From Vitrella brassicaformis CCMP3155 (Eukaryota; Protista; Chromerida), in the NCBI GenBank assembly GCA_001179505.1, contig CDMY01000201.1, positions 105,126 to 169,125 of the forward strand: a DNA stretch of 64,000 nucleotides. Direction: 5' to 3'. A program made the position numbers and the translations under genes. Positions 1-64,000 of the stretch are shown here, piece after piece (the stretch's first letter is position 1; each line of letters begins with the position of its first letter). The notes beneath the pieces are model-generated. The model saw only the letters and a program-made list of their open reading frames with translations, was not told the origin of the DNA and did no database searches.

Positions 1-67
1 ATTCAACACGTGATGACGAACACACCACGCCGAACGTCTCATTGTTTGTGTCTTTCTTATCCATCAG

Positions 68-1637
68 GGAGTTTCCCCCGGCACCGTTCGCCATGCCGCC
101 CTTCCCCTTCTACGCCCACCCATACGCAGCCCCCTACGCCCCATACCTTTACACACACCCCCACCCTCAACCGCACCTAACAAACGCCCCACCACAGCCG
201 ATCTACGAGGAACTCCGCACACTGCTGACCCGGCAGCAGCAGCAGCAGCAGCAGCAGCCACAGCCACAGCAGACGGAGCCCCACCCTTACACAGCCAACA
301 GAGCCATGGAGGGGCAGACATTGCTAGCAGAGGAGGGGCAGGAGGAGCACGGGCAGCACAGCGAGCCGGCGAGACGCATGAATCTCTTCCGTCACCATCA
401 GGAGTCGGCAGCCGCGCTCGAGACATTCCACCTCACCCGCGCCAAGCAGACCAGTGCAGTGCCGTCCAAGGTGCCCGCGCCCTTTCTCATCAAGCAGGAG
501 GACATCTCACCGTCCCTCTCGCCCCCCGCCGTGCCCACGGAGACCTCGCCCAGCTGCCAGCTGCAGGGCCTGTCGCCGCCCGTGGTGCCCACCACCACAA
601 CAAACGATACACGCAAGGACACCATCCACGTGAACGTCTCACCCCCACTCCCGATCCCGGTGCCAGTGGGTGGTGCTGGTGCTCCCGGTGGTGGTGGCGG
701 GGTCAAGGGCAAGAGGGGCGGGCCTGTGTTGGGTACTAGTGGTGGTGTGGTGAAGGAGGCCGGGCTGCCGCGGTTTGGGATAGGGGGCGATCGCGATGAG
801 GGGCCGGTGGTGGGAGGAGGGGCAGAGAGAGGCAAGGGGGAGGCAAAGTTGGAAGACGGAGGAGGGTATGTAGATGTCAAGGATAGGGAGAATTTCCGCC
901 GTCGGTGGCAGGTGGACCCCGTCAGCGCCGGCAGCAAGGGCAAACTCTCAGGTGACACACATACACACACATAATACTGCCGTCCATCCATGTGGATTGC
1001 TCCTGATTGCTCCTCCCCCAGGCCCGACTCTCTCACTGTCGCCCCCGTTCCTGACCTACAATGTGTCCGCCAAGGCCCCCACGGCCATCGAACCGAAAGA
1101 ACCCAAAGGCCCCGCACCAGCCCCCCTGCGACCGCCCAAGCAGGCCCTCTCCCCGCCCTCCCTGCCATCGCCCCTCTCACACAACGTCACTGTCCCGCCC
1201 GTCACGCCCACCAAGACGGCCGTCAGCAAAAACCCCAGCAACCTGCGACACGCCAAAGGAGCACCCAAGAAACCTGCCTTCAATGCACTGGTGGTTGAGA
1301 AGGGGCGAGACGCCAGTGGCAGCGGCAGTGGCAGTGGCAGCAACGAGTCGGAGCGTCGGCTTGGTTCGCGGTTGGTGGTGGCCAAGGCGGCGGCGGCGGC
1401 TGCTGCTGCTGGTGGTGTGGGTGGTGTGGGTGAGTTGCCTGTGACGGGAGGGAGTGGTGGGTCGACGGGCAGCCTTAGCGGTGTGGCGGTGTACGATTTG
1501 GAGGACAACGACGCCAAGAGTGAGATCAACATGGACGGACGGGGCGGCGAGGACGATGCCGACATCGACCTCAGAGGATGGTACATCCCCCCTACCGTCA
1601 AGACAGAACGAGACACCCACCGAGACCGACACACGAG

Positions 1638-1670
<33 letters not shown>

Positions 1671-1949
1671 TGTGGTTGTCCACCATCCATCAGGGATATC
1701 GAGCTGATCCCCGGTGCCACCCCGCGACCCTTCGGCAGCCAGGACCTAGAGGTAGACGGAGATGGCATTGGGGGTGGCGATGGTGATGGTGCCGAGGATG
1801 GTGAGGACGGCTACGGCACGTATGAGAGACACGATAGCACCTCGCGGCACATGGAGGGCCACCAGGGCAGCCTCAGCCGCCTGCAAAGCCGACTGATGCG
1901 GGACCCATTCACCGTCGGCAAGATGAACCAGTCTTACGAAGTCATGTGA
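68..1949 (+). CDS. Low-complexity Pro/Gln/Gly-rich protein of unknown function, 5' partial (exons 68-951, 1022-1580, 1694-1949)
   Basis: Three ORF-track frames (42.., 874.., 1578..) join in phase across GT-AG introns 952-1021 and 1581-1693. An acceptor CAG ends at 67, so the gene starts upstream of the window. No recognisable domain. Confidence 0.7.
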
Positions 1950-3014
1950 ACGGGACGGGAGAGAGAGAGAGAGGGAAACAGGTAGGGAGACGTAGATAGG
2001 TATGGGTGTGGGTATGGGAGAGTGTGGGCTGGGAGAGGGGGCGGGGTTGGAATGGATGGATGGATTTCTTGTGCATTGGTGCGTTTGGGTGGACGAATGA
2101 ATGGACAGCGTGCGAATGGATGGATGGATGGATGGACCGTGTGGCTAGGTTTCAACTCAATAAATATGTCGGTAAACGGGATTTGTGTGAGAGATTCCCA
2201 CGCGCAGAAGGAAGCACAAAAAGCATTGACAGCCAACACTTACGTCACGTACGCATTGCATTCATTGTCGAGTGAGTCGGTGGTCTGTACACACACACAG
2301 AGAGAGAGGGACATCGAATGAATCGATATGGCATGCACGCAGGCAGGCAGGCAGTCGGACACACAGGCAGTTAAGGAGGGAGGGAGGGAGACAGTCGGAC
2401 AGACAGACATGGAGGGAGGAGGTGAGAGGGTCCGGTCCGCACACAGCGAAAGCAAAAAATGCTGAACACACAAACGAAGGAACGAAACAGTCGGAAACAC
2501 TGCTGGTAGGTAAGCAGGGATAAATACGCAAAACTGCATCCATTCCATCCAAGAAGTAAGTGTATGTATGTTATGTGTGGCCATCTCTCTCTCCCTCTCT
2601 CCCCTGTAAGCTACAACCGGTCACCTCGCCCATCCGATCCGTCCATCCACTCCTTCCTTCATGGTGGTCTGGTCTCCACACACATTTGTGTCGTTCATCA
2701 TGCCATCCATGCGTTCGTTCAAAGACAACGCGCACAGCACACGGACACTCTCACTCACTCACTGCACATAAATAAAGCCGAAGGGCGGGCACACAGACAC
2801 ACACACACAGCACGAACACACCAGGCACAGCCAACACAGATGGGGGGCAGCCAACGAGCCAAGCCAAGCCACCCTGTCAGAGGATCTGCCCGAGTGTCCT
2901 CGTCAGCCGCACGTCCGCCACGCCGGCCATGCCGCGAACACACTCACGCAATCAATGCCCCATCCCTCCCCTCCCCTCCTTGCCTGCCTGCCTACTGCAA
3001 TGTGACCCCCCCCC

Positions 3015-3314
3015 NNNNNNNNNNNNNNNNNNNNNNNNNNNNNNNNNNNNNNNNNNNNNNNNNNNNNNNNNNNNNNNNNNNNNNNNNNNNNNNNNNNNNN
3101 NNNNNNNNNNNNNNNNNNNNNNNNNNNNNNNNNNNNNNNNNNNNNNNNNNNNNNNNNNNNNNNNNNNNNNNNNNNNNNNNNNNNNNNNNNNNNNNNNNNN
3201 NNNNNNNNNNNNNNNNNNNNNNNNNNNNNNNNNNNNNNNNNNNNNNNNNNNNNNNNNNNNNNNNNNNNNNNNNNNNNNNNNNNNNNNNNNNNNNNNNNNN
3301 NNNNNNNNNNNNNN
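3015..3314. other. Assembly gap (300 N) flanked by poly-C runs
   Basis: N run 3015-3314 with C homopolymers on both sides. Confidence 0.99.
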
Positions 3315-3774
3315 CCCCCCCCCCCCCCCCCCCCCCCACACACACACTCACTCAGACAGACAGACAGACAGGGAGAGAGGGGACGTGTGTGTGTGTCAGC
3401 TCAACCAGCTCAACCAGTTCAATCAACAACCTGTACTGTCATTATGTGTATGTGTGTGTGGTGGGTGCATGTTTGTTAAACGCCCCCCATCCCATCTCCC
3501 TCCCTCGCCTGTCTGGCTGGCTGTCACCTGTTGGCTGCACTGCAACGCACCACTCACTACCCACACCCATCTCACCTGGCTCACAAACACAGCTGGCGGC
3601 CGGCCACAGAAAGAAAAAAGACAACGGGCCGACCGGTCTGTCTATGTCGCACCACCCACACACACGTGGGCAGGCGGAGAGGAACGAAAGCACGCAAAGA
3701 GGGAAAAGTGTGCGAGCTGAGCGTGGGTGAGAGAGTGGGTGTGGGTGTGGGTGTGGGGTGTTGTGGGCTGTTGC

Positions 3775-5439
3775 TCATGAGGTGACCATGGCCGTGGCCC
3801 CCTCGCCGTGGAGGTCGTGCTCGGCCGTGTTGAGAGCTGACCGCGGTAGGGACATCTTGGCCTCGAACTGGGTCTGCAGCGACGCCCACTTGCGCGCGCG
3901 GTCATCCTCGTACTGCTTCTGTCTGCAGGCCAACACACACACGCACACACAAACCATGCCGTTGCTGCCTCATCTCGACTGCGTGGCGTGTGTGGTGAGT
4001 GAGGGGGGGGGGGACGGCCAATGCAGTCAGTGGGTTTGGTTTGGTTTACTGACTTTTCCTCCGACTCTCTGTGTTTGTTTGAGCATTCGTCGAACAGCGG
4101 CGGGTCGGCCTCCATCAGCAGCTTCAACACGTTGTACGTCAAGCCGTGGACAGTGCTGACCCACCGATGGATGGATGGACGGATGGATGGAACAAAGGCA
4201 GACAGGCAGGCAGGGACACACACGCAGCAAAGCGACATGCATCACCACACATCACATCCTCTAGGTATGTGTGTATGTGTGTGGTGTGTGTCAGTCATGT
4301 TTTGTGGGTGGTGTGGTTGGTGGTTATTACTTGTTCCAGTGGTGTTTGGAGTTCTTGTACAGCGCACCAATGACAATCGGGAACAGCGTCTGCAGTGAGT
4401 GAGTTGCAGAGATAGAAGGGAGAGGAGAGGGAATGGGTGGGACGCACGGCCGGCTGGCGGCTGGCTCTGTGTGTGTGTGTGTGTGTACCTGTCTGTTTTG
4501 GTTGATGAGTTTGACGATGTAATCATTGTTCCACAGAAACAGCACACGCTCAGCAACCTGCACACACACACACACACACAAAGCACCACAGCAGTCGTGT
4601 GCAGGTGTGTGTGGCCATCCATCCATCCATCCATCCGTCCGTCTGTCTGTCTGTGTGTGTACCTGGAAGTGTGGGCTGACGATGCAGGCGGCCACCTTCT
4701 TGAACAGGGGCTCCATCACACGCTGAAACTCGGGCGGCTGCGTCAACTCCAATATCTGCCACATCCCACACACACACAGATGGATGGATGGATCGATGTG
4801 GTCTCTCTGTCTGTCTCTCTGTTGGTCGTTCCTGTGTGTCCATTACCTCTTCCAGCTCGTTGAGGAATAGGACCTCCTTTGGTGTGTTGGTGACCGGCCA
4901 GTACCGCAGCAAACCCATCAGAATCGTCTCGGCCAAGCGGGGATCCTTCTCGACAAACCTGACACACACACACACAGAGAGAGGGGGGGAGACCCACCGG
5001 TGTGTGCGATACACAGACACATGTGTGCAGCCAGCCAGGCGTCCTTACTGGGTCATGCAGTAAGCGAGTTGCTGGTGGAATGCGTTGAGCGTGCGGGCCT
5101 TGTGGAGGGGGATGAGCGAGTGCTCCAGGAACTGACGGTGCTCCTCCTTCAGCGGCAACGCAAACCCGTTGATAATACTGCAGACAGCCACACACACAAC
5201 ACACAACACACACAGGGCCTGGATGGACAAATGGTATGTGTGTCTGTGTGTGTTGTGTGTGTGTGTCAGTCGGCACGTCTGTCTGCGCACCTGCCGAGGA
5301 TCTCGAGGAGTTCAGCGATTCCGTTGCGGACCTCGCACTCGTAGACGAACTTGTAGAAGACGTTCTGGATGGCCTTCCGCACAAACGACCTGCAAAGCCA
5401 TCACATCAAACCACACATAGAGTCAAAGTGGGAGTGTAG

Positions 5440-5471
<32 letters not shown>

Positions 5472-5506
5472 CTCTGCCTGTCGGCTCTCTCTCCGACCGC
5501 CTCAAC

Positions 5507-5543
<37 letters not shown>

Positions 5544-6558
5544 TACCTGAGTGCCATGAATTTGCCGTAGATGCGATGCAGGATGGTCTTGAGGTAGTCG
5601 CGCTCACGGGGATCCTCAGACGCGAACAACTCCAGCAACTGACAGACATGAACGAACGAAGAACGAATCAGTGTCGCACCACAAGACACACCACACCGTG
5701 CCAAGACACTCCATCACGTGTGCTGACTGACCTTGACAACGAAGTTTTGGTCGATGAACTTTTTGGCGACTTTTGGGTCGACGTCATTGGAGACCACGAA
5801 CCGCAGGAAGAACTCATAGACTATCTGCAGGTGCGGCCACGACCTGCACAGCACAAACCAACACAGCCAGACACACACACACACATACAGAGACAGAGAG
5901 ATGTGTGTGTGGGGTGGGGGTGTGTGAGTGTGGGGTGGGCACGCTTCTAGCGTGGGTTCCTCTTCCTCCGGGTCGTATGTGATGACGTTCTGCGTCGTGG
6001 AGGCCGGCAGCGCACGGAAAATGTTCATGCCAACCTGACACACACAACGCACACCGGACACCGGACACGAGTGGGATAGATGGTCTCTACCGGCTCATAT
6101 GGCTCACCCACCATGTGCACGACGTCCTGCATGATCTGCTCGTTGTAGAAATTGCGAGTGTTGTTGACGTACCTAACCAACAGACACAGAGACAGACAGA
6201 CAGACAGACACACAGAGAGACGTGCATCAATCTAATCTCTCTCTCTCTCTCTCTGTGTGTGTGTATGTGTGTGTGTGTGTGTGTGTATGTTGTCGGTGTG
6301 TCTGCGTTGATTCACTCGTGGCTCGCTCACTCGACAATCTCCAGTAGCGTCTGTCGTTTGGCCTCCTTCTCCTTCATGTAAGCGTCGGGCTGCTTGAAGT
6401 CGTATACGTAACAGCACGCCTGCAGCTTCTTGCGGAACAACTCCACTCGCTCACTCGCTGGCGCCTCTGATACCATAGATGCGCCACGCCATGCACACAG
6501 ACAGACGCATCTTGCCCCTCCTCTCTCTGTTTCTTGCCTCTCTCTCTCTGTGTGTCCG

Positions 6559-6605
<47 letters not shown>

Positions 6606-7548
6606 CTCTGAGTGCGGGCAGTGCGGCGAATGGGTTCTCCTCGCCCACGGTGTTGGCGTTTCTGTTGCCCCGGCCGGGCGGCGCCATCGCACCCACACCG
6701 CGGTTCGGACTCACCGCCCCTGCTGCCTTGGGAGCTGGTTTGTAAAGCAATCGCACACACACATATACAGAGAGAGATGAGCGCGTGCAGGTGGTTGCCA
6801 TCCAATTGCCATGCCCTCGGGTACGGTACCCACCGACCCGGTGTGGAGGTTTGTGCGGATGGCGGCGATGCGGGAGGAGGCTGACCGGACGGGGCACCTG
6901 CCTTGGGCTGCACACACCACACACAAAGGCAGGCACCAATGACAGACAGACAGACAGACACGCAACACAACGCACGGATCAGAGAAAAACGGTGCGGTGT
7001 TGGAGTCTTTCTCACCGCCGGCTTCTCGTTGGCACCCTGCAGTTGAGCGAATGGAGTGAGGTCCATGCAGACACAGACACAGACACACACACACCAAGAG
7101 AGCCATGCATGTCACGATGCATGACGAGATAGAAGAAAGGTCTTCTATGCGAGCCTGTCTGTCTGTCTGTATGTCTGTCTGTGTGCGCCTGATCTTCTCT
7201 TTTGGTTGGCGTGGTGTGTGGTGTGTGTGGTTCCTTACTGTGTCGGTTACCATGCGCCGTTTGACACTTTGGATCAACCTGCACACACACACACACACAC
7301 ACACATGCAACGAACGAACACAGGTACAGCACAGATAGCACAAACAAACAGACATGACACACACCGAGGGACACATCCATCCATCCATCCAGACACACAC
7401 ATCAACCAAGTAACCACCATGGTACACACACTGCTCGTCTCCTCTCCTTGTGTGTCCCTCCCTGCCTGCGTCCGTGAGCACATGTGTGTCGCCTGGCTTG
7501 GCTCCCTCCCTCCCTCCCATGCTATGCTGCTTATTCCCTTTACTTCAT
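3775..7548 (-). CDS. PPP2R5: Protein phosphatase 2A regulatory subunit B' (B56 family), multi-exon
   Basis: Spliced segments [113 protein letters not shown] and [20 protein letters not shown] are hallmark B56 motifs. Start is assembled as MK|LIQSVKRRM. Confidence 0.96.
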
Positions 7549-7837
7549 GATGGTGTCTGTGTGGGTGTGGCGCTGCTGAGTCAGTCGGCGATGCTCTCAA
7601 TCAACCAAAGACCACCACAGAAAGAAAGACGCTCCAAAATCGCTTCAAACTCCCCACAGCACAACTCCCACAGCGATGGCAGACGGTTGCAGGGCCTCAG
7701 CGGCCTGACGCTGCTCTGCTTGACCCGCTCGTGAGAAGAGCTCCTGAGTTGGGTGGTCAGGCCGCCATGCCCGATGGCAGAGAAGGACAAAGGCAGCCTC
7801 AGCCCTCCTGCTTCTCTCACCCCTCGTCGGCGACCTC

Positions 7838-7860
7838 TGCGAGCTTAGCTGCGAGCTTAG
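7838..7860 (+). promoter_or_regulatory. Tandem TGCGAGCTTAG x2 in the PP2A/DnaJ divergent intergenic region (candidate promoter motif)
   Basis: Exact 11-mer at 7838-7848 and 7850-7860. The same 11-mer occurs at 31551-31561, and the core TGCGAGCT occurs near other gene starts. Confidence 0.45.
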
Positions 7861-7982
7861 ATCCTCCAGCGTGTTCTCACCTTTCCCCACTTATCTAGGA
7901 CCATTTGCTCTCAGCGGCGAGTCGCATTTGTTGATTCATCTACTCCTCCAGAAATTTCGTTGTCGCTGTCTGCTGGTCACTG

Positions 7983-9512
7983 ATGGACCGGTTGCTGCTG
8001 CATTGCGTCGTCGGTGCGCCCATCACAGGCTTCCTCGTCACACGCAAATCTGAACGATGGAAAAACATAGGTAGGTGTGTCAGGCCGATCTGCAAGCACA
8101 ACACAGCAGACGGACGGGTGATTCCTTTTCTCTCTCTCCGTGTGCGTGTGTGTGTGTGATTGTGTGTGCGCAGCGTTGGTAGCCGCGGTGGTGTTTGTGG
8201 TCGCGCTGGGGTGGATGGAGGTAAGCAAACAAGGAAGCCACACGGGCGCGTCCAGGTCTGCCATCCATCCATCATGTCGTGGGGTGTGTGTGTCTGTGTG
8301 TGTGAATGTGTCCACCAGACGTACAAGGAGACGGCCAATTTGTACGACATGCTGGGCATCCCCGTGGGGTCCGACCAGCGGGTCGTCTACCAGGCATGGA
8401 GAAGACACTCCCAGATGTACCACCCGGTGAGCCAGTCAGCGAGCGGGTGAGCGAGCCGAGGCAAGACGAGGCGTGTTATGAGTCCATGCGTGGCGGTGCC
8501 TGTAGGACAAGAACAGCAGCCCTGAAGCGCAGGAGTTCTACTACTACCTCAAGAAGGTAAGGTGTGATATGCGATGGATGCGCCCAACACACGGACGGAC
8601 CCAGAACGGCCTGCTGACTGATTCCTGTGTGTGGTGTGGTGTGTGTGGCTGTGTGTGGGTGTGTGTGGGTGTGTTGTGTTCAGGCGTATGAGACGCTGTC
8701 CAACAACGTCCTCAAGAGCAACTATAACCGGTTTGGAGACTACAACGACGGTCAGTCAGTGACGGAGTGAGGGAGTGAGTGAGCGCCAACCAATCCAATC
8801 CAGTGCACTCTCCACCTCACCTGTGGGCTGGGCCGTGTGCTGTGTGTCATGCACACAACACAGGTCACGTGACGGACGAGACCTCCCAGACGATCGTGAT
8901 GCTCAGCTTCGTCTCCTACCTCCTGCTCTTCTCCGTCGGCTGCCTCCTCACACTTGCTAAACCCATCCAATTCGCCAGACAAGTCCGTTGGCCGGGCGGA
9001 CATCAGATGGATGTGGCACTCCGGGGCACATAGGACGAAGGTTATGTGTTCGTGTTGGGATGTGTGCAGATCTTTCTGGTGTATGTCGTGGCTGCATTCT
9101 GTCTTGAGCTGAATCTTCGGTTCGTGGAGGACGATGGGTCGATCCCCATGCTGCAGCACCTCCTGCCCTTCGAAAAGATACTCGTGAGCCCACTCCACCG
9201 ATGTGGCCACATACACACAAATAATAGACGGCGGCTGTGCTGTCTTGCTTGCTTTGTGTTGTGTTGTGTTGTGTTGTGTGTCAGTTGATGCGCCAAATGT
9301 TCCCATCGGTCATGTGTGCGGCCATGATCTTGTCGAGCTTCCTGTATGTTGACCAGGACTCGATCAACCAGCAGCTCTACACGGGGGTCGTGCAGAGCAA
9401 CGTGCGCATCTTCAACTGCGTCAGCACACTCAGCATGCACAGAGACAAAACCGGTGCGGGGCGCCCACACCCCACACCCTCACACACCCTCACACACCAC
9501 ACCGCTCGGTCT

Positions 9513-9543
<31 letters not shown>

Positions 9544-10174
9544 GTTCCCTCCTGTCAATCAAGCAGGTCTGTTCGGGCAGCAGAGGAAGAAGGGCGCCCC
9601 CCCATCGACAGCCAACCTGCCGGCGGCGAGCGAGAAGGGCCCAGGGAAGATCAAGAAGCGGACCACGGGCAGCGTGAGCAGGAGCGACGTTGTCACGGGA
9701 GGAGACAACAGGACAGCCGGCACCACCAGTGCCGACAACGCACAGGGAGGGGCGGGGGACGGCCCACAAGACTCCTTTGCGGTGAGTGAGTCGGTGACTG
9801 GATGGGGATGGGGGGGTGGGTGCGTCGGGGGTGGGGTGCACAGACACGGTTGTATCATGCCTCTGTGTGTGGATTGGATGTGTGTGTCAGTCGTTCTCGA
9901 AAGGCATGAACGAGGAACTGAGAGGCAAGCTGGACACCGTGCTGCTGAAATCGGTCAGCCATTGCGTGGGCTGGGTGCACTCTGCACTCACTCTTGACGC
10001 ACGTGGCCTGGCCTAACTGTGGCGGTTGTTTGTGTTTGGTTTGTTTGCTTGGGTGCGGCGCAGGCGCAGGCTGCGACGGGTCAGAACGCGCAGCAGGGGA
10101 GCGGCCAGCCCAACATGATGCAGATCGCATTCTGGGTGCTCATCTTCCTCGTCTACTGGACAAGCTCGAAATGA
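7983..10174 (+). CDS. Membrane-bound J-domain (DnaJ/Hsp40 type III) protein with several TM helices
   Basis: NLYDMLGIP...AWRRHSQMYHP|DKNSSPEAQEFYYYLKK|AYETLSN...YNRFG, with the HPD motif split by an intron. Hydrophobic segments lie before (ALVAAVVFVVALGW) and after (IVMLSFVSYLLLFSVGCLL; IFLVYVVAAFCL; MQIAFWVLIFLVYW). TGA at 10172-10174. Confidence 0.88.
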
Positions 10175-10877
10175 ATGAATGAGTGAATGAATGATGCGTG
10201 TGTGGGGGTGGGGGTTGGGGGAACGTGAGAGGGGTGAGAGTGACGCGATCGATCGCTTGGATGCTTGTTTGCACCGCACCGTAGGGATGGATGAGGACGC
10301 TCATGAAGGAAGCAAGGGAGGCAGACACACGGACACTGACAGACATGAGTAAACGAATGAAGCCACATATCACACATGGACATCAACACGCACACGCACA
10401 CGAAGGCCATGTACTGGGTGGGTCGGTCGGTCCAACAGCCAAGTAGGCTTCCCCCGCCCGTCCCCCTCTCCCGCAGCATCGATATGGATGTGCTGTGCAG
10501 AGGGGGTGTGGTGCGGGCAGGGCTACATGACATGGGGGGGTGTGGGGGTCTGTCTGTCTGTCTGTCTGTCAGTCCTTCTGTCTTTTGGTCGGTGTGTCAT
10601 TTGTCCGTGTGTGTCATGGCGTGGCGTGCACTGCACCCGTGGGTGGCTGTACACACGAGACTCCACATGAGTCGGTCTTGGGGGTAGGGATGGGGGTGGG
10701 ACTGGGGCGGTGAAGCTGTCCGTCACACGAACGGACTCTGCCTTCGGTCAACTCTGCACACACATACACACACATACACACACACATACACACATCCACA
10801 GCAGCAGCCTCCCTCCCCCCCCTCCCCCCCACCCCCCCACCCCACACACACGCACCTTTATTGCTGTGTTTATGTGT

Positions 10878-13672
10878 TCATGTCTTGGCTAGGTTGAGTG
10901 TGGGGTCGGCGAGGTCGGTCACGAGCGGCCGCTGTGCCAGCATGAGGGGCGGGATCTGCTCGATGGTGTACATGGCCGAGGCGGGGATCACCTTGTGCAC
11001 AGCCATCTCGTTCATGAAGGACTCGATCAACTCCACACCCTGCACACCATGTACCAAACACACACACACGCCATCATGCTGACCATCCATCCATCCATCC
11101 GTCCACCTGCTGCAGTGTTTGGTAGCCGGACTGCTCGTAGCAGTGGACGGCGATGGTCTCCACCAGACGAGCAGACAACCCGCGCCACTCAGACGAACTG
11201 ACAGACAGTGCACAAACAACCAGCCACGGGTCGGATGCACCATGTCTCTCTCTCTCTCTCTCTTTCTGTCTGTGTGTGCGTGTTTGTGTCTCATTGAGCG
11301 GTGCGCTGTGCTGACCCGAGGGCACACCGCACCACAGACTTGACGATGTCGGGCTGGCGGACGAACAACTTGGCCTACAGGGAAATGGGGTATAATACGC
11401 GGGATGGGTGTGCTGTGTCTCACCCTCCTACCTGAGCGATGAGCAGCCCCGGTCGGTAGAAGTCCGCCAGAGCCCGCTCGGCCTCAAACATACCCTGGAG
11501 GGCAGTACACACACGACATCCTTCGCTGCGCCGCGCCCTCTCTGTCTCACTGCAAACTGTATAGCCAGGTGCTTAGGTGCGTCTGAACCTGCAGTGTGTC
11601 TTGGTAGTTCATGACGCAGCTCCAGAAGCACGCCGTCACGGGGCAACCCTCAACCTATACACACATCCACCCCACCACTGCAGGCTATGTGTGTGGGGGG
11701 CGGATGCGCAGCGCATCCATAAGTACTGACTGTGAATTGTAGGTATGGCGATTTGACGGCCACCGAGTCGGCGTGCAGCTCCTTCGACTGCATGAGCTGC
11801 ACGGCAGCCGGGCCCAACAACTTGGCTACATCCTACACACACACACACACGCACCTCTTTGTCTCTCCCCGTGTGTGTGGCGTCATCGTGTGTGCGTGTC
11901 ACGTCACATGGATAGGGTGCATGATTTCCGATGTGATGAAGACGAGTCGGATGTGGGTGTCGTGTCCGATGATGGCCGTCTTCTTGGCGAATGACCCGCA
12001 CTCCAACGTGTCCACTATGTGCACTGGCAGACTCGCGAAACACTCCAAACAACTCTACACACCACACCACCACAGGAGAGCAAGACAGCATGGCTGGATG
12101 GGGGTGTGGGTGTGTGTTGGTACCTTGACGATGCGCTCGATTTTCTGGCGGATGGCCTCTTCGAATGAGGGCGACCACAGACGCTCATGCTGCCAGATGG
12201 GAGGAGGTGAATTGGTGGGTTGTGTGCCCATCCATCCATCCATCCACCGATTACCATTTTGTAGAGTGCGAGTTCTCTGTCGGCATCGGTAGTCTGCGGA
12301 TACAACACCCCGATCTGCACACAGCACAAGACAACACAACACAACACAACCACATCCACCGTCCATCAAACACGCACACGAAATGCTCTCACACATGGTG
12401 TTTGTTTCTTCTTCCATCAGATGCACCTGTGGGGAGTCTCCCGTCCCAACGCCCTTCTGCTGGCCGCCGGCAGAGCCACCCTTGGCAGCACCCACACCAA
12501 CAACACCGCCAACCACAGAGCTACGCACCATCCCGCCCTTACCCTCACCCTCACACACACCCACACCCATACCCACACCCCGCTCCCCACCACCACACAC
12601 AACTCCTGCACACACACACACACGCACACACAAACAATTCATCCACACGCAGCCGTGAGTGTGTCTCCCCCTCCCTCCGCTCTCATCTCGGGGGGCCCAC
12701 ACCGACCCTTCTGCTCATGCGTCGTGTCCACGGCTGCCAGGTCGAGCGGCTCGAGGGAGGGGCCGTGCGTCTGCTGCCGACTGGGACCGGCAGCTGATGC
12801 TGATGTTGACGCAGACGCAGCCCCAGCCTGGGCCGGTGCGGATGAGGTGGACTTGCGGCCGGGCTTCTTATTGGCGGAGTTGGTGGCGGTGCTCTTCTTC
12901 TTGTTATTGCCGTTGCTGTTGCGGGGCTGCATGGGGGGCTTCACCGGGTGCACCTCGCCGTCAGACGACACACGCAGGCTGCAGACCAACACACAGAGAG
13001 AGAGGCCACACACATGGATGGGGTGTGGTGTGGTGCGCTAGTCGCGACAAGGTGTGGTTCGTTGTATGTGCACTATACTGTTTGCAGTTGCGCGAGATGT
13101 ACGTGGGCAAACTGACACCACACACACACAGATGGATGGATGGATGGATGGATGGATCCACAGGGGTAAAGGAAGACCGTTCCCTCCCTGCCTCACCTCT
13201 CATCGATAAGCGATGAGATGGTGCGGTCGAACTTGTCCGAGAAGCGGCCGCGGAGGCTCGACAGCGACATGCTGCCACCCTCAGACCCAACGATCCGCTC
13301 CAACTCAACGCCCACGTTGAACGGCACGATACCAAAACCTACACACCACGCCACAAACCACACCATTGCAAACACACAAATGGACGGACGAATGCATCCA
13401 CATTGCCCATGGCATTGCAGCCGCCGCCGCTGCCGCTGCCGCTGCCTACCTTCAGGTACGAGCTCTACGACCTTCTTGCCAGCTCCGAGATCTTCCACCA
13501 TGAGTAGCTCCCCCTTGTCGACCGCCATGCTCTGCAGCAGGGAGCCGAAGTCCTCCGCCGAGGGCGGTGTGAGGCCGAACTGGCGCGTCCACATGGGTCC
13601 CAGCTGTGAGATGGGCGTGGCGCCGCTCTCCAGCAGCAACCACTCCAGGCGATTTTTCACCAACGACGCCAT
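10878..13672 (-). CDS. Two N-terminal LOTUS/OST-HTH-like winged helices fused to a 2'-5'-oligoadenylate-synthetase-fold (Pol-beta NTase) domain with degenerate catalytic residues
   Basis: Spliced translation gives SPSFEEAIRQKIERIVK|SCLECFASLPVHIVDTLECGSFAKKTAIIGHDTHIRLVFI, LFVRQPDIVKSVVRCALG|SSEWRGLSARLVETIAVHCYEQSG and RPLVTDLADPTLNLAKT. These are colinear with remembered OAS1 motifs (GGSSGKGT..GRSDADLVVF; FLKQRPTKLKSLIRLVK; YALELLTVYAWERG; RPVILDPADPTGNLG). The N-terminal segments GATPISQLGPMWTRQFG and GGSMSLSSLRGRFSDKF resemble LOTUS. Confidence 0.75.
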
Positions 13673-13907
13673 CGCAGGGGAGGGGAAGGGGGGAGGGGAG
13701 GAGGGGAGGGGGAGAGAATTGGATGAGAACGGGCGGCCGAGGAGCGATGCAGGACGTCGTGGCTTTCGAGGGGGAGCCTCAGGCATGTAAACGCATCGGC
13801 TGTAAACAAAGGTCGGCTCTTGTCTTACAGTGATAGTAATCAATCCACATTGCTGTACGACAGCGCCTAAATGAACGCATCACCCCGCTGGTATCCCGCC
13901 TATTGCT

Positions 13908-15237
13908 CTACGCTTTCAGCCTGAAAGGCAACTCGAAGCCATCCGTCTCCCCGCTCCATCGTTGATCATCCCACCACCACCTCGTCTCCTTCACAGCTGT
14001 GTCGCTTTCGTCATCCCACCATCGGTCGACCGCCGCAGGCTGGTGTAGCGTCTCGTCCAATGGCTCGGCTGGCAGCTCTTCCAGCGACTCTTTGATGGCG
14101 GCATTCTCATCCAACAGCTGATCCAACTTTTGCACACACATGCACGGCAAAAAAATCAGCCAGCCAAGTATGGCACATTTGACCCGGCATCGTACCTTTT
14201 GTAAGCTCTCCAACTCCTTCCCTTGCAGCGACAGCTGCTCTTTCACCACCAGTAGCTGAACACATGTACGTGCGAGCATCGACTTGTATTATCTGATCTC
14301 TCTCGTTCTCGTTCTCCCTCCTCAGTCACTTTCACTGACCTCCTTGAGAGCAGCACTGTCCTCCAGGCCCCCACCGAAGGCCTGCGTGTCGACGGTGCTC
14401 TGGTGATGAAAGCTAAGTGAAGGCTTTGGCCGCTTTGCAACGGCTACAGCCTCGATTGTGTCGACCTGTAGCGCAGATCGGATAAATGCATGCAGAGAAC
14501 CAACAGGCAGAGAAAGAGTGCCGAGCCATTAGCTATCGCATACATGCAATGAATGCGCACTTGCCTTCAGATCGGGGGACTGTGTTGCTCCGTGGGAGGG
14601 CTCGTGCTGCAGCATCCCGGCTGTGGGCATCACAGCTGGACGCCGAACGAGGGGAAGGGAAAACATGAGACACGAATAAGCATCGATGCGTACCAGGAGA
14701 TGGACATCCGGGGGTGCGTGCTCGTGTCTCTTTACCTGTTACATGTTTGGCGTGAGCGGTCTCCCTCTCGCCATGGGGCTCGGGATGGTCTTCTTCAATC
14801 GTCTCAAAGCGCTGAATAAACACACATCCAAGCAACACCATGCAGCACAATCAGACGGCCTGCATCGGGCGGAAGCTCCTCATAGTCCTCACCTTTTCTT
14901 CCTTCCAGCGGTCATGGGTGAACTTGTGGTCTTGTGCATCTCCGCCGAATGTGCTGTGTTGCCACCAGGAGCGTCGTATCTCGGGCTCATGGTGGAGCGT
15001 CGTATCTCGCTCCTCGCCTTCATCGATATGTGTCTCCTCCATTACCTGTATGATTGCCTCGAGCCTCTGCACATCAGCCTTGGCCTCGCCCAGCTCTCTG
15101 GCCCGCTGCTTCATTGCCGTCGACCGACAGCAAAGAGTCCACAGCAGCGCCACTGAGACGACGAGAAACACGGCCGCTCCAGCCACAGGGATGATCCACG
15201 CCTCGAGTGGATGCTCCCAAAAGGTAAGAGAGCCCAT
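13908..15237 (-). CDS. Putative single-pass membrane protein with coiled-coil segments, unknown function
   Basis: ORF 14851-15237 has a TM (WIIPVAGAAVFLVVSVALLWTLCC) then a heptad-like RARELGEAKADVQRLEAIIQ. ORF 13908-14279 has KEQLSLQGKELESLQK|LDQLLDENAAIKESLE. Middle exons are uncertain. Confidence 0.5.
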
Positions 15238-15893
15238 GACAGCCGGCCGTCAGAGCCCCTGGCCTTCTGGATGGAGCAGCACCTCGGCAGGGAGCACCAA
15301 ACAAAGTGACCTGATGCGAGGCTGATGGATGAGTTCAGTCAAGACAGTCGAGCAACACGAAGGATGGAGGCTCCTGTGGACGAACATTTGCCGATTTTTT
15401 GCTTCTCTCCATTCTCCCCCCTCAGTTCGTTTCATGCGGAGCCCTATTCAACCGACAGAGGCTGATGCGTCTACTCAGAGCTGCCCTCCCTTTCATAAGC
15501 AGCCGGTGGTGACTGTGACATCGTTGCCATTCGCGCTCGAGGGTCGACGTCGTCAGCGTTTGGTTCATGCTTGACGCGGCTCTCCCGAGCGAAATAGACT
15601 ATGATCATAGCCTCCCTCACAACTCAGGTTGGCCACCGCACACACACAGGGTGGGGAGCCGACACATGCACCCGGGAAGGACAGTGGAGATCACGCACAA
15701 GACAAGACAGGAAGGCGTAGCTGGCGGGCAGCTGGGTGCGCGCGAAGAGGGGGAGTGGAGAGCAGACGGATGGCTCTTGAAGGCCGCCAGGGATGGGCGT
15801 GATGCATGCACTTTGCCGCCTGTGGTTGTTGGTGTCATGTAATGGTTCGGATGTCTCTGGTTGTGTGCTGTGTGTGCTGCGTTGTGTGTTCAG

Positions 15894-18709
15894 TGGCAAC
15901 GAACGGTACAGCAGGATTCGCGAGCACACCCGGCAGCGGCTACAAGAAGCGCAAGATGGAGGAGCCTCCCCCCGGCAGACTCGAGGAGGTGCGACGGCTG
16001 ATCTCACCTCTCTCAAAGGACCAACTCATCGACATACTCGCACGGGCCGCATCCGTCCACGACGATGTGTACAAGGAGGCCGAGGCTATCGTTTCAGAAA
16101 GCCCAGCCAGCAGGAGGCTCATGGTACGTATGGTCAGGTGGCACACCATATCAAACCATGCCACACACAACACAAGGTATTTCATACCTTCTTCTTCTTC
16201 TTCTTCTCCTTCTTCTCATTGTGTGTCTTTATTTGTTGTATGTCCGTCCCGTCCGTGTGTGTGTGTGTGTGTGTGTGTGTGATACATACCGTCAGATTCG
16301 CAATGTTGCGTTCAGCACGACGGACGAGTCGTTCAACAATCTGATCAAGACGTACGGCGAGGTGGACGATGCCGTGCTGGTGCGCGAGAGGGACGGCCGG
16401 TCCAAGGGCTTCGGCTTCGTCACCTACAAGGACCTCACATCAGTCAACCGCATCCTCAAGGACACCGTCCAGCTCGACGGACGGGAGCTGCTCATCAAAC
16501 TCGCCGCAGACCCATATGGATCCAACGCAAGTCGGTGGCGGCACACACGCCTGCACGTGCCTGTGTCTGTGTCTGTGTCTGTGTTGTGTGATGTGTTGTG
16601 TGGTGGTTGGTGCTATCTGCAGAGACTCCGAATGAGGGCAAGAAGAAGCTGTTCATTCGGAATCTGAGCGACAAGACGACCAAGGACTCGCTGGCCAACG
16701 CGTTCAGCCAGTTCGGCGACATAGAGGAAACCGTCATCGTACAAGACGTGCACGGAAAGTGAGTGAGCACACCACACACACAGATGACATCGGCCCTCCC
16801 ATTTCATGCCATTTGTGTGGACGCTGTGATTGATGTCTGGCCTGGCAGGTCGAAGGGTTATGGTTTTGTGGTGTACAGTCGCCCGGAGGACGCCATCCGG
16901 GCCGTGCAGCAACCACAGAGGATCGTAGATGGTCAGTCAGCACACTCACACACGAACCACTTACCACACCACACCACACCACACACAATCCTCAGCCCCA
17001 CACGGAGTGAGTGTACCCATCTTTCCTGTGTTGCGTGTGTGCGTTGGTGCATCCATCGATCAGGTCGTATGACGTTTGTGAGTTTCGCGGCGCTGGGCAA
17101 GAACGACCGTCACGTCCATGGTGGCGGCCCCGGCGCGCCCCACTTCGGCGGCGGCAGTCCAGGCGCCCCCCTCTCGTCAGGTGGATACTCACCCCTGCAC
17201 TACTACCCCTATGCACAGCACCGACACACAGCGGCCATGCAAGGCCACATGGCCGCCGCTGCCATGGCCTACCATCGCTACCCCACACACCCTCACACCA
17301 TGCACCCAAGGGCCACAGGGCCGCCCGGCTTCCCCTACCAGCCACATCAGCCGGGTGGGTACGGCTACCCGCAGTACCCCCACCCACACCAGTCGGGTGG
17401 CGACCACTCGCCATACGCCAAGGCCCACCCCCAGCCGCCCATCCACCACTCATCGGCCTACCGCACATACGGCGCATACCTCGCCCAGCCCATGCCGCCC
17501 CCGGAGCACATGCGTGGCCGATTCGGGGGCCTCGCCGCGCCGCAGTACGGCCAGACGGGCGCCAGCGCGTCGCCCGGCGGTCGGGGAGGGGGCGGGACGG
17601 GCCAGGCCGGGTCGCCTGACACGAGGCGGGGCGGGAGGAACGCTCCCGTGCCACCGCCAGGCCAGCCCACCGGGCCGGGATCGCCGTACGCGACGCAGCA
17701 CAACGGGACCCATTACAATGGACACACAGGTGCGCAAAGGGGCGGAGTGAGTGAGGGACACGGGATGGGAACCGGTAGATAGATAGGGTAGCCGTCGGTG
17801 GGTGCATAGAGATAGTGGCGTGCCGTATGACTCGTGCGTCCGATCGACCGTACGGCTGATGGATTGGATGTGGCCTGGCCGCGTTGTCTGTGTGTGTGGT
17901 TTGTCTGTGTGTCCGTCTGGTTTTGTGTGTTTGTTTGTGTGGTCTGGTTGTAGTGTGGGTGGCTGTGGCTGTGGCTGCATCGGCATGGGTGACGTGATGG
18001 CGTGGATGGCGTGGCTGGCGTATGGATGACCTGACCACACAACTTGACGGCAACTAGAAGAAGCAAGGGAGGGCGGGCTTGGGGGAGGGGACCGGCAATA
18101 CCTCCACACACCTCACCCCACCTCACCACATCCATCCATCCATCCATCCATCCACACACATGACATTCCATCAACCTGTATCGTGACACACGTGTATGCG
18201 ATGCTGATGTTGCCTGCCTGCCTACCTGCCTCTCCCCCCCCTCCCTCCCTGCGTCTCATCTTCTCTCCCCCCTCTGCCTGGTGTTTGTGTGTGCTGTCGG
18301 TAGGAGCGGCGATGGGCGTTGCGATGGGTGGCCACTCGCCCGGCATGAGCATGATGGGGCCTCTGCAGGGCATGGGCTACTACAACTCGAGCGGCGCGGC
18401 GGCCAACGGCACGGCGGGTCTGACGTCGCACCAGATGGCGGGCGGGGGGCAGATGGGCGCCCACCACACGCAGCACGGCGGCATGGCGGCCGCGCACTAC
18501 GGCCATGCAGGCCAGATGGGGCAGCAGGTGGGCAGCATGGGGCAGCAGGGCCAGGTCGGGCAGATGCCTGGACCACCACCACCCTACTACCAACAACAAC
18601 AGCAGGTACGCATCGCATCAAACACATGGTGAGGGAGAGAGAGGAGGTCCTTCTATGCCTTCCTTCGTGTGTGGTGTGTTTGTGTTAGGCAGCTGGGTAC
18701 CCAAGGTAG
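15894..18709 (+). CDS. Tandem-RRM RNA-binding protein (similar to plant UBP1-associated protein 2) with Gly/Pro/His/Tyr/Gln-rich tail; start codon uncertain
   Basis: LISPLSKDQLIDIL N-terminal helix. RRM1 has RNP1 RSKGFGFVTY; RRM2 has KKLFIRNLS and K|SKGYGFVVY. Low-complexity tail ends AAGYPR*. Confidence 0.88.
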
Positions 18710-21478
18710 CTCGATAGAGGCGGGGTTCGGGATGCCCGTCTGGGGATACATGAAGGGACAGGGAGAGAAAGGGCGTGCCTAATTAGCACACTGGCTCGTG
18801 AGTTAGTCACATACACACACACCACACAACACTGACACACGGACAGACGGACAGACAGACGGACGGACGGACGGACGGACAGACCGAGGGACAGTTGGGG
18901 GGATGATCCATACATATGGCAGGCAGGACACTATAGTGGCGGTGGTGTTTGGTGATTGATTCATCCAATGGATAGGTCGTATCTACGTGTGTTAGTGGGG
19001 GGCCGGGTGGCTGCGGTGCAGGGTGCGGGGTGCGGGGGGATGGGAAGCTGACGGCAGATAGGCAGGCAGGCAGGCAGGCAGGCAGCCAAGGAGGGGTGGA
19101 CAGGTAGACACGTGTGCGTCGCACCGTCTGTCTGTCCGTCCGTCCGCCCGTCCTTGCCGGCATGTCCTTGCTGCTGCTGATTCATGAATCAATCAATGAG
19201 CCTGACTCAACCTGACTCCCGCCTCACTCCCTGGCTCCTTTCCTCCCTGTCCCTCTCTCTCTCTCTCTCTCTTTCTCTCTTTCTCTCCTGGCGGCCTCAC
19301 TGACTGCTCTCTGCCTGTCTATCGAGTTTAATTATTTCTGTGCTGGCTGGTTTGGTGGGTGGGCGGAGGGGGGCGGGGAATGAAATGGGGCAGGGGATGG
19401 ATGGGAGTGGGGTGGGTGGGGCGGGTATACCCTAGTGACAGACACGAAGAGTCGATGGATGAGTGGTGACGGAATCATGTTTCGGGCTACTTACCTGTCC
19501 AGCTATTTCTATCTATAAGTCTGTCTGTTGGCTACCGTCTTTGTTTGTATCCATCCATCCATCCATGCGTCAACGTGATCGAATGAATGCCTCCTAGCTG
19601 CCTGGCTGCCTGGCTGCTTGTTTGTATGTCTGTCTGTCTGTCTGACTGACGAATATATATGGCCAAAGTGAGAGAGAGAGAAAGCAAAGCAAGCAAAGAA
19701 GGAAGCGAGAAGCGGTGCAATCAGATCAGTGGCAATGAGGTGACCCCTAGTTCGTATGTATGCCTGCCTGCCTGCCTGCCCACATTTCTTATGTATCCTC
19801 GTCCGTCCGTCCGCCTGTCAGTCTGTCCGTCTGTCTGCCCTTCTGCCTGGCTAGCCTCTCCCCTTCCGTCCGATCTATATGTCAAGTGTCGTTCGTTGTG
19901 TGAAGGCGTGGACAGACCGAACGAGGAAAGTGTAGTCGATTGAGATGCCAACAATTCATTCCACTGGCTGGCTGGCTGGCTGGCTGGCTCGGTCGGTCGG
20001 TCGGTCGGTGGGCGGGTGGGTCGGTGGGTTTTCGTGAGTGGGTGCGTGATTGATGGTTCATCGTTGAAAGCGCCAGCCGGCCACCGGCTGGCCAACCGAT
20101 GGGACGTCACGCATCTATCTACCTAACTGTCTGTCTATCTGCTTGTTTGGTGTCATCTGCCCGCCTGCCTGCCTGCCTGCCTCTCTGTTCATGTGTGTGT
20201 GTTCGTGTCTGTGTATGTGTATGTGAATGTGTATGTGTGTGTGTGGATGATTCTGATTGAGAGTCATGCATGTGCGTGAGTGACGTGCTTGTTGCTACTA
20301 TATAATGAAACCAATCGATGGATGGATGATCGTAGTGCCCATTCCACCCCGCCCCCACCCCGCCACCCCATCCCTTGCTATCTATCTGCATGTGAGTTCA
20401 CCGTATTTATGACACGGAGAGAGAGAGAGACAACAAGAGAGAGAGAGAGACAGGTACACACTCTGGCTGGCTGGTTTAATCGTTGGTCTCTTGATGGAGG
20501 CGCTTGCTGGTGGTGCTGATGTGATGGTGGATGGATGGTGCTCGTATACATCGTCCATTGGGGGGCTTAGCTTAGCGTCTATGCTGCTTCCTTCCTGGCC
20601 CTTCTACGCAGGTCAGGTGGGTCCCTCCCTCCCTCCCTCTCCTCTCTCTCTTTTCCCCTCTTGTTTGTGTAGCGGTTGGTATGTATTATCTGCCGGCCGG
20701 CACAGTTTTGCCCCCCTCTCTCTCTTTCTCGCGTACCTTCCTCTGCCTCCTGACTGCCTGCCTGCCTGCTGGCGCACCCATGCATCCAGCTGCCGCCCGA
20801 CCCCACACACATGCCATGGCATGCGTGTGTGATGGCGGGTGGCCCGACCGACAGCACACAAACACATGTTATCTATGGTTCGATCGATCTCTCACCCACG
20901 CGTGACGTACACACACGATGTGAATAAACACCAAGTAGAGTGATGGCGGATATGATGGATGGCCAATGATTGCAATCAATGAAGGGTGCATGCATGCATG
21001 CCATGACTGACGGTGGTGTGGTCGGATCGGATGGATGGATGGCTGGATGCGATGCGATGCGATGCGATGCATGGTTGATGGTATGGTATGGTCGGTTGAC
21101 TAGTTTGGTAGACAGTAGGAGCTTCTCATTCAATGCCGCTACTCTGTATACGACGTGCACTACCCGCTTTCGCAGAAAGTAAGAAACAAAAGCCTTTTCC
21201 TTCCCGTACCACTGATAAACTGATCGATGCGTCTCGTCCACTCAGTCACTCACAAGCACCGCTACCAAATGTCTCCCCCCTTAGCTAACGAATCTACTTA
21301 GCCTAGCCTACAGTAGGTGTGAATCTGTCTACACACGCACACCCCGACAGACAGACACCTCAGGTCGGTGTCTTGCTACCGCTGACTCTGCCGGCTCCCT
21401 CCAGCCCCATTCTCTTGGCCTGGCTCCTCTCGCTCTTGCTGGCCTTCTTCCTCTCGTACGTTATCGTCACGCCATGCT

Positions 21479-22480
21479 TCAGCTGTGTCTCCTGCTGCTC
21501 CTGCTGCTGATGAAGCTCCTGGACCCTCTTGCCCCCCCACTGCTCTCCGCCATTGACGAGCTCTCCGAAACGGCAAATGACGCGCCCGGCAGCTGCAGCA
21601 GACGGCTGGTTGCGCGTGTGTATGGCGGCCGGATGGAGGCTGGGATGCCCACTGGTGGGACGATGAGCTTTCTGTCTCCCGGTGTGCTGTCAGATGTCTT
21701 CCTCGTGTATGGGGCGTCTTCCCTCTGCTGCTGCTGCTGCTGTCTCCCGCCAGGCGAGCCCTCGTGACCACAGTGGGGGCAGCTGATGGAGCCAGACTTC
21801 TCCAGCAATTGCTCTGCAGTGGCGGTCACAAGCTGATTGCACCCCCTGCACACCGCCTGGATGCTCGAGTTCCTGCCAGATGTGGAAATGTCCGCCAAGA
21901 AAACCTCATATGCGAGATGTCTCCTGTTCTGCCGACAGGCGTCACAGAACTCTCGAAAATCGTCGTCACGCCCCGCCCACGCGTCGACGATGGCGTCTTT
22001 CCTCGCCCAGCAATCGGTGCAGATGATCTCGAGCCTCTTACCCACCTGAGCGGGGCCCCTGTAGCCGCAGTCGGTGCAGTAGACATTCGCGACACGATAC
22101 CTGCTTTACCCACCCAACATCACATACACCCGCACCCACACATGTGCAGTGGTGTGATGGATCGGAAAACTCATCAGACTGACTCTCACGCCCAGAATGA
22201 ATGAATGATTGAATGATACCTGCTAAGAGGGACAGGCTTCGCGGGCAGACGGGCGCGCTGGAAGGTCCGGCAGTCTGGGCACTGCAGAGCGATAAAATAG
22301 ATACGGGGGATACGGGGGCTTAATACAGACAGCTCACTTGGAAGTCGATATCGATGAACCCGACTGCCAGAACAGACGTCTTGCAGGCGCCACAAATGAC
22401 GCTCGGCCGCTGTGAGATGAAGCTCTCCCCCTCGAAGAAGTACTGCAAACTTCGTTTCGCACCACAGCTCGGGCAAACGA
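21479..22480 (-). CDS. Cys-rich protein with eight CxxC motifs (about four zinc ribbons); both ends uncertain
   Basis: Spliced reading gives CPSC, CGAC, |CPDC, |CTDC, CTDC, CDAC, CRGC, CPHC in one frame across two short introns. Confidence 0.62.
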
Positions 22481-23494
22481 ATTGAATTGCAGACACCATT
22501 GGTGGTGCGCTCTTCCTCCCTTACTCCCTCATCTGTCCCTTCTCACTTGGAAGAGTTTGTACGTCTTTTCGGCATCGATGACTGCATTTCTGGGCCTCAA
22601 GCAACTGCTGAAGAGGGCGCGGCAGGCGTGCTGACACATCGCAGTCTCATGCGCCGTCTCAGCCCCCAAAGCCAGGGGGGCCCAAAGTCTAGACTTCCCA
22701 AAAAGTTAACCAAGTCTGTCTGTGCTTTCAGTAGGTCTGTCTGTGCTGTCGAACGTGCATGGCCTTAGGCTACATAAAGCAATGCTTGAATCAACGCATT
22801 ATGGACTTCATAATCGGTCCACCACCGATTGCGTCCATCAGAGCACACTTGCATATATATTTCTCAAGTGACACGTGCACTCTTGACATGGGTGTGTCCA
22901 CTTGCCAGTGTCCCCCTTGCTGCAGTGCCTTCATGACCGAATCGACGCTTCTCGTGGCATCGACCAGGTCATTAAGCAGCAGCAACAACGTGAGACACAG
23001 ACAGCGTGAGACACAGACACCTGAAGGGCAGAAGGTGAGTGTCAGGTGTCGGTCGACACACGATCTGAGCAAGTCTCTCGAGTATATATATACACCAACA
23101 TGGCAACCGTAGATGCGTCCATGGCTTTTAAAACATCCTTACACGTACGTCGTCGAAAAACGAGGCCCATCGCTGGCTGAGGCTGAGTGCAAGAGGAAGG
23201 AAGGAAAATGAGCCATGCAGCCCCACTCACTCACTGGCAGGCTATCGCATCACATCGCATCACATCACATCACATCACATCATGTCGATCACATCGAGAA
23301 CGCCCCTCTAGTCAGTCAGTGAGTGCGTGAGCATATGTACAAGATGCGTTTCGCACGGTGTCATCAGAAAGGGGCCCGCCGCTCTCCCCCTTACAATCCT
23401 CTCCTACCCCCCAGCCCCTAACCACTTGCCTGACCTACGCACCAGGTCTCGCTACACACACCACACCACCCCATCCCACCCATTGCCTGTCTGC

Positions 23495-25258
23495 CTACAC
23501 CAGCGACACAGCCCCCTCCACACTGCCATTTCTCGTCGGTACCCCGCTGCTGATCGTGCTCGTACTGGCGGGCACGGCCTTGTGTGGCCGCGCCCCGTTG
23601 ACCGCTGCCCCGCCCATCTTGCCCTCCCCCATAAATGCATCCAGATCCGCCATGGCTCGGTCGGGGTCGAAGTCGTCCCCCGCCGCTCCGTTGATGGCGG
23701 CCCCGTCCAGCTGTGATGTGCTGAAGAAGTCGTCGTCGATGCCGTTCTCCAGCTCGTGGTCGTCCTCATCGTGGATGGCGAACAGCTGGGGGCCGCCTGC
23801 TCCTACTGCTGATGACGTGTGGGTGTGGGTGTGGGTGTCGGTGTGGTTGGTGCTGGCGGTGGTGGTGGTGCCGTTGGCCAGCTGGTGGTTGAGTGACGTG
23901 TAGAAGGGAGGGGGCGGGGGTGGGGGCTGGTGCAGCAGGGGGATCGGTGGCGAGAGGTCAGCACGCGCTGACGGCTCTATCTCCTCCTCGGTGCCGTCGA
24001 TGAAGTCGGCCAGGTTGTTGGCTTCGGCAGCCATGGGCACGACCTCTATGTTGTGCGAGTGCGGGTCGCCCCCATACATGTAGGTGTGGGTGTCATGGTG
24101 GGGGTAGAAGGGGTTGGGGGGAGGGGGCTGCTGCGGCTGCGGCTGCTCGTGCGCCTTGGCGCCTATCACACCCTCACCTGAATGATACACACACACAGAT
24201 AGATACACATCTTAGAAACCTGCCATTGCCTTGCTCTGCTGCCGTCCGTTGTGTGTCCTCACTCACCAATATCGTCAAGCTCCTCATCAAACTCGTCGAG
24301 GAAGCCCCTCCTCGCCCCCCTGCTATCGGGCCCCATTCCCAGACCCCCCGTCACGTGCACACTACTGCTACGACTCGATGACGCCGATACGGCGTTGCCC
24401 GGCGGGTACGTCAGCACACCAGACGAGCTGCTCGCCGGATGGTCTTGCGGGGCCGGGGCGGTCTCGGGCACTGGTGGGGTGTCGATGCGCACATGGAGGG
24501 CGTCTGCCCTTGTGTGGGCGTGGCTGTGCGTGTGGGTAGTATGGGTGCCCTCCTCGACGCCCTTCCAGTCGTCGTCTGTGTGGGGTGGTTGTGTCTGGGC
24601 GGGCTGTGGGCTCTGCTGCTGTGCGGATGTGGTGGGCTTGAGCTCTGTCTTGTGCTGGGAGGGCTTGGGTGGCCGGTTGGACGAGCGGCCGTGACGAGAC
24701 TTGGACTGAACACAAAACAACAGAGAGAGTCAAGGGAGCGCGAGCCGACAGATCTGTGTGTTTTGTTCCCTCCCTCCCTCCCTCCCTCTCTCCTTACGTG
24801 TGTCGGGCTGTCCGAGTCGCCTCGCTTGCCACCACCCTGGCGCCGCTGGCTCATGTACGCCAATATCTCATCCTGACACACACCACACCACCACACGAAT
24901 CGACACGTCGTCAGCACGCACACGAGATCTGGTCTGTCCCTCCGTGACCCGTTCGTTCACTGACCTGCGACAGCGCCTTGGGCTCCTCCTCTCCCTCCGA
25001 GTCCATGACCACCCCCATGGCGCCCTCCCTACTCGACGACGACCCAGCAGATCCTCCCGCGCGCATCTGCATCGGTCCGACATGCGCCGCATCGTCGGTG
25101 TGGGTGAGGAGGCCGTCGATCTCGAAGTCTTCGTGCTTGTCGGTGTAGGGGTTGCTCTTCTGCCCGGTGAGTGCGCCGCATGCGCCTCGCCGCCGTCCGG
25201 ACATGCCATACACGCAGTTGCACAGGCCCTTCAGGCGATGGTACAGGTACAGAAACAT
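23495..25258 (-). CDS. Low-complexity, probably disordered protein of unknown function
   Basis: Three long codon-like ORFs (24911-25282, 24259-24720, 23495-24208) plus a small exon (DEILAYMSQRR) are linked by plausible GT-AG introns. No domain recognised. Confidence 0.55.
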
Positions 25259-25789
25259 GATGAGGGATGGAGTCGTGCTCAACGAAGACGCCGAAACAGA
25301 CGCGAATCAGTGGGTTCAAGTTCACTGCGAGCTTCGAGAATGTGTTTTGTCGGCGCGTGCTCTAGACCGTCTTCATTGCATTCTCTGATGGTTGCATCGC
25401 CGTCACAGCCGATCCGCCCTCCATGAAAGTCATTGCCGACTCGTTTGCTGGTGAGTCAGCAGTGACATCCATGCACGCCGGCCTAGCTGTGGCAACGACA
25501 TAGATCCCCCTGCGTCAGTGTTGGTGTGTGCCTGCGTCGGTCACGTCCCGCCCTGTGAACGCACTCTGGAAGCGAGAGGCGTCTCGCTCCTGGAGTCCCT
25601 GTACATCTGCGGCGGCACCGACTCGGACAAAGACCAACATGGGCAGCGCAAGACAAGCAGCAGAGAGAAAGATGCGCAATGCCAACGGAAAAACCATCGC
25701 TCAGCAGTCACATCGCCATCAATCAACACCGACGAAGACCCCCCTCTCCCCCTTTCCCCACCCCCACCATCCGTCGCACTTGTCATCCG

Positions 25790-25954
25790 TCATCCCTGGC
25801 TGAAGGGCTGCATGAATGCGGCGGGGTTGACGGGCGCGTTGGGGAACTGACTGGTCGGCATGGTGGGGAACTGGGAAGGCGGGATGCTCGCGAACTGCTG
25901 CATGGGGGCGCGAGGCGCCATACGCTGCATCAGCGACTTGTTCTCCTACACACA

Positions 25955-25985
<31 letters not shown>

Positions 25986-26934
25986 CCACGCGGTCTCTGG
26001 GCTGAGAGGGTCAGTTTCCGTGATATGTGTGGTCGGTTGGCTCACCATGTCGAGTTGTCTGATGAGTTTCTTGCGCTCGTCGACGCGCCTCGCGGCAGTC
26101 GCCTCTGCTATCTTCGATGCCATCAACGCCTGAACCACACACCACACACACACACACACACAAACCTCACGTCACTATCCGTGTCGGTGTCTGTCTGTTC
26201 GCCCCTCCCTGTCACTCCGCACCTTCTCCACAGGTCCCTCGTCTTTGCATCGGTCGATGACTGTGGCGAGGTCAGCCTCCAGCTTCTGCCGACGACGCTT
26301 ACGGTCACGCAACGCCTCACCCTCGGCAGCCGCTGCATGCATGGGCATGGATGGATGGGGTGGATCCACAGAACACGCAGACAATATGCCATGCCATCAA
26401 ATACGTCCCTGTTACATGCATGTGTGTGTGGGTGGGTGTTTCCTGCAGGGCACCTCCCTCACCGGCAGCCTCTGGGTCGACGCCTTTGTAGTGCAGCGGC
26501 TGGTCGGTGTAGTAGACGTGGTAGGGCACGAGGCCCTCCAGCACGTCGCGCACCGTCTTGAACGGCTCCAGCGCCTTCCTGTGATCCCCTATCACAACCT
26601 GACGGTCGTGCGCCTCATGCCGCCGCAACCTGATGATGAGCACACAAACACACGCACACGCACACGTGCACACCCATACCCATCTCTGCCTGCCTGTGTG
26701 GTGCTGAAAGGCCGCTCACCGCTGTCTCTTCTTGGCCTGGTTGATCTCGAATTCCTCGAGGAGCTTCAGAGGCTGAGAGAAGCGCTTGAGAGCTGGATCA
26801 AGGCCCTTGCGGGCGGCGCCATAGTGCGCCAGGGGTCGGAGAGGGGGTTGTTTGTGCTGGCCGTGCTGTCTGGATGCCCCTCGGCCATCGACCGGCGCTG
26901 TCATGGCGTGTGCGGCTGACTGGGACGCACTCAT
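25790..26934 (-). CDS. GLTSCR1/BICRA-domain protein (possible chromatin-remodelling ncBAF-type subunit)
   Basis: DHRKALEPFKTVRDVLEGLVPYHVY matches the GLTSCR1 domain motif PFxSxxDAxxRLLPYHV, followed by helical exons and a Pro/Gln-rich tail. Confidence 0.68.
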
Positions 26935-27135
26935 GTGCTGCAAGGGACGCTCTGATGGCTGTGACATTGGGTTTGGCAGCGCTAAGTAGCCCTAGGGGCT
27001 AGTCCGTGAAACTATGGTCAAAGGCGAGCTGAAAGCCGGACCAATTCCGACTTCCACTAACCAGTCAGTGACACCTCGACCACAACAGCCTTTGCAAGAA
27101 AGGCCGCGACAGTTCGTCTGCGCCAGAGCTTCGCC

Positions 27136-27943
27136 ATGGATCCGTCCATTGCCGTGTCAGTCTTCTGGCTGGTGCTCTCCCTGCTGCGGCAGGCCCTGCA
27201 CCTCTGCATCAACATCGCCGGGTACCTGATCAGGATCATCCTGACCGTCCTGCCGACCATCATCCATGGGTTGGCCAGCCTCGTGTGGGAGCTCACGGTG
27301 GAGGCCTGCCGTCAACTCGGGTGGAAGATGACCACGGCCATCATGCTCATGGGCATCGGGGCTATCGTCATCGGAGGGTTCGCGTTGCACTGGTGCGCCG
27401 CGGCCCTGGCGTCCACTCGTCGGGCCCGACCTGTACCTGCGCCCCGGCCGTACCGTCGTCATGTGATTGGGGGGGATGTATGGGTCCGCAAGGCTGCACG
27501 GCCGCGTCAAATCGAGAATGAGAACCGACAAGACGATGCAGAGGGGGATGCCACCTGTGAGCGCGCGGCACAGACACGGTGTTGTTGTTGTGATTCTGTC
27601 TGTGTGCGTGTGTGTGTGTGTGTGTGCGTTGTGGGTCTGCTCCTTATTGCAGGTGGCATATGTGCTTCGAGTATGAGAGGGTTGAGCGTCCGCCAGTACC
27701 CCTGCTGCATGAGCAAGGTCCGTTCTGTGAACAAAAGCAAGAAAAGTTATCCATCCATCCATCCGTCGAGGTGTGCATGTGTCACAGGTGTGCACGTCGT
27801 GTTACAAGACATGGCGGGTGGAGAGGGGTACGTGCCCCTACTGCAATGTCGACCTGGACCAGCTGGAGCGCAAGGCCAAACTGATGGAACGCATGGCGCT
27901 GCATGGCGACGCCATCCGGAGGGCCCGCCGCACATGCCTCTGA
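27136..27943 (+). CDS. Membrane-anchored RING-finger protein (putative E3 ligase); exons 27136-27556, 27653-~27716, ~27789-27943
   Basis: N-terminal hydrophobic helices. Spliced C-terminus T|CGICASSMRGLSVRQYPCCMSK|VCTSCYKTWRVERGTCPYC has RING cysteine spacing. Confidence 0.82.
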
Positions 27944-28548
27944 AAGAGACACAGGGGGGAGGGGATGTCCTCATTCCTTTGGGTGTGCTAGTTGGTGTTG
28001 TGTTGTTTGTGGGTGGATAGCATTTGCTGGCTTCTTGCCCTCGCTTTGCTGATGACATTTGCTCTTTTGCCGTTTCTCGCGCAAGGCGACTGGCTTATTT
28101 GATGGACGAAAGCCTCTGTTCAATGGCCGTGAATGTGATGTATGTTGTACAACCAATATTGAAGATTCAGTTCCACTCCAACATTGTTCAAGATCTGCCG
28201 GCGTCAAGCCATGCTGTCCCGCATGACTTCGCCCAGTCGACCAGAGAGGATATCTCGCATGCTGGTCGACTGCGCCTTTTCACGCGTCATACAGGCAGGC
28301 AGGCAGGCCAACCAGCCCACAAAATACAACACCTCTGTCGGCCTTTGCTCATCGTGTGGCCCATCCGTGCCTCGGTAGCTAGCCCATGTCATTCATGTAG
28401 CTAGCCCATGTCAGATGTCACCACCTCACCAGACACACGCAGATGGGCCATCACAGTCACGAGAAGCCAACAAGACCACACAATATATATGCACACACCC
28501 GCCGAGCCCACCTGTCTCTCGCAGTCTGTCTGTGAGCCTACGTATCTA

Positions 28549-31363
28549 TTAGCTAGTGCCCACCCGCCCGGCATTGCCTCTGCTGTTGGCTTGTGTGACG
28601 ACGCCGTAGAGCGCCTGCTGGCACCCCAGGATCTCGATGGCCGACGGGCGGCTGCTCGACAAATCGCCGCTCTCGTTCAGGAAAAAGGGGACGGCAAACT
28701 GGTTCGGCAGACGGCCGTTCACTGACACACACAGCCCCAGAGAACGAGCAGACTGTGTGGGCGTGTGTGTGTGTGTGTGTGTGACGGCCGACCTTTCTTG
28801 TAAGGTGTATTGCCCCTCTTCTGTCGCTGTCTGTCGACGCGGTTGTCCCACTGGCGACACTCATCCTCATACGCCTCAAGATCCACCACAGGCACCTGTC
28901 AGACACATTAATGTGACACACACACATCGATGAGAGGTCAGCTAGACACACAGTACGCGGCTATGCCATGACGACTGACTGACTGACCTGGTCGTTTGGC
29001 AGGAAGAGCAGCACGAGCGGCGGCTGGAAGTCGACTGCATTGGGGGCGTCCACCATGCTCACATCCGACAACTGCGACTCGCCCATCGCTGCTGCTGCGT
29101 CGTCCTGCTCGTCATCGCGTGCCTCGTCCTGCGCTGGATCTTCCTCCTGCTCGCGGCCCATCCGCAGGCCCTTGCGCACGCCACCGCTCTCCCACCGACC
29201 TGCAATCCATCAACGAACCGACAGCAGTGTCTGGTGTGTGGGAGAGGGGGGGTTGCAAGCTGTGTGTGTGTGCGTGGTCACGTTTGAGGTTGTTGAGTAT
29301 GTTGGTGTTTTTGAAGAAGACCGCACCCATCGCCGTGTCCTTGGAGTTCACACCCTCAGGCAACACCTGTTGTCGGCCACACACACACACACACACACGC
29401 ACACAATGTCCTGTGCCTGTCTTGTCTCCTTCACCCACCCGATACGACAACTCACCCCGCTTGGTGCGCCGATGATCTGCATGTATCTGTAGTCGAATTT
29501 TGCGGGCAGGTCGGCCCCCGCCAGCCGGGTCACGTCGGTGGGGTGGTCGAGCATCGAGGGCGGCACGTAGGGGAGGCGAATGTACTCATCCACCGTCTTC
29601 TGCAGCTTCAGGAAGCAGTAGGCCGTCACCGCATCTTGCCTTAGTCAGGGAGGGGGGGGGGAGGGAGCGCCAGACAGAGATGGATGGACGGATGGATGGA
29701 TGTGTGTGTGTCAGACTTTGCTCACTGGGTGTGCTGGTCTGCGTTGTCTTCGGTCAGTTCCAGGGGGTCGAGCTGGCAGAGACCCAACGGATCATTCGCA
29801 AAGGCTGCAGTGCAGGACAGACAACACAGTGCCATGCCATGCCACCCACCCCCCTCTCTGCCGTTGCAACCCTCCCTCCCATCCGAGAACTCACTCACTC
29901 TGCAGGAAGTATCTGCTGAGGACAATACGCCAGGGCAGCCTTCGCTCGTGCGACCCTCTTTCTCCCTCCGACGACCCACTGGTGCCCACGCTGCCTCTGC
30001 TCTTCCGCACCCCCGAGCAGTAGGCTTCATACCTCTGGCGAATCTCCCTCGCCTCGTCCTCATCGTACCCCTCAGCCTCGTCCGCGTAGCCGTACTCGCC
30101 GGCCAGCGTGTAGAGGGCCTTCCGCATGGCTGCCAGGTCCTGTGGTGGGCGGTGCTGGTCGTCGTCGGGTGGGGGCTGGGAGAGGGAGGTGTTAAGCTGG
30201 GAGATGAACTTGAGGGCGTCGTCGCCCTGCTCGTCGTATACGCAGCGGCAGATGGGGTCCTGACAGACAGACAGGTGGAGTCAACGAAGGGGTGAGTGTG
30301 GCTTCTTCTGGCGTGTGTGGTGTGCAGGGAGGAGAGGAGATGAGTCGCACCAGCAGGATCTGGTATGCCGTGGTAAGACGCTGGAAGCTGAGTGCGTCCC
30401 CACCCTTGTCGGGGTGACATCTGACGGCCTCGCGACGGTACGCCTGATGCACCACACACACACACACACAAGAAGACACCTATGCACAGATTGATGGAAT
30501 GGGCATTCCACCTCTCTCACCGCACGGACGCCACGCACCTTTTTGATGTCTTCCTGTGTGGCGTGGCGACTGATGCTGAGCTCGTCATAGAGCTCGTAGG
30601 TCTTCCAGAATGAATCACTGCCACCAACACCTGCATGAGCGAAATTAACCAAACATACAGACAGACCAACACAGGCATGGGAATCTGTGTGTGGGTGTCA
30701 AGGTGAAGCGACTGACCGTATGCGACCGACACGTCGTTGTCTTGTGAGTGTGCGGCAGTGCGATCACTGGCCGCACCCCGCCGTCCCTTGCGCTTCAACC
30801 GACTCTCAGACACGCGGGGACCGCTCTTGGCTGCACGAGCAAAGCAACCAACCACCATTCATGATGACACAAACCGTACTGGTGTGTGTCATTCTCTTGC
30901 GTGCCTACGTTTAGGGGCAGGTTGTCCATCCAACTCGACGCCCTCATCGAACACATCGCTCAGCGTCAACTCACTCGCCACCTTGCGCTTGCTGAATCGC
31001 ATCACACACACATACACACACACACACACGTGTGTCCATCCATCCATATGTGTGGAGAGGGAGGGAAGTCAATAGAGAGGCAGCGGCGGCGTATCCGCAC
31101 CCACCCGATGGCATCCAGCAGGCTGCTGCGCCACTCCATCAGACACAAAGAATCGGAGCGGAAAAGGGGCGGTGTGATTCATCCATCGTTCGTGCTGCCG
31201 ATGTGCCTGTAGTGGTCGATACATACCTGTTGTCCTTCTTCTTCCCCAGCAGCCAGGCAGGCTTATCAGCAGGACGCTCAGGCCCTCTGCACACACACAC
31301 ACACACACAGCCATCGCCGCCCGGGCCCTGCCCGCTGATGGTGCCAGCTCACCTTCCGTACAT
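28549..31363 (-). CDS. J-domain (DnaJ) protein with a long unrecognised C-terminal region
   Basis: YELYDELSISRHATQEDIKK|AYRREAVRCHPDKGGDALSFQRLTTAYQIL|DPICRCVYDEQG has an intact HPD. About 300 aa of in-phase downstream exons follow. Start MYGR|GPERPADKP is tentative. Confidence 0.82.
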
Positions 31364-31673
31364 GACGCCGTACGACAGAGCAGATGAATGGTCCTGCGGA
31401 CGTCCTTCTGATGTCCACTACAAGTCACTGCTACCGAGAGGGCGGCGATTCGAATCAAGCTATTTCACCGTTTTTTCTCGACAGTGTGGTCAGTATCCCA
31501 TCTGCGCAGTCCTCCGCGGCGCCCATCTTCCGCCCTTTGCCGGTAAAGCGTGCGAGCTTAGAGGCTGCAAGGCAGAAGAGCGGGAGATCTTCGCTTCCCT
31601 TCGCCAAATGCGGCGTGTGTTGGGTTCCAGATCTGCGTGCATAATGACGCGCAATTGACGAAGGCACAGAGGA

Positions 31674-33999
31674 ATGTCTTCAGCATCGCCTCCTCCCGGA
31701 GGAGGCAAGGTCAACTGGGAGCTATGGATCTTGCGGGCAGTCGGCGTCGGCGTGGCCCTGTACATCGTCCCAAGATGGGTGCACTTCCTGTCCTTCCTCG
31801 TCAGCAACTCGCGGCGGCCGTCGAGGGAGGAGCAGCAGCTGGTGCTGAGGAGCCTCTCCATCCTGGAGGACCACGCTCGCTCCAAGGAGGCATCAATCAC
31901 ACACCAGATCACTCTCGAGGAGCTCGGCGGCATCGATGAGCAAGACACTGCTGCTGGTGTGGAACCAGTATCAGGGGCAAGGGAGATGCCGATGGCTCCA
32001 TTCTGGACGAGCGGGTCGAGTGCTCTGAGCAGTGCTGAGGTGGAGCTGTATGGGCGGCAGCTGATCTTGCCGCAGCTGGGCGTGGCCGGCCAGGTGAGGC
32101 TCAAGGAGAGCTCGGTGCTGGTGGTGGGGGCCGGCGGCCTGGGGTCACCTGTCTGCCTCTATCTCGCTGCCGCTGGCATCGGTGAGGGCCTGAGGGAGAG
32201 GGGGGCGCACTGGATGGATGGATGGATGGATGGATGGATGGTGTGTGCAGGTCGGTTGGGTATCATGGATGGCGACGCAGTGGCGATGACTAATCTGCAT
32301 CGGCAGGTCATCCACAATGCCGCCCGCTGCGGCACCAACAAGGCCATATCGGCCAAGCAAACGTGCCAGCACCTCAACAAACAGGTCAGTCAGTCAGTCA
32401 CATGGGCAGAAAGAAACCCTTCATGAGAAGTGAATCCCTGTAGATCTGTTATTGCCATGGCCATGCTGGGTCAGATTCGCATCGATGCCCACGACACGCC
32501 CCTCACTCCGTCCGTCGCCGAGCGTGTGGTGCCGCAATACGACGTCCTGGTCGACTGCACTGACAACCCCGCTGCACGGTGCACACATGCACACACACAC
32601 ACACGCGCGCGAACCAAAGCAACCCTGTTTTCTTCGTCTGGTGTGTGGTCAGGTACCTTCTGAATGACGCTGCCGTGCTGTTCAACAAGCCGGTTGTGTG
32701 CGGCAGCGCGTTACGTTGGGAGGGCCAGCTGTGGGTCTACAACTACCGCAGCGGCCCATGCTACCGGTGCCTGCACCCGCAGCCCCCTCACCGGCTGGAC
32801 CAGAGCGGCCCAGAGGGGCTGTTCAACGCCCTCTCGCCTGGCGGGGGGGCCTGCGACATGGAGGGCGTCATTGGCACTGCTCCGGGGACCATCGGTGTCA
32901 TGCAGGTGCGTAGGTCAGACGCGGGATGGATGGATGGATGGCATGTGGTGTGTCTGGCGATTGAGTGCTTCCTTGGTGCAGGCGATGGAGGTGCTGAAGG
33001 TGTGTGGCGGTCTGGGCGACCACAGCATAGGTGCCAGCAACAGGATGGTCATGTATGACGGGCTCGACGCCGAGGGTCCATTTCGGTCCATCAGGCTGCG
33101 CACCAAACGACCCACGTGTGCAGGTACGTTACCTTGCACAGCTGGCAGCTGTGTCGCGATTGGGTACATGGCATATAGCGCATTCATTCGTTTATCGCGT
33201 GTAAATGGTGTTGTCTTTGTGGCAGTGTGTGGCGACCACCCATCAATATCCTCTCTCCAGGTAAGGTACCTGCAAGCCCACACACACAATATGCTGGCAC
33301 CACACACACACACACACACACAACATGTTATCCTCCTTGTGTCAATCAGGATTCTCCTGACGACTACATCGACATGTGCCCCGCCGACCTGCTGCCCCCC
33401 CTCCCCCCCTCTGCCCACGTCAAGCCCTCACAGCTGGCGTCGCATCTTCACCGGCACCCGCCCAGTGAGGCCAACCTGTCGGCGCCCCCACGGGTGCCTC
33501 CCATTCTGCAAGACGACAACACCTACCAGCAGCAAGTGGGTGGTGGTGATGGTGGTCTGGGTGCCGTGTCTGTAGTGGATGTGCGGCCGAGCGCCCACTA
33601 CGCCGTGTCGCACGTCAGGCACTCCCTCAACCTTCCCATTGACCAGATACTCAGCCAATCCAAAGAGGTGCCGACACACAAAGCACGCAGCTCATGACTG
33701 CCCACCCCTGTGTGTTTCAGGAGCTGCTGGCGAGGTTGCGAGGGCCGCGGGGAAACAACAGGGGGGCCCCTCCATCGCCGGTGTCGTATGTGGTGGTGTG
33801 TCGGCGTGGCAACGACTCGAGATTGGCCGTGTCAAAGCTGAGAGACCTCTTCCAGGAAGAGGCTGATGACGATCAGGGCGGCGGAGGAGAGGGAGGAGAG
33901 GGGAGGGAGGAGAAAGGCTGTACTTTCCTGAACCTGCAAGGCGGGTTGGAGGCGGTGCGGCGCAACGTGGAGCCGACGGAGGCGATGCCACTCGTGTGA
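31674..33999 (+). CDS. MOCS3: Adenylyltransferase/sulfurtransferase MOCS3/UBA4 (ThiF-E1 plus rhodanese) with an N-terminal hydrophobic extension; start uncertain
   Basis: [70 protein letters not shown] and the rhodanese loop [10 protein letters not shown]. Confidence 0.93.
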
Positions 34000-34384
34000 C
34001 TGACAGACAGGAGATAGATGAGGTGGGTGGCTCATTTATGTCGTTCGTCTCTCTGCACTGCATGTGTGATGAGACAGACGGATGTATGGTGCCATGGAGG
34101 CGAGGCGATTAACAAGGGAGCAGAGAGCTGTGATTTTTCTCTCGTGCTGTATGCTGAAAGGTCGCTGTGTGCATCTCAAATACTATGTATGACGACGCGA
34201 CGCGACGCTTGTGACGATGATGATGTATGTCAATCAATCAATCAATCAATCACACTCAGTCAGTCGCGCGAGACAGTCTTGCAAACAGGTCACGCGCTGA
34301 CTCTCTCACCCGCAACTAAAAAAACCCGAGCTGGCACCTCACGCACACATAAATTCTTCTGTCTTTCGACCACCCTCTCATTTG

Positions 34385-35028
34385 TTAGTCCTCGTGTGTG
34401 GGGTCGGCAGCGGTGCCGTTGTCCGCTGCCCGCGAGCGGGAGCTGCCCCTCTTCTTCTCCTTCTCCTTGTCCTTGTCCTTGGCAGCGGCAGCAGCAGCAC
34501 CGCCCGCCTTCTCCTTCTCCTTGTCCTTGCTGTCCTTGTCTTTCGCCACCTCCTCCTCATAACCTGCGGGCGGCGCCTCTCTGCAGACAGACATAGCAGG
34601 CACATGCACACAGGCGCACTAGATGCGATGCGGGAGTGTGAGTGTTGTGTTGGTCACCTAAGGCTGAGCAGGCAGACGAGGATTGAAAAGAGGAGGATGT
34701 GCGTGAGGTTGTAGTCGAACGACCGCTTGAAGGGAAATATCCTCTGCAACACCTGCAAACACACACACACAAGCACACACACACAGATGGACAGTAGACA
34801 AAGATCACCGTAACAATAGACACACCCGTTCAGGTGGGGTGTCTGCCTGCCTGCCTGCCTGCCCGCCCTCTGCTGACTGACCATGCCAGCCTTGCCGAAG
34901 TTCTTTTGCGGGTCGACGATCATGCTGTAGAACTCCCCGAAGAGGAAGAGCATCAGCGCCGACAGGCTCATGAGGAACACAGCCATCACCAGGCTGTCCA
35001 GGAAACGAGACGTCGCCACTATCGCCAT
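34385..35028 (-). CDS. Small two-TM membrane protein with a charged Lys/Asp/Glu tail, unknown function
   Basis: Three exons: MAIVATSRFLDSLVMAVFLMSLSALMLFLFGEF..., VLQRIFPFKRSFDYNLTHILLFSILVCLLSL, EAPPAGYEEEVAKDKDSKDKEKEK. Confidence 0.75.
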
Positions 35029-35229
35029 CGCTACGGTGAAGAATCAACTTTCGATGTGCCTCCGACGGCCTGCTGGACCTCTCCCTTCGTCTTTGCTTCT
35101 CTGCGGGGCGATCTGGCATCTGCGAGCTTGACCTTTTCCTCCTGGAGATGACAGGCCTCTTTTTGAGGATGCGTGTGAATGTGGCAAGCGCTCTTCTTGA
35201 AGAATGAATGGGAGATCTTGCTTACCACC

Positions 35230-37505
35230 ATGCTCTTCACTTCAACTACCCTTGTGGCCCTCGTCTGCCTACTGAGTGAAGCTGTGACAGCAGGTGGTGG
35301 TCGACGTCACCAAGGCAGCAGCCTCTCATCATTCGTCCATCCGCTCATTGCGATGAGTCGCAAGCGAAGGCGGCTTTCATCTGATGCTCTCCACAGAGTC
35401 CAACAGGGCCATGCATCTTCTTCCCTCGAAGAGTCGTCTATTGGTCAGGATGCCGCTGATGACACCATCTACGCTCTTTCATCGGGCTCTGGCAAAGCCG
35501 GCGTGGCAGTCATCCGCATTAGCGGCCCGCTGTCACCTCTCATCCTGCAGCTGCTGACGACCGACCCCTCTACTCGTCCCTGCAGCAGCAGCAGCAGCAA
35601 TGCAATCCCCTATCACGGTCTGAGACCCCTCCCTCCCCCCCGACAGGCCGTCCTTCGCCGCATCTATGATCCTTTGGTGGGCGAGCTGCTCGACCAGGGC
35701 CTGGTGATGTGGTTCCCTTCCCCCCACTCCTTCACTGGCGACGACACTGTGGAGCTTCATTTGCACGGAAGCCGGGCGGTCATCGAAGGAGTGTTTGAGG
35801 CCTTCAGGAGGCTGCAGAACGCTCTGGTGGAGGGATGGGGTGAGGTTCGGGTGAGGTTTGATGGTCTCCGTCCGGCGGAGCGGGGCGAGTACACAAGGCG
35901 GGCTTTCGAGAATGGCAGACTGGACCTGATGGAGGTGAGGTGGGTGACCTGACACGCAGGCCGGTCGGTGTGTCGTCGGTCCACTGATGCATGCCGTGTG
36001 CCATGCCATGCAGGTTGAGGGTCTGGCTGATCTGATAGCTGCTGACACCTCGTCGCAGCGGCAGCAGGCCATCCGTCAGATGCGGGGCGGCCTCAGTGCG
36101 GTTTACGAGAGGTGGCGGCACGAGCTCACCTCGGCGCTGGCATGGCTGGAGGCCGCCATTGACTTCGGTGACGACGACGTCCAAAACGATGTCGAGGAAC
36201 AGAGGACAATGCAGGTACGAAGACAGGTCTACAAGCAGATCAACAACACACGACAGCGAGAGCTGCACCTGCACATGGCATGTGTGTCGTGTCGTGCAGC
36301 GTGTGCGTGAGAGAGTGGATGCACTTGTTGAGTCGATGGAGAGGGCCCTCAAAGACAACAGGCGGGGCGAGATCGTCCGCAGCGGTGTCCGAGTGGGCCT
36401 CTTCGGCCCCCCCAACGCTGGCAAGTCCTCCCTCCTCAATGCCCTCGCCCGGCGGCCCGCAGCCATCGTGTCGTCGACACCAGGGACCACTCGTGACCTC
36501 ATCGAGGTGCCCATCGACCTCTCTGGTGTGCCTGTCATCGTCACCGACACGGCTGGCATAAGGGAGGGCGGTCCTGTGAATGACCATGGTGATGGTGACG
36601 AGAGGGCGGCTGTCGATCCTGTGGAGGTGGAGGGTATGCGGCGCAGCTGGAAGGCTCTAAAGGGATGTCAGATCGGCGTGCTGGTGCTGGATCTGTCTGT
36701 CAGGGCGTCAGGTGCGCCGGGTGATGACCATCATGGTGGCAGCGTGAAGTGGCTGATCGAGCCGCTGCGGGACATGCAGATGGATGGCGAGGGGCCGTCC
36801 TTTCTGCTGGTGGTGCTGAACAAGGCCGACCTGCAGCAGCCGACAGGCGGCCTGCTCGCAAGAGTGACGACTGCCATCAGAGAGACCATGGGCGGCAAGT
36901 GGGCGGATGAGCGATGCGAGACGATTGCCGCCAGCTGCCCTGTTATCGACATCGGTGCCAACCTGGGTGATGTGCATATGGGTCAACTAGACGGCATCGA
37001 TGGTGTGGAGAGGGCTCTGGGCGAGGTGGTGCAGAAGGCCGTGTACGGCGATCCAGGCAGGGCGGGTGGCGGTGGGTTGGGTGATGTGGATGTCATCATC
37101 ACTCGTGAGAGGCACCGGGTGCACCTGCAGAGCTGTGTGGAGGCACTCAGGCGATTCAAAGGTGTGGAGTGGACACACGGGGGGGGTGGGTGGGTAAGAG
37201 TATCCGAGCAGCCATCCGTCTCTTGGCGCCGTTGTTCTCCTTCCGCTGTGTGTCAGATGACCCCAGCATGCCTCTCGACCTGGCGTGCGAAGAGCTGCGG
37301 TACGGAGGCAGTCCGACCCCTTACTTACAGAGACATCTGACACTCGCGCCACTCTGTTCTGATATCCCTCCGTTTCTCTGTCTGTGTGTGTGTTCTGTAT
37401 GTGTCTGTCAGTGTTGCTGTCCGGTCGCTGGGGCGTGTGGTGGGTGCGGTGGATGTGGAGGAGATATTAGACGTCATATTCAGAGACTTCTGCATTGGCA
37501 AATGA
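35230..37505 (+). CDS. mnmE: tRNA U34 modification GTPase MnmE/TrmE (GTPBP3/MSS1) with a bipartite-type leader
   Basis: [59 protein letters not shown]1 [10 protein letters not shown]2 GTTRD, G3 DTAGIR, G4 NKAD and terminal FRDFCIGK*. Confidence 0.96.
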
Positions 37506-38260
37506 ACGATAAGACAGACGGCATGTGATGTGAGATGGCCGACTGTCATGCATCTCGATCGATGGGACAGAGAGAGGTGTGCAATGCACGTACGTCGACT
37601 TTCACTCACCACGCGGACAGTCACTCTGTCATACACACACTCTGCCATGGAGGCACACACATACAGCTAGCCGGACTGATAGATACATAGTGACTGACAC
37701 ATGCAGTAGATCGACGTAGATATGAAGAGATGGAGGGCTACACACAGACGAGACGAGACGAGACGCACGAACAGACCACGTAACAGACCCACCCACCTGG
37801 GCCGGCCCGGTGACCCATTTGTCCCCACACCCATCAGAAAGAGGCTAGGCATGGAAGGAAACTCAGCCATCGATCAGCAGCTGGTCTACACCGGACGTGT
37901 GTCAGGACATGCGCTCGGCAGCTGAAGAGTTGCGGCAGCAGATGAATGCGGTCAGGAAGGAAGTGATGCATGAGGGAATGGGCTGGACCGAAGGCATGTG
38001 GTCAGTAGGATTGATCAAGTCAGATGGTGTCTTTGTCAAGAGAGACAGAGAGAGATGAGTGCCACAGACAGGGGCTGTACAGTCACTCAATCGTCATTGA
38101 TGTATGCTGATACCTCCTGTCTCTCGATGTTAGCTACGTTGGCTCTTTTGTTGGCCAGGGTGGACCCATCGTTGCAATGGCAACAATGGGTCCACCCTCA
38201 CCAGCAATGACACCGCCGCAGCTAACACCGAGGAGGTACAAACACGTCAGCATCATGCGG

Positions 38261-40547
38261 TCAATTGCCCTTGGTGGGCCTCTTGTCTCTCTCCTGTAGT
38301 GAGGTGCTGGTGTCGACCCTCTCCTGCCCCTTAAAGCCCGTGTGCCGCCAGAACTGGTCTGATATGGGGCCCCGCCTGCGCGTCAGCTCCTTCTTGGGCG
38401 CCTGGTGGGCCTGACGCAGCGTCACGGCGTTCTCCAAACCACGCGCACTGCGCATCTCGTTGAAGCGCCTGACACCAGACGGACAGACGAAAAAACCGTA
38501 GACTGTTCGGGGGCTTGTCGGTGTGGGTATTGGGCATGTACCTGAGTAGGTTTGCTTGGTACTGGAGAATCCAGTCTCTGAGCTCAGAGGGAGAGAGGGG
38601 GCGGCACGGACACACACACAGGCCGCAATGATCAATGCTGCTGGTGCGAAATGTGGTGCACTCTAACCTTCTGACGCCGTAGTAGTCGAACTGGCGCGTG
38701 TTGTCCAGCCATTTCAACGTCTGCAGCCAAGCATCAGGGACACCCACAGGCAGAGAAAGATCGACGGGTGCCCGGAGTCAACAAAGGCGGCCGGCAGCTT
38801 TTTGTTGGGTGGGTCGGCTGACCATTCTGTGTTGGAGCCTTGTGTCTGAGGCCAGGTAGGGCCACCACTCGCGAATGACGTGAGCACCTAGGGGCATGGT
38901 ATACGTGTGACGTATCTGTCTGTGTGTCTGGGGTGTGTGGGAGGATGGGATGACGTGACGTACCAACTCTGTGTTCCTTGATGGCGATGCGCATGTCAGT
39001 GGACATGCTGCGAGGCACCTGACGACAGACACCACACACGTAGTTGGATGAGATGAATGCACGCACATCACATCAGGCGCGCACACGTGTCCGTCCGTCC
39101 GTCCGTCTGTCTGTCTGTCTGTGGTAAGCACCTTTCCGAGAATGTACAGCCGATGAAAGAACTCAGTATAGGACACCTGCACACACAAAGATAGACAGAC
39201 ATACAGATACACTGACTGTGTGGAAACAATCCGTCCGTCCGTCCCCACCGACCATTTTGATGGTGATGACCATGGTGTTGTTCCAGCTGCAGATACGGCC
39301 CCAGTCCTCTGACACACACACACACACACAGACATGGAGGCACCACACAGCGTGGAGTCACATATATGTGCATTAGCGTGGTGGCATCTCAGTTACTTCT
39401 TGTGACTCGCAGGTATCGCGTGGGATTGTCCTTGTTCACCATGATGCTTGCTGCATTCATGGATGGCACACACACACCATCCATCCATCCATCCACTCTC
39501 CCTCCCACTCTCCCTCGCTCCCTCCCTGCTTCTCTCTCTGAAGCAGCATACATACCGATGTAGAGCCTCCCCGGATCGGCGTGGTACTTGTGCGACAGCT
39601 GCTCCTGCGCCCATTGGAGCTGCATGGCAGGCAAACACACACAACGGACTAGTGGCTCTGTCACAACGTCCGTCCGCCAGTCCACACATGAAGAATGTTC
39701 TTACGGTGTTGAAAACGGGCTGTAGTCGGTGCACAGGTATGGCCGCCATCCAGTCGATGGCGTCCTGCAGATGCAGACCCTTGATCTGTATGTTATCCAC
39801 CACACACAACACACAACACACAACACCACACCACACGCCAGACCACACCACAAACAATGTATTGATGCACGCCTGTGTGTCCACTTGCCCCTCTCTCCTC
39901 TCTCCTCTCTCCTCTCTCCTCCCTCCCACCAGCCGGGCATATGCCGTGAGCCGCTTGGCACTGAGCTTCAGCGGGACCCGGGTCTTGTAAGACCACGTCT
40001 GCGGTGGACCTGAACGAGGCTGCACACAGATCATCAGACAGGAGCGCACATAACATCCACGCGAGTGGGGGAAATGGCCAACTAGTATGTGTGTGTGTGT
40101 GTATGTATGTGTGCAGTGACTGACTGACCGGGTCTTCCTCAGGGTCTGGAAATCGCGGCCATATGTGCCTTCGCCGGCGGCGGTCGAGATTCTGGTGACG
40201 CACCAGCCGCCGACGCCATCTGATGAATGAATGCACACAACACACGCACATCACATACTCTCCCTCGCTGCAGGCCATGCCATTTCCAACACTTACGGGT
40301 GCCAGCCCCTCCTGCGCCAGAAGGGGTTCCTGATCAACGTCCGCACACTGCCCAGAGATGAGCCGAAGCAGCTGGCAGCAAATACGGACGTGTTGTCATG
40401 AGGGAAGCAGGACCGCAGTGGTCCTGTTGCCGCTGCTGCTACTGCTAGTGTCGGTGTGTGTGGCGTCGGATGTGCACTGCATGGCGGGGCGAAGAGGGCG
40501 GGAGGGGGAGGGACGCGCGTCACGGGACGCGAGCACGAACGAAGCAT
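38261..40547 (-). CDS. MRPL22: Mitochondrial ribosomal protein uL22m with presequence and long C-terminal extension
   Basis: Spliced core RVPLKLSAKRLTAYARL|IKGLHLQDAIDWM ... NPTRYLR ... WGRICSWNNTMVITIKM fits uL22. The N-terminus MLRSCSRPVTRVPP is Arg/Ser-rich and lacks acidic residues. Confidence 0.8.
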
Positions 40548-40698
40548 GATAAAAGACTGCCCTGGGGATGCAGATCTTTCCTAGCTCGCACCTCCCCGGA
40601 AAATGGAAAACGGTCCCTTTCCACTGTGTCTGCAGCACCTCCGCAACGGTCCTTTCTGCACTGTTGTCGAACCTGCAGATTGATTTTGTGATTGGTTG

Positions 40699-43600
40699 AT
40701 GCACAACAGCATGGAGACGGCGTTCACTGTGTGGCACATCTGCAATGGCGCCGAGGAGAGCGGCCACTTCGAGATGGTGCAGCTGCCGGACGGGCATGAG
40801 TCGGCCGTGAGCAGTGACGCATCTGGGGACAGGATCACTCGTGATGCAGAGGGGCAGGTGATTCATAGCAACAAGGGGGGGAGCGGCGCTAGAAGTCAGC
40901 TGGTGCGGCTGTCTGCCGGTGCATGTGTGTATCGGGTGGACCCGGTGCTGCTGGAGGATGTGGAGGGCACTGTGGATGACTGCACGCAGGTGCAGACAGA
41001 CCCACAATCAATGCAATGCATGCCATTGGATGGAGGGATATGTATCTGTGTGTGTTTTATTTGGTGGGTGCAGTTGAGTTATCTGAACGTGGCGAATTTG
41101 CTGGAGAATGTGCGTCGGCGGTACAGACAGGCGGGGCAGCAGGCGGCACTGTGCCACCAAATATACGTAAGTACGCGAGAGAGAGAGAGAGAGAGAGAGA
41201 GATTCATGATCCAACCGGCAGACAGGCAGACAGACAGACAGACAGCACTCTCATGGTTGCCTGCAGACAGCAGTGGGCGGCGTGCTGCTGGCTGTCAATC
41301 CCTTCTCCTCTCTGAACCAACACAGCCATTGTCCCGCTAGTGAGGGCAGCAAAGGCCAAGACAACAAGAGCAAACCTGCGCTTTATTCGGAGGCCATGAT
41401 GCGCACTTACTACGGACGGGGCCTGGCAGGCCTTCTGCGTGACCCCCACCCCTTTGCTGTGGCTGAGGCTTCATACAAACAGCTGAAGGCAGAGCGGACA
41501 TCTCAGAGCATCATCATCAGGTGTGCCCACTGGCAAGCAAAGGACGCATAAAGCCGTGGACAGAGGAAGAGACACAAGCAACCAATGGTCTGGTCGGCCG
41601 GTCGGTGTATGCAGCGGGGAGTCCGGGTCGGGCAAGACAGAGACGGCCAAGGTGCGCCTGCCAGAGAGGTCATCCAGCGATTCAGCCATACTTGTGTGCG
41701 TCCTGCCTGCTCGTGTTGGTTGCTATGCACAAACCTCCTCCTGTCTGCATGGCATGCAATGCAATGCAGCACGTCCTTCGGTACCTGACGTCAGCGGCTA
41801 CCCACGCGGGCGACGTGCCACCGGCAGCAAAGGGCTTCGACCTCGCTTCAAGGCTCCTGCAGGTCAATCAACGAGCGAAGCTCGATTGACAAACATACAT
41901 CCATGTTTGTCAGCATGTGTGGGGGGCCCTGCATGTGTGTGTGTGTGTGTGCAGAGCAATCCGATATTGGAGGCATTCGGCAACGCACACACGGTGCGCA
42001 ATCCAAACTCCTCTAGATTTGGTTGGTGCAGTGCAGTGTATTGGCCGGCCAGCCGACTGGGCAGCCCACACACGCAAGTTGGAGAGACACAAGTGGATGG
42101 ATGGATGCTTCTTGTGCGCACCACCTCCAGGCAAGCTGGTTCGGCTGTGCATGAGCCCGAGTGGGCAGCTTAGGGGCGCCTCCATCGACACGTACCTACT
42201 TGCCAAATCACGGGTGGGGTGGGGCCGATACACACACACGCACACCTGGATGCTCATTCATTCGCAAGGGGTGGCTTTGCCTGTCTGTGCTGCAGGTGGT
42301 GTATGTGCCAAGCCGAGAGCGCAACTACCACATTTTCTACTCCCTGTGTGAGGCGGCGACCGATCCAAACAGGCCATCAAAGCCCCTCCTGATGGACCCA
42401 TTGCTGCCGCCGATCAGACAGGCCGAGAGCTATGCATACCTGCAATCCAAGGTGGATGGCTGCTGTCGATCGATATCGTGTCTCATTCCTTGCTCTGTCT
42501 GTGCGTGGCAGGACCCTCCAGCTGGCCTCCCTCTCTTTAGACTCGAGAACATACAGTGAGGGAACCGATGAAGTAATTCATGGTGATTGAACGTACAAGC
42601 ATTTTCGTGTGCATGGGGATGGTCTGTGTGTCTGTGTGTCTGTCTGTCTGTCTGTCTATGTGTGTGCATGGCATGTAGGGCTGCCTTTGAGGCGTTCCGT
42701 GTGGACCGCTCGACGCAGCAAAGCATATGGCGGACCCTGGCGGCCGTCATGGCACTCGGCAATGTGTCTTTCAACGAGGACGGGGGCGACGAGGCCACCA
42801 GCACTGTGGGGCCAAAGGGGAAGGAGGCACTGCTAGAGGCCGCTCACTTACTCGGTGGGTGTGTGGGTGGGGAGATGCATATCGCAGAAGGAAGAAGCGC
42901 AAATAAGCAAGGTGGGTGCGATGGTGTGGTTAGGGCTAGATGGTGCTGCGGATGAGGGCCACGGCAGCCGGGGGTATGCTCTGTTGGAGCAGGTGCTGAC
43001 CACAAGAGGAGTCAGGGAAACCAGATCGACTCTCAGCAGTGAGTGAGCCAGGAACAATCACACGCACCTGTCTGATGCCTTGGGGGGTTGTTGATATATT
43101 GCAGAGAAGGCAGCTGAGTGGGCGCGGGACGATCTCGCAAAGGTCAGTCGGCCACATTGACACACGACGCAGATGAACTGACGTCTGCGCGTGTGTCAGA
43201 CAGTCTATGTGCGGTTGTTCGCCTACATTGTGGGGCTCATCAACTGCAGCCTCAACGCAGACATCGCCAGCAAGGACGCAACATCTGATGGAAACGACGA
43301 AAACGATACCGCCAGTCTGTTCATCGGCGTGCTGGACATCTTTGGCTTTGAGAACCTGGTCCGTCAGTCAGTCAGTCACAATCTCAATCTGCAGGCAGCT
43401 GTTAGTCAGTCATGGCGTTGATTCGTTTGCTTGTCTCGTTCAGAATCCGCACCTGTGCAACGGTTTTGAGCAGCTGTGCATCAACTACTTGAACGAGCTG
43501 CTGCACCAGCACTTCCTGCACGCCACCATCAGCACCGAGCAACAGCTATACAAGTAAGGAGAGAGACTCACTCCTAGCACACACGCACCCGTGTACGTGT

Positions 43601-46016
43601 GCAGGAGTGAGGGTCTCCCTTTCCAGCCCAGCGCGCCTTTCCGTGACAATGCCGACCTCATTCAGTGCCTTGGAGGCACACAGGAGACGCCAGGCAGATT
43701 TCATCTGCTGGACGAGGCCACACGCAGCCCCGTCAACAAGGGCGCAAGCAGAGACGCACTCTTCTGCTCAGCTGTCAGACACACATCCATCCATCCATCC
43801 ATCTATCCACACACCTTTCCAATGCCTTCAGGTATCGAGCAGCCTGGGGAGCCGGTTTTCCCACCGCATCAGGGTGTCGCCCCCTCCTCGCGCCACACGC
43901 GACGCGTCACAAGCGAGATCGGCCCACCCCTTGAGCGTGTTCCATTTCGCCGGCAAGGTCACATACGATGCAGACGGATTCACAGAACAAAACAACGACA
44001 ACCTCCCACCAGGTGAAAGATGTGATGTCAGCCCATGCAGCGCAAAATACTTACAAGAATTGAATTGGGAGATGCACAATAGATAGTGTAGTGACTGTGT
44101 TTGTTCATCAGAGCTGGAGCATCTGCTGGCTGAGTGCAAGGGGATCGTGGGCTGTGCTCCGCAGGACGGTGCTGCTGCGACTGCATCGAATGAGAAGGGG
44201 AGGGGTGGTGCGGGCGGGAGGCACAAGTCGGCGGGGCTCAACTTCGTGGGGCAGGTCGATCGGCTGCTCAAGACGCTCGGGGCAACAGTAAGCACAAACA
44301 CATTCACACACCCAAGGCTGAAGAAGTGATTGATATGGCTGTGGCCTGGCCTGCAGACGCCCCACTTCATCCGGTGTGTCAAGCCCAACGTCAAACAGGT
44401 TCGTGCATTGATTGCATTGATTGAGTGGGGCATCCATCCATGTACCCCGAGACATGACATCAATCACTCCTGTATGGTATATGATGTGCCTTTGTTTGAT
44501 CCCGGTGCAGCTGGCATTCGTCTTCGACCGCTCCAAGGTCTACGAGCAGCTCGAGGAAAGGTATTCAACTGACACAAACGATCCATCCTTCCACACATTT
44601 CTGTCTGTCTGTCTGCACGTCTACTCACTGCACACAGCGGCTTGGTGAGTGTGCTGGAGGTAATGGCCCGCGGCTTCCCCTGCCGGCTGCCCTACGCCAC
44701 CCTCCACAGTCGATACCAGCACCTCCTCCACCCCGCCATGCAGTCGCGCATCGCACCAAGAGACTTCGCCGACCTCATCACGGCATTCCTCAACATACCC
44801 AAAGGCGACTGCACTCTCGGGCTCACACAGGCCTTCTTCCGCCTCGGCTCGCTGCAGCTGGTGGAGCAGATCCAACACACGGCCGATGACAAGGTAGGTA
44901 CGGTGCCTATATGATGCTTTCACAAAGGAAGCAATGCAATGGCCCTCATGGGTGCGGTGCAGTTTCGGCGTCGTTTGGCCGAGGAGACCTTTGTGCTGTG
45001 GCTTCGGAAGCGGAGAAAGAGGGTGCTCGGTGGCGTCCGCGCGGCCGTCAGGTTCCTCATCGGGGCCAAGAAGAGAAGAGGTCACACATTCACAGAACAG
45101 AGCCATCACACCACACCACACCCAGTACAATGAATGCCTGTGCGTGTGGTGCAGCTCTCGCTGTTGCGCAGGCCTGCCACCATCACCTGAAGCATGTGGT
45201 GCTGCCCAGAAGGAGACACAAGTGAGTGGATGGAATGGACGGGAGGGCAGCTTGGTACACACACGCTGAGCTCAGCCACCAGATCACATGTGTGCCGCGC
45301 ATGTCATCAGGGCGTGTATCGTCCTGCAGACAGCTGCTAGGTGTCTCATCGCCCGGCGCGTCCTGCACACGCGGAGACAGCAAGAAAACGAACGCAGACG
45401 CATTGCCAAAGAGCAGCAAGACAGAGACAGGGAGGAAGAACCAAGACGTATCGAAGAAAAGCAGCGGCAGCAGAGAGAGCAAGAAGCCCTTCGAGAGAAG
45501 CAACGGAGAGAGGAGGAGATTGGTGGTGGTCATGTGGAGCCTTCAGCCGAGCGGATTATATCGTGGCTGTCGCCGACCGACCGAGACAGCGTCATCCCCA
45601 CGGCAGAGACACACACCGAGGAGGACGCTCCCACATACGCGACCAACGAACAAGACAACCAAACCAACAGCCGCAGCCAAGTGAAGAACAAAAGGAGCAC
45701 ACGGAGAGAGCCACCCTTCCCCCTTCCTGAACCAGCACAACAGCCGTCACACGACGGCAGGAACCATCAGGCAAAACGACGCCAGCATGTTTCCCTCGAG
45801 CCCGTGGATGACGAGAGAGGCAGCCGCGATGGATGTGTCGGCAACGCAGCCAGGAGGAGACGGCCATGCAGCCACTTGCGGGCGAGGGGGGCGGGGGGTA
45901 AGAGGGGAGGGACGAGTTGGTGGGGTGGCCGTGACGTCATGGTGATGGCCAGCCTGGAGCAGTGCATTGCGGAGTCTGAGATGAGGGAGCATGAGGTCAG
46001 TGAGAGTGAGGGGTGA
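40699..46016 (+). CDS. Unconventional myosin heavy chain (motor, 1-2 IQ-like motifs, short charged tail)
   Basis: LSYLNVANLLENVRRRY, VLLAVNPF, P-loop GESGSGKTETAK, switch I NPILEAFGNAHTVRNPNSSRFG, ERNYHIFY, switch II DIFGFE, FEQLCINY, PHFIRCVKPN, RGFPCR and IQ-like IVLQTAARCLIARR. Confidence 0.95.
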
Positions 46017-46449
46017 GCAACCCACGTCGTGACACACAACGTACCTTACGGAGGTGCCTTCCGTCTGCCCATGTCATGTGAGCGTGTTTCTTTGTGTCTC
46101 TGCAGTTGTTGCTGGAGTTGTGCGATGTGCTGGATGACGTCTACCGATCACACGCACGGCCGCCACCGGACTACGCGGCAGCAGCGAGCAAAGTGGCCCG
46201 CCATCAGCGGCGGAAAAGTCGGATGGGCGGGGCTGTGGGGTCTGAGCCGCACTAATGTGTGACGTGTGTGTGATGCGACACACACACTCAGGCGAGAGTG
46301 TTGCATGATTGCATGTCATGACGTCAGTCAGAGTCAGAGAGTCTCACAGACAGGACAGGTTGCTATACAGAGTGATCGACACACCGACGAGTCAGTCGCA
46401 ATGAATAAATGTACCCGCCCCCCTCCCTCCCCGTCTCTCTCGGACTAGA

Positions 46450-48321
46450 CTAGACTACTCTCCTGGTGTTGTAAGAACCACAACTGGGGTTCTGACACTT
46501 CAAACCTGACATAACCACACACACACACGACCACAGAGAGAGAGAGAGAGAGAGATCTAAGGCACTAGTCAATGTCCCCAGTCAGTCGTCTGCGTCTGTC
46601 TGCGACTGACTGACCGAAGAAGTGGAAGGGGGTGGTGGAGGGCCGCGAGCAGTCATTGCCTGACAGATGGGATGGACAGGATGGGACACACAGACATCAA
46701 TCACATCGGACCATCCCACACTGTCATGGGATGGCCATGACGCTAGCTCGTAGCCTCTGCGGTGCGCTACCCACATGTGATCATGACGTCCGCTCGGTAC
46801 TCGTCCTGCATGGGGGTGTTCCGGACTTGTCTGCAGACCAGACAGACAACAAAACGATATATGAATGGTCCACACACATACTTAACTGACATCCACGTCA
46901 GTCATTTCGTCCGCCTTGCCTTGTCTGTCTTTTGCGCTTACTCGTCCAGCTGCTGCCATAGTGAGTCGTTGCTCATAATGGACGCGCTGCCTAATTGAAC
47001 GGACACACACACATACACACACACAACTGAGCGTGGGGCGTGTCGGGTGTAATGCCCACATGACACACAAAATGGCTTACAGAGAGGGCAGCGAAGCGAC
47101 GACAGGCCCGAGAAATCCGACGTTAACCGAGTGAGGCACTCCTGTAAAGGACACACCACATGCCATGCGATGCGCCTCAATCAACGGACAGACACCCTCC
47201 TAGTGCGGTGACCGCACCGGACCTGGTGGATGGTGTGTCCGCAGTTTCTGAGTATGGTGACGACCCGCGTGGAGTTGAACAGATTCTCCAGGCACACGGG
47301 GCAGTCCTGATGCATCGCACGCTCTGACAGATAGATACCACACACACACACACGGCGAATGGCACTGGTCGGTCAGTCAGTGTCTGTAGCCCCCCTGCCG
47401 TCTTGGTTCGTACCGATGCACTTGTGTGTGTCCCGTATGCTGACGGGGTAGCAACTGCCGCACGTGTCGCAGTGAAAGAAATTCTCACGACCTGATTGAT
47501 TCGATTCAGACACACAAAGACCGACCACATACATCTGATATATCCTGTCCACACAGGCAAACGTCACAATGGACATACACACACAAAGTCGCTCACCTCC
47601 AACGCGACAGATGCCACACCGATCGCAGTGAAAGGTCTGCAGCCAGCCAACCAACCAACCAGCACCAACAACAAGCCAACCCACGTCACAGGTAGGTGTG
47701 TTTTAATGTCGTCTGTGTGTGTGTGTGTGTGAGCGCCCAGCCCATTGATCGCGTTTCTTTGTTGCTTGCACACCTGTTTCTGATGTGCGCCGTCGTCCCA
47801 AAGGTGGCACTTATCGCAGTAGTAGGAGCTGAAGGGCTGCTTGCACTTGACACACGACGGCCCTGCCGGCTGCCGCTCACTGCACCGCATACAAACCACC
47901 TCACGCAGCCTGAACCGGTCCAACTCGCTGAGTGACACAGACAGACAGACAGACAGACAGACAGATGGGTGGGTGTGGTGGTGATTGACTGATTGATGCT
48001 CACTGTTGCTGGTCAGGCGGCGTATCGCCGCCGTTTTTGACTGCGTTGTGGCAGTGTCTGCACCAGAACACCTCATCGCACTCCGGACACACCACCTTGC
48101 ATGCCCGCTGCATCCAAACGCCCAGCCAGCCACCCGCAGAACACACACACACACACAACAACCGCATACAAACAGACAGACAGGCAGCGGCGAAAGGGAG
48201 AGATATGAGGCGGTATTCTTGATGTCTGGCGCTGTGCTGGTAGCGTGTGTACCCTGTAGTGTGTGCAGCCCAGCGGCGTTGCTGACGGTGGCTGTGGCTC
48301 TTCAGCCATAGCTTGAGCCAT
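46450..48321 (-). CDS. RCHY1: RING and CHY zinc-finger E3 ligase (RCHY1/PIRH2-like)
   Basis: LGCTHY, VVCMRCSERQ..CVKC...YYCDKCHLWDD, FHCDRCGICRVGG|RENFFHCDTCGSC, RING CPVCLENLF...CGHTIH..CL..CPLC and terminal GLKCQNPSCGSYNTRR. Confidence 0.93.
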
Positions 48322-48486
48322 AGTCTCGCGAAGGAAAAGGGCGGCCTCTCAAGGACAACTCTCGACTGATAGCGATACCAATACGCATGGCGAGTGTTGG
48401 TGTGACATGTGGGTTAAGGGTAAGATTGTCCGTGCACAATCTGCGAGCTGCAGGATTCCATTTACGTGGCTCCCGCTGGTCTCCCG

Positions 48487-50957
48487 ATGGAGGATGATAC
48501 AGGGCGTACATTGGACGTAGCCATACGGCAGTACCTCGAGGAGCGGTACCCGCAACTCGCCTACTCATTCCACGAAGCCGCAAGCCTCAGCGTAGGAGAA
48601 GAGATGCGATGCAGGCAGCCTCTCCATCGCATTGCCCATTAGAACTGAAGATCTCGTATGGGATGGGTGTGTTGTGATATGTGTGTATGTGGATTGAATG
48701 GGTGCAGGATGAGCCTCGGCCCGACGCGGAGAGCGTGTTGCTCAAGAGGTGGCGTGCAGTGCTGCGGCTGCAGGTGCGGATCAGCGAGTTGGAGGAGGAG
48801 AGGGACCGCCTATCAGAACAGATAGAGCAGCTGCAGGGCGCATTCAAATTCCGGGCGCCTCCCGGTAACTAACAGAGATCTGCATCATCAATTGTGGAAT
48901 GGGAAAAGACCACACACACGCACACTACACAATGCTATCCATGGCGGGTGTTGTGCGCTGCAGATGCGTTGCCGGCATCGGGTGCAAGTGCGAGCATGGT
49001 GTTGTGCGGCCACCGGGGGGGCATCACTGCTGTGGCCTTCCACCCCACATACTCGCTGGTCTTCACCGCATCGGACGACGCCACCATCAAGGTAAGGTTG
49101 GTGGGCACTCGTGTGTGTGTGGTGAGGTGGGGTGAGGTGCTGGCGTGTAGGTATGGGACTACGAGAGCGATGGACGGCTGGAGAAGACCCTGAAGGGGCA
49201 CACCGATGCCGTCAACGACCTGCACTTCGACACACACGGCCACAGGTGCGGTGGGTGGGTGAGGTGCAGTGCAGCCAGCGGCGCGCATCGCATGGCGGTT
49301 CGTGTCTGGTCTCTTTCGTCTATGTGGGTATGACTGACTGACAGGTTTGCCTCGTGTTCGTCTGACATGAGCATCCGTCTGTGGGACAGCACCCACATGG
49401 AGTGCATCCAAGCCATGCGCGGACACGACAACACCGTCTCGGTGCTCAAGACAAAACAAGACAAGACAATACACCAGCCAAGACACACACACCGCACCAA
49501 GCCGCTAGCTAGATCAGATCTATCCGGGTGTGTGTGTGTGTTGTGTATGCCTCTGGTGGGATTGGCGCAGGGAGTCCGTTTCGTGCCGTCCGGCGAGCAG
49601 TTGGTGTCGTGCTCGCGAGACCACACACTCAAGCTGTGGGATTGCGAAACCGGGTGGGTGGCACACCTACGCAGGCAGGCAGCCCAGACGACGTGCGATG
49701 GTGCGTATGTGTGTGTGTGGATGGGGATGGACGGCTGCAGGTATTGCGTGCGGACGTACGTGGGCCATTCCGATTGGGTCCGCACTGTCGACATCGCACC
49801 AGACGGCAAACTCTTCGCATCTGGCAGCAACGATCACAAGTAAGTGACTAAGCATCAACCACACCACACACACACAGAGAGAGAGAGAGAGAGAAACGTC
49901 TGCATCTTCTGATTGTGTTGGCCATGTGCTGTGCATGTGCATGTGATGTGCAGCATACGAGTGTGGTCTTTGAGTGCGCCCCACGCCCTGCACGAGTTGA
50001 CGGAGCACGACCATGTGGTGGAGGTCGTCGCCTTCGCCCCCAAACCCACCCTCATCCAGATCAGGGACGCACACGCACACGGACAGACGAGCAAAGCACC
50101 GCCGTCCACAGCAGGGGGGGTGACCTCTACTCCCTCGCGGATGGTAAGCCTTCAATTGAGTGACTGACACATCTATACGTCTCGTGGATTGGATTACACG
50201 TCTGTGTGTGCGCAGCTGACAACGGACACATCTGAGGGCCTGCCCAGCGACGAGACCAGCCAAACTGGTCGGTTCGTGTGTGTGGATGGATGGATGGATG
50301 GACGGACATGTGTGTATGTGTGTGTGTGTGTGTGTTTCTGATTGTGCAGGTGATGGCGGGTGTGTGGGCAGTTCGATGGTGCTGTTTTCGGGTTCGCGCG
50401 ACAAGACCATGCGCATGTGGGACATATCGCAGCAGACCTGCCTATACGTTTTCGTAAGCTCATACACACACACACACACACACAGCCCCACACCCCGTCG
50501 ACACACAGACGAACGTTGTGTGTGTGTGTGTGTGTGTCCCGTACCCAACAGGAGGGCCACACCAACTGGGTGCGTGGCATCTGCTTCCACCCGTCGGGCC
50601 GCTACGTGCTGTCATGCTCCGACGACAAGACCATCCACATATACGACGTCAACTCAGGTACGATGTCACTTGTGCCTCGTCGGTTGGCTCAGAGGGGTGC
50701 CATGGCTGTCTGTCTGTCTGTCTGTCTGATGTGTTGCCTGTGTGTGTGTCAGGATACTGTGTGCGTAGACTGGATGGCGCCAAGGGCTTTGTAACCTGTG
50801 TGGCGTGCAAGCACCCCGCACCGCTCATCGCCGCAGGTGGGCGGGCCTGTTTGATGTGCTGAGGTGAATGTACGTCTGCATGGGCCTTCGTGTGCGTGTG
50901 TGGTTTGTTCATTCAGGTGCCCTCGACAGGGAGCTCCGGCTGTGGGCGTGTGTGTAG
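48487..50957 (+). CDS. LIS1: Lissencephaly-1 homologue (LisH, coiled coil, WD40 repeats), a dynein regulator
   Basis: LisH-like [13 protein letters not shown]...F; [19 protein letters not shown] (LIS1 LLEKKWTSVIRLQKK); WD40 repeats [44 protein letters not shown]. Confidence 0.93.
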
Positions 50958-51263
50958 TGTAGTGTAGTGTAGCGAAGACAGACAGCACAAGGAGCACAAG
51001 GTGGCCGGCGGGTCACCTTAGTAGATTCAGCTGAGATGGGTTTGTGTTCGTGTGTTAATACGTAAGGGGACTTTTGTACAGACAGACAGACAGACATACG
51101 CCACGCCAGACGCCTGAGCAGTTCGGTGGATTGGAGGGATCCACGGCATGAACTGTGTTGATGTGTTCATGTCCAGACACACACACAGTCGCTGTCAATA
51201 GAGCCAGTTCTACCCATACCCCTCCCTCCCAGTCCGGCACTCGTCAGTCAGTCAGTCAGTCAG

Positions 51264-51506
51264 TCAGTCGTTGCTGTCTCGTTCGTCTTCGTCGCTGTCC
51301 GCCTCGCCGAGGAAGCGCGACAGCTCCATCGCCACATGAGCCGCACGCTCACGACGGGCTTCGTCACTGACATTAATCGGCACACAGACATACACATGCA
51401 CACGTCACGTCACTCAAGTGGTGGGTGCTTCGCCTGTGTGTGTGGTATGGGGTCTTACGAGAGGTTTGCGCCGTCTTCCCGGACTGCCCTAATCTTCTCC
51501 GTCAAC

Positions 51507-51541
<35 letters not shown>

Positions 51542-52513
51542 GGTCAGTGTGGCCAAAGCGCTTGCGCGATCGCTCACCGGTCCATCTCCGCCAGCAGGTG
51601 GTCTCTCTCATCTTCATGGTCGTCCCCATCGCAATGGTCCTCCCACCCACAGTCTTTGCCCTCGCGCAAACCACGCGCGATGCGGTCTATCGACACTCTC
51701 TCATCCACTGGAGCAGAGGACGACGCTGCGTCTGCTGTCGATGCTGATGGTGCTGAGGGCTCCTTGGCACCATTCTGGCCTTCGTCCTGCTGCTGTGTGG
51801 GTGATGCTGCCAGTGGTGGTGCTGGTGATGACGTTGGTTGCTGTCTTCTTCTCATTGACGGCCACATGTGGCAGTGGAGCGCCTCTCTGATGCGGGCGAT
51901 GCCGTGCTTCTCGAATGGGCCCGCTGGCTGTGAATCGTCTGACTCGGTGAAGGGGACGAGCTCGATGCTGTGCTCGATGCACCTGCCGAAACACACATAC
52001 ACACCACACACACACACACACACACACACACAAATCCACCATTTGGCTGCTGGCACCTCCCGTCCGTCTGTCTGCCCGACTGACTCACCAGCTGCGGAGG
52101 TGGTCAGCCGAGGCCGCTCCGTCATCCTCCTCCATCTCGCAAGCCACGACAGCAATCTTGTCGGCATCGTTGTCCGCCCACTCCCGCAGCCGCGTCATGA
52201 CTCCCGCGTCCTCCTGTAGCACCCGCAGCCCGCCCTCCTCTATCACCGCAACAATCGCCTCAATGCTCACACCGTTGTCGGCCTCCATCGCCTCCAGCGG
52301 CCGATGATCCATCGCCAGAGGCCTTGTCATGATCGTCACGTCGGCCTCATAGTACTTGGTCTCGATGCGCCACGGCAGCAGGGATGCGGGTGATGGTTTG
52401 CCTCGGTTGTTGTCATCTGTTGGGGCTGTGTGGCCGGTGAGGCGGCGGATGAATGGGTTGACACCGATGGACGGCGTGTGCGCGACGAGAATGCTGCTGT
52501 TGCGAACAGACAT
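51264..52513 (-). CDS. AAGAB: Alpha/gamma-adaptin-binding protein p34 (AAGAB-like)
   Basis: PWRIETKYYEADV, |WCIEHSIELV, EKHGIARIREALHCHMWPSM and terminal DEARRERAAHVAMEL are characteristic p34 motifs. Confidence 0.88.
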
Positions 52514-52937
52514 GGCGTTGCTGGTTCCTTCCCCACTTCTCGTGCGAGCTCGACTCGGCTCAGTGCTTCGCGAAACACAATATCGACGGCCACGTCTATC
52601 CTTTTCCCTTTGTTTCCTCACCATTTGGCGTTTGCTGATGGGCTGCTCGGTGCCAACCGGCAATACGCCGCCATCGGCATCGATTCTGACATCATCTTAG
52701 CCAGTCCCTGCCCCACTCCGATGGATGCCGTGGTGTTTGGGTGGCTGGTGGTGCAAGATTCCTGATCGAAGGACTGATACTTTGAAGGTGGGGGCGGACA
52801 ATGGAGAAAAGGCGGAGAAAAGGCGGAGAAAAGGAGCGCATTCATGTCGTATTCTCGTTTGTTTCTGCAGATCTGACCAGCAATACCCGAGGAATCGTCC
52901 CATCTCGGTGCCGGTTGGGCTCCTGTGGCGAACGACC

Positions 52938-55900
52938 ATGGCGACAGATACGATGTGGCTCATTCACTCGGCTTTATTGGGGGCGGAGGTCTCCTTTCTA
53001 TATGCCAACTTCATGGTGAGTGCACTGTTGGGTCAGTACAGTAATGTGAGATGAGCTGGAGAACCACCCGACCCACCACACAAAGCGAAGGCCCATCGCA
53101 TCATCATACAAACATGTGTTTTGTTGTTCTTGTGTGGTGTGGTGTGGTATCTGTCTGCAGATATACAACTATTCGGCGGCGTTGGTGACTGCAGCTGCGT
53201 TGGCTGCGGCCCTGCTAGCGTCGTGCAGCCGCCGCACCCGCACTCAGCTCGCCAATGCCGCCGTGCAGCTCTTCCTAGCGGGCGTCCTCATTGCGGGCGT
53301 CGCAGCATCATTCGACACATACACGTGAGCCGGGCAAAGGAAGTGGGGGAGGGAGACAGTACAGAAGATGCATGGCGGGGCGGGATGGATCGAATGCGTT
53401 GTGTGTGCATTGATTGCATCGTATGGTGTGGTATGGTTTCAGTGAGTATGGCGATTCCGGAGGTCATTTGTTGCTCGGTGTGGGCCAGATCATCATGTCG
53501 TTCTCGTGGGCCATCCTCTCCCTCCTCATCGCCTGCAACATCTCGCCCCTCGCATCCATCGCACGAGAATACGCGGGAGACCGAGCCGGCGTCAAGGGCA
53601 CACTCGAGTTCGTCCCCCTCGCCCTCGAGGCCACCCGACACAGCCCATACCTCACCAACCAGAGCCTCACACAACTACACCTCTCCCGACAGAGCACCGC
53701 ACTCAGTGCTGCGGGCGCCCATCTGGCACACGAAGCAGCGAGGCAGCCTCTGCGGACGCAGCAGTCCATTCCCAGAGTTGGCTTGGAGCGCCCTATGAGC
53801 GGCTCGGCCGTCGGCCTTGGTGCGCTGTCCCGGTCTGGCACGCTGGAGCGGCAGATGGAGATGCTCTCTCCCCGCTATGCAGACATCCCTCCCGAGGCCA
53901 TCGGCCGCACCGCATACGAGCCCACCCCAGAGTGGGCCCTGCCGCCCGGCAGAGGCGGCATCCGCTACGTCAAGTCGGTGCCACGCTCGTACGCCTATGG
54001 CCCCCCACCGCCACCGGCTCCCCAGCCGCAGCCCCACCCCCAGCAGCAGCAGCAGCAGCCTCCCGACGCACATGGCGCACTGTCGAGTGACCTGAGAAAG
54101 GCCGCGGGGTCGGGAGTGGGTAGCTTCGGTGACCTGGAGAGGATCGAGGAAGAGGGTCAGTACGAGGCAGGTCCTACCCCTGCTGCCCATGCGGCCAAGT
54201 CGCCCGAGTTCTTCTCGCCCATGACGGTGCCTCAGCCGGAGAGCCGACTGATGCGTGAGCAGCCCACCGTGCCGGAGCCATTCGTCACCCCCACCAAGGA
54301 GGAGCCCAAGGAGGAGGCCACAGAGGAAGAGAAATCACCGTCGCCCGACACCGAGGACCCCGACCTGATGGCGGCCATCCGGGCCAGCCTCGAGGACGTC
54401 AGCCCGCCGTCTCCCTCATCCGCGCGTCAGTTCCTGCAGCAGCAGTACGGTGGCAGCGAGGGCGGCGAGTCGGCACACACGCCCCCCTCCCTCCCGCGAT
54501 GTGACGCCGTCCCGCCCCGATTCCGCGCCGGAGGGGACAAGAGAGAGGTGGGGGACGCCAAGGAGGGGGACCGACAGGTGGAGGACAGAGACATCAGCCA
54601 GAAAGGCGAGAAGGAGGGCGGCGGCATGGAGACGGCTGACCGCGCAGCGTTGATGAACCAGGTGTTGTTCGGCAGCCGTCATGGCGAGGCGGCCCAGCAG
54701 CAGCATGGTGTGGGTGTGGGGGAGGTCTTTCACCGCTCCCGGCTGGACCACCTCACCCCGATAGCGACAGACGGGTGGGAGACGGAGAAGGGCGACGGCG
54801 CGAGTGAGAGCAAGAGCGTCACTGCCCTCTTGGCGGGACACGACCTCGCTGCCCACGGACACGCCAAGGCCATGCAGAACCTCCTCACATCCATGGACGG
54901 CAAGCGCAGGAGCCGACGCAAGACGGCCGGCAATGGCAGCGGCATGCAGACGACCACCACCACCACCACCACTGGCAGTGGGCGTCGTCTGCTGCGCCGT
55001 AGCTTCGGTCACCTGAGCAGCTGGTTCTCTCGGTCGACGTCCATCAGCACAGACGTGCCGTCGTCGATGGCGGCCAGCGACGAGGAGAGGGGGGACCGCC
55101 AGAAGCAACCACACAAGGGCGGCCTCGCACCGGTGCCCGAGACCGCACCCAACCAGCGCGATGACGACCATGATGATCAACATGTCCGTGTGCGTGAGGG
55201 TGAGGGTGTGGAGGGAGGGGACGGTGAAGGGGCCAAGGCGATGAGCGATAGCGAGATGACACCTCGTGGGCGCAGGGCGGGCAACGTGACGCCGTCCAAG
55301 CATGGGGGCAAGGACGGTGCAGACGGGGAGAAGGTCTCCACGACGGAGCACGACGCAGACGATGAGTATGGAGTGCTGGGCGGGTACTGGAGGTGAGCTA
55401 CCACGGCGCATTGACACACACACAACGGCACCGTCCAGCTGATTCATGATGTGTGTGTCTGTGTGTCCTTCCTTGTGTCATTCAGTGAGGGTGGCGTCAC
55501 ACCAATCATGAAGGGCCGCACGCTGGCGTCTCTGGCCCAGGCCATCCGCCCCCTCCCCCCTCCCCTCTCACTCGACAACAACAACAACACCAACCACAGC
55601 ATACAGCCCAACCAGCCCCCCGACCACCGTACACCTACACCCGAGCACTACCACACGCACTCCGACGACTCCGGCGCCAACACGCGCCTCAAGGGCGGAC
55701 CACGGCCGCCCAGCAGAAACACACCCTCATTTGGCATTCCGCTCGACAACAAGGAGGGAGAGGGGAATGGGGATGGCGAGGGCGAGGGCATTCGTCTGCC
55801 CGCTGCGCCAGCAGCAGTAGCTGTCGTCGAGCATCTGGGTGCGAGTGGTGTCAAAGACGACCACCGAGTGGAGGGGCGGGAGGTGGAGGAGAGTAGTGGG

Positions 55901-57010
55901 GTGGTTGGGAGCGGTGGAGGGGGTGGGGTGGTGCAGCAGACTGTCATCAAAGTAGGAGAGGAGAAGAAGAACCTTGTCGATTGGTACGCATCGCAAGCAG
56001 CGAGACAGATAATGCAATGCAGAAGACAGACCAGACAGCCAACTGCCCTGCCCACATCTGTTCATATGTGCTGTGTTGGCGTCGTGTCTGTCTGCCTGCT
56101 TCCCTTGCCCCCAGGGGTAGCATCCGTCCGCCACCCAACTACACCGCCCACCCCAAGGTGCCCAGGCTGCCTCTGCATTCCCCCTCTGTGCCCGTATTCC
56201 CCCGACCAGCAGCCCGCACCGGTCGCTCCATCGACGCGCTGGACGCATCCAACGACGACATCATGTGCCACGTGCCGCCGACGCCCCGCAGCCGGGACCC
56301 ATCGCCCATCCGTCAGAGGCCCTCGCCCAAGCTCGACATTCGGGCCAACAGCGTGCTGCCCAGAGTGAATGCCTATACTGCTGGTGGTGTGACGGCGGCA
56401 GCTGACGTGGTGCAGGGGGACGCCGGTGTGGGTGTGGGTGTGGGTGTGGTTGAGGCTGCGGGGCGGGAGGTGGGTGTGGGTATGGGAGTGGGAGTGGGTG
56501 TGGGTGAGTCTCGCGGCGTGGTGGAGCGGCCGCCCTCTGTGGGTGTTGCGTCGTTTGTGCAGAAGTTCGAGGCCATCAGCAAGCTTAACAAACCAGACAA
56601 AGACAAGGATAGCAACGGTGAGTGAGTGCTCGGCGGTTGCCAGGCTGGATGGATGCACACATGTCTCCTTCTGTTGTGCAGGTCGTGTCGGTGGTGCCAA
56701 TCGCCCCTCATTCGGGCGTCGCGGCAGCTCGTTCGGAGGCGGCCCCAAGATTGGCGGGGGCCTGCGTGGGTGGCTCCCATTCACCACATCTCACGACGCA
56801 TCGGCAGGAGCGGCACAGAAGACCGCTAATGCCAACAACCAAAACGCAGCAGCAGCAGCAGCAGCAGCCGATATCGGCGATTTGGAGGAGGGGCGTATGC
56901 AGCAACGGCAGCAGCACGACAGTGCAGTAGCAGCAGTAGCAGCAGGAGGAGGGTCGGTGGGTGAGAAGGAGGGAGGCACTAAGGTGGTGGAGGGGGACGA
57001 GACTGTGTAG
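52938..57010 (+). CDS. Multi-TM N-terminus followed by a roughly 1000-aa disordered tail, unknown function; start uncertain
   Basis: Hydrophobic exons (WLIHSALLGAEVSFLYANFM|IYNYSAALVTAAALAAALL..AAVQLFLAGVLIAGVAASF; LLLGVGQIIMSFSWAILSLLIAC) lead into the 660-codon ORF 53414-55396 and further exons ending EGDETV*. Confidence 0.7.
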
Positions 57011-59264
57011 GCAGTGAGAGGGAGGGGGGAGCGGCCGGGGGACGGACTGGTTCGTACGTGCACGTGCATCATGATGTGTGTGAATGAGGGAGGGAGGAGA
57101 GGGAGGGAGTGGGGGCGGGCGGGCCGCAGAGAGATAGATAGATAGATAGATAAGATACAAAACAACCTGCCTGACTGACGACAGACAGACACGCCAGATG
57201 GATGGATGGATGGATAGCTTCGGTGGGCTGCGTGCGGACTTGTCATGTGTGTGTGTGTGTGTGTGTGTGCATGTGTGTGTAAGTGCGTCACGTGTGTGGG
57301 GACTTTTCTGTGTCCAGCCAGCCCAGCCTTCTTTCTTTTGGTGCGCGCGCCTAGCTACAGACTGATGAGACCAAAATGGATGGGTGGATGGATTGCGTTG
57401 AATGTTCTGGCATCACACATGTACAGTGGGGTTGGCATAATAAGTTGTTTGTTTGTTGAATTAGGGGCACCACACCTACATCTCACCAGCTGTTGGCAGC
57501 TGCGTCCGTCACACACGAGACTCCACACACCACATCACACCACACGACACCAACAACACGCAGCCAACACACACACACACACACACACACGAACACTCAC
57601 ACACGCATTATTCTGCTCACTCACAGTCTGGAAAAAACCGAGTATGGGTGCGTGCTGTGCTGTGCTGGGGGCCACGGCACGGCACGCACGTGTGCAGGAC
57701 ACAAAGAGACACACATGCCCTTTCCTCTGCATGGTGTGGTGGGGTAGAGTGAGTGTGGCGTGCCGAGTGCGCGAAAAAAGTGCATGCATGCGACGCCGTG
57801 CAGTCAGTGAGCTTAGTTAGCGTAGGTAGTGCCTTAAGAGGATGGGATGGTCAAGTGTTTGTTGAAAAAAACAGAAGTGTTTGGTGCTCACTCAGACACA
57901 CACGACCAGTCGATGATCAAATCCCTCACGCACACGCGCACACGCATTCATTCTTTCTCTTGGTTCATTGTCTTGTCTTGTCTTGTGTGGGTGGGCGGGT
58001 GAGGTGGGTGGGCAGCGAGGGAATCGGGAGCTTTTGATTCGACCTTGGCCACGCCTCAATCAACCCACCTCTCTGTCTGTCTGTCTTCTTGGCACGGCAC
58101 GCAGTGCAGGCAATGCATTCGGTTCCATCCATCCAGTCAGTCATGTCATTGACACCACACCACAGCACAAGACACACAGCACACGACGCACACAAGCATA
58201 GATAGCATGAGTGAGATAAATAACCAAGACACCACACCACACCCGCCACGTGCCCTGCACTGACACATGTAGAGTAAGTAAGAGTGTCAGGTAGGGTAGG
58301 TAAGTAGATCGGTCGGTCGGTAGGTGGGCCATCGGGATTGGATGGATGAGGGAGGACACACGAAGAGACAGACAGCACGACGTTGGCCATGCTGGCAAGG
58401 TCGATTATGGCTGGCTATACAGACCTACCTACCCACCCACCTACAGACACGCACACGCACACGCACACAGACACATACATTGCAGCCAGCCACTCAAAAC
58501 GTCCAGGTAGCTTCCAGGCAGCACCCAACCTGGCAAAACAGCCACACACGCCTTATCTACTCTCTCTTATCTCTCTACCCCACCCACCTGCCCTCCCTCT
58601 ACCATGTGCTCAGGCACCTACCTACCTACGGAGAGAGCCACACAGCCAGCCGGTCGGCATGCTCGCGACTCCTTTCTTTCGCAGTCAGTCAGTGAGTAGG
58701 GGTTTAGATACATACCAGCGACACGCACACGAGCCCACGACACGAAGCCATGAGTACCACCGAACGAACAGACAGACAGACAGACAGAGAGACAGAGAGA
58801 CAGACAGAGAGACACGAGCGATATCCATCCAATAACTTACAATACACGGAGCACCACACCACACCACATACACAACGGCACACACACAAACAGACAGACC
58901 GATGAGATGACCCCTCCTTACTCTCTATCTAGAGGTGTTCAGAGAGACGGCTACGATGTCCGACCGATGGCCTTTACAATGAGTGGGTGTTGAAAGGCAG
59001 ACAGCTCTGGCATAAAACAATAAACAATACCGACAAGTGGGAGACAGGGAGGGTAAAAGATCGGCGGGGCAGCCGGCCGGGCAGCCTAACAGGCCGTCCG
59101 GCCAGCCAGAAAAATCCTACAGGTGGGTGGATAAAGACATAAGAAAGGCCACTCACTGCACCGCACACAGTTCCGTCAGAAAAACAAACCATAAACCAGA
59201 CGGACACACGACACAACACAGCTCCCCTTCCTACCTCCCTACCGCTTTTACCTCCCTGCTGTTT

Positions 59265-62200
59265 TTACGAGAACCAGCCGGTTTTCCGCCTGACGCAGAC
59301 CCCTGAGTCATAGTACCTCTTGAGGGTCTCCCTGACATCCTCCTCGGTCAGGTTGACGTCCTCGAGCGAGTAGGGGTGCTTGAACTTGTCCCTGTTCTTC
59401 CGGTTCTCGTTGACCATTGCCTGCATCCTGTCGACGGCCCGTTTGGTGGCGGGGATGTTGAAGTGCCTGTAGATCTTCTTGACCGTCCCCACGGGGTCGC
59501 CCAGCAAATCGTCATAGTGGACGTCGAAGAACTGCTTCTTCAGGTGGGGGTTTCTCGCGCGGAAGTGCATGGAGTGGTCGACCATGGAGGCCATGGCGTC
59601 GAGCTCCTGCTGCCCCACGGCGTCGAGGTCCACCTCTTCCATGAAGTTCTTCCGCACCGAACGCACCAGGCTGCACCATGACGCCACAGCGTCCTTCGGG
59701 TCTCTGCACACCGACCAAACAGAACACAAGACAATTTATGTGAGCGGGGGTGAAGGGTTACGTGCCGAACGACGGACCTGTGTGTGTGGATGACGAGTGC
59801 GTCTGGGTAGGCCTCGAAGAGTGCGTCGAGTGCCCAGAGGTGGAAGGGCATTTTGAGGAGCCACCGGTCCCCGGCCCGCTGCCACTGGAGGTGCTGGAGG
59901 AACCGCTTGTGGAAGGCGTATCCGTTCTTCATCTCTTTGCAGTCGTCCTTGAAGAGCCAGTCCTTGTACTCGGATGACCCGAACTCGACGCATATCGAGT
60001 ACGACCGGAAGCAGTGCTCGAAGATCATGTAGTCCTCATCCGGCCAGTCCGCCTTCTGCGCGTGGATCCGCATCCAGTCGTCGCTCATGCTCCAGATGAA
60101 ATCCAACTCCTCTTGCGCAGGGGCCAGCCGGGGATCCTACAGGACACGTGTACACACACACACGTCAGCGGTGCTCGTGTGGTCGTGCGGCATGTGGCCC
60201 GGTGTTGAAACCTACCTGGTCCCAGTCCCATGGGGCGTCGTTGGGTACGTTGTGCGGTCTGTAAGAGCCGTCCTCGCCGTAGGGGTAGTTCATCTCACAG
60301 TACATGGGGGTCCTCATGGCGGGGTCCTTTGCGATCAGCCGCTGCAGCATGGTGGTGCCCGTCCGGTTGAGCCCCACAATGACCAGCGGCTGACGTATCT
60401 GCTGCCGCTCTATGTCGGGGTGCAGCCGCGCCATCTCCTTCATGAAGAGCAGGTTCTTGAAGATCTGCCGGCACTTGCGGAACATGACCAGCTCGCCGAG
60501 GAAGGACAGCTTCACGTCGTTGTTGGCGCTCTGGGCCAGCAGCCGCGCCGACTCCAGGTAGAAGTCCTCACCCTCAGCCTCTGTCGCGAACTCCCGCAGG
60601 CCGTTGGTGTGTTTCCGCGCGCACTCGAGTGCGTGGTCAACATCGATCCTGACGGAGTTGCTTTTGGGAGCGAAGAAGCGGAACTCGATTTGGTACTGGA
60701 AGGAGGCCCGGAAGATGTCCTTGACGGGCGGCCATGCCATGTGTGGGAGCTCGTCGAAGATGTTTTGGGTGCGGATGGGGAATGGCTCGGTCCGCTCGTC
60801 GCAGTCGAACCAGTAGGACCGCCAGTGCTGCATGAGGGGCACGAACTTGAAGACGGGCGACTCGGGACCACGTTTCTTGACAGCGTCGAGGAAGGTGTCG
60901 ATCTTGACGCCATAGTACTTGATGCCCAGCTCGTCTGCCCACGCCTCAAGCTGACCCCTGCACACGGACATAGGATACGATACGTCAAATCGATGCATGC
61001 ATTCGATTGAGCCCTCCGTGTAAATTTACTGTGTGACGACGGTTGTGTCGATGAGGTGGTATAGCCAGTGCTTCCGCCGCTCAAGGAACGAGGCCTCCAC
61101 CTAAACGATCAACGAATGACACGCAACAGAGCACTCGATTGACAGGACGATCGAAGCCCCCACACAGGCTAGCTTTGCGACCTACCAGCATCTCAGCAAT
61201 GGTGTCCACCGGTGTGAAAGGCGCCGTAGACGCGCCGACGGGGAACATGCCCTCCTCGATGGAGCTGATAGTCAGCGCCGTGGCGTAGTCGCCCTTGTTG
61301 GTGTACCCTGTCCGCCAGCCGACGAACGTGTTGGGGAGTCGGTACACACACACGGGCAGGCCCATGTCGCGAGCCTTGCGCAGCACCTGCTCGGCGGCCC
61401 ACTTGCTCCAGGGGTAGCCCATGCGGAGAGGAGGGTAGAACTTCTGCATCTCCTTGGGGTCGGGGGAGGAGTCCTCGGTGATGAGACGGTCGTCGAAGTC
61501 CTGGCTGAAGCAGGCAAAGAAGGCCGGGAAGATGCCCAGGGTGGAGGCGTGGTGGAGCGACTTGAGGCGGTAGGTGGTGCACAGCCGCAAGACGCCCTTG
61601 AGGGCGAGAGTGTTGGTTGCACGGAGACGAGCGTAGTTGCTCAGGAGGTTGACATCGCCGCCAGTGTGGTGGACCTGAATGAACGAAGAAACCACACATA
61701 GAGAGTACATGTCAGTCAACCCTTCGATCACTGCTACCCCGTGCTGCGCATGTGCTGTGCAAGTCACCATGTCGATGGTTCGGCAGAGTTCCATGAATTT
61801 GTCCTCGCCGACGCCGAGGTCCTCCTTGGTGAAGTCTCCGGGCAGCGCCTCGATGCGGCTGGCGTACTCCTCCTTCCACACCTTGGCCTCATTGCACGCG
61901 TCGCGGATGCGCTGCATGGCGTGCTTCTCGTCGTTGGCCCGCACCAGGCACGTGACCTTCAGGTTCTCACTCCCCGGCCGGTCCAGCAGGCATACCACTT
62001 GCAGGCGGCCGACAAACCCCGTCACGCCGGTGAGCAGCACGTTCTTGACTTGCTTGGGGTGCCGCATGGGCAGCAGGGTGTTGACGTCGAACTGCAGCCA
62101 CTCTGTGAGGTCCTTGATGTCGTCCATCGGGTCGACCGTCTTCTCTCGGGGCTTGCCACCGCCCACCACTCCTCGGATGGCCTCTTCGTAGTCGGTCGCC

Positions 62201-64000
62201 GCGCCGTCCTGTGCCGCTGCCGGGGCGGCGCCGTTGAGTGGCGATAGCTCGTCGGAGCTGGAGACGTTGACGAGGGACGAGCGCATCTTGTCCCACGAGT
62301 CGTGGAGGCGCCTGAAGTCCTCCTCGTCCCGCACCTGGCAGACGTCGAGTGCGAGTCGGAGGTCGGTCTCCTGCGCCATGGCCTCGACGGATGGGTACTT
62401 GGCCTCGAAGACGTCGAGGTACTGGAGGTAGCGCTTGGAGCCGCTGAAGGCGCTCTTGAGCCACTCCTCGACCGTCATGTCGTGGTAGTCGACCTCTGTC
62501 GATGAGGGCGCCTTGCCGCTGCCCTGCTCGTCCTTGGCCGCGTCGCCCGCCGCCGCCAGCCGCTCCCTGTCCACACCTGACACCTCCTCCACCTTGTCGA
62601 CATCACCCTTCTTGCCGATCTTGGTCGGCCGCCCGTGGGCAGTGTCGAGGATGAAGTCGGCAATCACTTCGATGGTCGGGTTCTCGAACACCAGTGTCTG
62701 CGGCAGCTTGACGCCCGTCACCTCCGCAACCGAGTTGCGGAACTCCACAGCCCCCAGTGAGTCGAGACCAAGGTCCATGAGTGGTGCGTCAGTCGGGGGC
62801 TTCTCAGCAGACCCCGACACCTGCTGCGCCAGCGAGCTCAGCAGACCCGACAGGTCCACTTTGCTGATGGCCTTGAGGTCGATCTTGCCACCGCCACTCT
62901 CGGCCGACGCTGCCATGGGGATCTCTGAGAAGAAGGCGGGCATGTCGCCATACCGCCGCAGGAAGGTGGCCCACTTGAGGCCCTGGCAGCCGACCACTGA
63001 CGGCCCGCGCATACCAGGCGCCAAAGATTGCTGCCGCATGACGTCCCCCATGACACGAAGACCGAGTTCGTTGGTGATGCCGCGCATGCCGACCTTGTCG
63101 AGATGCTGCTTGAGCTCGGCTGCCATGCCCTGTTCGATCCACGGTCCCCACTGGATGCTCTGACACGGCAGGCCCTGCGACTTGCGGTAGAGGGCGAGGG
63201 CGTCCAGACACGAGTTGGCCGCCGAGTAGTTGGACTGGCCGAAGTTGCCGAGCAGGGAGGCGACGGACGAGAACATCATGAAGTGGTCGAGAGGGATCTT
63301 CTTGCCGAGGGACAGCTCATGGAGGTACCATGCACCCATCACCTGCACACACACGACAGAGGAAAGGTATGAGTCAACAACCTCGTTGGGAACGATTCAT
63401 GTTCGGGTACCCACTAACCTTTGGCAAGTAGACCTTCTCCACCTTGTCTTTGGTCTGGTTGTTGAGGGCAGCGTCGTCAAGGACACCAGCTGCGTGGAAG
63501 ACTCCACGGACTGGGTTCTTGGGCAGCTTCTTCTTGAGGTCAGCGAACAGCTTCTCGCACTCGTCATTCTTGGACACGTCCACGGCCATGCAGTATATGG
63601 CCGCCTTGGAGCGGCCCTGAGGCTCGGGCGCCGTCAGCTTCGTCCACAGATCGGAGGCAGCAACGGCATCAGTCGGCTTTCCGCGCCTGGATAGCAGAGC
63701 GACATTTTTGGCTCCCTCCTCCACCAGCCAGTCTGCGACGAGGAGTCCGAGTCCGCCGAGCCCTCCGGTAATGACGTAGCATCCGTCAGTTTGGCGGTCG
63801 GCCGGTGTCGCCTCGTGGCGCTGTGCGTCGTCTGTGTGGGGCGGTGCGATGGCTGAGGGTATCTGTATGATGACCTTGCCGATGTGCTGCGCCCTCTGCA
63901 TAAACCTGAAGGCCGCGATGCCGCCGGTGACGTTGTCTGCGGTGCTCATGTCGAATGTGTGGAGGGGGATGGGTTTGATCTTGCCGCTGTCGACCAGGCC
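59265..64000 (-). CDS. 3' part of a giant type I modular PKS/FAS: ER(end)-KR-ACP-SAM-like-thioester reductase-sulfotransferase; 5' end beyond the window
   Basis: Long exons (~64000-63419, 63342-61768, 61674-61186, ~61100-61032, ~60960-60215, ~60140-59770, ~59705-end) join in phase. Domain motifs are listed in the sub-features. Confidence 0.95.
59300..60670 (-). other. PAPS-dependent sulfotransferase domain (bacterial/actinobacterial Sulfotransfer_3-like)
   Basis: HPDIERQQIRQPLVIVGLNRTGTTMLQRL (5'-PSB loop), WLLKMPFH, HTHR|DPKDAVASWCSL (3'-PB), FFDVHYDDLLGDPVGTVKKIYRHF. Confidence 0.9.
60950..62055 (-). other. Terminal thioester reductase (extended SDR, R domain)
   Basis: NVLLTGVTGFVG, VTCLVRA, LPGDFTKEDLG, LRATNTLALKGVLRLC, HASTLGIF, GYPWSKWAAE (YxxxK), GLPVCVYR. 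Confidence 0.92.
62284..62478 (-). other. Sterile-alpha-motif (SAM)-like helical insert
   Basis: MTVEEWLKSAFSGSKRYLQYLDVFEAKYPSVEAMAQETDLRLALDVCQVRDEEDFRRL resembles the SAM pattern VxxWLxs...qYxxxF......L..l....h..kI. Judged by eye only. Confidence 0.5.
62641..62860 (-). other. Acyl carrier protein domain
   Basis: PLMDLGLDSLGAVEFRN...LPQTLVFENPTI; the phosphopantetheine Ser codon is at 62758-62760. Confidence 0.95.
62950..63790 (-). other. Ketoreductase domain, B-type (LDD)
   Basis: YVITGGLGGLG, ALLSRRG, VFHAAGVLDDA, PK|VMGAWYLH, FSSVASLLGNFGQSNYSAAN (catalytic Tyr), SIQWGPW. Confidence 0.95.

Follow-up and report, generated by a model that had tools for sequence, protein, structure and literature searches.

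A spliced Vitrella gene predicted to join LOTUS-like winged helices to an OAS-like domain short of catalytic acids

Gene structure, splicing and conservation

Vitrella is a single-celled alga and a relative of the malaria parasites. In the 64-kb window of the Vitrella brassicaformis genome, by which we mean the whole stretch of DNA analysed, a gene of 14 exons was found on the minus strand at 10878-13672, with a start ATG at 13672 and a TGA at 10878-10880 (Table 1). Its CDS of 1665 nt encodes 554 aa with no internal stop, and all 13 introns are of the GT..AG type. A gene in small in-phase exons had been proposed for this interval by a first-pass annotation, and the coherent 14-exon frame, spliced RNA and an environmental ortholog (L001) bear this out. 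Its coordinates and small exons held, but a 33-nt micro-exon (13079-13111), which completes the second winged-helix domain, had been overlooked; in L001 this exon is 100% identical and has GT..AG on either side. The C-terminal domain is divided over nine small exons of 20-53 aa, mostly in phase 0, which encode the motifs ECGSFAKKTAIIGHDTHIRLVF, PVTACF and RPLVTDLADPTLNL quoted in that annotation. No stop-free read-through across several exons of this domain was found in the window or in L001. Searching the 64-kb window with the gene model by tblastn gave no paralog.

Table 1. Exons of the gene, their predicted protein features and the RNA and ortholog evidence for each (window positions).
Exon	Residues	Feature	Position	Strand	Evidence
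1	1-75	Winged-helix, LOTUS-like domain 1	13450..13672	-	
2	75-122	LOTUS-like domain 2, first part	13197..13338	-	RNA contig; L001 95% identical
3	122-133	LPTYISRNCK, 33-nt micro-exon	13079..13111	-	Joint 12978->13079 plus 33 unplaced letters, X1 record 4
4	133-224	End of LOTUS-like domain 2, then linker	12707..12978	-	RNA contig 12723-12978; L001 96% identical
5	224-283	Gly/Val-rich low-complexity linker	12427..12605	-	3' part in X1 record 3
6	284-303		12255..12314	-	60 letters between 12190 and 12427, X1 record 3; L001 98% identical
7	304-325	Predicted N-terminal helix of nucleotidyltransferase-like domain	12124..12189	-	Joint 12054->12124; L001 100% identical
8	326-374	GS-motif exon	11908..12054	-	RNA contig
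9	375-408		11731..11832	-	RNA contig; loose end at 11907 matches 11818-11832
10	409-430	Strand CPVTACF	11589..11654	-	Joint 11654->11731; identical in L001
11	431-451		11432..11494	-	Loose end 11588 matches 11478-11494; joint 11374->11432
12	452-471		11316..11374	-	Joints 11197->11316, 11374->11432
13	471-501	Helix LSARLVETIAVHCYEQSG	11107..11197	-	RNA contig record 1
14	502-554 and stop	C-terminal motif RPLVTDLADPTLNL at 10890-10931	10878..11039	-	RNA contig record 1

Spliced RNA contigs of run X1 backed 12 of the 13 junctions, directly or by record arithmetic. These contigs were spliced where the model predicts it (CT..AC, read on the plus strand), and the DNA runs X3 and X5 were unspliced. 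Splicing could have broken the proposed frame; the X1 junctions fell as predicted and left it open. The sole junction outside the RNA contigs is 12707|12605 (exon 4/5, a 101-nt intron), which makes the fusion of the N-terminal and C-terminal parts. Compared with L001 this intron has 1+1+2-nt indels, and reading through it reaches a stop in both species. Despite these indels, the spliced exon 4/5 frame was found to be open in the window as well as in L001.

L001 is 87% identical to the window, with all splice sites kept and all exons in frame. Its exons are 91-100% identical, whereas the introns are 53-87% identical with many indels. The changes are mostly synonymous, and exon 5 carries an in-frame 6-nt indel. 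Between the window and L001, dN/dS on aa 284-554 was 0.096 (15 synonymous and 5 non-synonymous changes), and the C-terminal domain is under strong purifying selection. An orthologous genomic ORF fragment of 73 aa (P0002) carries P547A in exon 14. Apart from this fragment, public protein sets seem to have no entry for the gene, an example of how exon fragmentation hides such genes. The 14-exon gene is thus real, expressed and selectively constrained, and comes from a Vitrella-type chromerid alga.

The winged-helix pair and the OAS-like domain

For domain 1 (aa 1-74), AlphaFold2 gave three helices followed by a beta-hairpin (H2-16, H21-32, H39-53, E55-63, E66-73) at a pLDDT of 79. As modelled, domain 1 is a winged helix in the LOTUS size range of about 70-80 aa. 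Among its structural matches the LOTUS domain of Oskar was at the top but tied, and the LOTUS domains of TDRD7 and MARF1 were among the best; the winged helices of PadR, Fur, ScpB and Cdc6 fitted the model as well as LOTUS did. Exon 1, exon 2 and a 158-aa N-terminal read-through gave no match to Pfam OST-HTH (PF12872) at E<=10, and NCBIfam gave no LOTUS match on the exons searched singly. Neither a significant internal repeat between domains 1 and 2 nor, among proteins of 87-276 aa, any homolog of the 158-aa read-through was found. Domain 2 is spread over exons 2-4 and ends at about aa 147 (window 12936), inside exon 4. From these data we infer two minimal winged helices (aa 1-74 and about 76-147) of the LOTUS/OST-HTH type, the second being putative. 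Of the LOTUS-like winged helices read from the sequence at first pass, the winged-helix fold of domain 1 has gained support, but LOTUS ties with generic winged helices and an OST-HTH match is missing.

The disordered linker that follows is about 135 aa long. Its exon 4 portion is rich in Ser, Ala and Lys with a basic patch, NNKKKSTATNSANKKPGRK, and leads into a Gly/Val-rich stretch.

The C-terminal part of about 270 aa plausibly adopts an OAS-type Pol-beta nucleotidyltransferase fold, judging from its motifs and from language-model comparison. All of the ten best family-bearing neighbours of the GS exon belonged to Pol-beta nucleotidyltransferase families. The neighbours included NTP_transf_2, SMODS, MTPAP-like, PAP_NTPase, DncV-like and DZF_N, the last at rank 28, with scores of 0.85-0.88; scores below 0.9 are to be read as leads only. 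The last exon had a single match in the PDB, to residues 296-315 of OASL (4xq7, ERPIILDPADPTLNVAE; E=1.6, not significant), and contains the C-terminal motif RP-h-h-h-D-P-A-D-P-T-x-N-h, in which RPLVTDLADPTLNL aligns to OASL RPIILDPADPTLNV at the same non-significant E=1.6. The order of blocks, GS..K.TAI.G..D and then an LELL.VYA-like helix, agrees with alveolate OAS-like alignments (PMC10732462 supplements); the exon 13 helix LSARLVETIAVHCYEQSG is similar to '..LELL.VYA', a helix in the C-lobe of OAS.

Profile searches on single exons (19-53 aa) with Pfam, NCBIfam and PADLOC gave no matches even at E<=10, and this includes Pfam OAS1_C (PF10421). Phmmer searches of the PDB with the GS exon (exon 8) and exon 13 found nothing. 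With the last exon, HMMER against 1.84 billion proteins returned only the P0002 fragment and two spurious repeat proteins and no relatives, a protein feature atlas gave no match, and no related loci were found. The junction pattern was not matched in metagenome contigs.

Alternatively, the C-terminal domain could have the Pol-beta nucleotidyltransferase fold and yet belong to a non-OAS family (poly(A)/uridylyl transferase-like, DZF-like or Mab21-like), with the OAS-like motifs being superfamily-wide. PAP-associated domains, too, typically have the 'h.DP....N' C-terminal motif and the 'LS..L..h.V' helix, the GS-exon neighbours show no preference for OAS, and OAS1_C went unmatched in the single-exon searches. 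However, the last exon has one PDB match, which comes from the OAS family and shares the string ADPTLN with it, the alveolate OAS-like alignments accommodate the GS..K.TAI.G block, and published tables give OAS1_C matches for a Vitrella protein with a LOTUS-like N-terminus. We consider a non-OAS family unlikely, although it is the strongest of the rival explanations. A cGAS/Mab21 assignment was rejected separately: there was no Pfam match on the exons searched singly, no Mab21 among the language-model neighbours and no zinc-ribbon insertion in the sequence.

Catalytic positions and proposed function

In exon 8 the motif G345-S346 lies at 11992-11997, and D357-T358-H359 (11953-11961) replaces D-x-D/E. 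The strand that in OAS proteins carries D-x-D/E about 10 residues after GS here reads H-D357-T-H359-I-R-L-V-F and has at most one acidic residue. The ungapped alignment from GS puts T-H-I at D-x-D, whereas D357-T358-H359 falls there when the alveolate OAS-like block 'KGTAI.G..D.E' serves as the anchor. The equivalent of D-x-D is ambiguous, with D357-T-H359 more likely than H-I-R; the H-I-R register, proposed earlier, was set aside as the least likely since D357-T-H359 fits the alveolate anchor better. In exon 10, T415 (11634-11636) sits at the position expected for the third catalytic Asp; in the register taken from the motif alignment, the strand corresponding to ..EFDVLP.. of OAS1 is G-C-P-V-T415-A-C-F-W, without a single acidic residue. 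The alignments thus support the loss of at least two of the three catalytic acids in every alignment tried, and only D357 may remain. The first-pass annotation had called the domain catalytically dead and had allowed that acidic residues might appear under a better alignment. When looked for, at most one (D357) appeared in any alignment tried, so that the absence of at least two acids stands in any register, but H-I-R was probably the wrong register and D357 may be kept.

We favour, with a probability of about 0.6, a protein of two LOTUS-type winged helices, a linker and an inactive OAS-type domain that would act as a non-catalytic RNA-binding adaptor. The C-terminal domain retains the G-S motif and the 'RP..D.ADPT.N' motif. 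In the manner of OASL or NF45/NF90, it may contribute RNA binding and/or nucleotide binding or dimerisation. The partners of the LOTUS-like domains may be structured or G-rich RNA, or else a DEAD-box helicase. With such contacts the protein would tether RNAs within RNP assemblies or regulate them there, and would make no 2'-5'-oligoadenylate. Because a catalytically crippled OAS relative appears to be joined to winged helices of the type found in RNA proteins, such an adaptor would be more likely than a signal-making virus sensor. An immune, antiviral or small-RNA role would be speculation.

Quite improbable, though less so than the explanations that follow, is an active nucleotidyltransferase whose metal site is non-canonical, built from D357, H359 and a further ligand, and which makes an oligonucleotide or nucleotide signal once RNA is bound by the LOTUS-like domains. 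G345-S346 and K349/K350 are retained, purifying selection on the domain is strong (omega 0.10), and D357 and H359, which could bind metal, are conserved in L001. The residue between them is T358 in the window and P in L001 (D-P-H), which speaks against such a site, and the second and third catalytic positions are without an acidic residue in any register, whereas the carboxylate triad is essential in the Pol-beta nucleotidyltransferases known so far.

Still less probable is that the C-terminal part has another fold altogether, and that GS and the short C-terminal motif are a chance likeness in a lineage-specific domain. The single exons gave no significant profile or sequence match, the last exon is without relatives in the large protein search, and the language-model scores are leads only. 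Against this, the order and spacing of several motifs are as they should be, the ten best family-bearing neighbours of the GS exon all fall in one superfamily, and the single PDB match lies in the expected family at the expected position. The weakest explanation, that one transcript ends and another starts between 12525 and 12722 and that two separate products are made, draws on the lack of an X1 contig in this interval and on two contigs that stop on either side of it, but the gap is masked low-complexity sequence where assemblies break (the DNA contigs show the same masking), both species share a conserved GT..AG intron that keeps the two parts in one frame for all its independent indels, contig depth is alike on both sides (8.4 vs 9.7-11), and about 200 nt is too short for a terminator and a promoter.

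Beyond the RNA-binding adaptor itself, we tentatively raise a broader possibility, which we hold with rather low confidence: that the gene belongs to a LOTUS and pseudo-OAS family specific to the myzozoan alveolates (chromerids, dinoflagellates and relatives), with at least two paralogs in Vitrella, in which an ancient OAS-type RNA sensor was turned into a non-catalytic RNA-granule or surveillance adaptor in parallel to animal OASL and NF90, or in which a D-x-H site carries out novel chemistry.

LOTUS domains are otherwise familiar from germ-granule and RNA-decay proteins. Non-animal organisms lack RNase L, and we know of no established role of the OAS superfamily in them. A conserved, expressed fusion of a degenerate OAS-like domain to LOTUS-like domains suggests that alveolates use the fold as an RNA-binding scaffold, and the gene offers a testable entry to non-animal OAS biology, in which RNA binding, partner helicases and localisation can be addressed. 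The OAS superfamily itself is thought to go back to early eukaryotes (PMC10732462).

Comparison with known systems

Human OASL (PDB 4xq7) likewise has an OAS-type domain that is inactive, keeps the overall motif order and sits in a fusion with accessory domains that are themselves non-catalytic. Its C-terminal motif ERPIILDPADPTLNVAE aligns to QRPLVTDLADPTLNLAK of the Vitrella protein (E=1.6, not significant). OASL has two C-terminal ubiquitin-like domains, whereas the winged helices of the Vitrella protein are N-terminal. From the GS motif to the C-terminal motif the Vitrella domain is presumably about 60-70 aa shorter, going by its sequence and OAS1 numbering. The DZF proteins NF45/NF90 (ILF2/ILF3) are similar in that an inactive nucleotidyltransferase fold serves as a scaffold in RNA-binding proteins. 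They combine it with dsRBD or zinc-finger domains and form heterodimers, whereas the C-terminal motif of the Vitrella protein is OAS-like; the DZF profile had no Pfam match on the Vitrella exons searched singly.

The LOTUS hubs (Oskar, TDRD5/7, MARF1 and C. elegans MIP-1/2) also combine small winged helices, often paired, with disordered regions. LOTUS domains bind G-rich or G-quadruplex RNA (PMC7498356) and recruit Vasa-type helicases (PMC8331183). The model of domain 1 is without the additional C-terminal helix of an 'extended LOTUS' domain, and the partner domains of the hubs are Tudor, NYN or OSK, whereas the partner in Vitrella is nucleotidyltransferase-like.

Closer to Vitrella, OAS-superfamily proteins have been reported from dinoflagellates, Oxyrrhis, Hematodinium and Filipodium (Culbertson and Levin 2023), some with ubiquitin and weak OST-HTH matches (PMC10732462); weak OST-HTH matches are seen in OAS-like proteins of Hematodinium (PMC10732462 supplements). 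The Vitrella protein shares with them the block pattern GGS.GKGTAI.G..DAE, then IRL.KWW, then LELL..YA (PMC10732462). Many of them keep D-A-E and the third acidic residue and are likely active, whereas the Vitrella protein does not keep these residues.

The domain fusion had not been recognised at first pass, but a Vitrella brassicaformis protein bearing OAS1_C and a LOTUS-like N-terminus, EP00390_P012849, is already in the PMC10732462 supplements; the combination is undiscussed in the main text of that paper. Going by the sequence of this entry, the fusion of LOTUS-like and OAS-like domains is not unique to the present gene. EP00390_P012849 is longer than 860 aa and has a detectable Pfam OAS1_C, whereas the present protein has 554 aa and two LOTUS-like domains, and its last exon is too divergent to find EP00390_P012849. 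Both have a LOTUS-like N-terminus, low-complexity Gly-rich linkers and an OAS-like C-terminus with a degenerate D-x-D, which reads ADALIVLM in EP00390_P012849.

Gene structure and splicing

On the minus strand of 10700-13800 we read from the sequence a series of short coding blocks, each bounded by GT..AG, and an initial model of 13 exons, opening with the ATG at 13672, stayed in frame down to a TGA at 10878-10880. The final gene model has 14 exons, with a coding sequence of 1665 nt that encodes 554 amino acids. Splicing was followed in X1, a public sequencing run whose RNA label is only a guess; its contigs omit precisely the predicted introns (CT..AC on the plus strand). Runs X3 and X5 contained unspliced DNA over the gene. 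Several splice joints were found directly in X1 contigs, and the junctions of introns 1, 5, 7, 9 and 13 were deduced from the arithmetic of the records and by matching loose contig ends to the adjacent exon. Only one junction had no RNA coverage; it lies in masked low-complexity sequence where contigs end. The gene proposed in the first-pass annotation was thus confirmed by its in-frame GT..AG exons, by contigs that are spliced as predicted, and by an orthologous contig. Its exon chain was borne out, but it missed a micro-exon of 11 codons.

This micro-exon was found from an RNA joint with 33 letters between its two sides. It was visible solely through the RNA contigs, and was also absent from our initial model. 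Ab initio models of comparable genes in the Vitrella genome may often overlook exons of about 33 nt.

The 13 introns are short (57-118 nt). Several are CA-rich in the 5' half and TG-rich in the 3' half, the C+A fraction falling from 0.85 to 0.20 in intron 7 and from 0.70 to 0.26 in intron 8, and introns 2, 6 and 13 contain (GGAT)n runs. The coding sequence is directly flanked at both ends by long tracts, at which the RNA contigs stop. A gene for an RRM RNA-binding protein lies about 2.4 kb upstream of the gene start.

Coordinates of the gene and neighbouring features
Feature	Position	Strand	Remark
LOTUS-like/OAS-like gene	10878-13672	-	ATG to TGA
Micro-exon	13079-13111	-	33 nt
RNA joint revealing the micro-exon	12978 to 13079		
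Joints directly in X1 contigs	11197/11316, 11374/11432, 11654/11731, 12054/12124		
Junction without RNA coverage	12707|12605		the sole one
Flanking tracts	13673-13720; 10780-10860		polypurine/polypyrimidine ((GGGGA)-like) and (CA)n
RRM_1 ORF pieces	16065-17779	+	Pfam E=6.5e-11 and 1.7e-4

The OAS-like domain

The C-terminal domain (aa 284-554) is spread over nine exons, and every stop-free stretch is limited to one exon, both in the window and in the orthologous contig. Read from the sequence, its motifs follow the order N-terminal helix, ..VHIVDTLECGSFAKKTAIIGHDTHIRLVF (G-S, K, then strand), YLQFTVEGCPVTACF (hairpin), MFEAERALADFYRPGLL..AKLFVRQ, LSARLVETIAVHCYEQSG and RPLVTDLADPTLNL. Language-model neighbours of the 49-aa exon carrying G-S belonged to Pol-beta nucleotidyltransferase families only (0.85-0.88), namely NTP_transf_2, SMODS, MTPAP-like, PAP_NTPase, DncV-like and DZF_N. 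The single PDB match of the last exon was human OASL (4xq7), at a non-significant E=1.6, aligned at ERPIILDPADPTLNVAE, close to where OASL's OAS domain ends. It is unlikely that the domain belongs to a nucleotidyltransferase family other than OAS.

The D-x-D positions correspond to T358-H359-I360 by ungapped count from G-S, and to D357-T358-H359 by anchoring on the alveolate 'K.TAI.G'. The H-I-R register proposed earlier requires a further shift beyond both and was not retained. Whichever register is taken, no more than one acidic residue is left at these positions, and the third-Asp strand reads CPVTACF, with T415 in the expected Asp position; canonical catalysis has therefore likely been lost, the exact register resting on the alignment. 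The earlier claim of a catalytically dead domain held under every alignment tried. The orthologous contig has D-P-H at the D-x-D strand and an unchanged CPVTACF. An active non-canonical enzyme, which might use the one remaining acidic residue, appears less likely still.

Exon-by-exon searches of the domain were mostly blank, with short and underpowered queries. That the C-terminal part has no nucleotidyltransferase fold is more doubtful again, considering the neighbours of the G-S exon.

Orthologous contig and predicted winged-helix domains

In an exhaustive HMMER search with the last exon, the intact protein was not found among 1.84 billion proteins, and the one true match was P0002, a 73-aa ORF fragment. 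Two further matches were spurious repeat proteins. A homolog search with the N-terminal read-through, covering proteins of 87-276 aa, was likewise blank, and searches by junction pattern in metagenome contigs and by last exon found no transcript contig of the gene. P0002 sits on a 2915-bp contig (k147_954255, ENA metagenome assembly ERZ893784) that is colinear with 13381-10502 at 87% identity. Exons 2-14 were 91-100% identical with zero frame-breaking gaps, and introns 53-87% identical with numerous indels. All GT..AG sites were retained, and the micro-exon was 100% identical. Over aa 284-554, where 15 changes were synonymous and 5 non-synonymous, dN/dS was 0.096. It was 0.28 in the linker and, on small counts, 0.53 in the second winged-helix region. 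The contig represents a relative of Vitrella in an environmental metagenome (about 87% identical over the locus, about 96% in exons); public data therefore include a second Vitrella-like lineage. Prokaryote-style gene calls on it were mostly in the wrong frame, and a 228-aa call at 1024-1710 does not share the reading frame of the true exons.

At the intron where RNA does not directly span the junction, three frameshifting indels (1, 1 and 2 nt) separate the two sequences, and read-through meets a stop in both, yet the spliced frame is open in both. The fusion of both halves into one gene is thus well supported from sequence comparison, and two separate genes is the least probable reading.

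The AlphaFold2 single-sequence model of exon 1 (aa 1-74; mean pLDDT 79) has three helices and a beta-hairpin, showing domain 1, as modelled, to be a winged helix. Foldseek against PDB gave zero matches at E<=0.001; the top two-way TM-score was to the Oskar LOTUS domain (5a49; 0.69/0.68, rmsd 2.5), and LOTUS domains of TDRD7 (3rco) and MARF1 (5yad) were also among the matches. An ESM-Atlas shape search returned generic winged helices only, and an Atlas feature search with the N-terminal read-through gave OST-HTH/LOTUS clusters at 0.85-0.88, as a lead only. Because the LOTUS matches are non-significant and Pfam OST-HTH did not match the N-terminal sequences, the LOTUS type is plausible rather than established for domain 1. 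Domain 2 (about aa 76-147), spread over exons 2, 3 and 4, has a domain 1-like pattern by eye; significant similarity between the two was not found. Of the LOTUS-like pair suggested earlier, the winged-helix fold of domain 1 stood, and its LOTUS identity stays a plausible reading.

Possible function and related proteins

Inactive nucleotidyltransferase-fold domains (OASL; DZF of NF45/NF90) are RNA-binding or dimerising scaffolds. Our analysis favours a non-catalytic RNA-binding adaptor as the most likely reading (probability roughly 0.6), and an antiviral role is speculation. The earlier interpretation is partly supported, and the predicted protein would be an OAS-like pseudo-enzyme with accessory domains. 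LOTUS domains bind RNA that is G-rich or folded into G-quadruplexes (PMC7498356), and in their extended form they recruit Vasa-type DEAD-box helicases and activate them (PMC8331183).

OAS-superfamily proteins are reported from 8 of 12 eukaryotic supergroups (PMC10732462). The supplements of that study contain one Vitrella protein, EP00390_P012849, with OAS1_C matches at residues 661-860, a degenerate strand 'ADALIVLM' and an N-terminus LOTUS-like in appearance, as well as OAS-like proteins from Hematodinium that also match ubiquitin and, weakly, OST-HTH. Its main text discusses neither these architectures nor catalytic integrity, and full-text literature searches found no paper connecting LOTUS domains with OAS. 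The LOTUS-like and OAS-like architecture is therefore present in public data, yet undescribed, and the present gene adds to it a second member, which is shorter and more divergent. The alveolate OAS-like proteins in the same supplements (Culbertson and Levin 2023) have alignment blocks, e.g. GGSVGKGTAIAGA..SDAELVFF, IRLLKWWRDQQ and LELMAVYSA, that resemble the motifs of the present protein.

What the first reader, a model, noticed from the sequence alone, without database searches (positions are those of the whole stretch)
59265..64000. Megasynthase ending in ACP-SAM-like-reductase-sulfotransferase: a possible reduce-then-sulfate chain-release system
Seen in sequence: one spliced reading frame carries the ER tail, a B-type KR, an ACP, a thioester reductase with intact Rossmann and YxxxK motifs, and then a complete PAPS-dependent sulfotransferase as the last domain. 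Established: apicomplexan type I FAS/PKS (e.g. Cryptosporidium) end in a reductase, while cyanobacterial CurM and Ols end in ACP-ST-TE, where ST activates a beta-hydroxyl for decarboxylative olefin release. The order here (R then ST, no TE, after an ER-containing module) fits neither. Inference: R releases a long-chain alcohol and ST sulfates it, giving an alkyl-sulfate or sulfolipid. I do not recall this terminus being characterised, but cannot confirm novelty.
Basis: partly seen in the sequence, partly recalled or inferred. Interest (0 to 1): 0.9.

Follow-up and report, generated by a model that had tools for sequence, protein, structure and literature searches.

The report
Fatty-chain synthase ending in reductase-sulfotransferase
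The window holds the real, transcribed tail of a giant fatty-acid/polyketide synthase of a chromerid alga. It ends in a thioester reductase fused to a sulfotransferase, probably to release a long-chain alkyl sulfate, but this ending was already noted in 2013 in sponge bacteria and coccidian parasites and has never been tested biochemically.

Summary
On the minus strand, seven exons (64000 down to stop codon 59265-59267) give one uninterrupted 1418-aa frame: ER tail, B-type KR, ACP, a sterile-alpha-motif-like domain, thioester reductase (R), sulfotransferase (ST). All six GT..AG introns are seen as spliced joints in RNA contigs. The end of R and the start of ST lie in one exon, so the fusion is real. 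Catalytic and cofactor motifs of both domains are intact.

The architecture is not new. The R-ST unit is 32% identical over 797 aa to bacterial SwfB-type R-ST proteins. Della Sala et al. 2013 described SwfB, noted contiguous R-ST at the end of coccidian type I FAS, and proposed an alkyl sulphate product. Bushkin et al. 2013 drew Toxoplasma and Eimeria oocyst PKS1 with a C-terminal ST.

I found about 28 eukaryotic relatives (Vitrella, Chromera, Colpodella, gregarines, Rhytidocystis, Cardiosporidium) and 33 bacterial loci, with ST always last. The ST is of the mycobacterial Stf1/Stf9 type, not the CurM/Ols type.

Reduce-then-sulfate stays the best hypothesis, but it is untested. Verdict: a new member of a known, biochemically uncharacterised kind. 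This scan had already noted another R-ST terminus elsewhere in the same genome.

The parts
63857..64000 (-). C-terminal tail of an enoylreductase domain (aa 1-48 of the visible frame; the gene continues beyond the window edge)
   Evidence: The 48 aa ending HIGKV match the segment directly upstream of each KR in multi-module relatives that carry ER. They are too short for a Pfam hit of their own.
63100..63793 (-). Ketoreductase domain, B-type (LDD at 63473-63481; catalytic Tyr codon 63226-63228). It is interrupted by intron 63343-63418.
   Evidence: Pfam KR E 9.5e-32 and 3.2e-25. The intron joint is seen in X7, and matching loose ends are seen in X1.
62635..62892 (-). Acyl carrier protein domain, with the phosphopantetheine serine in GLDSLG (codon 62758-62760)
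   Evidence: Pfam PP-binding E 4.2e-12.
62230..62517 (-). Sterile-alpha-motif-like five-helix domain between ACP and R. It is conserved in about a dozen eukaryotic relatives.
   Evidence: Alignment A1. The AF2 model has pLDDT 82.5 and five helices. The top eight Foldseek PDB hits are all Eph-receptor SAM domains (prob 0.98-1.00, TM by target 0.69-0.79 for the isolated SAM chains, but E 0.16-0.5). Pfam SAM_1 is only weak: E 0.11 here, best 0.0034 among homologues.
60720..62049 (-). Thioester reductase (R) domain: Rossmann TGVTGFVG 62008-62031, Ser-Thr 61540-61545, YPWSK 61402-61416. It is interrupted by introns 61675-61767, 61101-61185 and 60958-61029.
   Evidence: Pfam NAD_binding_4 E 3.6e-49. 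PDB hits include CAR, MxaA and Mtb Nrp reductase domains. Motifs are conserved in 28 eukaryotic and 12 bacterial relatives. The introns appear as RNA joints.
59268..60677 (-). Stf1/Stf9-type PAPS sulfotransferase, including its N-terminal helical extension. 5'-phosphosulfate loop GLNRTGTT 60351-60374; candidate catalytic His 59840-59842; 3'-phosphate motif HRDP...SW 59676-59782. It is interrupted by introns 60137-60215 and 59704-59777 and is the last domain.
   Evidence: Pfam Sulfotransfer_3/1 in three exons. PDB 2ZQ5 E 2e-13 and 1.8e-11 for the two last exons. The family profile hits 2ZQ5 at E 1.4e-64. One RNA contig (X1 record 3) joins the three ST exons.
60216..60957 (-). Single exon that holds the C-terminal subdomain of R, the inter-domain stretch and the ST PAPS loop. 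This is the physical proof of the fusion.
   Evidence: Stop-free frame. It is bounded by RNA-supported joints and covered by RNA contigs. This exon finds the same junction in more than 30 clusters.
59265..59267 (-). Stop codon TAA. RNA contigs continue to about 58817, which is the 3' UTR.
   Evidence: X7 record 24 and X1 record 2 are.

Best explanation
This is the 3' end of a multi-modular, fully reducing type I fatty-acid/polyketide synthase gene of a chromerid alga, most likely Vitrella brassicaformis. Its release cassette is ACP, a SAM-like domain, a thioester reductase and a sulfotransferase.

Shown here:
- The cassette is one transcribed reading frame.
- The catalytic and cofactor motifs of R and ST are intact.
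- R-ST is an inherited two-domain unit shared with bacterial SwfB proteins and with about 28 megasynthases of chrompodellids and early-branching apicomplexans.
- ST is always the last domain.
- The ST is of the Stf1/Stf9 type.

Inferred:
- The saturated long acyl chain on the last ACP is released by R with NAD(P)H, first as the aldehyde and then as the primary alcohol.
- The adjacent ST transfers sulfate from PAPS to that new hydroxyl.
- The product would be a long-chain alkyl sulfate, or a sulfated hydroxy-lipid if earlier modules leave hydroxyls.
- The SAM-like domain may hold the two chains of the synthase, or the release domains, together.
For: - One frame and six RNA-supported GT..AG introns.
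- Domains and motifs conserved across 40 relatives.
- The visible frame is 52% identical over 1408 aa to the Vitrella paralogue CEM36688.1. It is 47% identical to Chromera Cvel_19857 and 32% identical over 797 aa (E 9e-108) to a bacterial R-ST protein.
- That bacterial protein sits in a swfA / radical-SAM / R-ST operon.
- A Desulfobacterales MAG has KS-AT-DH-ER-KR-R-ST in one 2944-aa ORF.
- ST is terminal in all 40 proteins examined.
- Full-length relatives read AMP-binding, ACP, (KS-AT-DH-ER-KR-ACP)n, SAM, R, ST.
- Related R domains do four-electron reduction to alcohols. TgPKS2 TR does so (bioRxiv 10.1101/2023.05.23.541938). CpFAS1 R does so by my recollection of Zhu et al. 2010, which is only cited.
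- The same product was proposed for SwfB (PMC3908369).
Against: - No biochemical data exist for any R-ST protein that I could find.
- Sequence cannot tell two-electron from four-electron reductases, as the TgTR preprint itself says.
- No alkyl sulfate is reported from chromerids in the papers searched.
- The acceptor of Stf1 and Stf9 is not known to me.
- The upstream modules of this gene lie outside the window, so chain length and extra hydroxyls are unknown.
- No PAPS-supply or transporter genes lie next to the gene or next to two bacterial loci.
Confidence: 0.55

Rival explanations
1. The ST sulfates a different hydroxyl from the one made by R. This could be a mid-chain or beta-hydroxyl left by an earlier module, on the ACP-bound chain or after release. 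R would simply release the chain as aldehyde or alcohol, and the product would be a secondary sulfate or a diol di-sulfate.
For: Some relatives have modules without a detectable ER or DH (for example P0003, P0006, P0018 and P0023), so hydroxylated chains are plausible. Selenidium P0157 and locus L003 carry extra ST domains, which hints at more than one sulfation site in some systems.
Against: The last module here has ER and a B-type KR, so no beta-hydroxyl is expected on the final ACP. The strict R-then-ST adjacency in 40 proteins and in stand-alone bacterial didomains is most simply explained by product hand-over from R to ST.
Confidence: 0.2
2. Sulfation is an activation step and not the end point. 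The primary alkyl sulfate made by R and ST would be a good leaving group, used for a later displacement, ether or ester cross-link, or elimination. One possible use is building resistant cyst or oocyst wall lipid.
For: Sulfate-as-leaving-group chemistry is established for CurM/Ols (cited). Sulfotransferase-fold enzymes that use it, such as retinol dehydratase and LGS1, appear among the distant structural matches. Coccidian ST-terminated PKS1 is very abundant in oocysts whose walls hold acid-fast lipids (PMC3760245).
Against: No partner enzyme for a follow-up step is fused or adjacent. The ST is not of the CurM/Ols type. This reading is speculative.
Confidence: 0.15
3. CurM/Ols-like decarboxylative olefin release: the ST activates a beta-hydroxyl and the chain leaves as a terminal alkene.
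For: The only support is the general precedent of an ST at a PKS terminus. Bushkin et al. labelled the coccidian ST as a 'release' domain.
Against: There is no thioesterase. An R domain stands where ACP-ST-TE would have none. ER is present in the last module. The ST profile hits CurM and Ols ST only at E 0.03 and 0.02 over about 33 residues, and TM is 0.45-0.47 against 0.83-0.84 for Stf9/Stf1.
Confidence: 0.04
4. R and ST belong to two neighbouring genes, or the join is an assembly artefact.
For: None beyond the general caution that contigs are not single molecules.
Against: R end and ST start share one stop-free exon. Spliced RNA contigs link the exons. The same fusion occurs in complete transcriptome ORFs of many species and in single bacterial ORFs.
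Confidence: 0.02

Closest known systems
SwfB, the R + ST didomain protein of the 'sponge widespread FAS' (swf) operon of sponge symbionts (Della Sala et al. 2013, PMC3908369)
   Same: Both have a thioester reductase directly followed by a terminal sulfotransferase of about 770-800 aa. Both are partnered with a fully reducing KS-AT-DH-ER-KR-ACP synthase. The window's R-ST aligns end to end with a bacterial swf-operon R-ST protein (32% identity over 797 aa, E 9e-108), and all motifs are shared.
   Different: In most bacteria it is a separate protein in an operon, often with a B12/radical-SAM gene. Here it is fused to a multi-module eukaryotic synthase and preceded by a SAM-like domain. Bacterial and eukaryotic sequences form two cleanly separated groups (SH-aLRT 100). 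I compared with swf-like proteins found in MAGs, not with the original SwfB sequence.
Coccidian oocyst PKS1 / type I FAS of Toxoplasma (TGVEG_013030) and Eimeria (ETH_00015480) (Bushkin et al. 2013, PMC3760245; also mentioned in PMC3908369)
   Same: By the papers, these have FAAL, several fully reducing modules and a C-terminal ST, with R-ST contiguous. Full-length relatives of the window's protein have the matching layout AMP-binding, ACP, (KS-AT-DH-ER-KR-ACP)n, R, ST.
   Different: No coccidian sequence came up in my searches, so direct homology was not tested here. The window's organism is a free-living alga and not a parasite.
CurM and Ols terminal ACP-ST-TE cassette of cyanobacteria
   Same: A PAPS sulfotransferase fold sits at the end of a type I PKS.
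   Different: The ST subfamily differs. The window has R in place of TE, the order differs, and ER is present, so there is no beta-hydroxyl to activate. The predicted outcome is a sulfate ester and not an olefin.
Mycobacterial sulfotransferases Stf1 (PDB 2ZQ5) and Stf9 (PDB 2Z6V)
   Same: Full-length homology and fold for the ST domain, including the N-terminal helical extension. Profile E values are 1.4e-64 and 8.1e-53. TM by target is 0.83-0.84 for the paralogue model.
   Different: Those are stand-alone enzymes of about 380-410 aa, and their acceptors are not known to me. Here the domain is fused behind a reductase.
Reductase-terminated apicomplexan synthases (Cryptosporidium CpFAS1/CpPKS1; Toxoplasma TgPKS2 KS-TR)
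   Same: A terminal SDR-type thioester reductase. TgTR is shown to reduce a thioester to the primary alcohol.
   Different: No ST follows in those as described. TgPKS2 has a KS before the TR.

Membership tests
SwfB-type R-ST didomain | Thioester reductase immediately followed by a C-terminal sulfotransferase in one polypeptide | tested here: met
   One exon spans the junction and one spliced frame holds both domains. Pfam finds NAD_binding_4 then Sulfotransfer_3.
SwfB-type R-ST didomain | Homology to bacterial swf-operon R-ST proteins across both domains as one unit | tested here: met
   32% identity over 797 aa, E 9e-108, to P0144. Its near-identical copy in L004 lies behind a swfA-like PKS and a B12/radical-SAM gene.
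SwfB-type R-ST didomain | Stand-alone protein in a bacterial swfA-swfB(-swfC) operon | tested here: not met
   Here it is fused to the synthase in an intron-bearing eukaryotic gene. A fused bacterial form also exists in L036.
Coccidian FAAL...ST PKS1 / type I FAS | Multi-modular fully reducing synthase with a C-terminal ST | tested here: met
   ER tail, KR, ACP, R and ST are in the window. The architecture is as in PMC3760245.
Coccidian FAAL...ST PKS1 / type I FAS | N-terminal fatty acyl-AMP ligase loading domain | not testable with these tools
   The 5' part of the gene lies outside the window. Relatives P0023 and P0164 start with AMP-binding.
Coccidian FAAL...ST PKS1 / type I FAS | Direct sequence homology to TGVEG_013030 / ETH_00015480 | not tested
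   No coccidian protein was returned, and their sequences could not be fetched.
CurM/Ols ACP-ST-TE olefin-forming terminus | ST placed between ACP and a thioesterase | tested here: not met
   The order is ACP, SAM-like, R, ST, stop. There is no thioesterase hit.
CurM/Ols ACP-ST-TE olefin-forming terminus | ST of the CurM/Ols subfamily | tested here: not met
   4GBM and 4GOX score only E 0.03 and 0.02 over about 33 residues. TM is 0.45-0.47 (paralogue model).
Stf1/Stf9-type (Sulfotransfer_3) PAPS sulfotransferase | Full-length homology and PAPS-binding motifs (5'-phosphosulfate loop, 3'-phosphate motif) plus a conserved His | tested here: met
   GLNRTGTT, KMPFH and HRDP...SW are conserved in 40 sequences.
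Terminal thioester reductase (SDR, NAD_binding_4) | TGxxGxxG Rossmann motif and the Ser/Thr-Tyr-Lys catalytic set | tested here: met
   TGVTGFVG, S763-T764 and Y806/K810. Pfam E 3.6e-49.
Terminal thioester reductase (SDR, NAD_binding_4) | [quoted passage not shown] | not testable with these tools
   It cannot be predicted from sequence, as the TgTR preprint states.
Sterile alpha motif (SAM) domain | Five-helix SAM fold and a match to the Pfam SAM models | tested here: inconclusive
   The fold matches Eph SAM domains (prob 0.98-1.00, TM 0.69-0.79, but E 0.16-0.5). Pfam SAM_1 is below threshold (E 0.11).

The most novel reading that the evidence does not exclude
FAAL...SAM-R-ST megasynthases are an ancestral pathway of the apicomplexan plus chrompodellid lineage. 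They would make long-chain sulfate esters, either as end products or as activated intermediates, for resistant cyst, sporangium or oocyst walls. That would make them the still-unidentified chemistry behind the coccidian 'acid-fast' wall lipids and the orphan bacterial swf clusters. A culturable alga would then offer the first easy system to find the product.
Probability: 0.3. Interest if true: 0.75.

Novelty: new member of a known kind. Interest (0 to 1): 0.5.

Why it matters
Reductive release followed at once by sulfation is a chain-termination logic that nobody seems to have demonstrated. Yet it is conserved from sponge-symbiont bacteria to gregarines and, by the literature, to Toxoplasma and Eimeria oocyst synthases. 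Both the product of the swf clusters and the nature of the oocyst-wall lipids are open questions. This chromerid gene adds a transcribed, intact copy in what is most likely a free-living, culturable alga, where lipid mass spectrometry and domain expression are straightforward. It does not add a new architecture.

Tried and rejected
- I looked for the window's own annotated protein so that its ST could be folded. It was not returned, where the best Vitrella hits are paralogues at 41-52% identity. The ST model is therefore of paralogue CEM36688.1 and not of this gene.
- I looked for coccidian R-ST proteins to test the literature claim. None appeared among the hits I could name. Three further contig look-ups gave unnamed eukaryotic contigs or nothing.
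- I looked for sulfate-activation or export genes beside the gene and beside two bacterial loci. There were none.
- The CurM-type reading is rejected on sequence and fold.
- The two-genes or artefact reading is rejected on the RNA joints and the shared exon.
- Literature searches for a characterised R-ST enzyme or for chromerid alkyl sulfates found nothing.
- The direction of transfer between bacteria and eukaryotes cannot be read from the unrooted tree.


Full report
WHAT IS THERE

The window is GC-rich eukaryotic DNA. In 59265-64000 the long stop-free segments all lie on the minus strand. Pfam assigns them, in order of translation:
- KR in two halves (E 9.5e-32 and 3.2e-25)
- PP-binding (4.2e-12)
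- NAD_binding_4, the thioester-reductase family (3.6e-49)
- Sulfotransfer_3/Sulfotransfer_1 in three consecutive segments that cover the profile from position 1 to 214

The gene runs off the window at 64000, so everything upstream of the last ER is unseen.

GENE MODEL AND TRANSCRIPTION

Nine public runs hold this stretch. I laid four of them on 58300-64000. Runs X3 and X4 behave like genomic DNA, because their contigs run through introns. Runs X1 and X7 give spliced contigs with six joints, all with CT..AC ends on the + strand, which is GT..AG on the gene's strand.

With the cut positions that give canonical ends, the introns are 59704-59777, 60137-60215, 60958-61029, 61101-61185, 61675-61767 and 63343-63418 (72-93 nt). 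Removing them yields a single 1418-aa frame without a stop, from 64000 to TAA at 59265-59267. The other two frames hold 23-24 stops.

One X1 contig joins all three ST exons. Two X1 loose ends reproduce the KR intron joint. RNA contigs continue to about 58817, which is the 3' UTR.

The exon 60216-60957 contains the C-terminal subdomain of R, the inter-domain stretch and the PAPS loop of ST. The fusion therefore does not depend on any splice prediction.

DOMAINS AND RESIDUES

| aa | Domain | Key residues |
|---|---|---|
| 1-48 | ER tail | ...HIGKV |
| 70-275 | KR | LDD at 174-176 (B-type); Tyr233 in NYSAAN |
| 345-430 | ACP | Ser389 in GLDSLG |
| 470-565 | conserved helical domain | see below |
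| 626-985 | R | TGVTGFVG; Ser763-Thr764; Tyr806/Lys810 in YPWSK |
| about 1000-1418 | ST | GLNRTGTT; KMPFH; HRDPKDAVASW |

In an alignment of 28 eukaryotic and 12 bacterial R-ST units, these positions are nearly invariant.

THE 'SAM-LIKE' PIECE

The stretch between ACP and R aligns with the same position in a dozen relatives. It folds with pLDDT 82.5 into five helices. The top eight PDB matches are all Eph-receptor sterile-alpha-motif domains (probability 0.98-1.00, TM by target 0.69-0.79 for the isolated SAM chains). Their E-values are only 0.16-0.5. Pfam SAM_1 is below threshold.

I read it as a probable SAM-type interaction domain, with moderate confidence. I found no paper that links sterile alpha motifs to PKS.

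RELATIVES

An exhaustive search of 1.84 billion cluster representatives with the junction exon gave 1642 hits at E <= 0.001. In about 35 of them the alignment crosses from R into ST. Mapping the window's domains on those proteins gives ...ER-KR-ACP-(SAM)-R-ST, with ST at the very end.

The named hits are:
- Vitrella brassicaformis paralogues CEM36688.1 and CEL93275.1
- three Chromera velia proteins
- Colpodella angusta
- Rhytidocystis pertsovi
- Gregarina niphandrodes and Gregarina sp. Poly1
- Selenidium, Digyalum, Polyplicarium and Blabericola
- Cardiosporidium cionae
- a Candidatus Palauibacter protein

The visible frame is 52% identical to CEM36688.1 over 1408 aa. It is 47% identical to Chromera Cvel_19857 and 32% identical over 797 aa (E 9e-108) to the bacterial protein. 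Full-length relatives read (AMP-binding), ACP, (KS-AT-DH-ER-KR-ACP)n, SAM, R, ST.

A scan of one genome per prokaryotic species found 33 loci with the complete R-ST didomain. They come from Gemmatimonadota, Rhodothermales, Alphaproteobacteria, Arenicellales, Bryobacterales, Verrucomicrobiae and Desulfobacterales MAGs. In L004 the didomain follows a KS-AT-DH-ER-KR-ACP synthase and a B12/radical-SAM gene. In L036 a single 2944-aa ORF carries KS-AT-DH-ER-KR-R-ST. The ESM Atlas holds a bacterial cluster of 171 such proteins.

A maximum-likelihood tree of 40 R-ST units splits bacteria from eukaryotes (SH-aLRT 100). It places the window in a starred clade (96) with seven chrompodellid rows (Vitrella, Chromera, Colpodella) and one unnamed transcriptome sequence. 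I did not verify the organism independently.

WHICH SULFOTRANSFERASE

The last two ST exons hit only PDB 2ZQ5 and 2Z6V. A profile of 15 family ST domains hits them over their full length (E 1.4e-64 and 8.1e-53). It touches CurM ST (4GBM) and Ols ST (4GOX) only at E 0.03 and 0.02.

A confident model of the ST of the closest paralogue (pLDDT 83) matches Stf9 and Stf1 at TM 0.84 and 0.83. It matches CurM/Ols at 0.45-0.47. The stretch that looks like a linker is the N-terminal helical part of this ST type, because stand-alone bacterial enzymes of about 410 aa align from there.

WHAT IS ALREADY KNOWN

- Della Sala et al. 2013 (PMC3908369) described SwfB as a fusion of a thioester reductase and a sulfotransferase. 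[quoted passage not shown] They proposed conversion of the carboxylate to a primary sulphate, that is an alkyl sulphate, and stressed that no function is proven.
- Bushkin et al. 2013 (PMC3760245) drew Toxoplasma and Eimeria PKS1 as FAAL, four fully reducing modules and ST. They showed these proteins are among the most abundant in oocysts.
- A 2022 sponge metagenome paper still treats swf as a conserved cluster without a product.
- O'Neill 2020 counted 18 type I PKS clusters in Vitrella and called them fully reducing, without mentioning ST.
- The chromerid fatty-acid paper does not mention ST or a terminal reductase.
- I found no biochemical study of any R-ST enzyme.

HOW IT MOST LIKELY WORKS

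The shown and inferred steps are listed under Best explanation. The two-step reduction to the alcohol is by analogy with TgPKS2 TR and, from memory, CpFAS1 R.

The main alternatives are:
- sulfation of another hydroxyl
- sulfate as a leaving group for a later step
- a CurM-like olefin route, which the anatomy and the ST type argue against

VERDICT

The mechanistic idea is reasonable but untested. The architecture is not new. What this work adds:
- RNA proof of the fusion in a chromerid
- the width of the family across chrompodellids and early apicomplexans
- the link to bacterial swf as one inherited two-domain unit
- the Stf1/Stf9 assignment of the ST
- the SAM-like insert

The scan had already flagged another R-ST terminus in this genome (s1-205475).

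Noticed in passing
window 62230-62517 (-): A sterile-alpha-motif-like five-helix domain sits between ACP and R. It is conserved in about a dozen eukaryotic relatives and was not detected in some (for example P0012, P0018, P0023). I found no paper that links SAM domains to PKS.
   Followed up: partly
window introns 59704-59777, 60958-61029, 63343-63418: Three of the six introns end in GTGTGCAG on the gene's strand, a short (TG)n directly before the acceptor. This fits the scan's note on polarised introns (s1-197274).
   Followed up: no
window 62169-63264: Contigs of X3, X4 and X7 differ from the window at 11-16 positions per kb, and all three show a 3-nt deletion at 62224. X1 matches the window exactly. 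This could be a diverged allele, a second strain or a close paralogue.
   Followed up: no
L036:3431-12262 (+): A Desulfobacterales MAG encodes KS-AT-DH-ER-KR-R-ST as one 2944-aa ORF, a bacterial fully fused counterpart. Its neighbours include an AsmA-like protein and two flotillin/SPFH proteins.
   Followed up: partly
L003:10001-14340 and protein P0157: Some relatives carry more than one ST. The L003 protein reads ST-R-ST and is followed by a separate Sulfotransfer_3 gene. Selenidium P0157 has an internal ST region besides the terminal R-ST.
   Followed up: no
L002:61-7600: A metagenome contig has DH-ER-KR-R-ST followed by a 4'-phosphopantetheinyl transferase gene and a serine carboxypeptidase gene. 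Its R-ST groups with the bacterial set in the tree, although the neighbours look eukaryotic.
   Followed up: no
window 3015-3314: A run of 300 N, which is an assembly gap.
   Followed up: no
window 49334-49840 (+) and 47567-48301 (-): The neighbouring stop-free segments encode WD40 repeats and a weak, below-threshold match to a CHY zinc finger. The long open frames at 53414-56365 (+) have no Pfam match. Nothing suggests a biosynthetic gene cluster around the synthase.
   Followed up: partly
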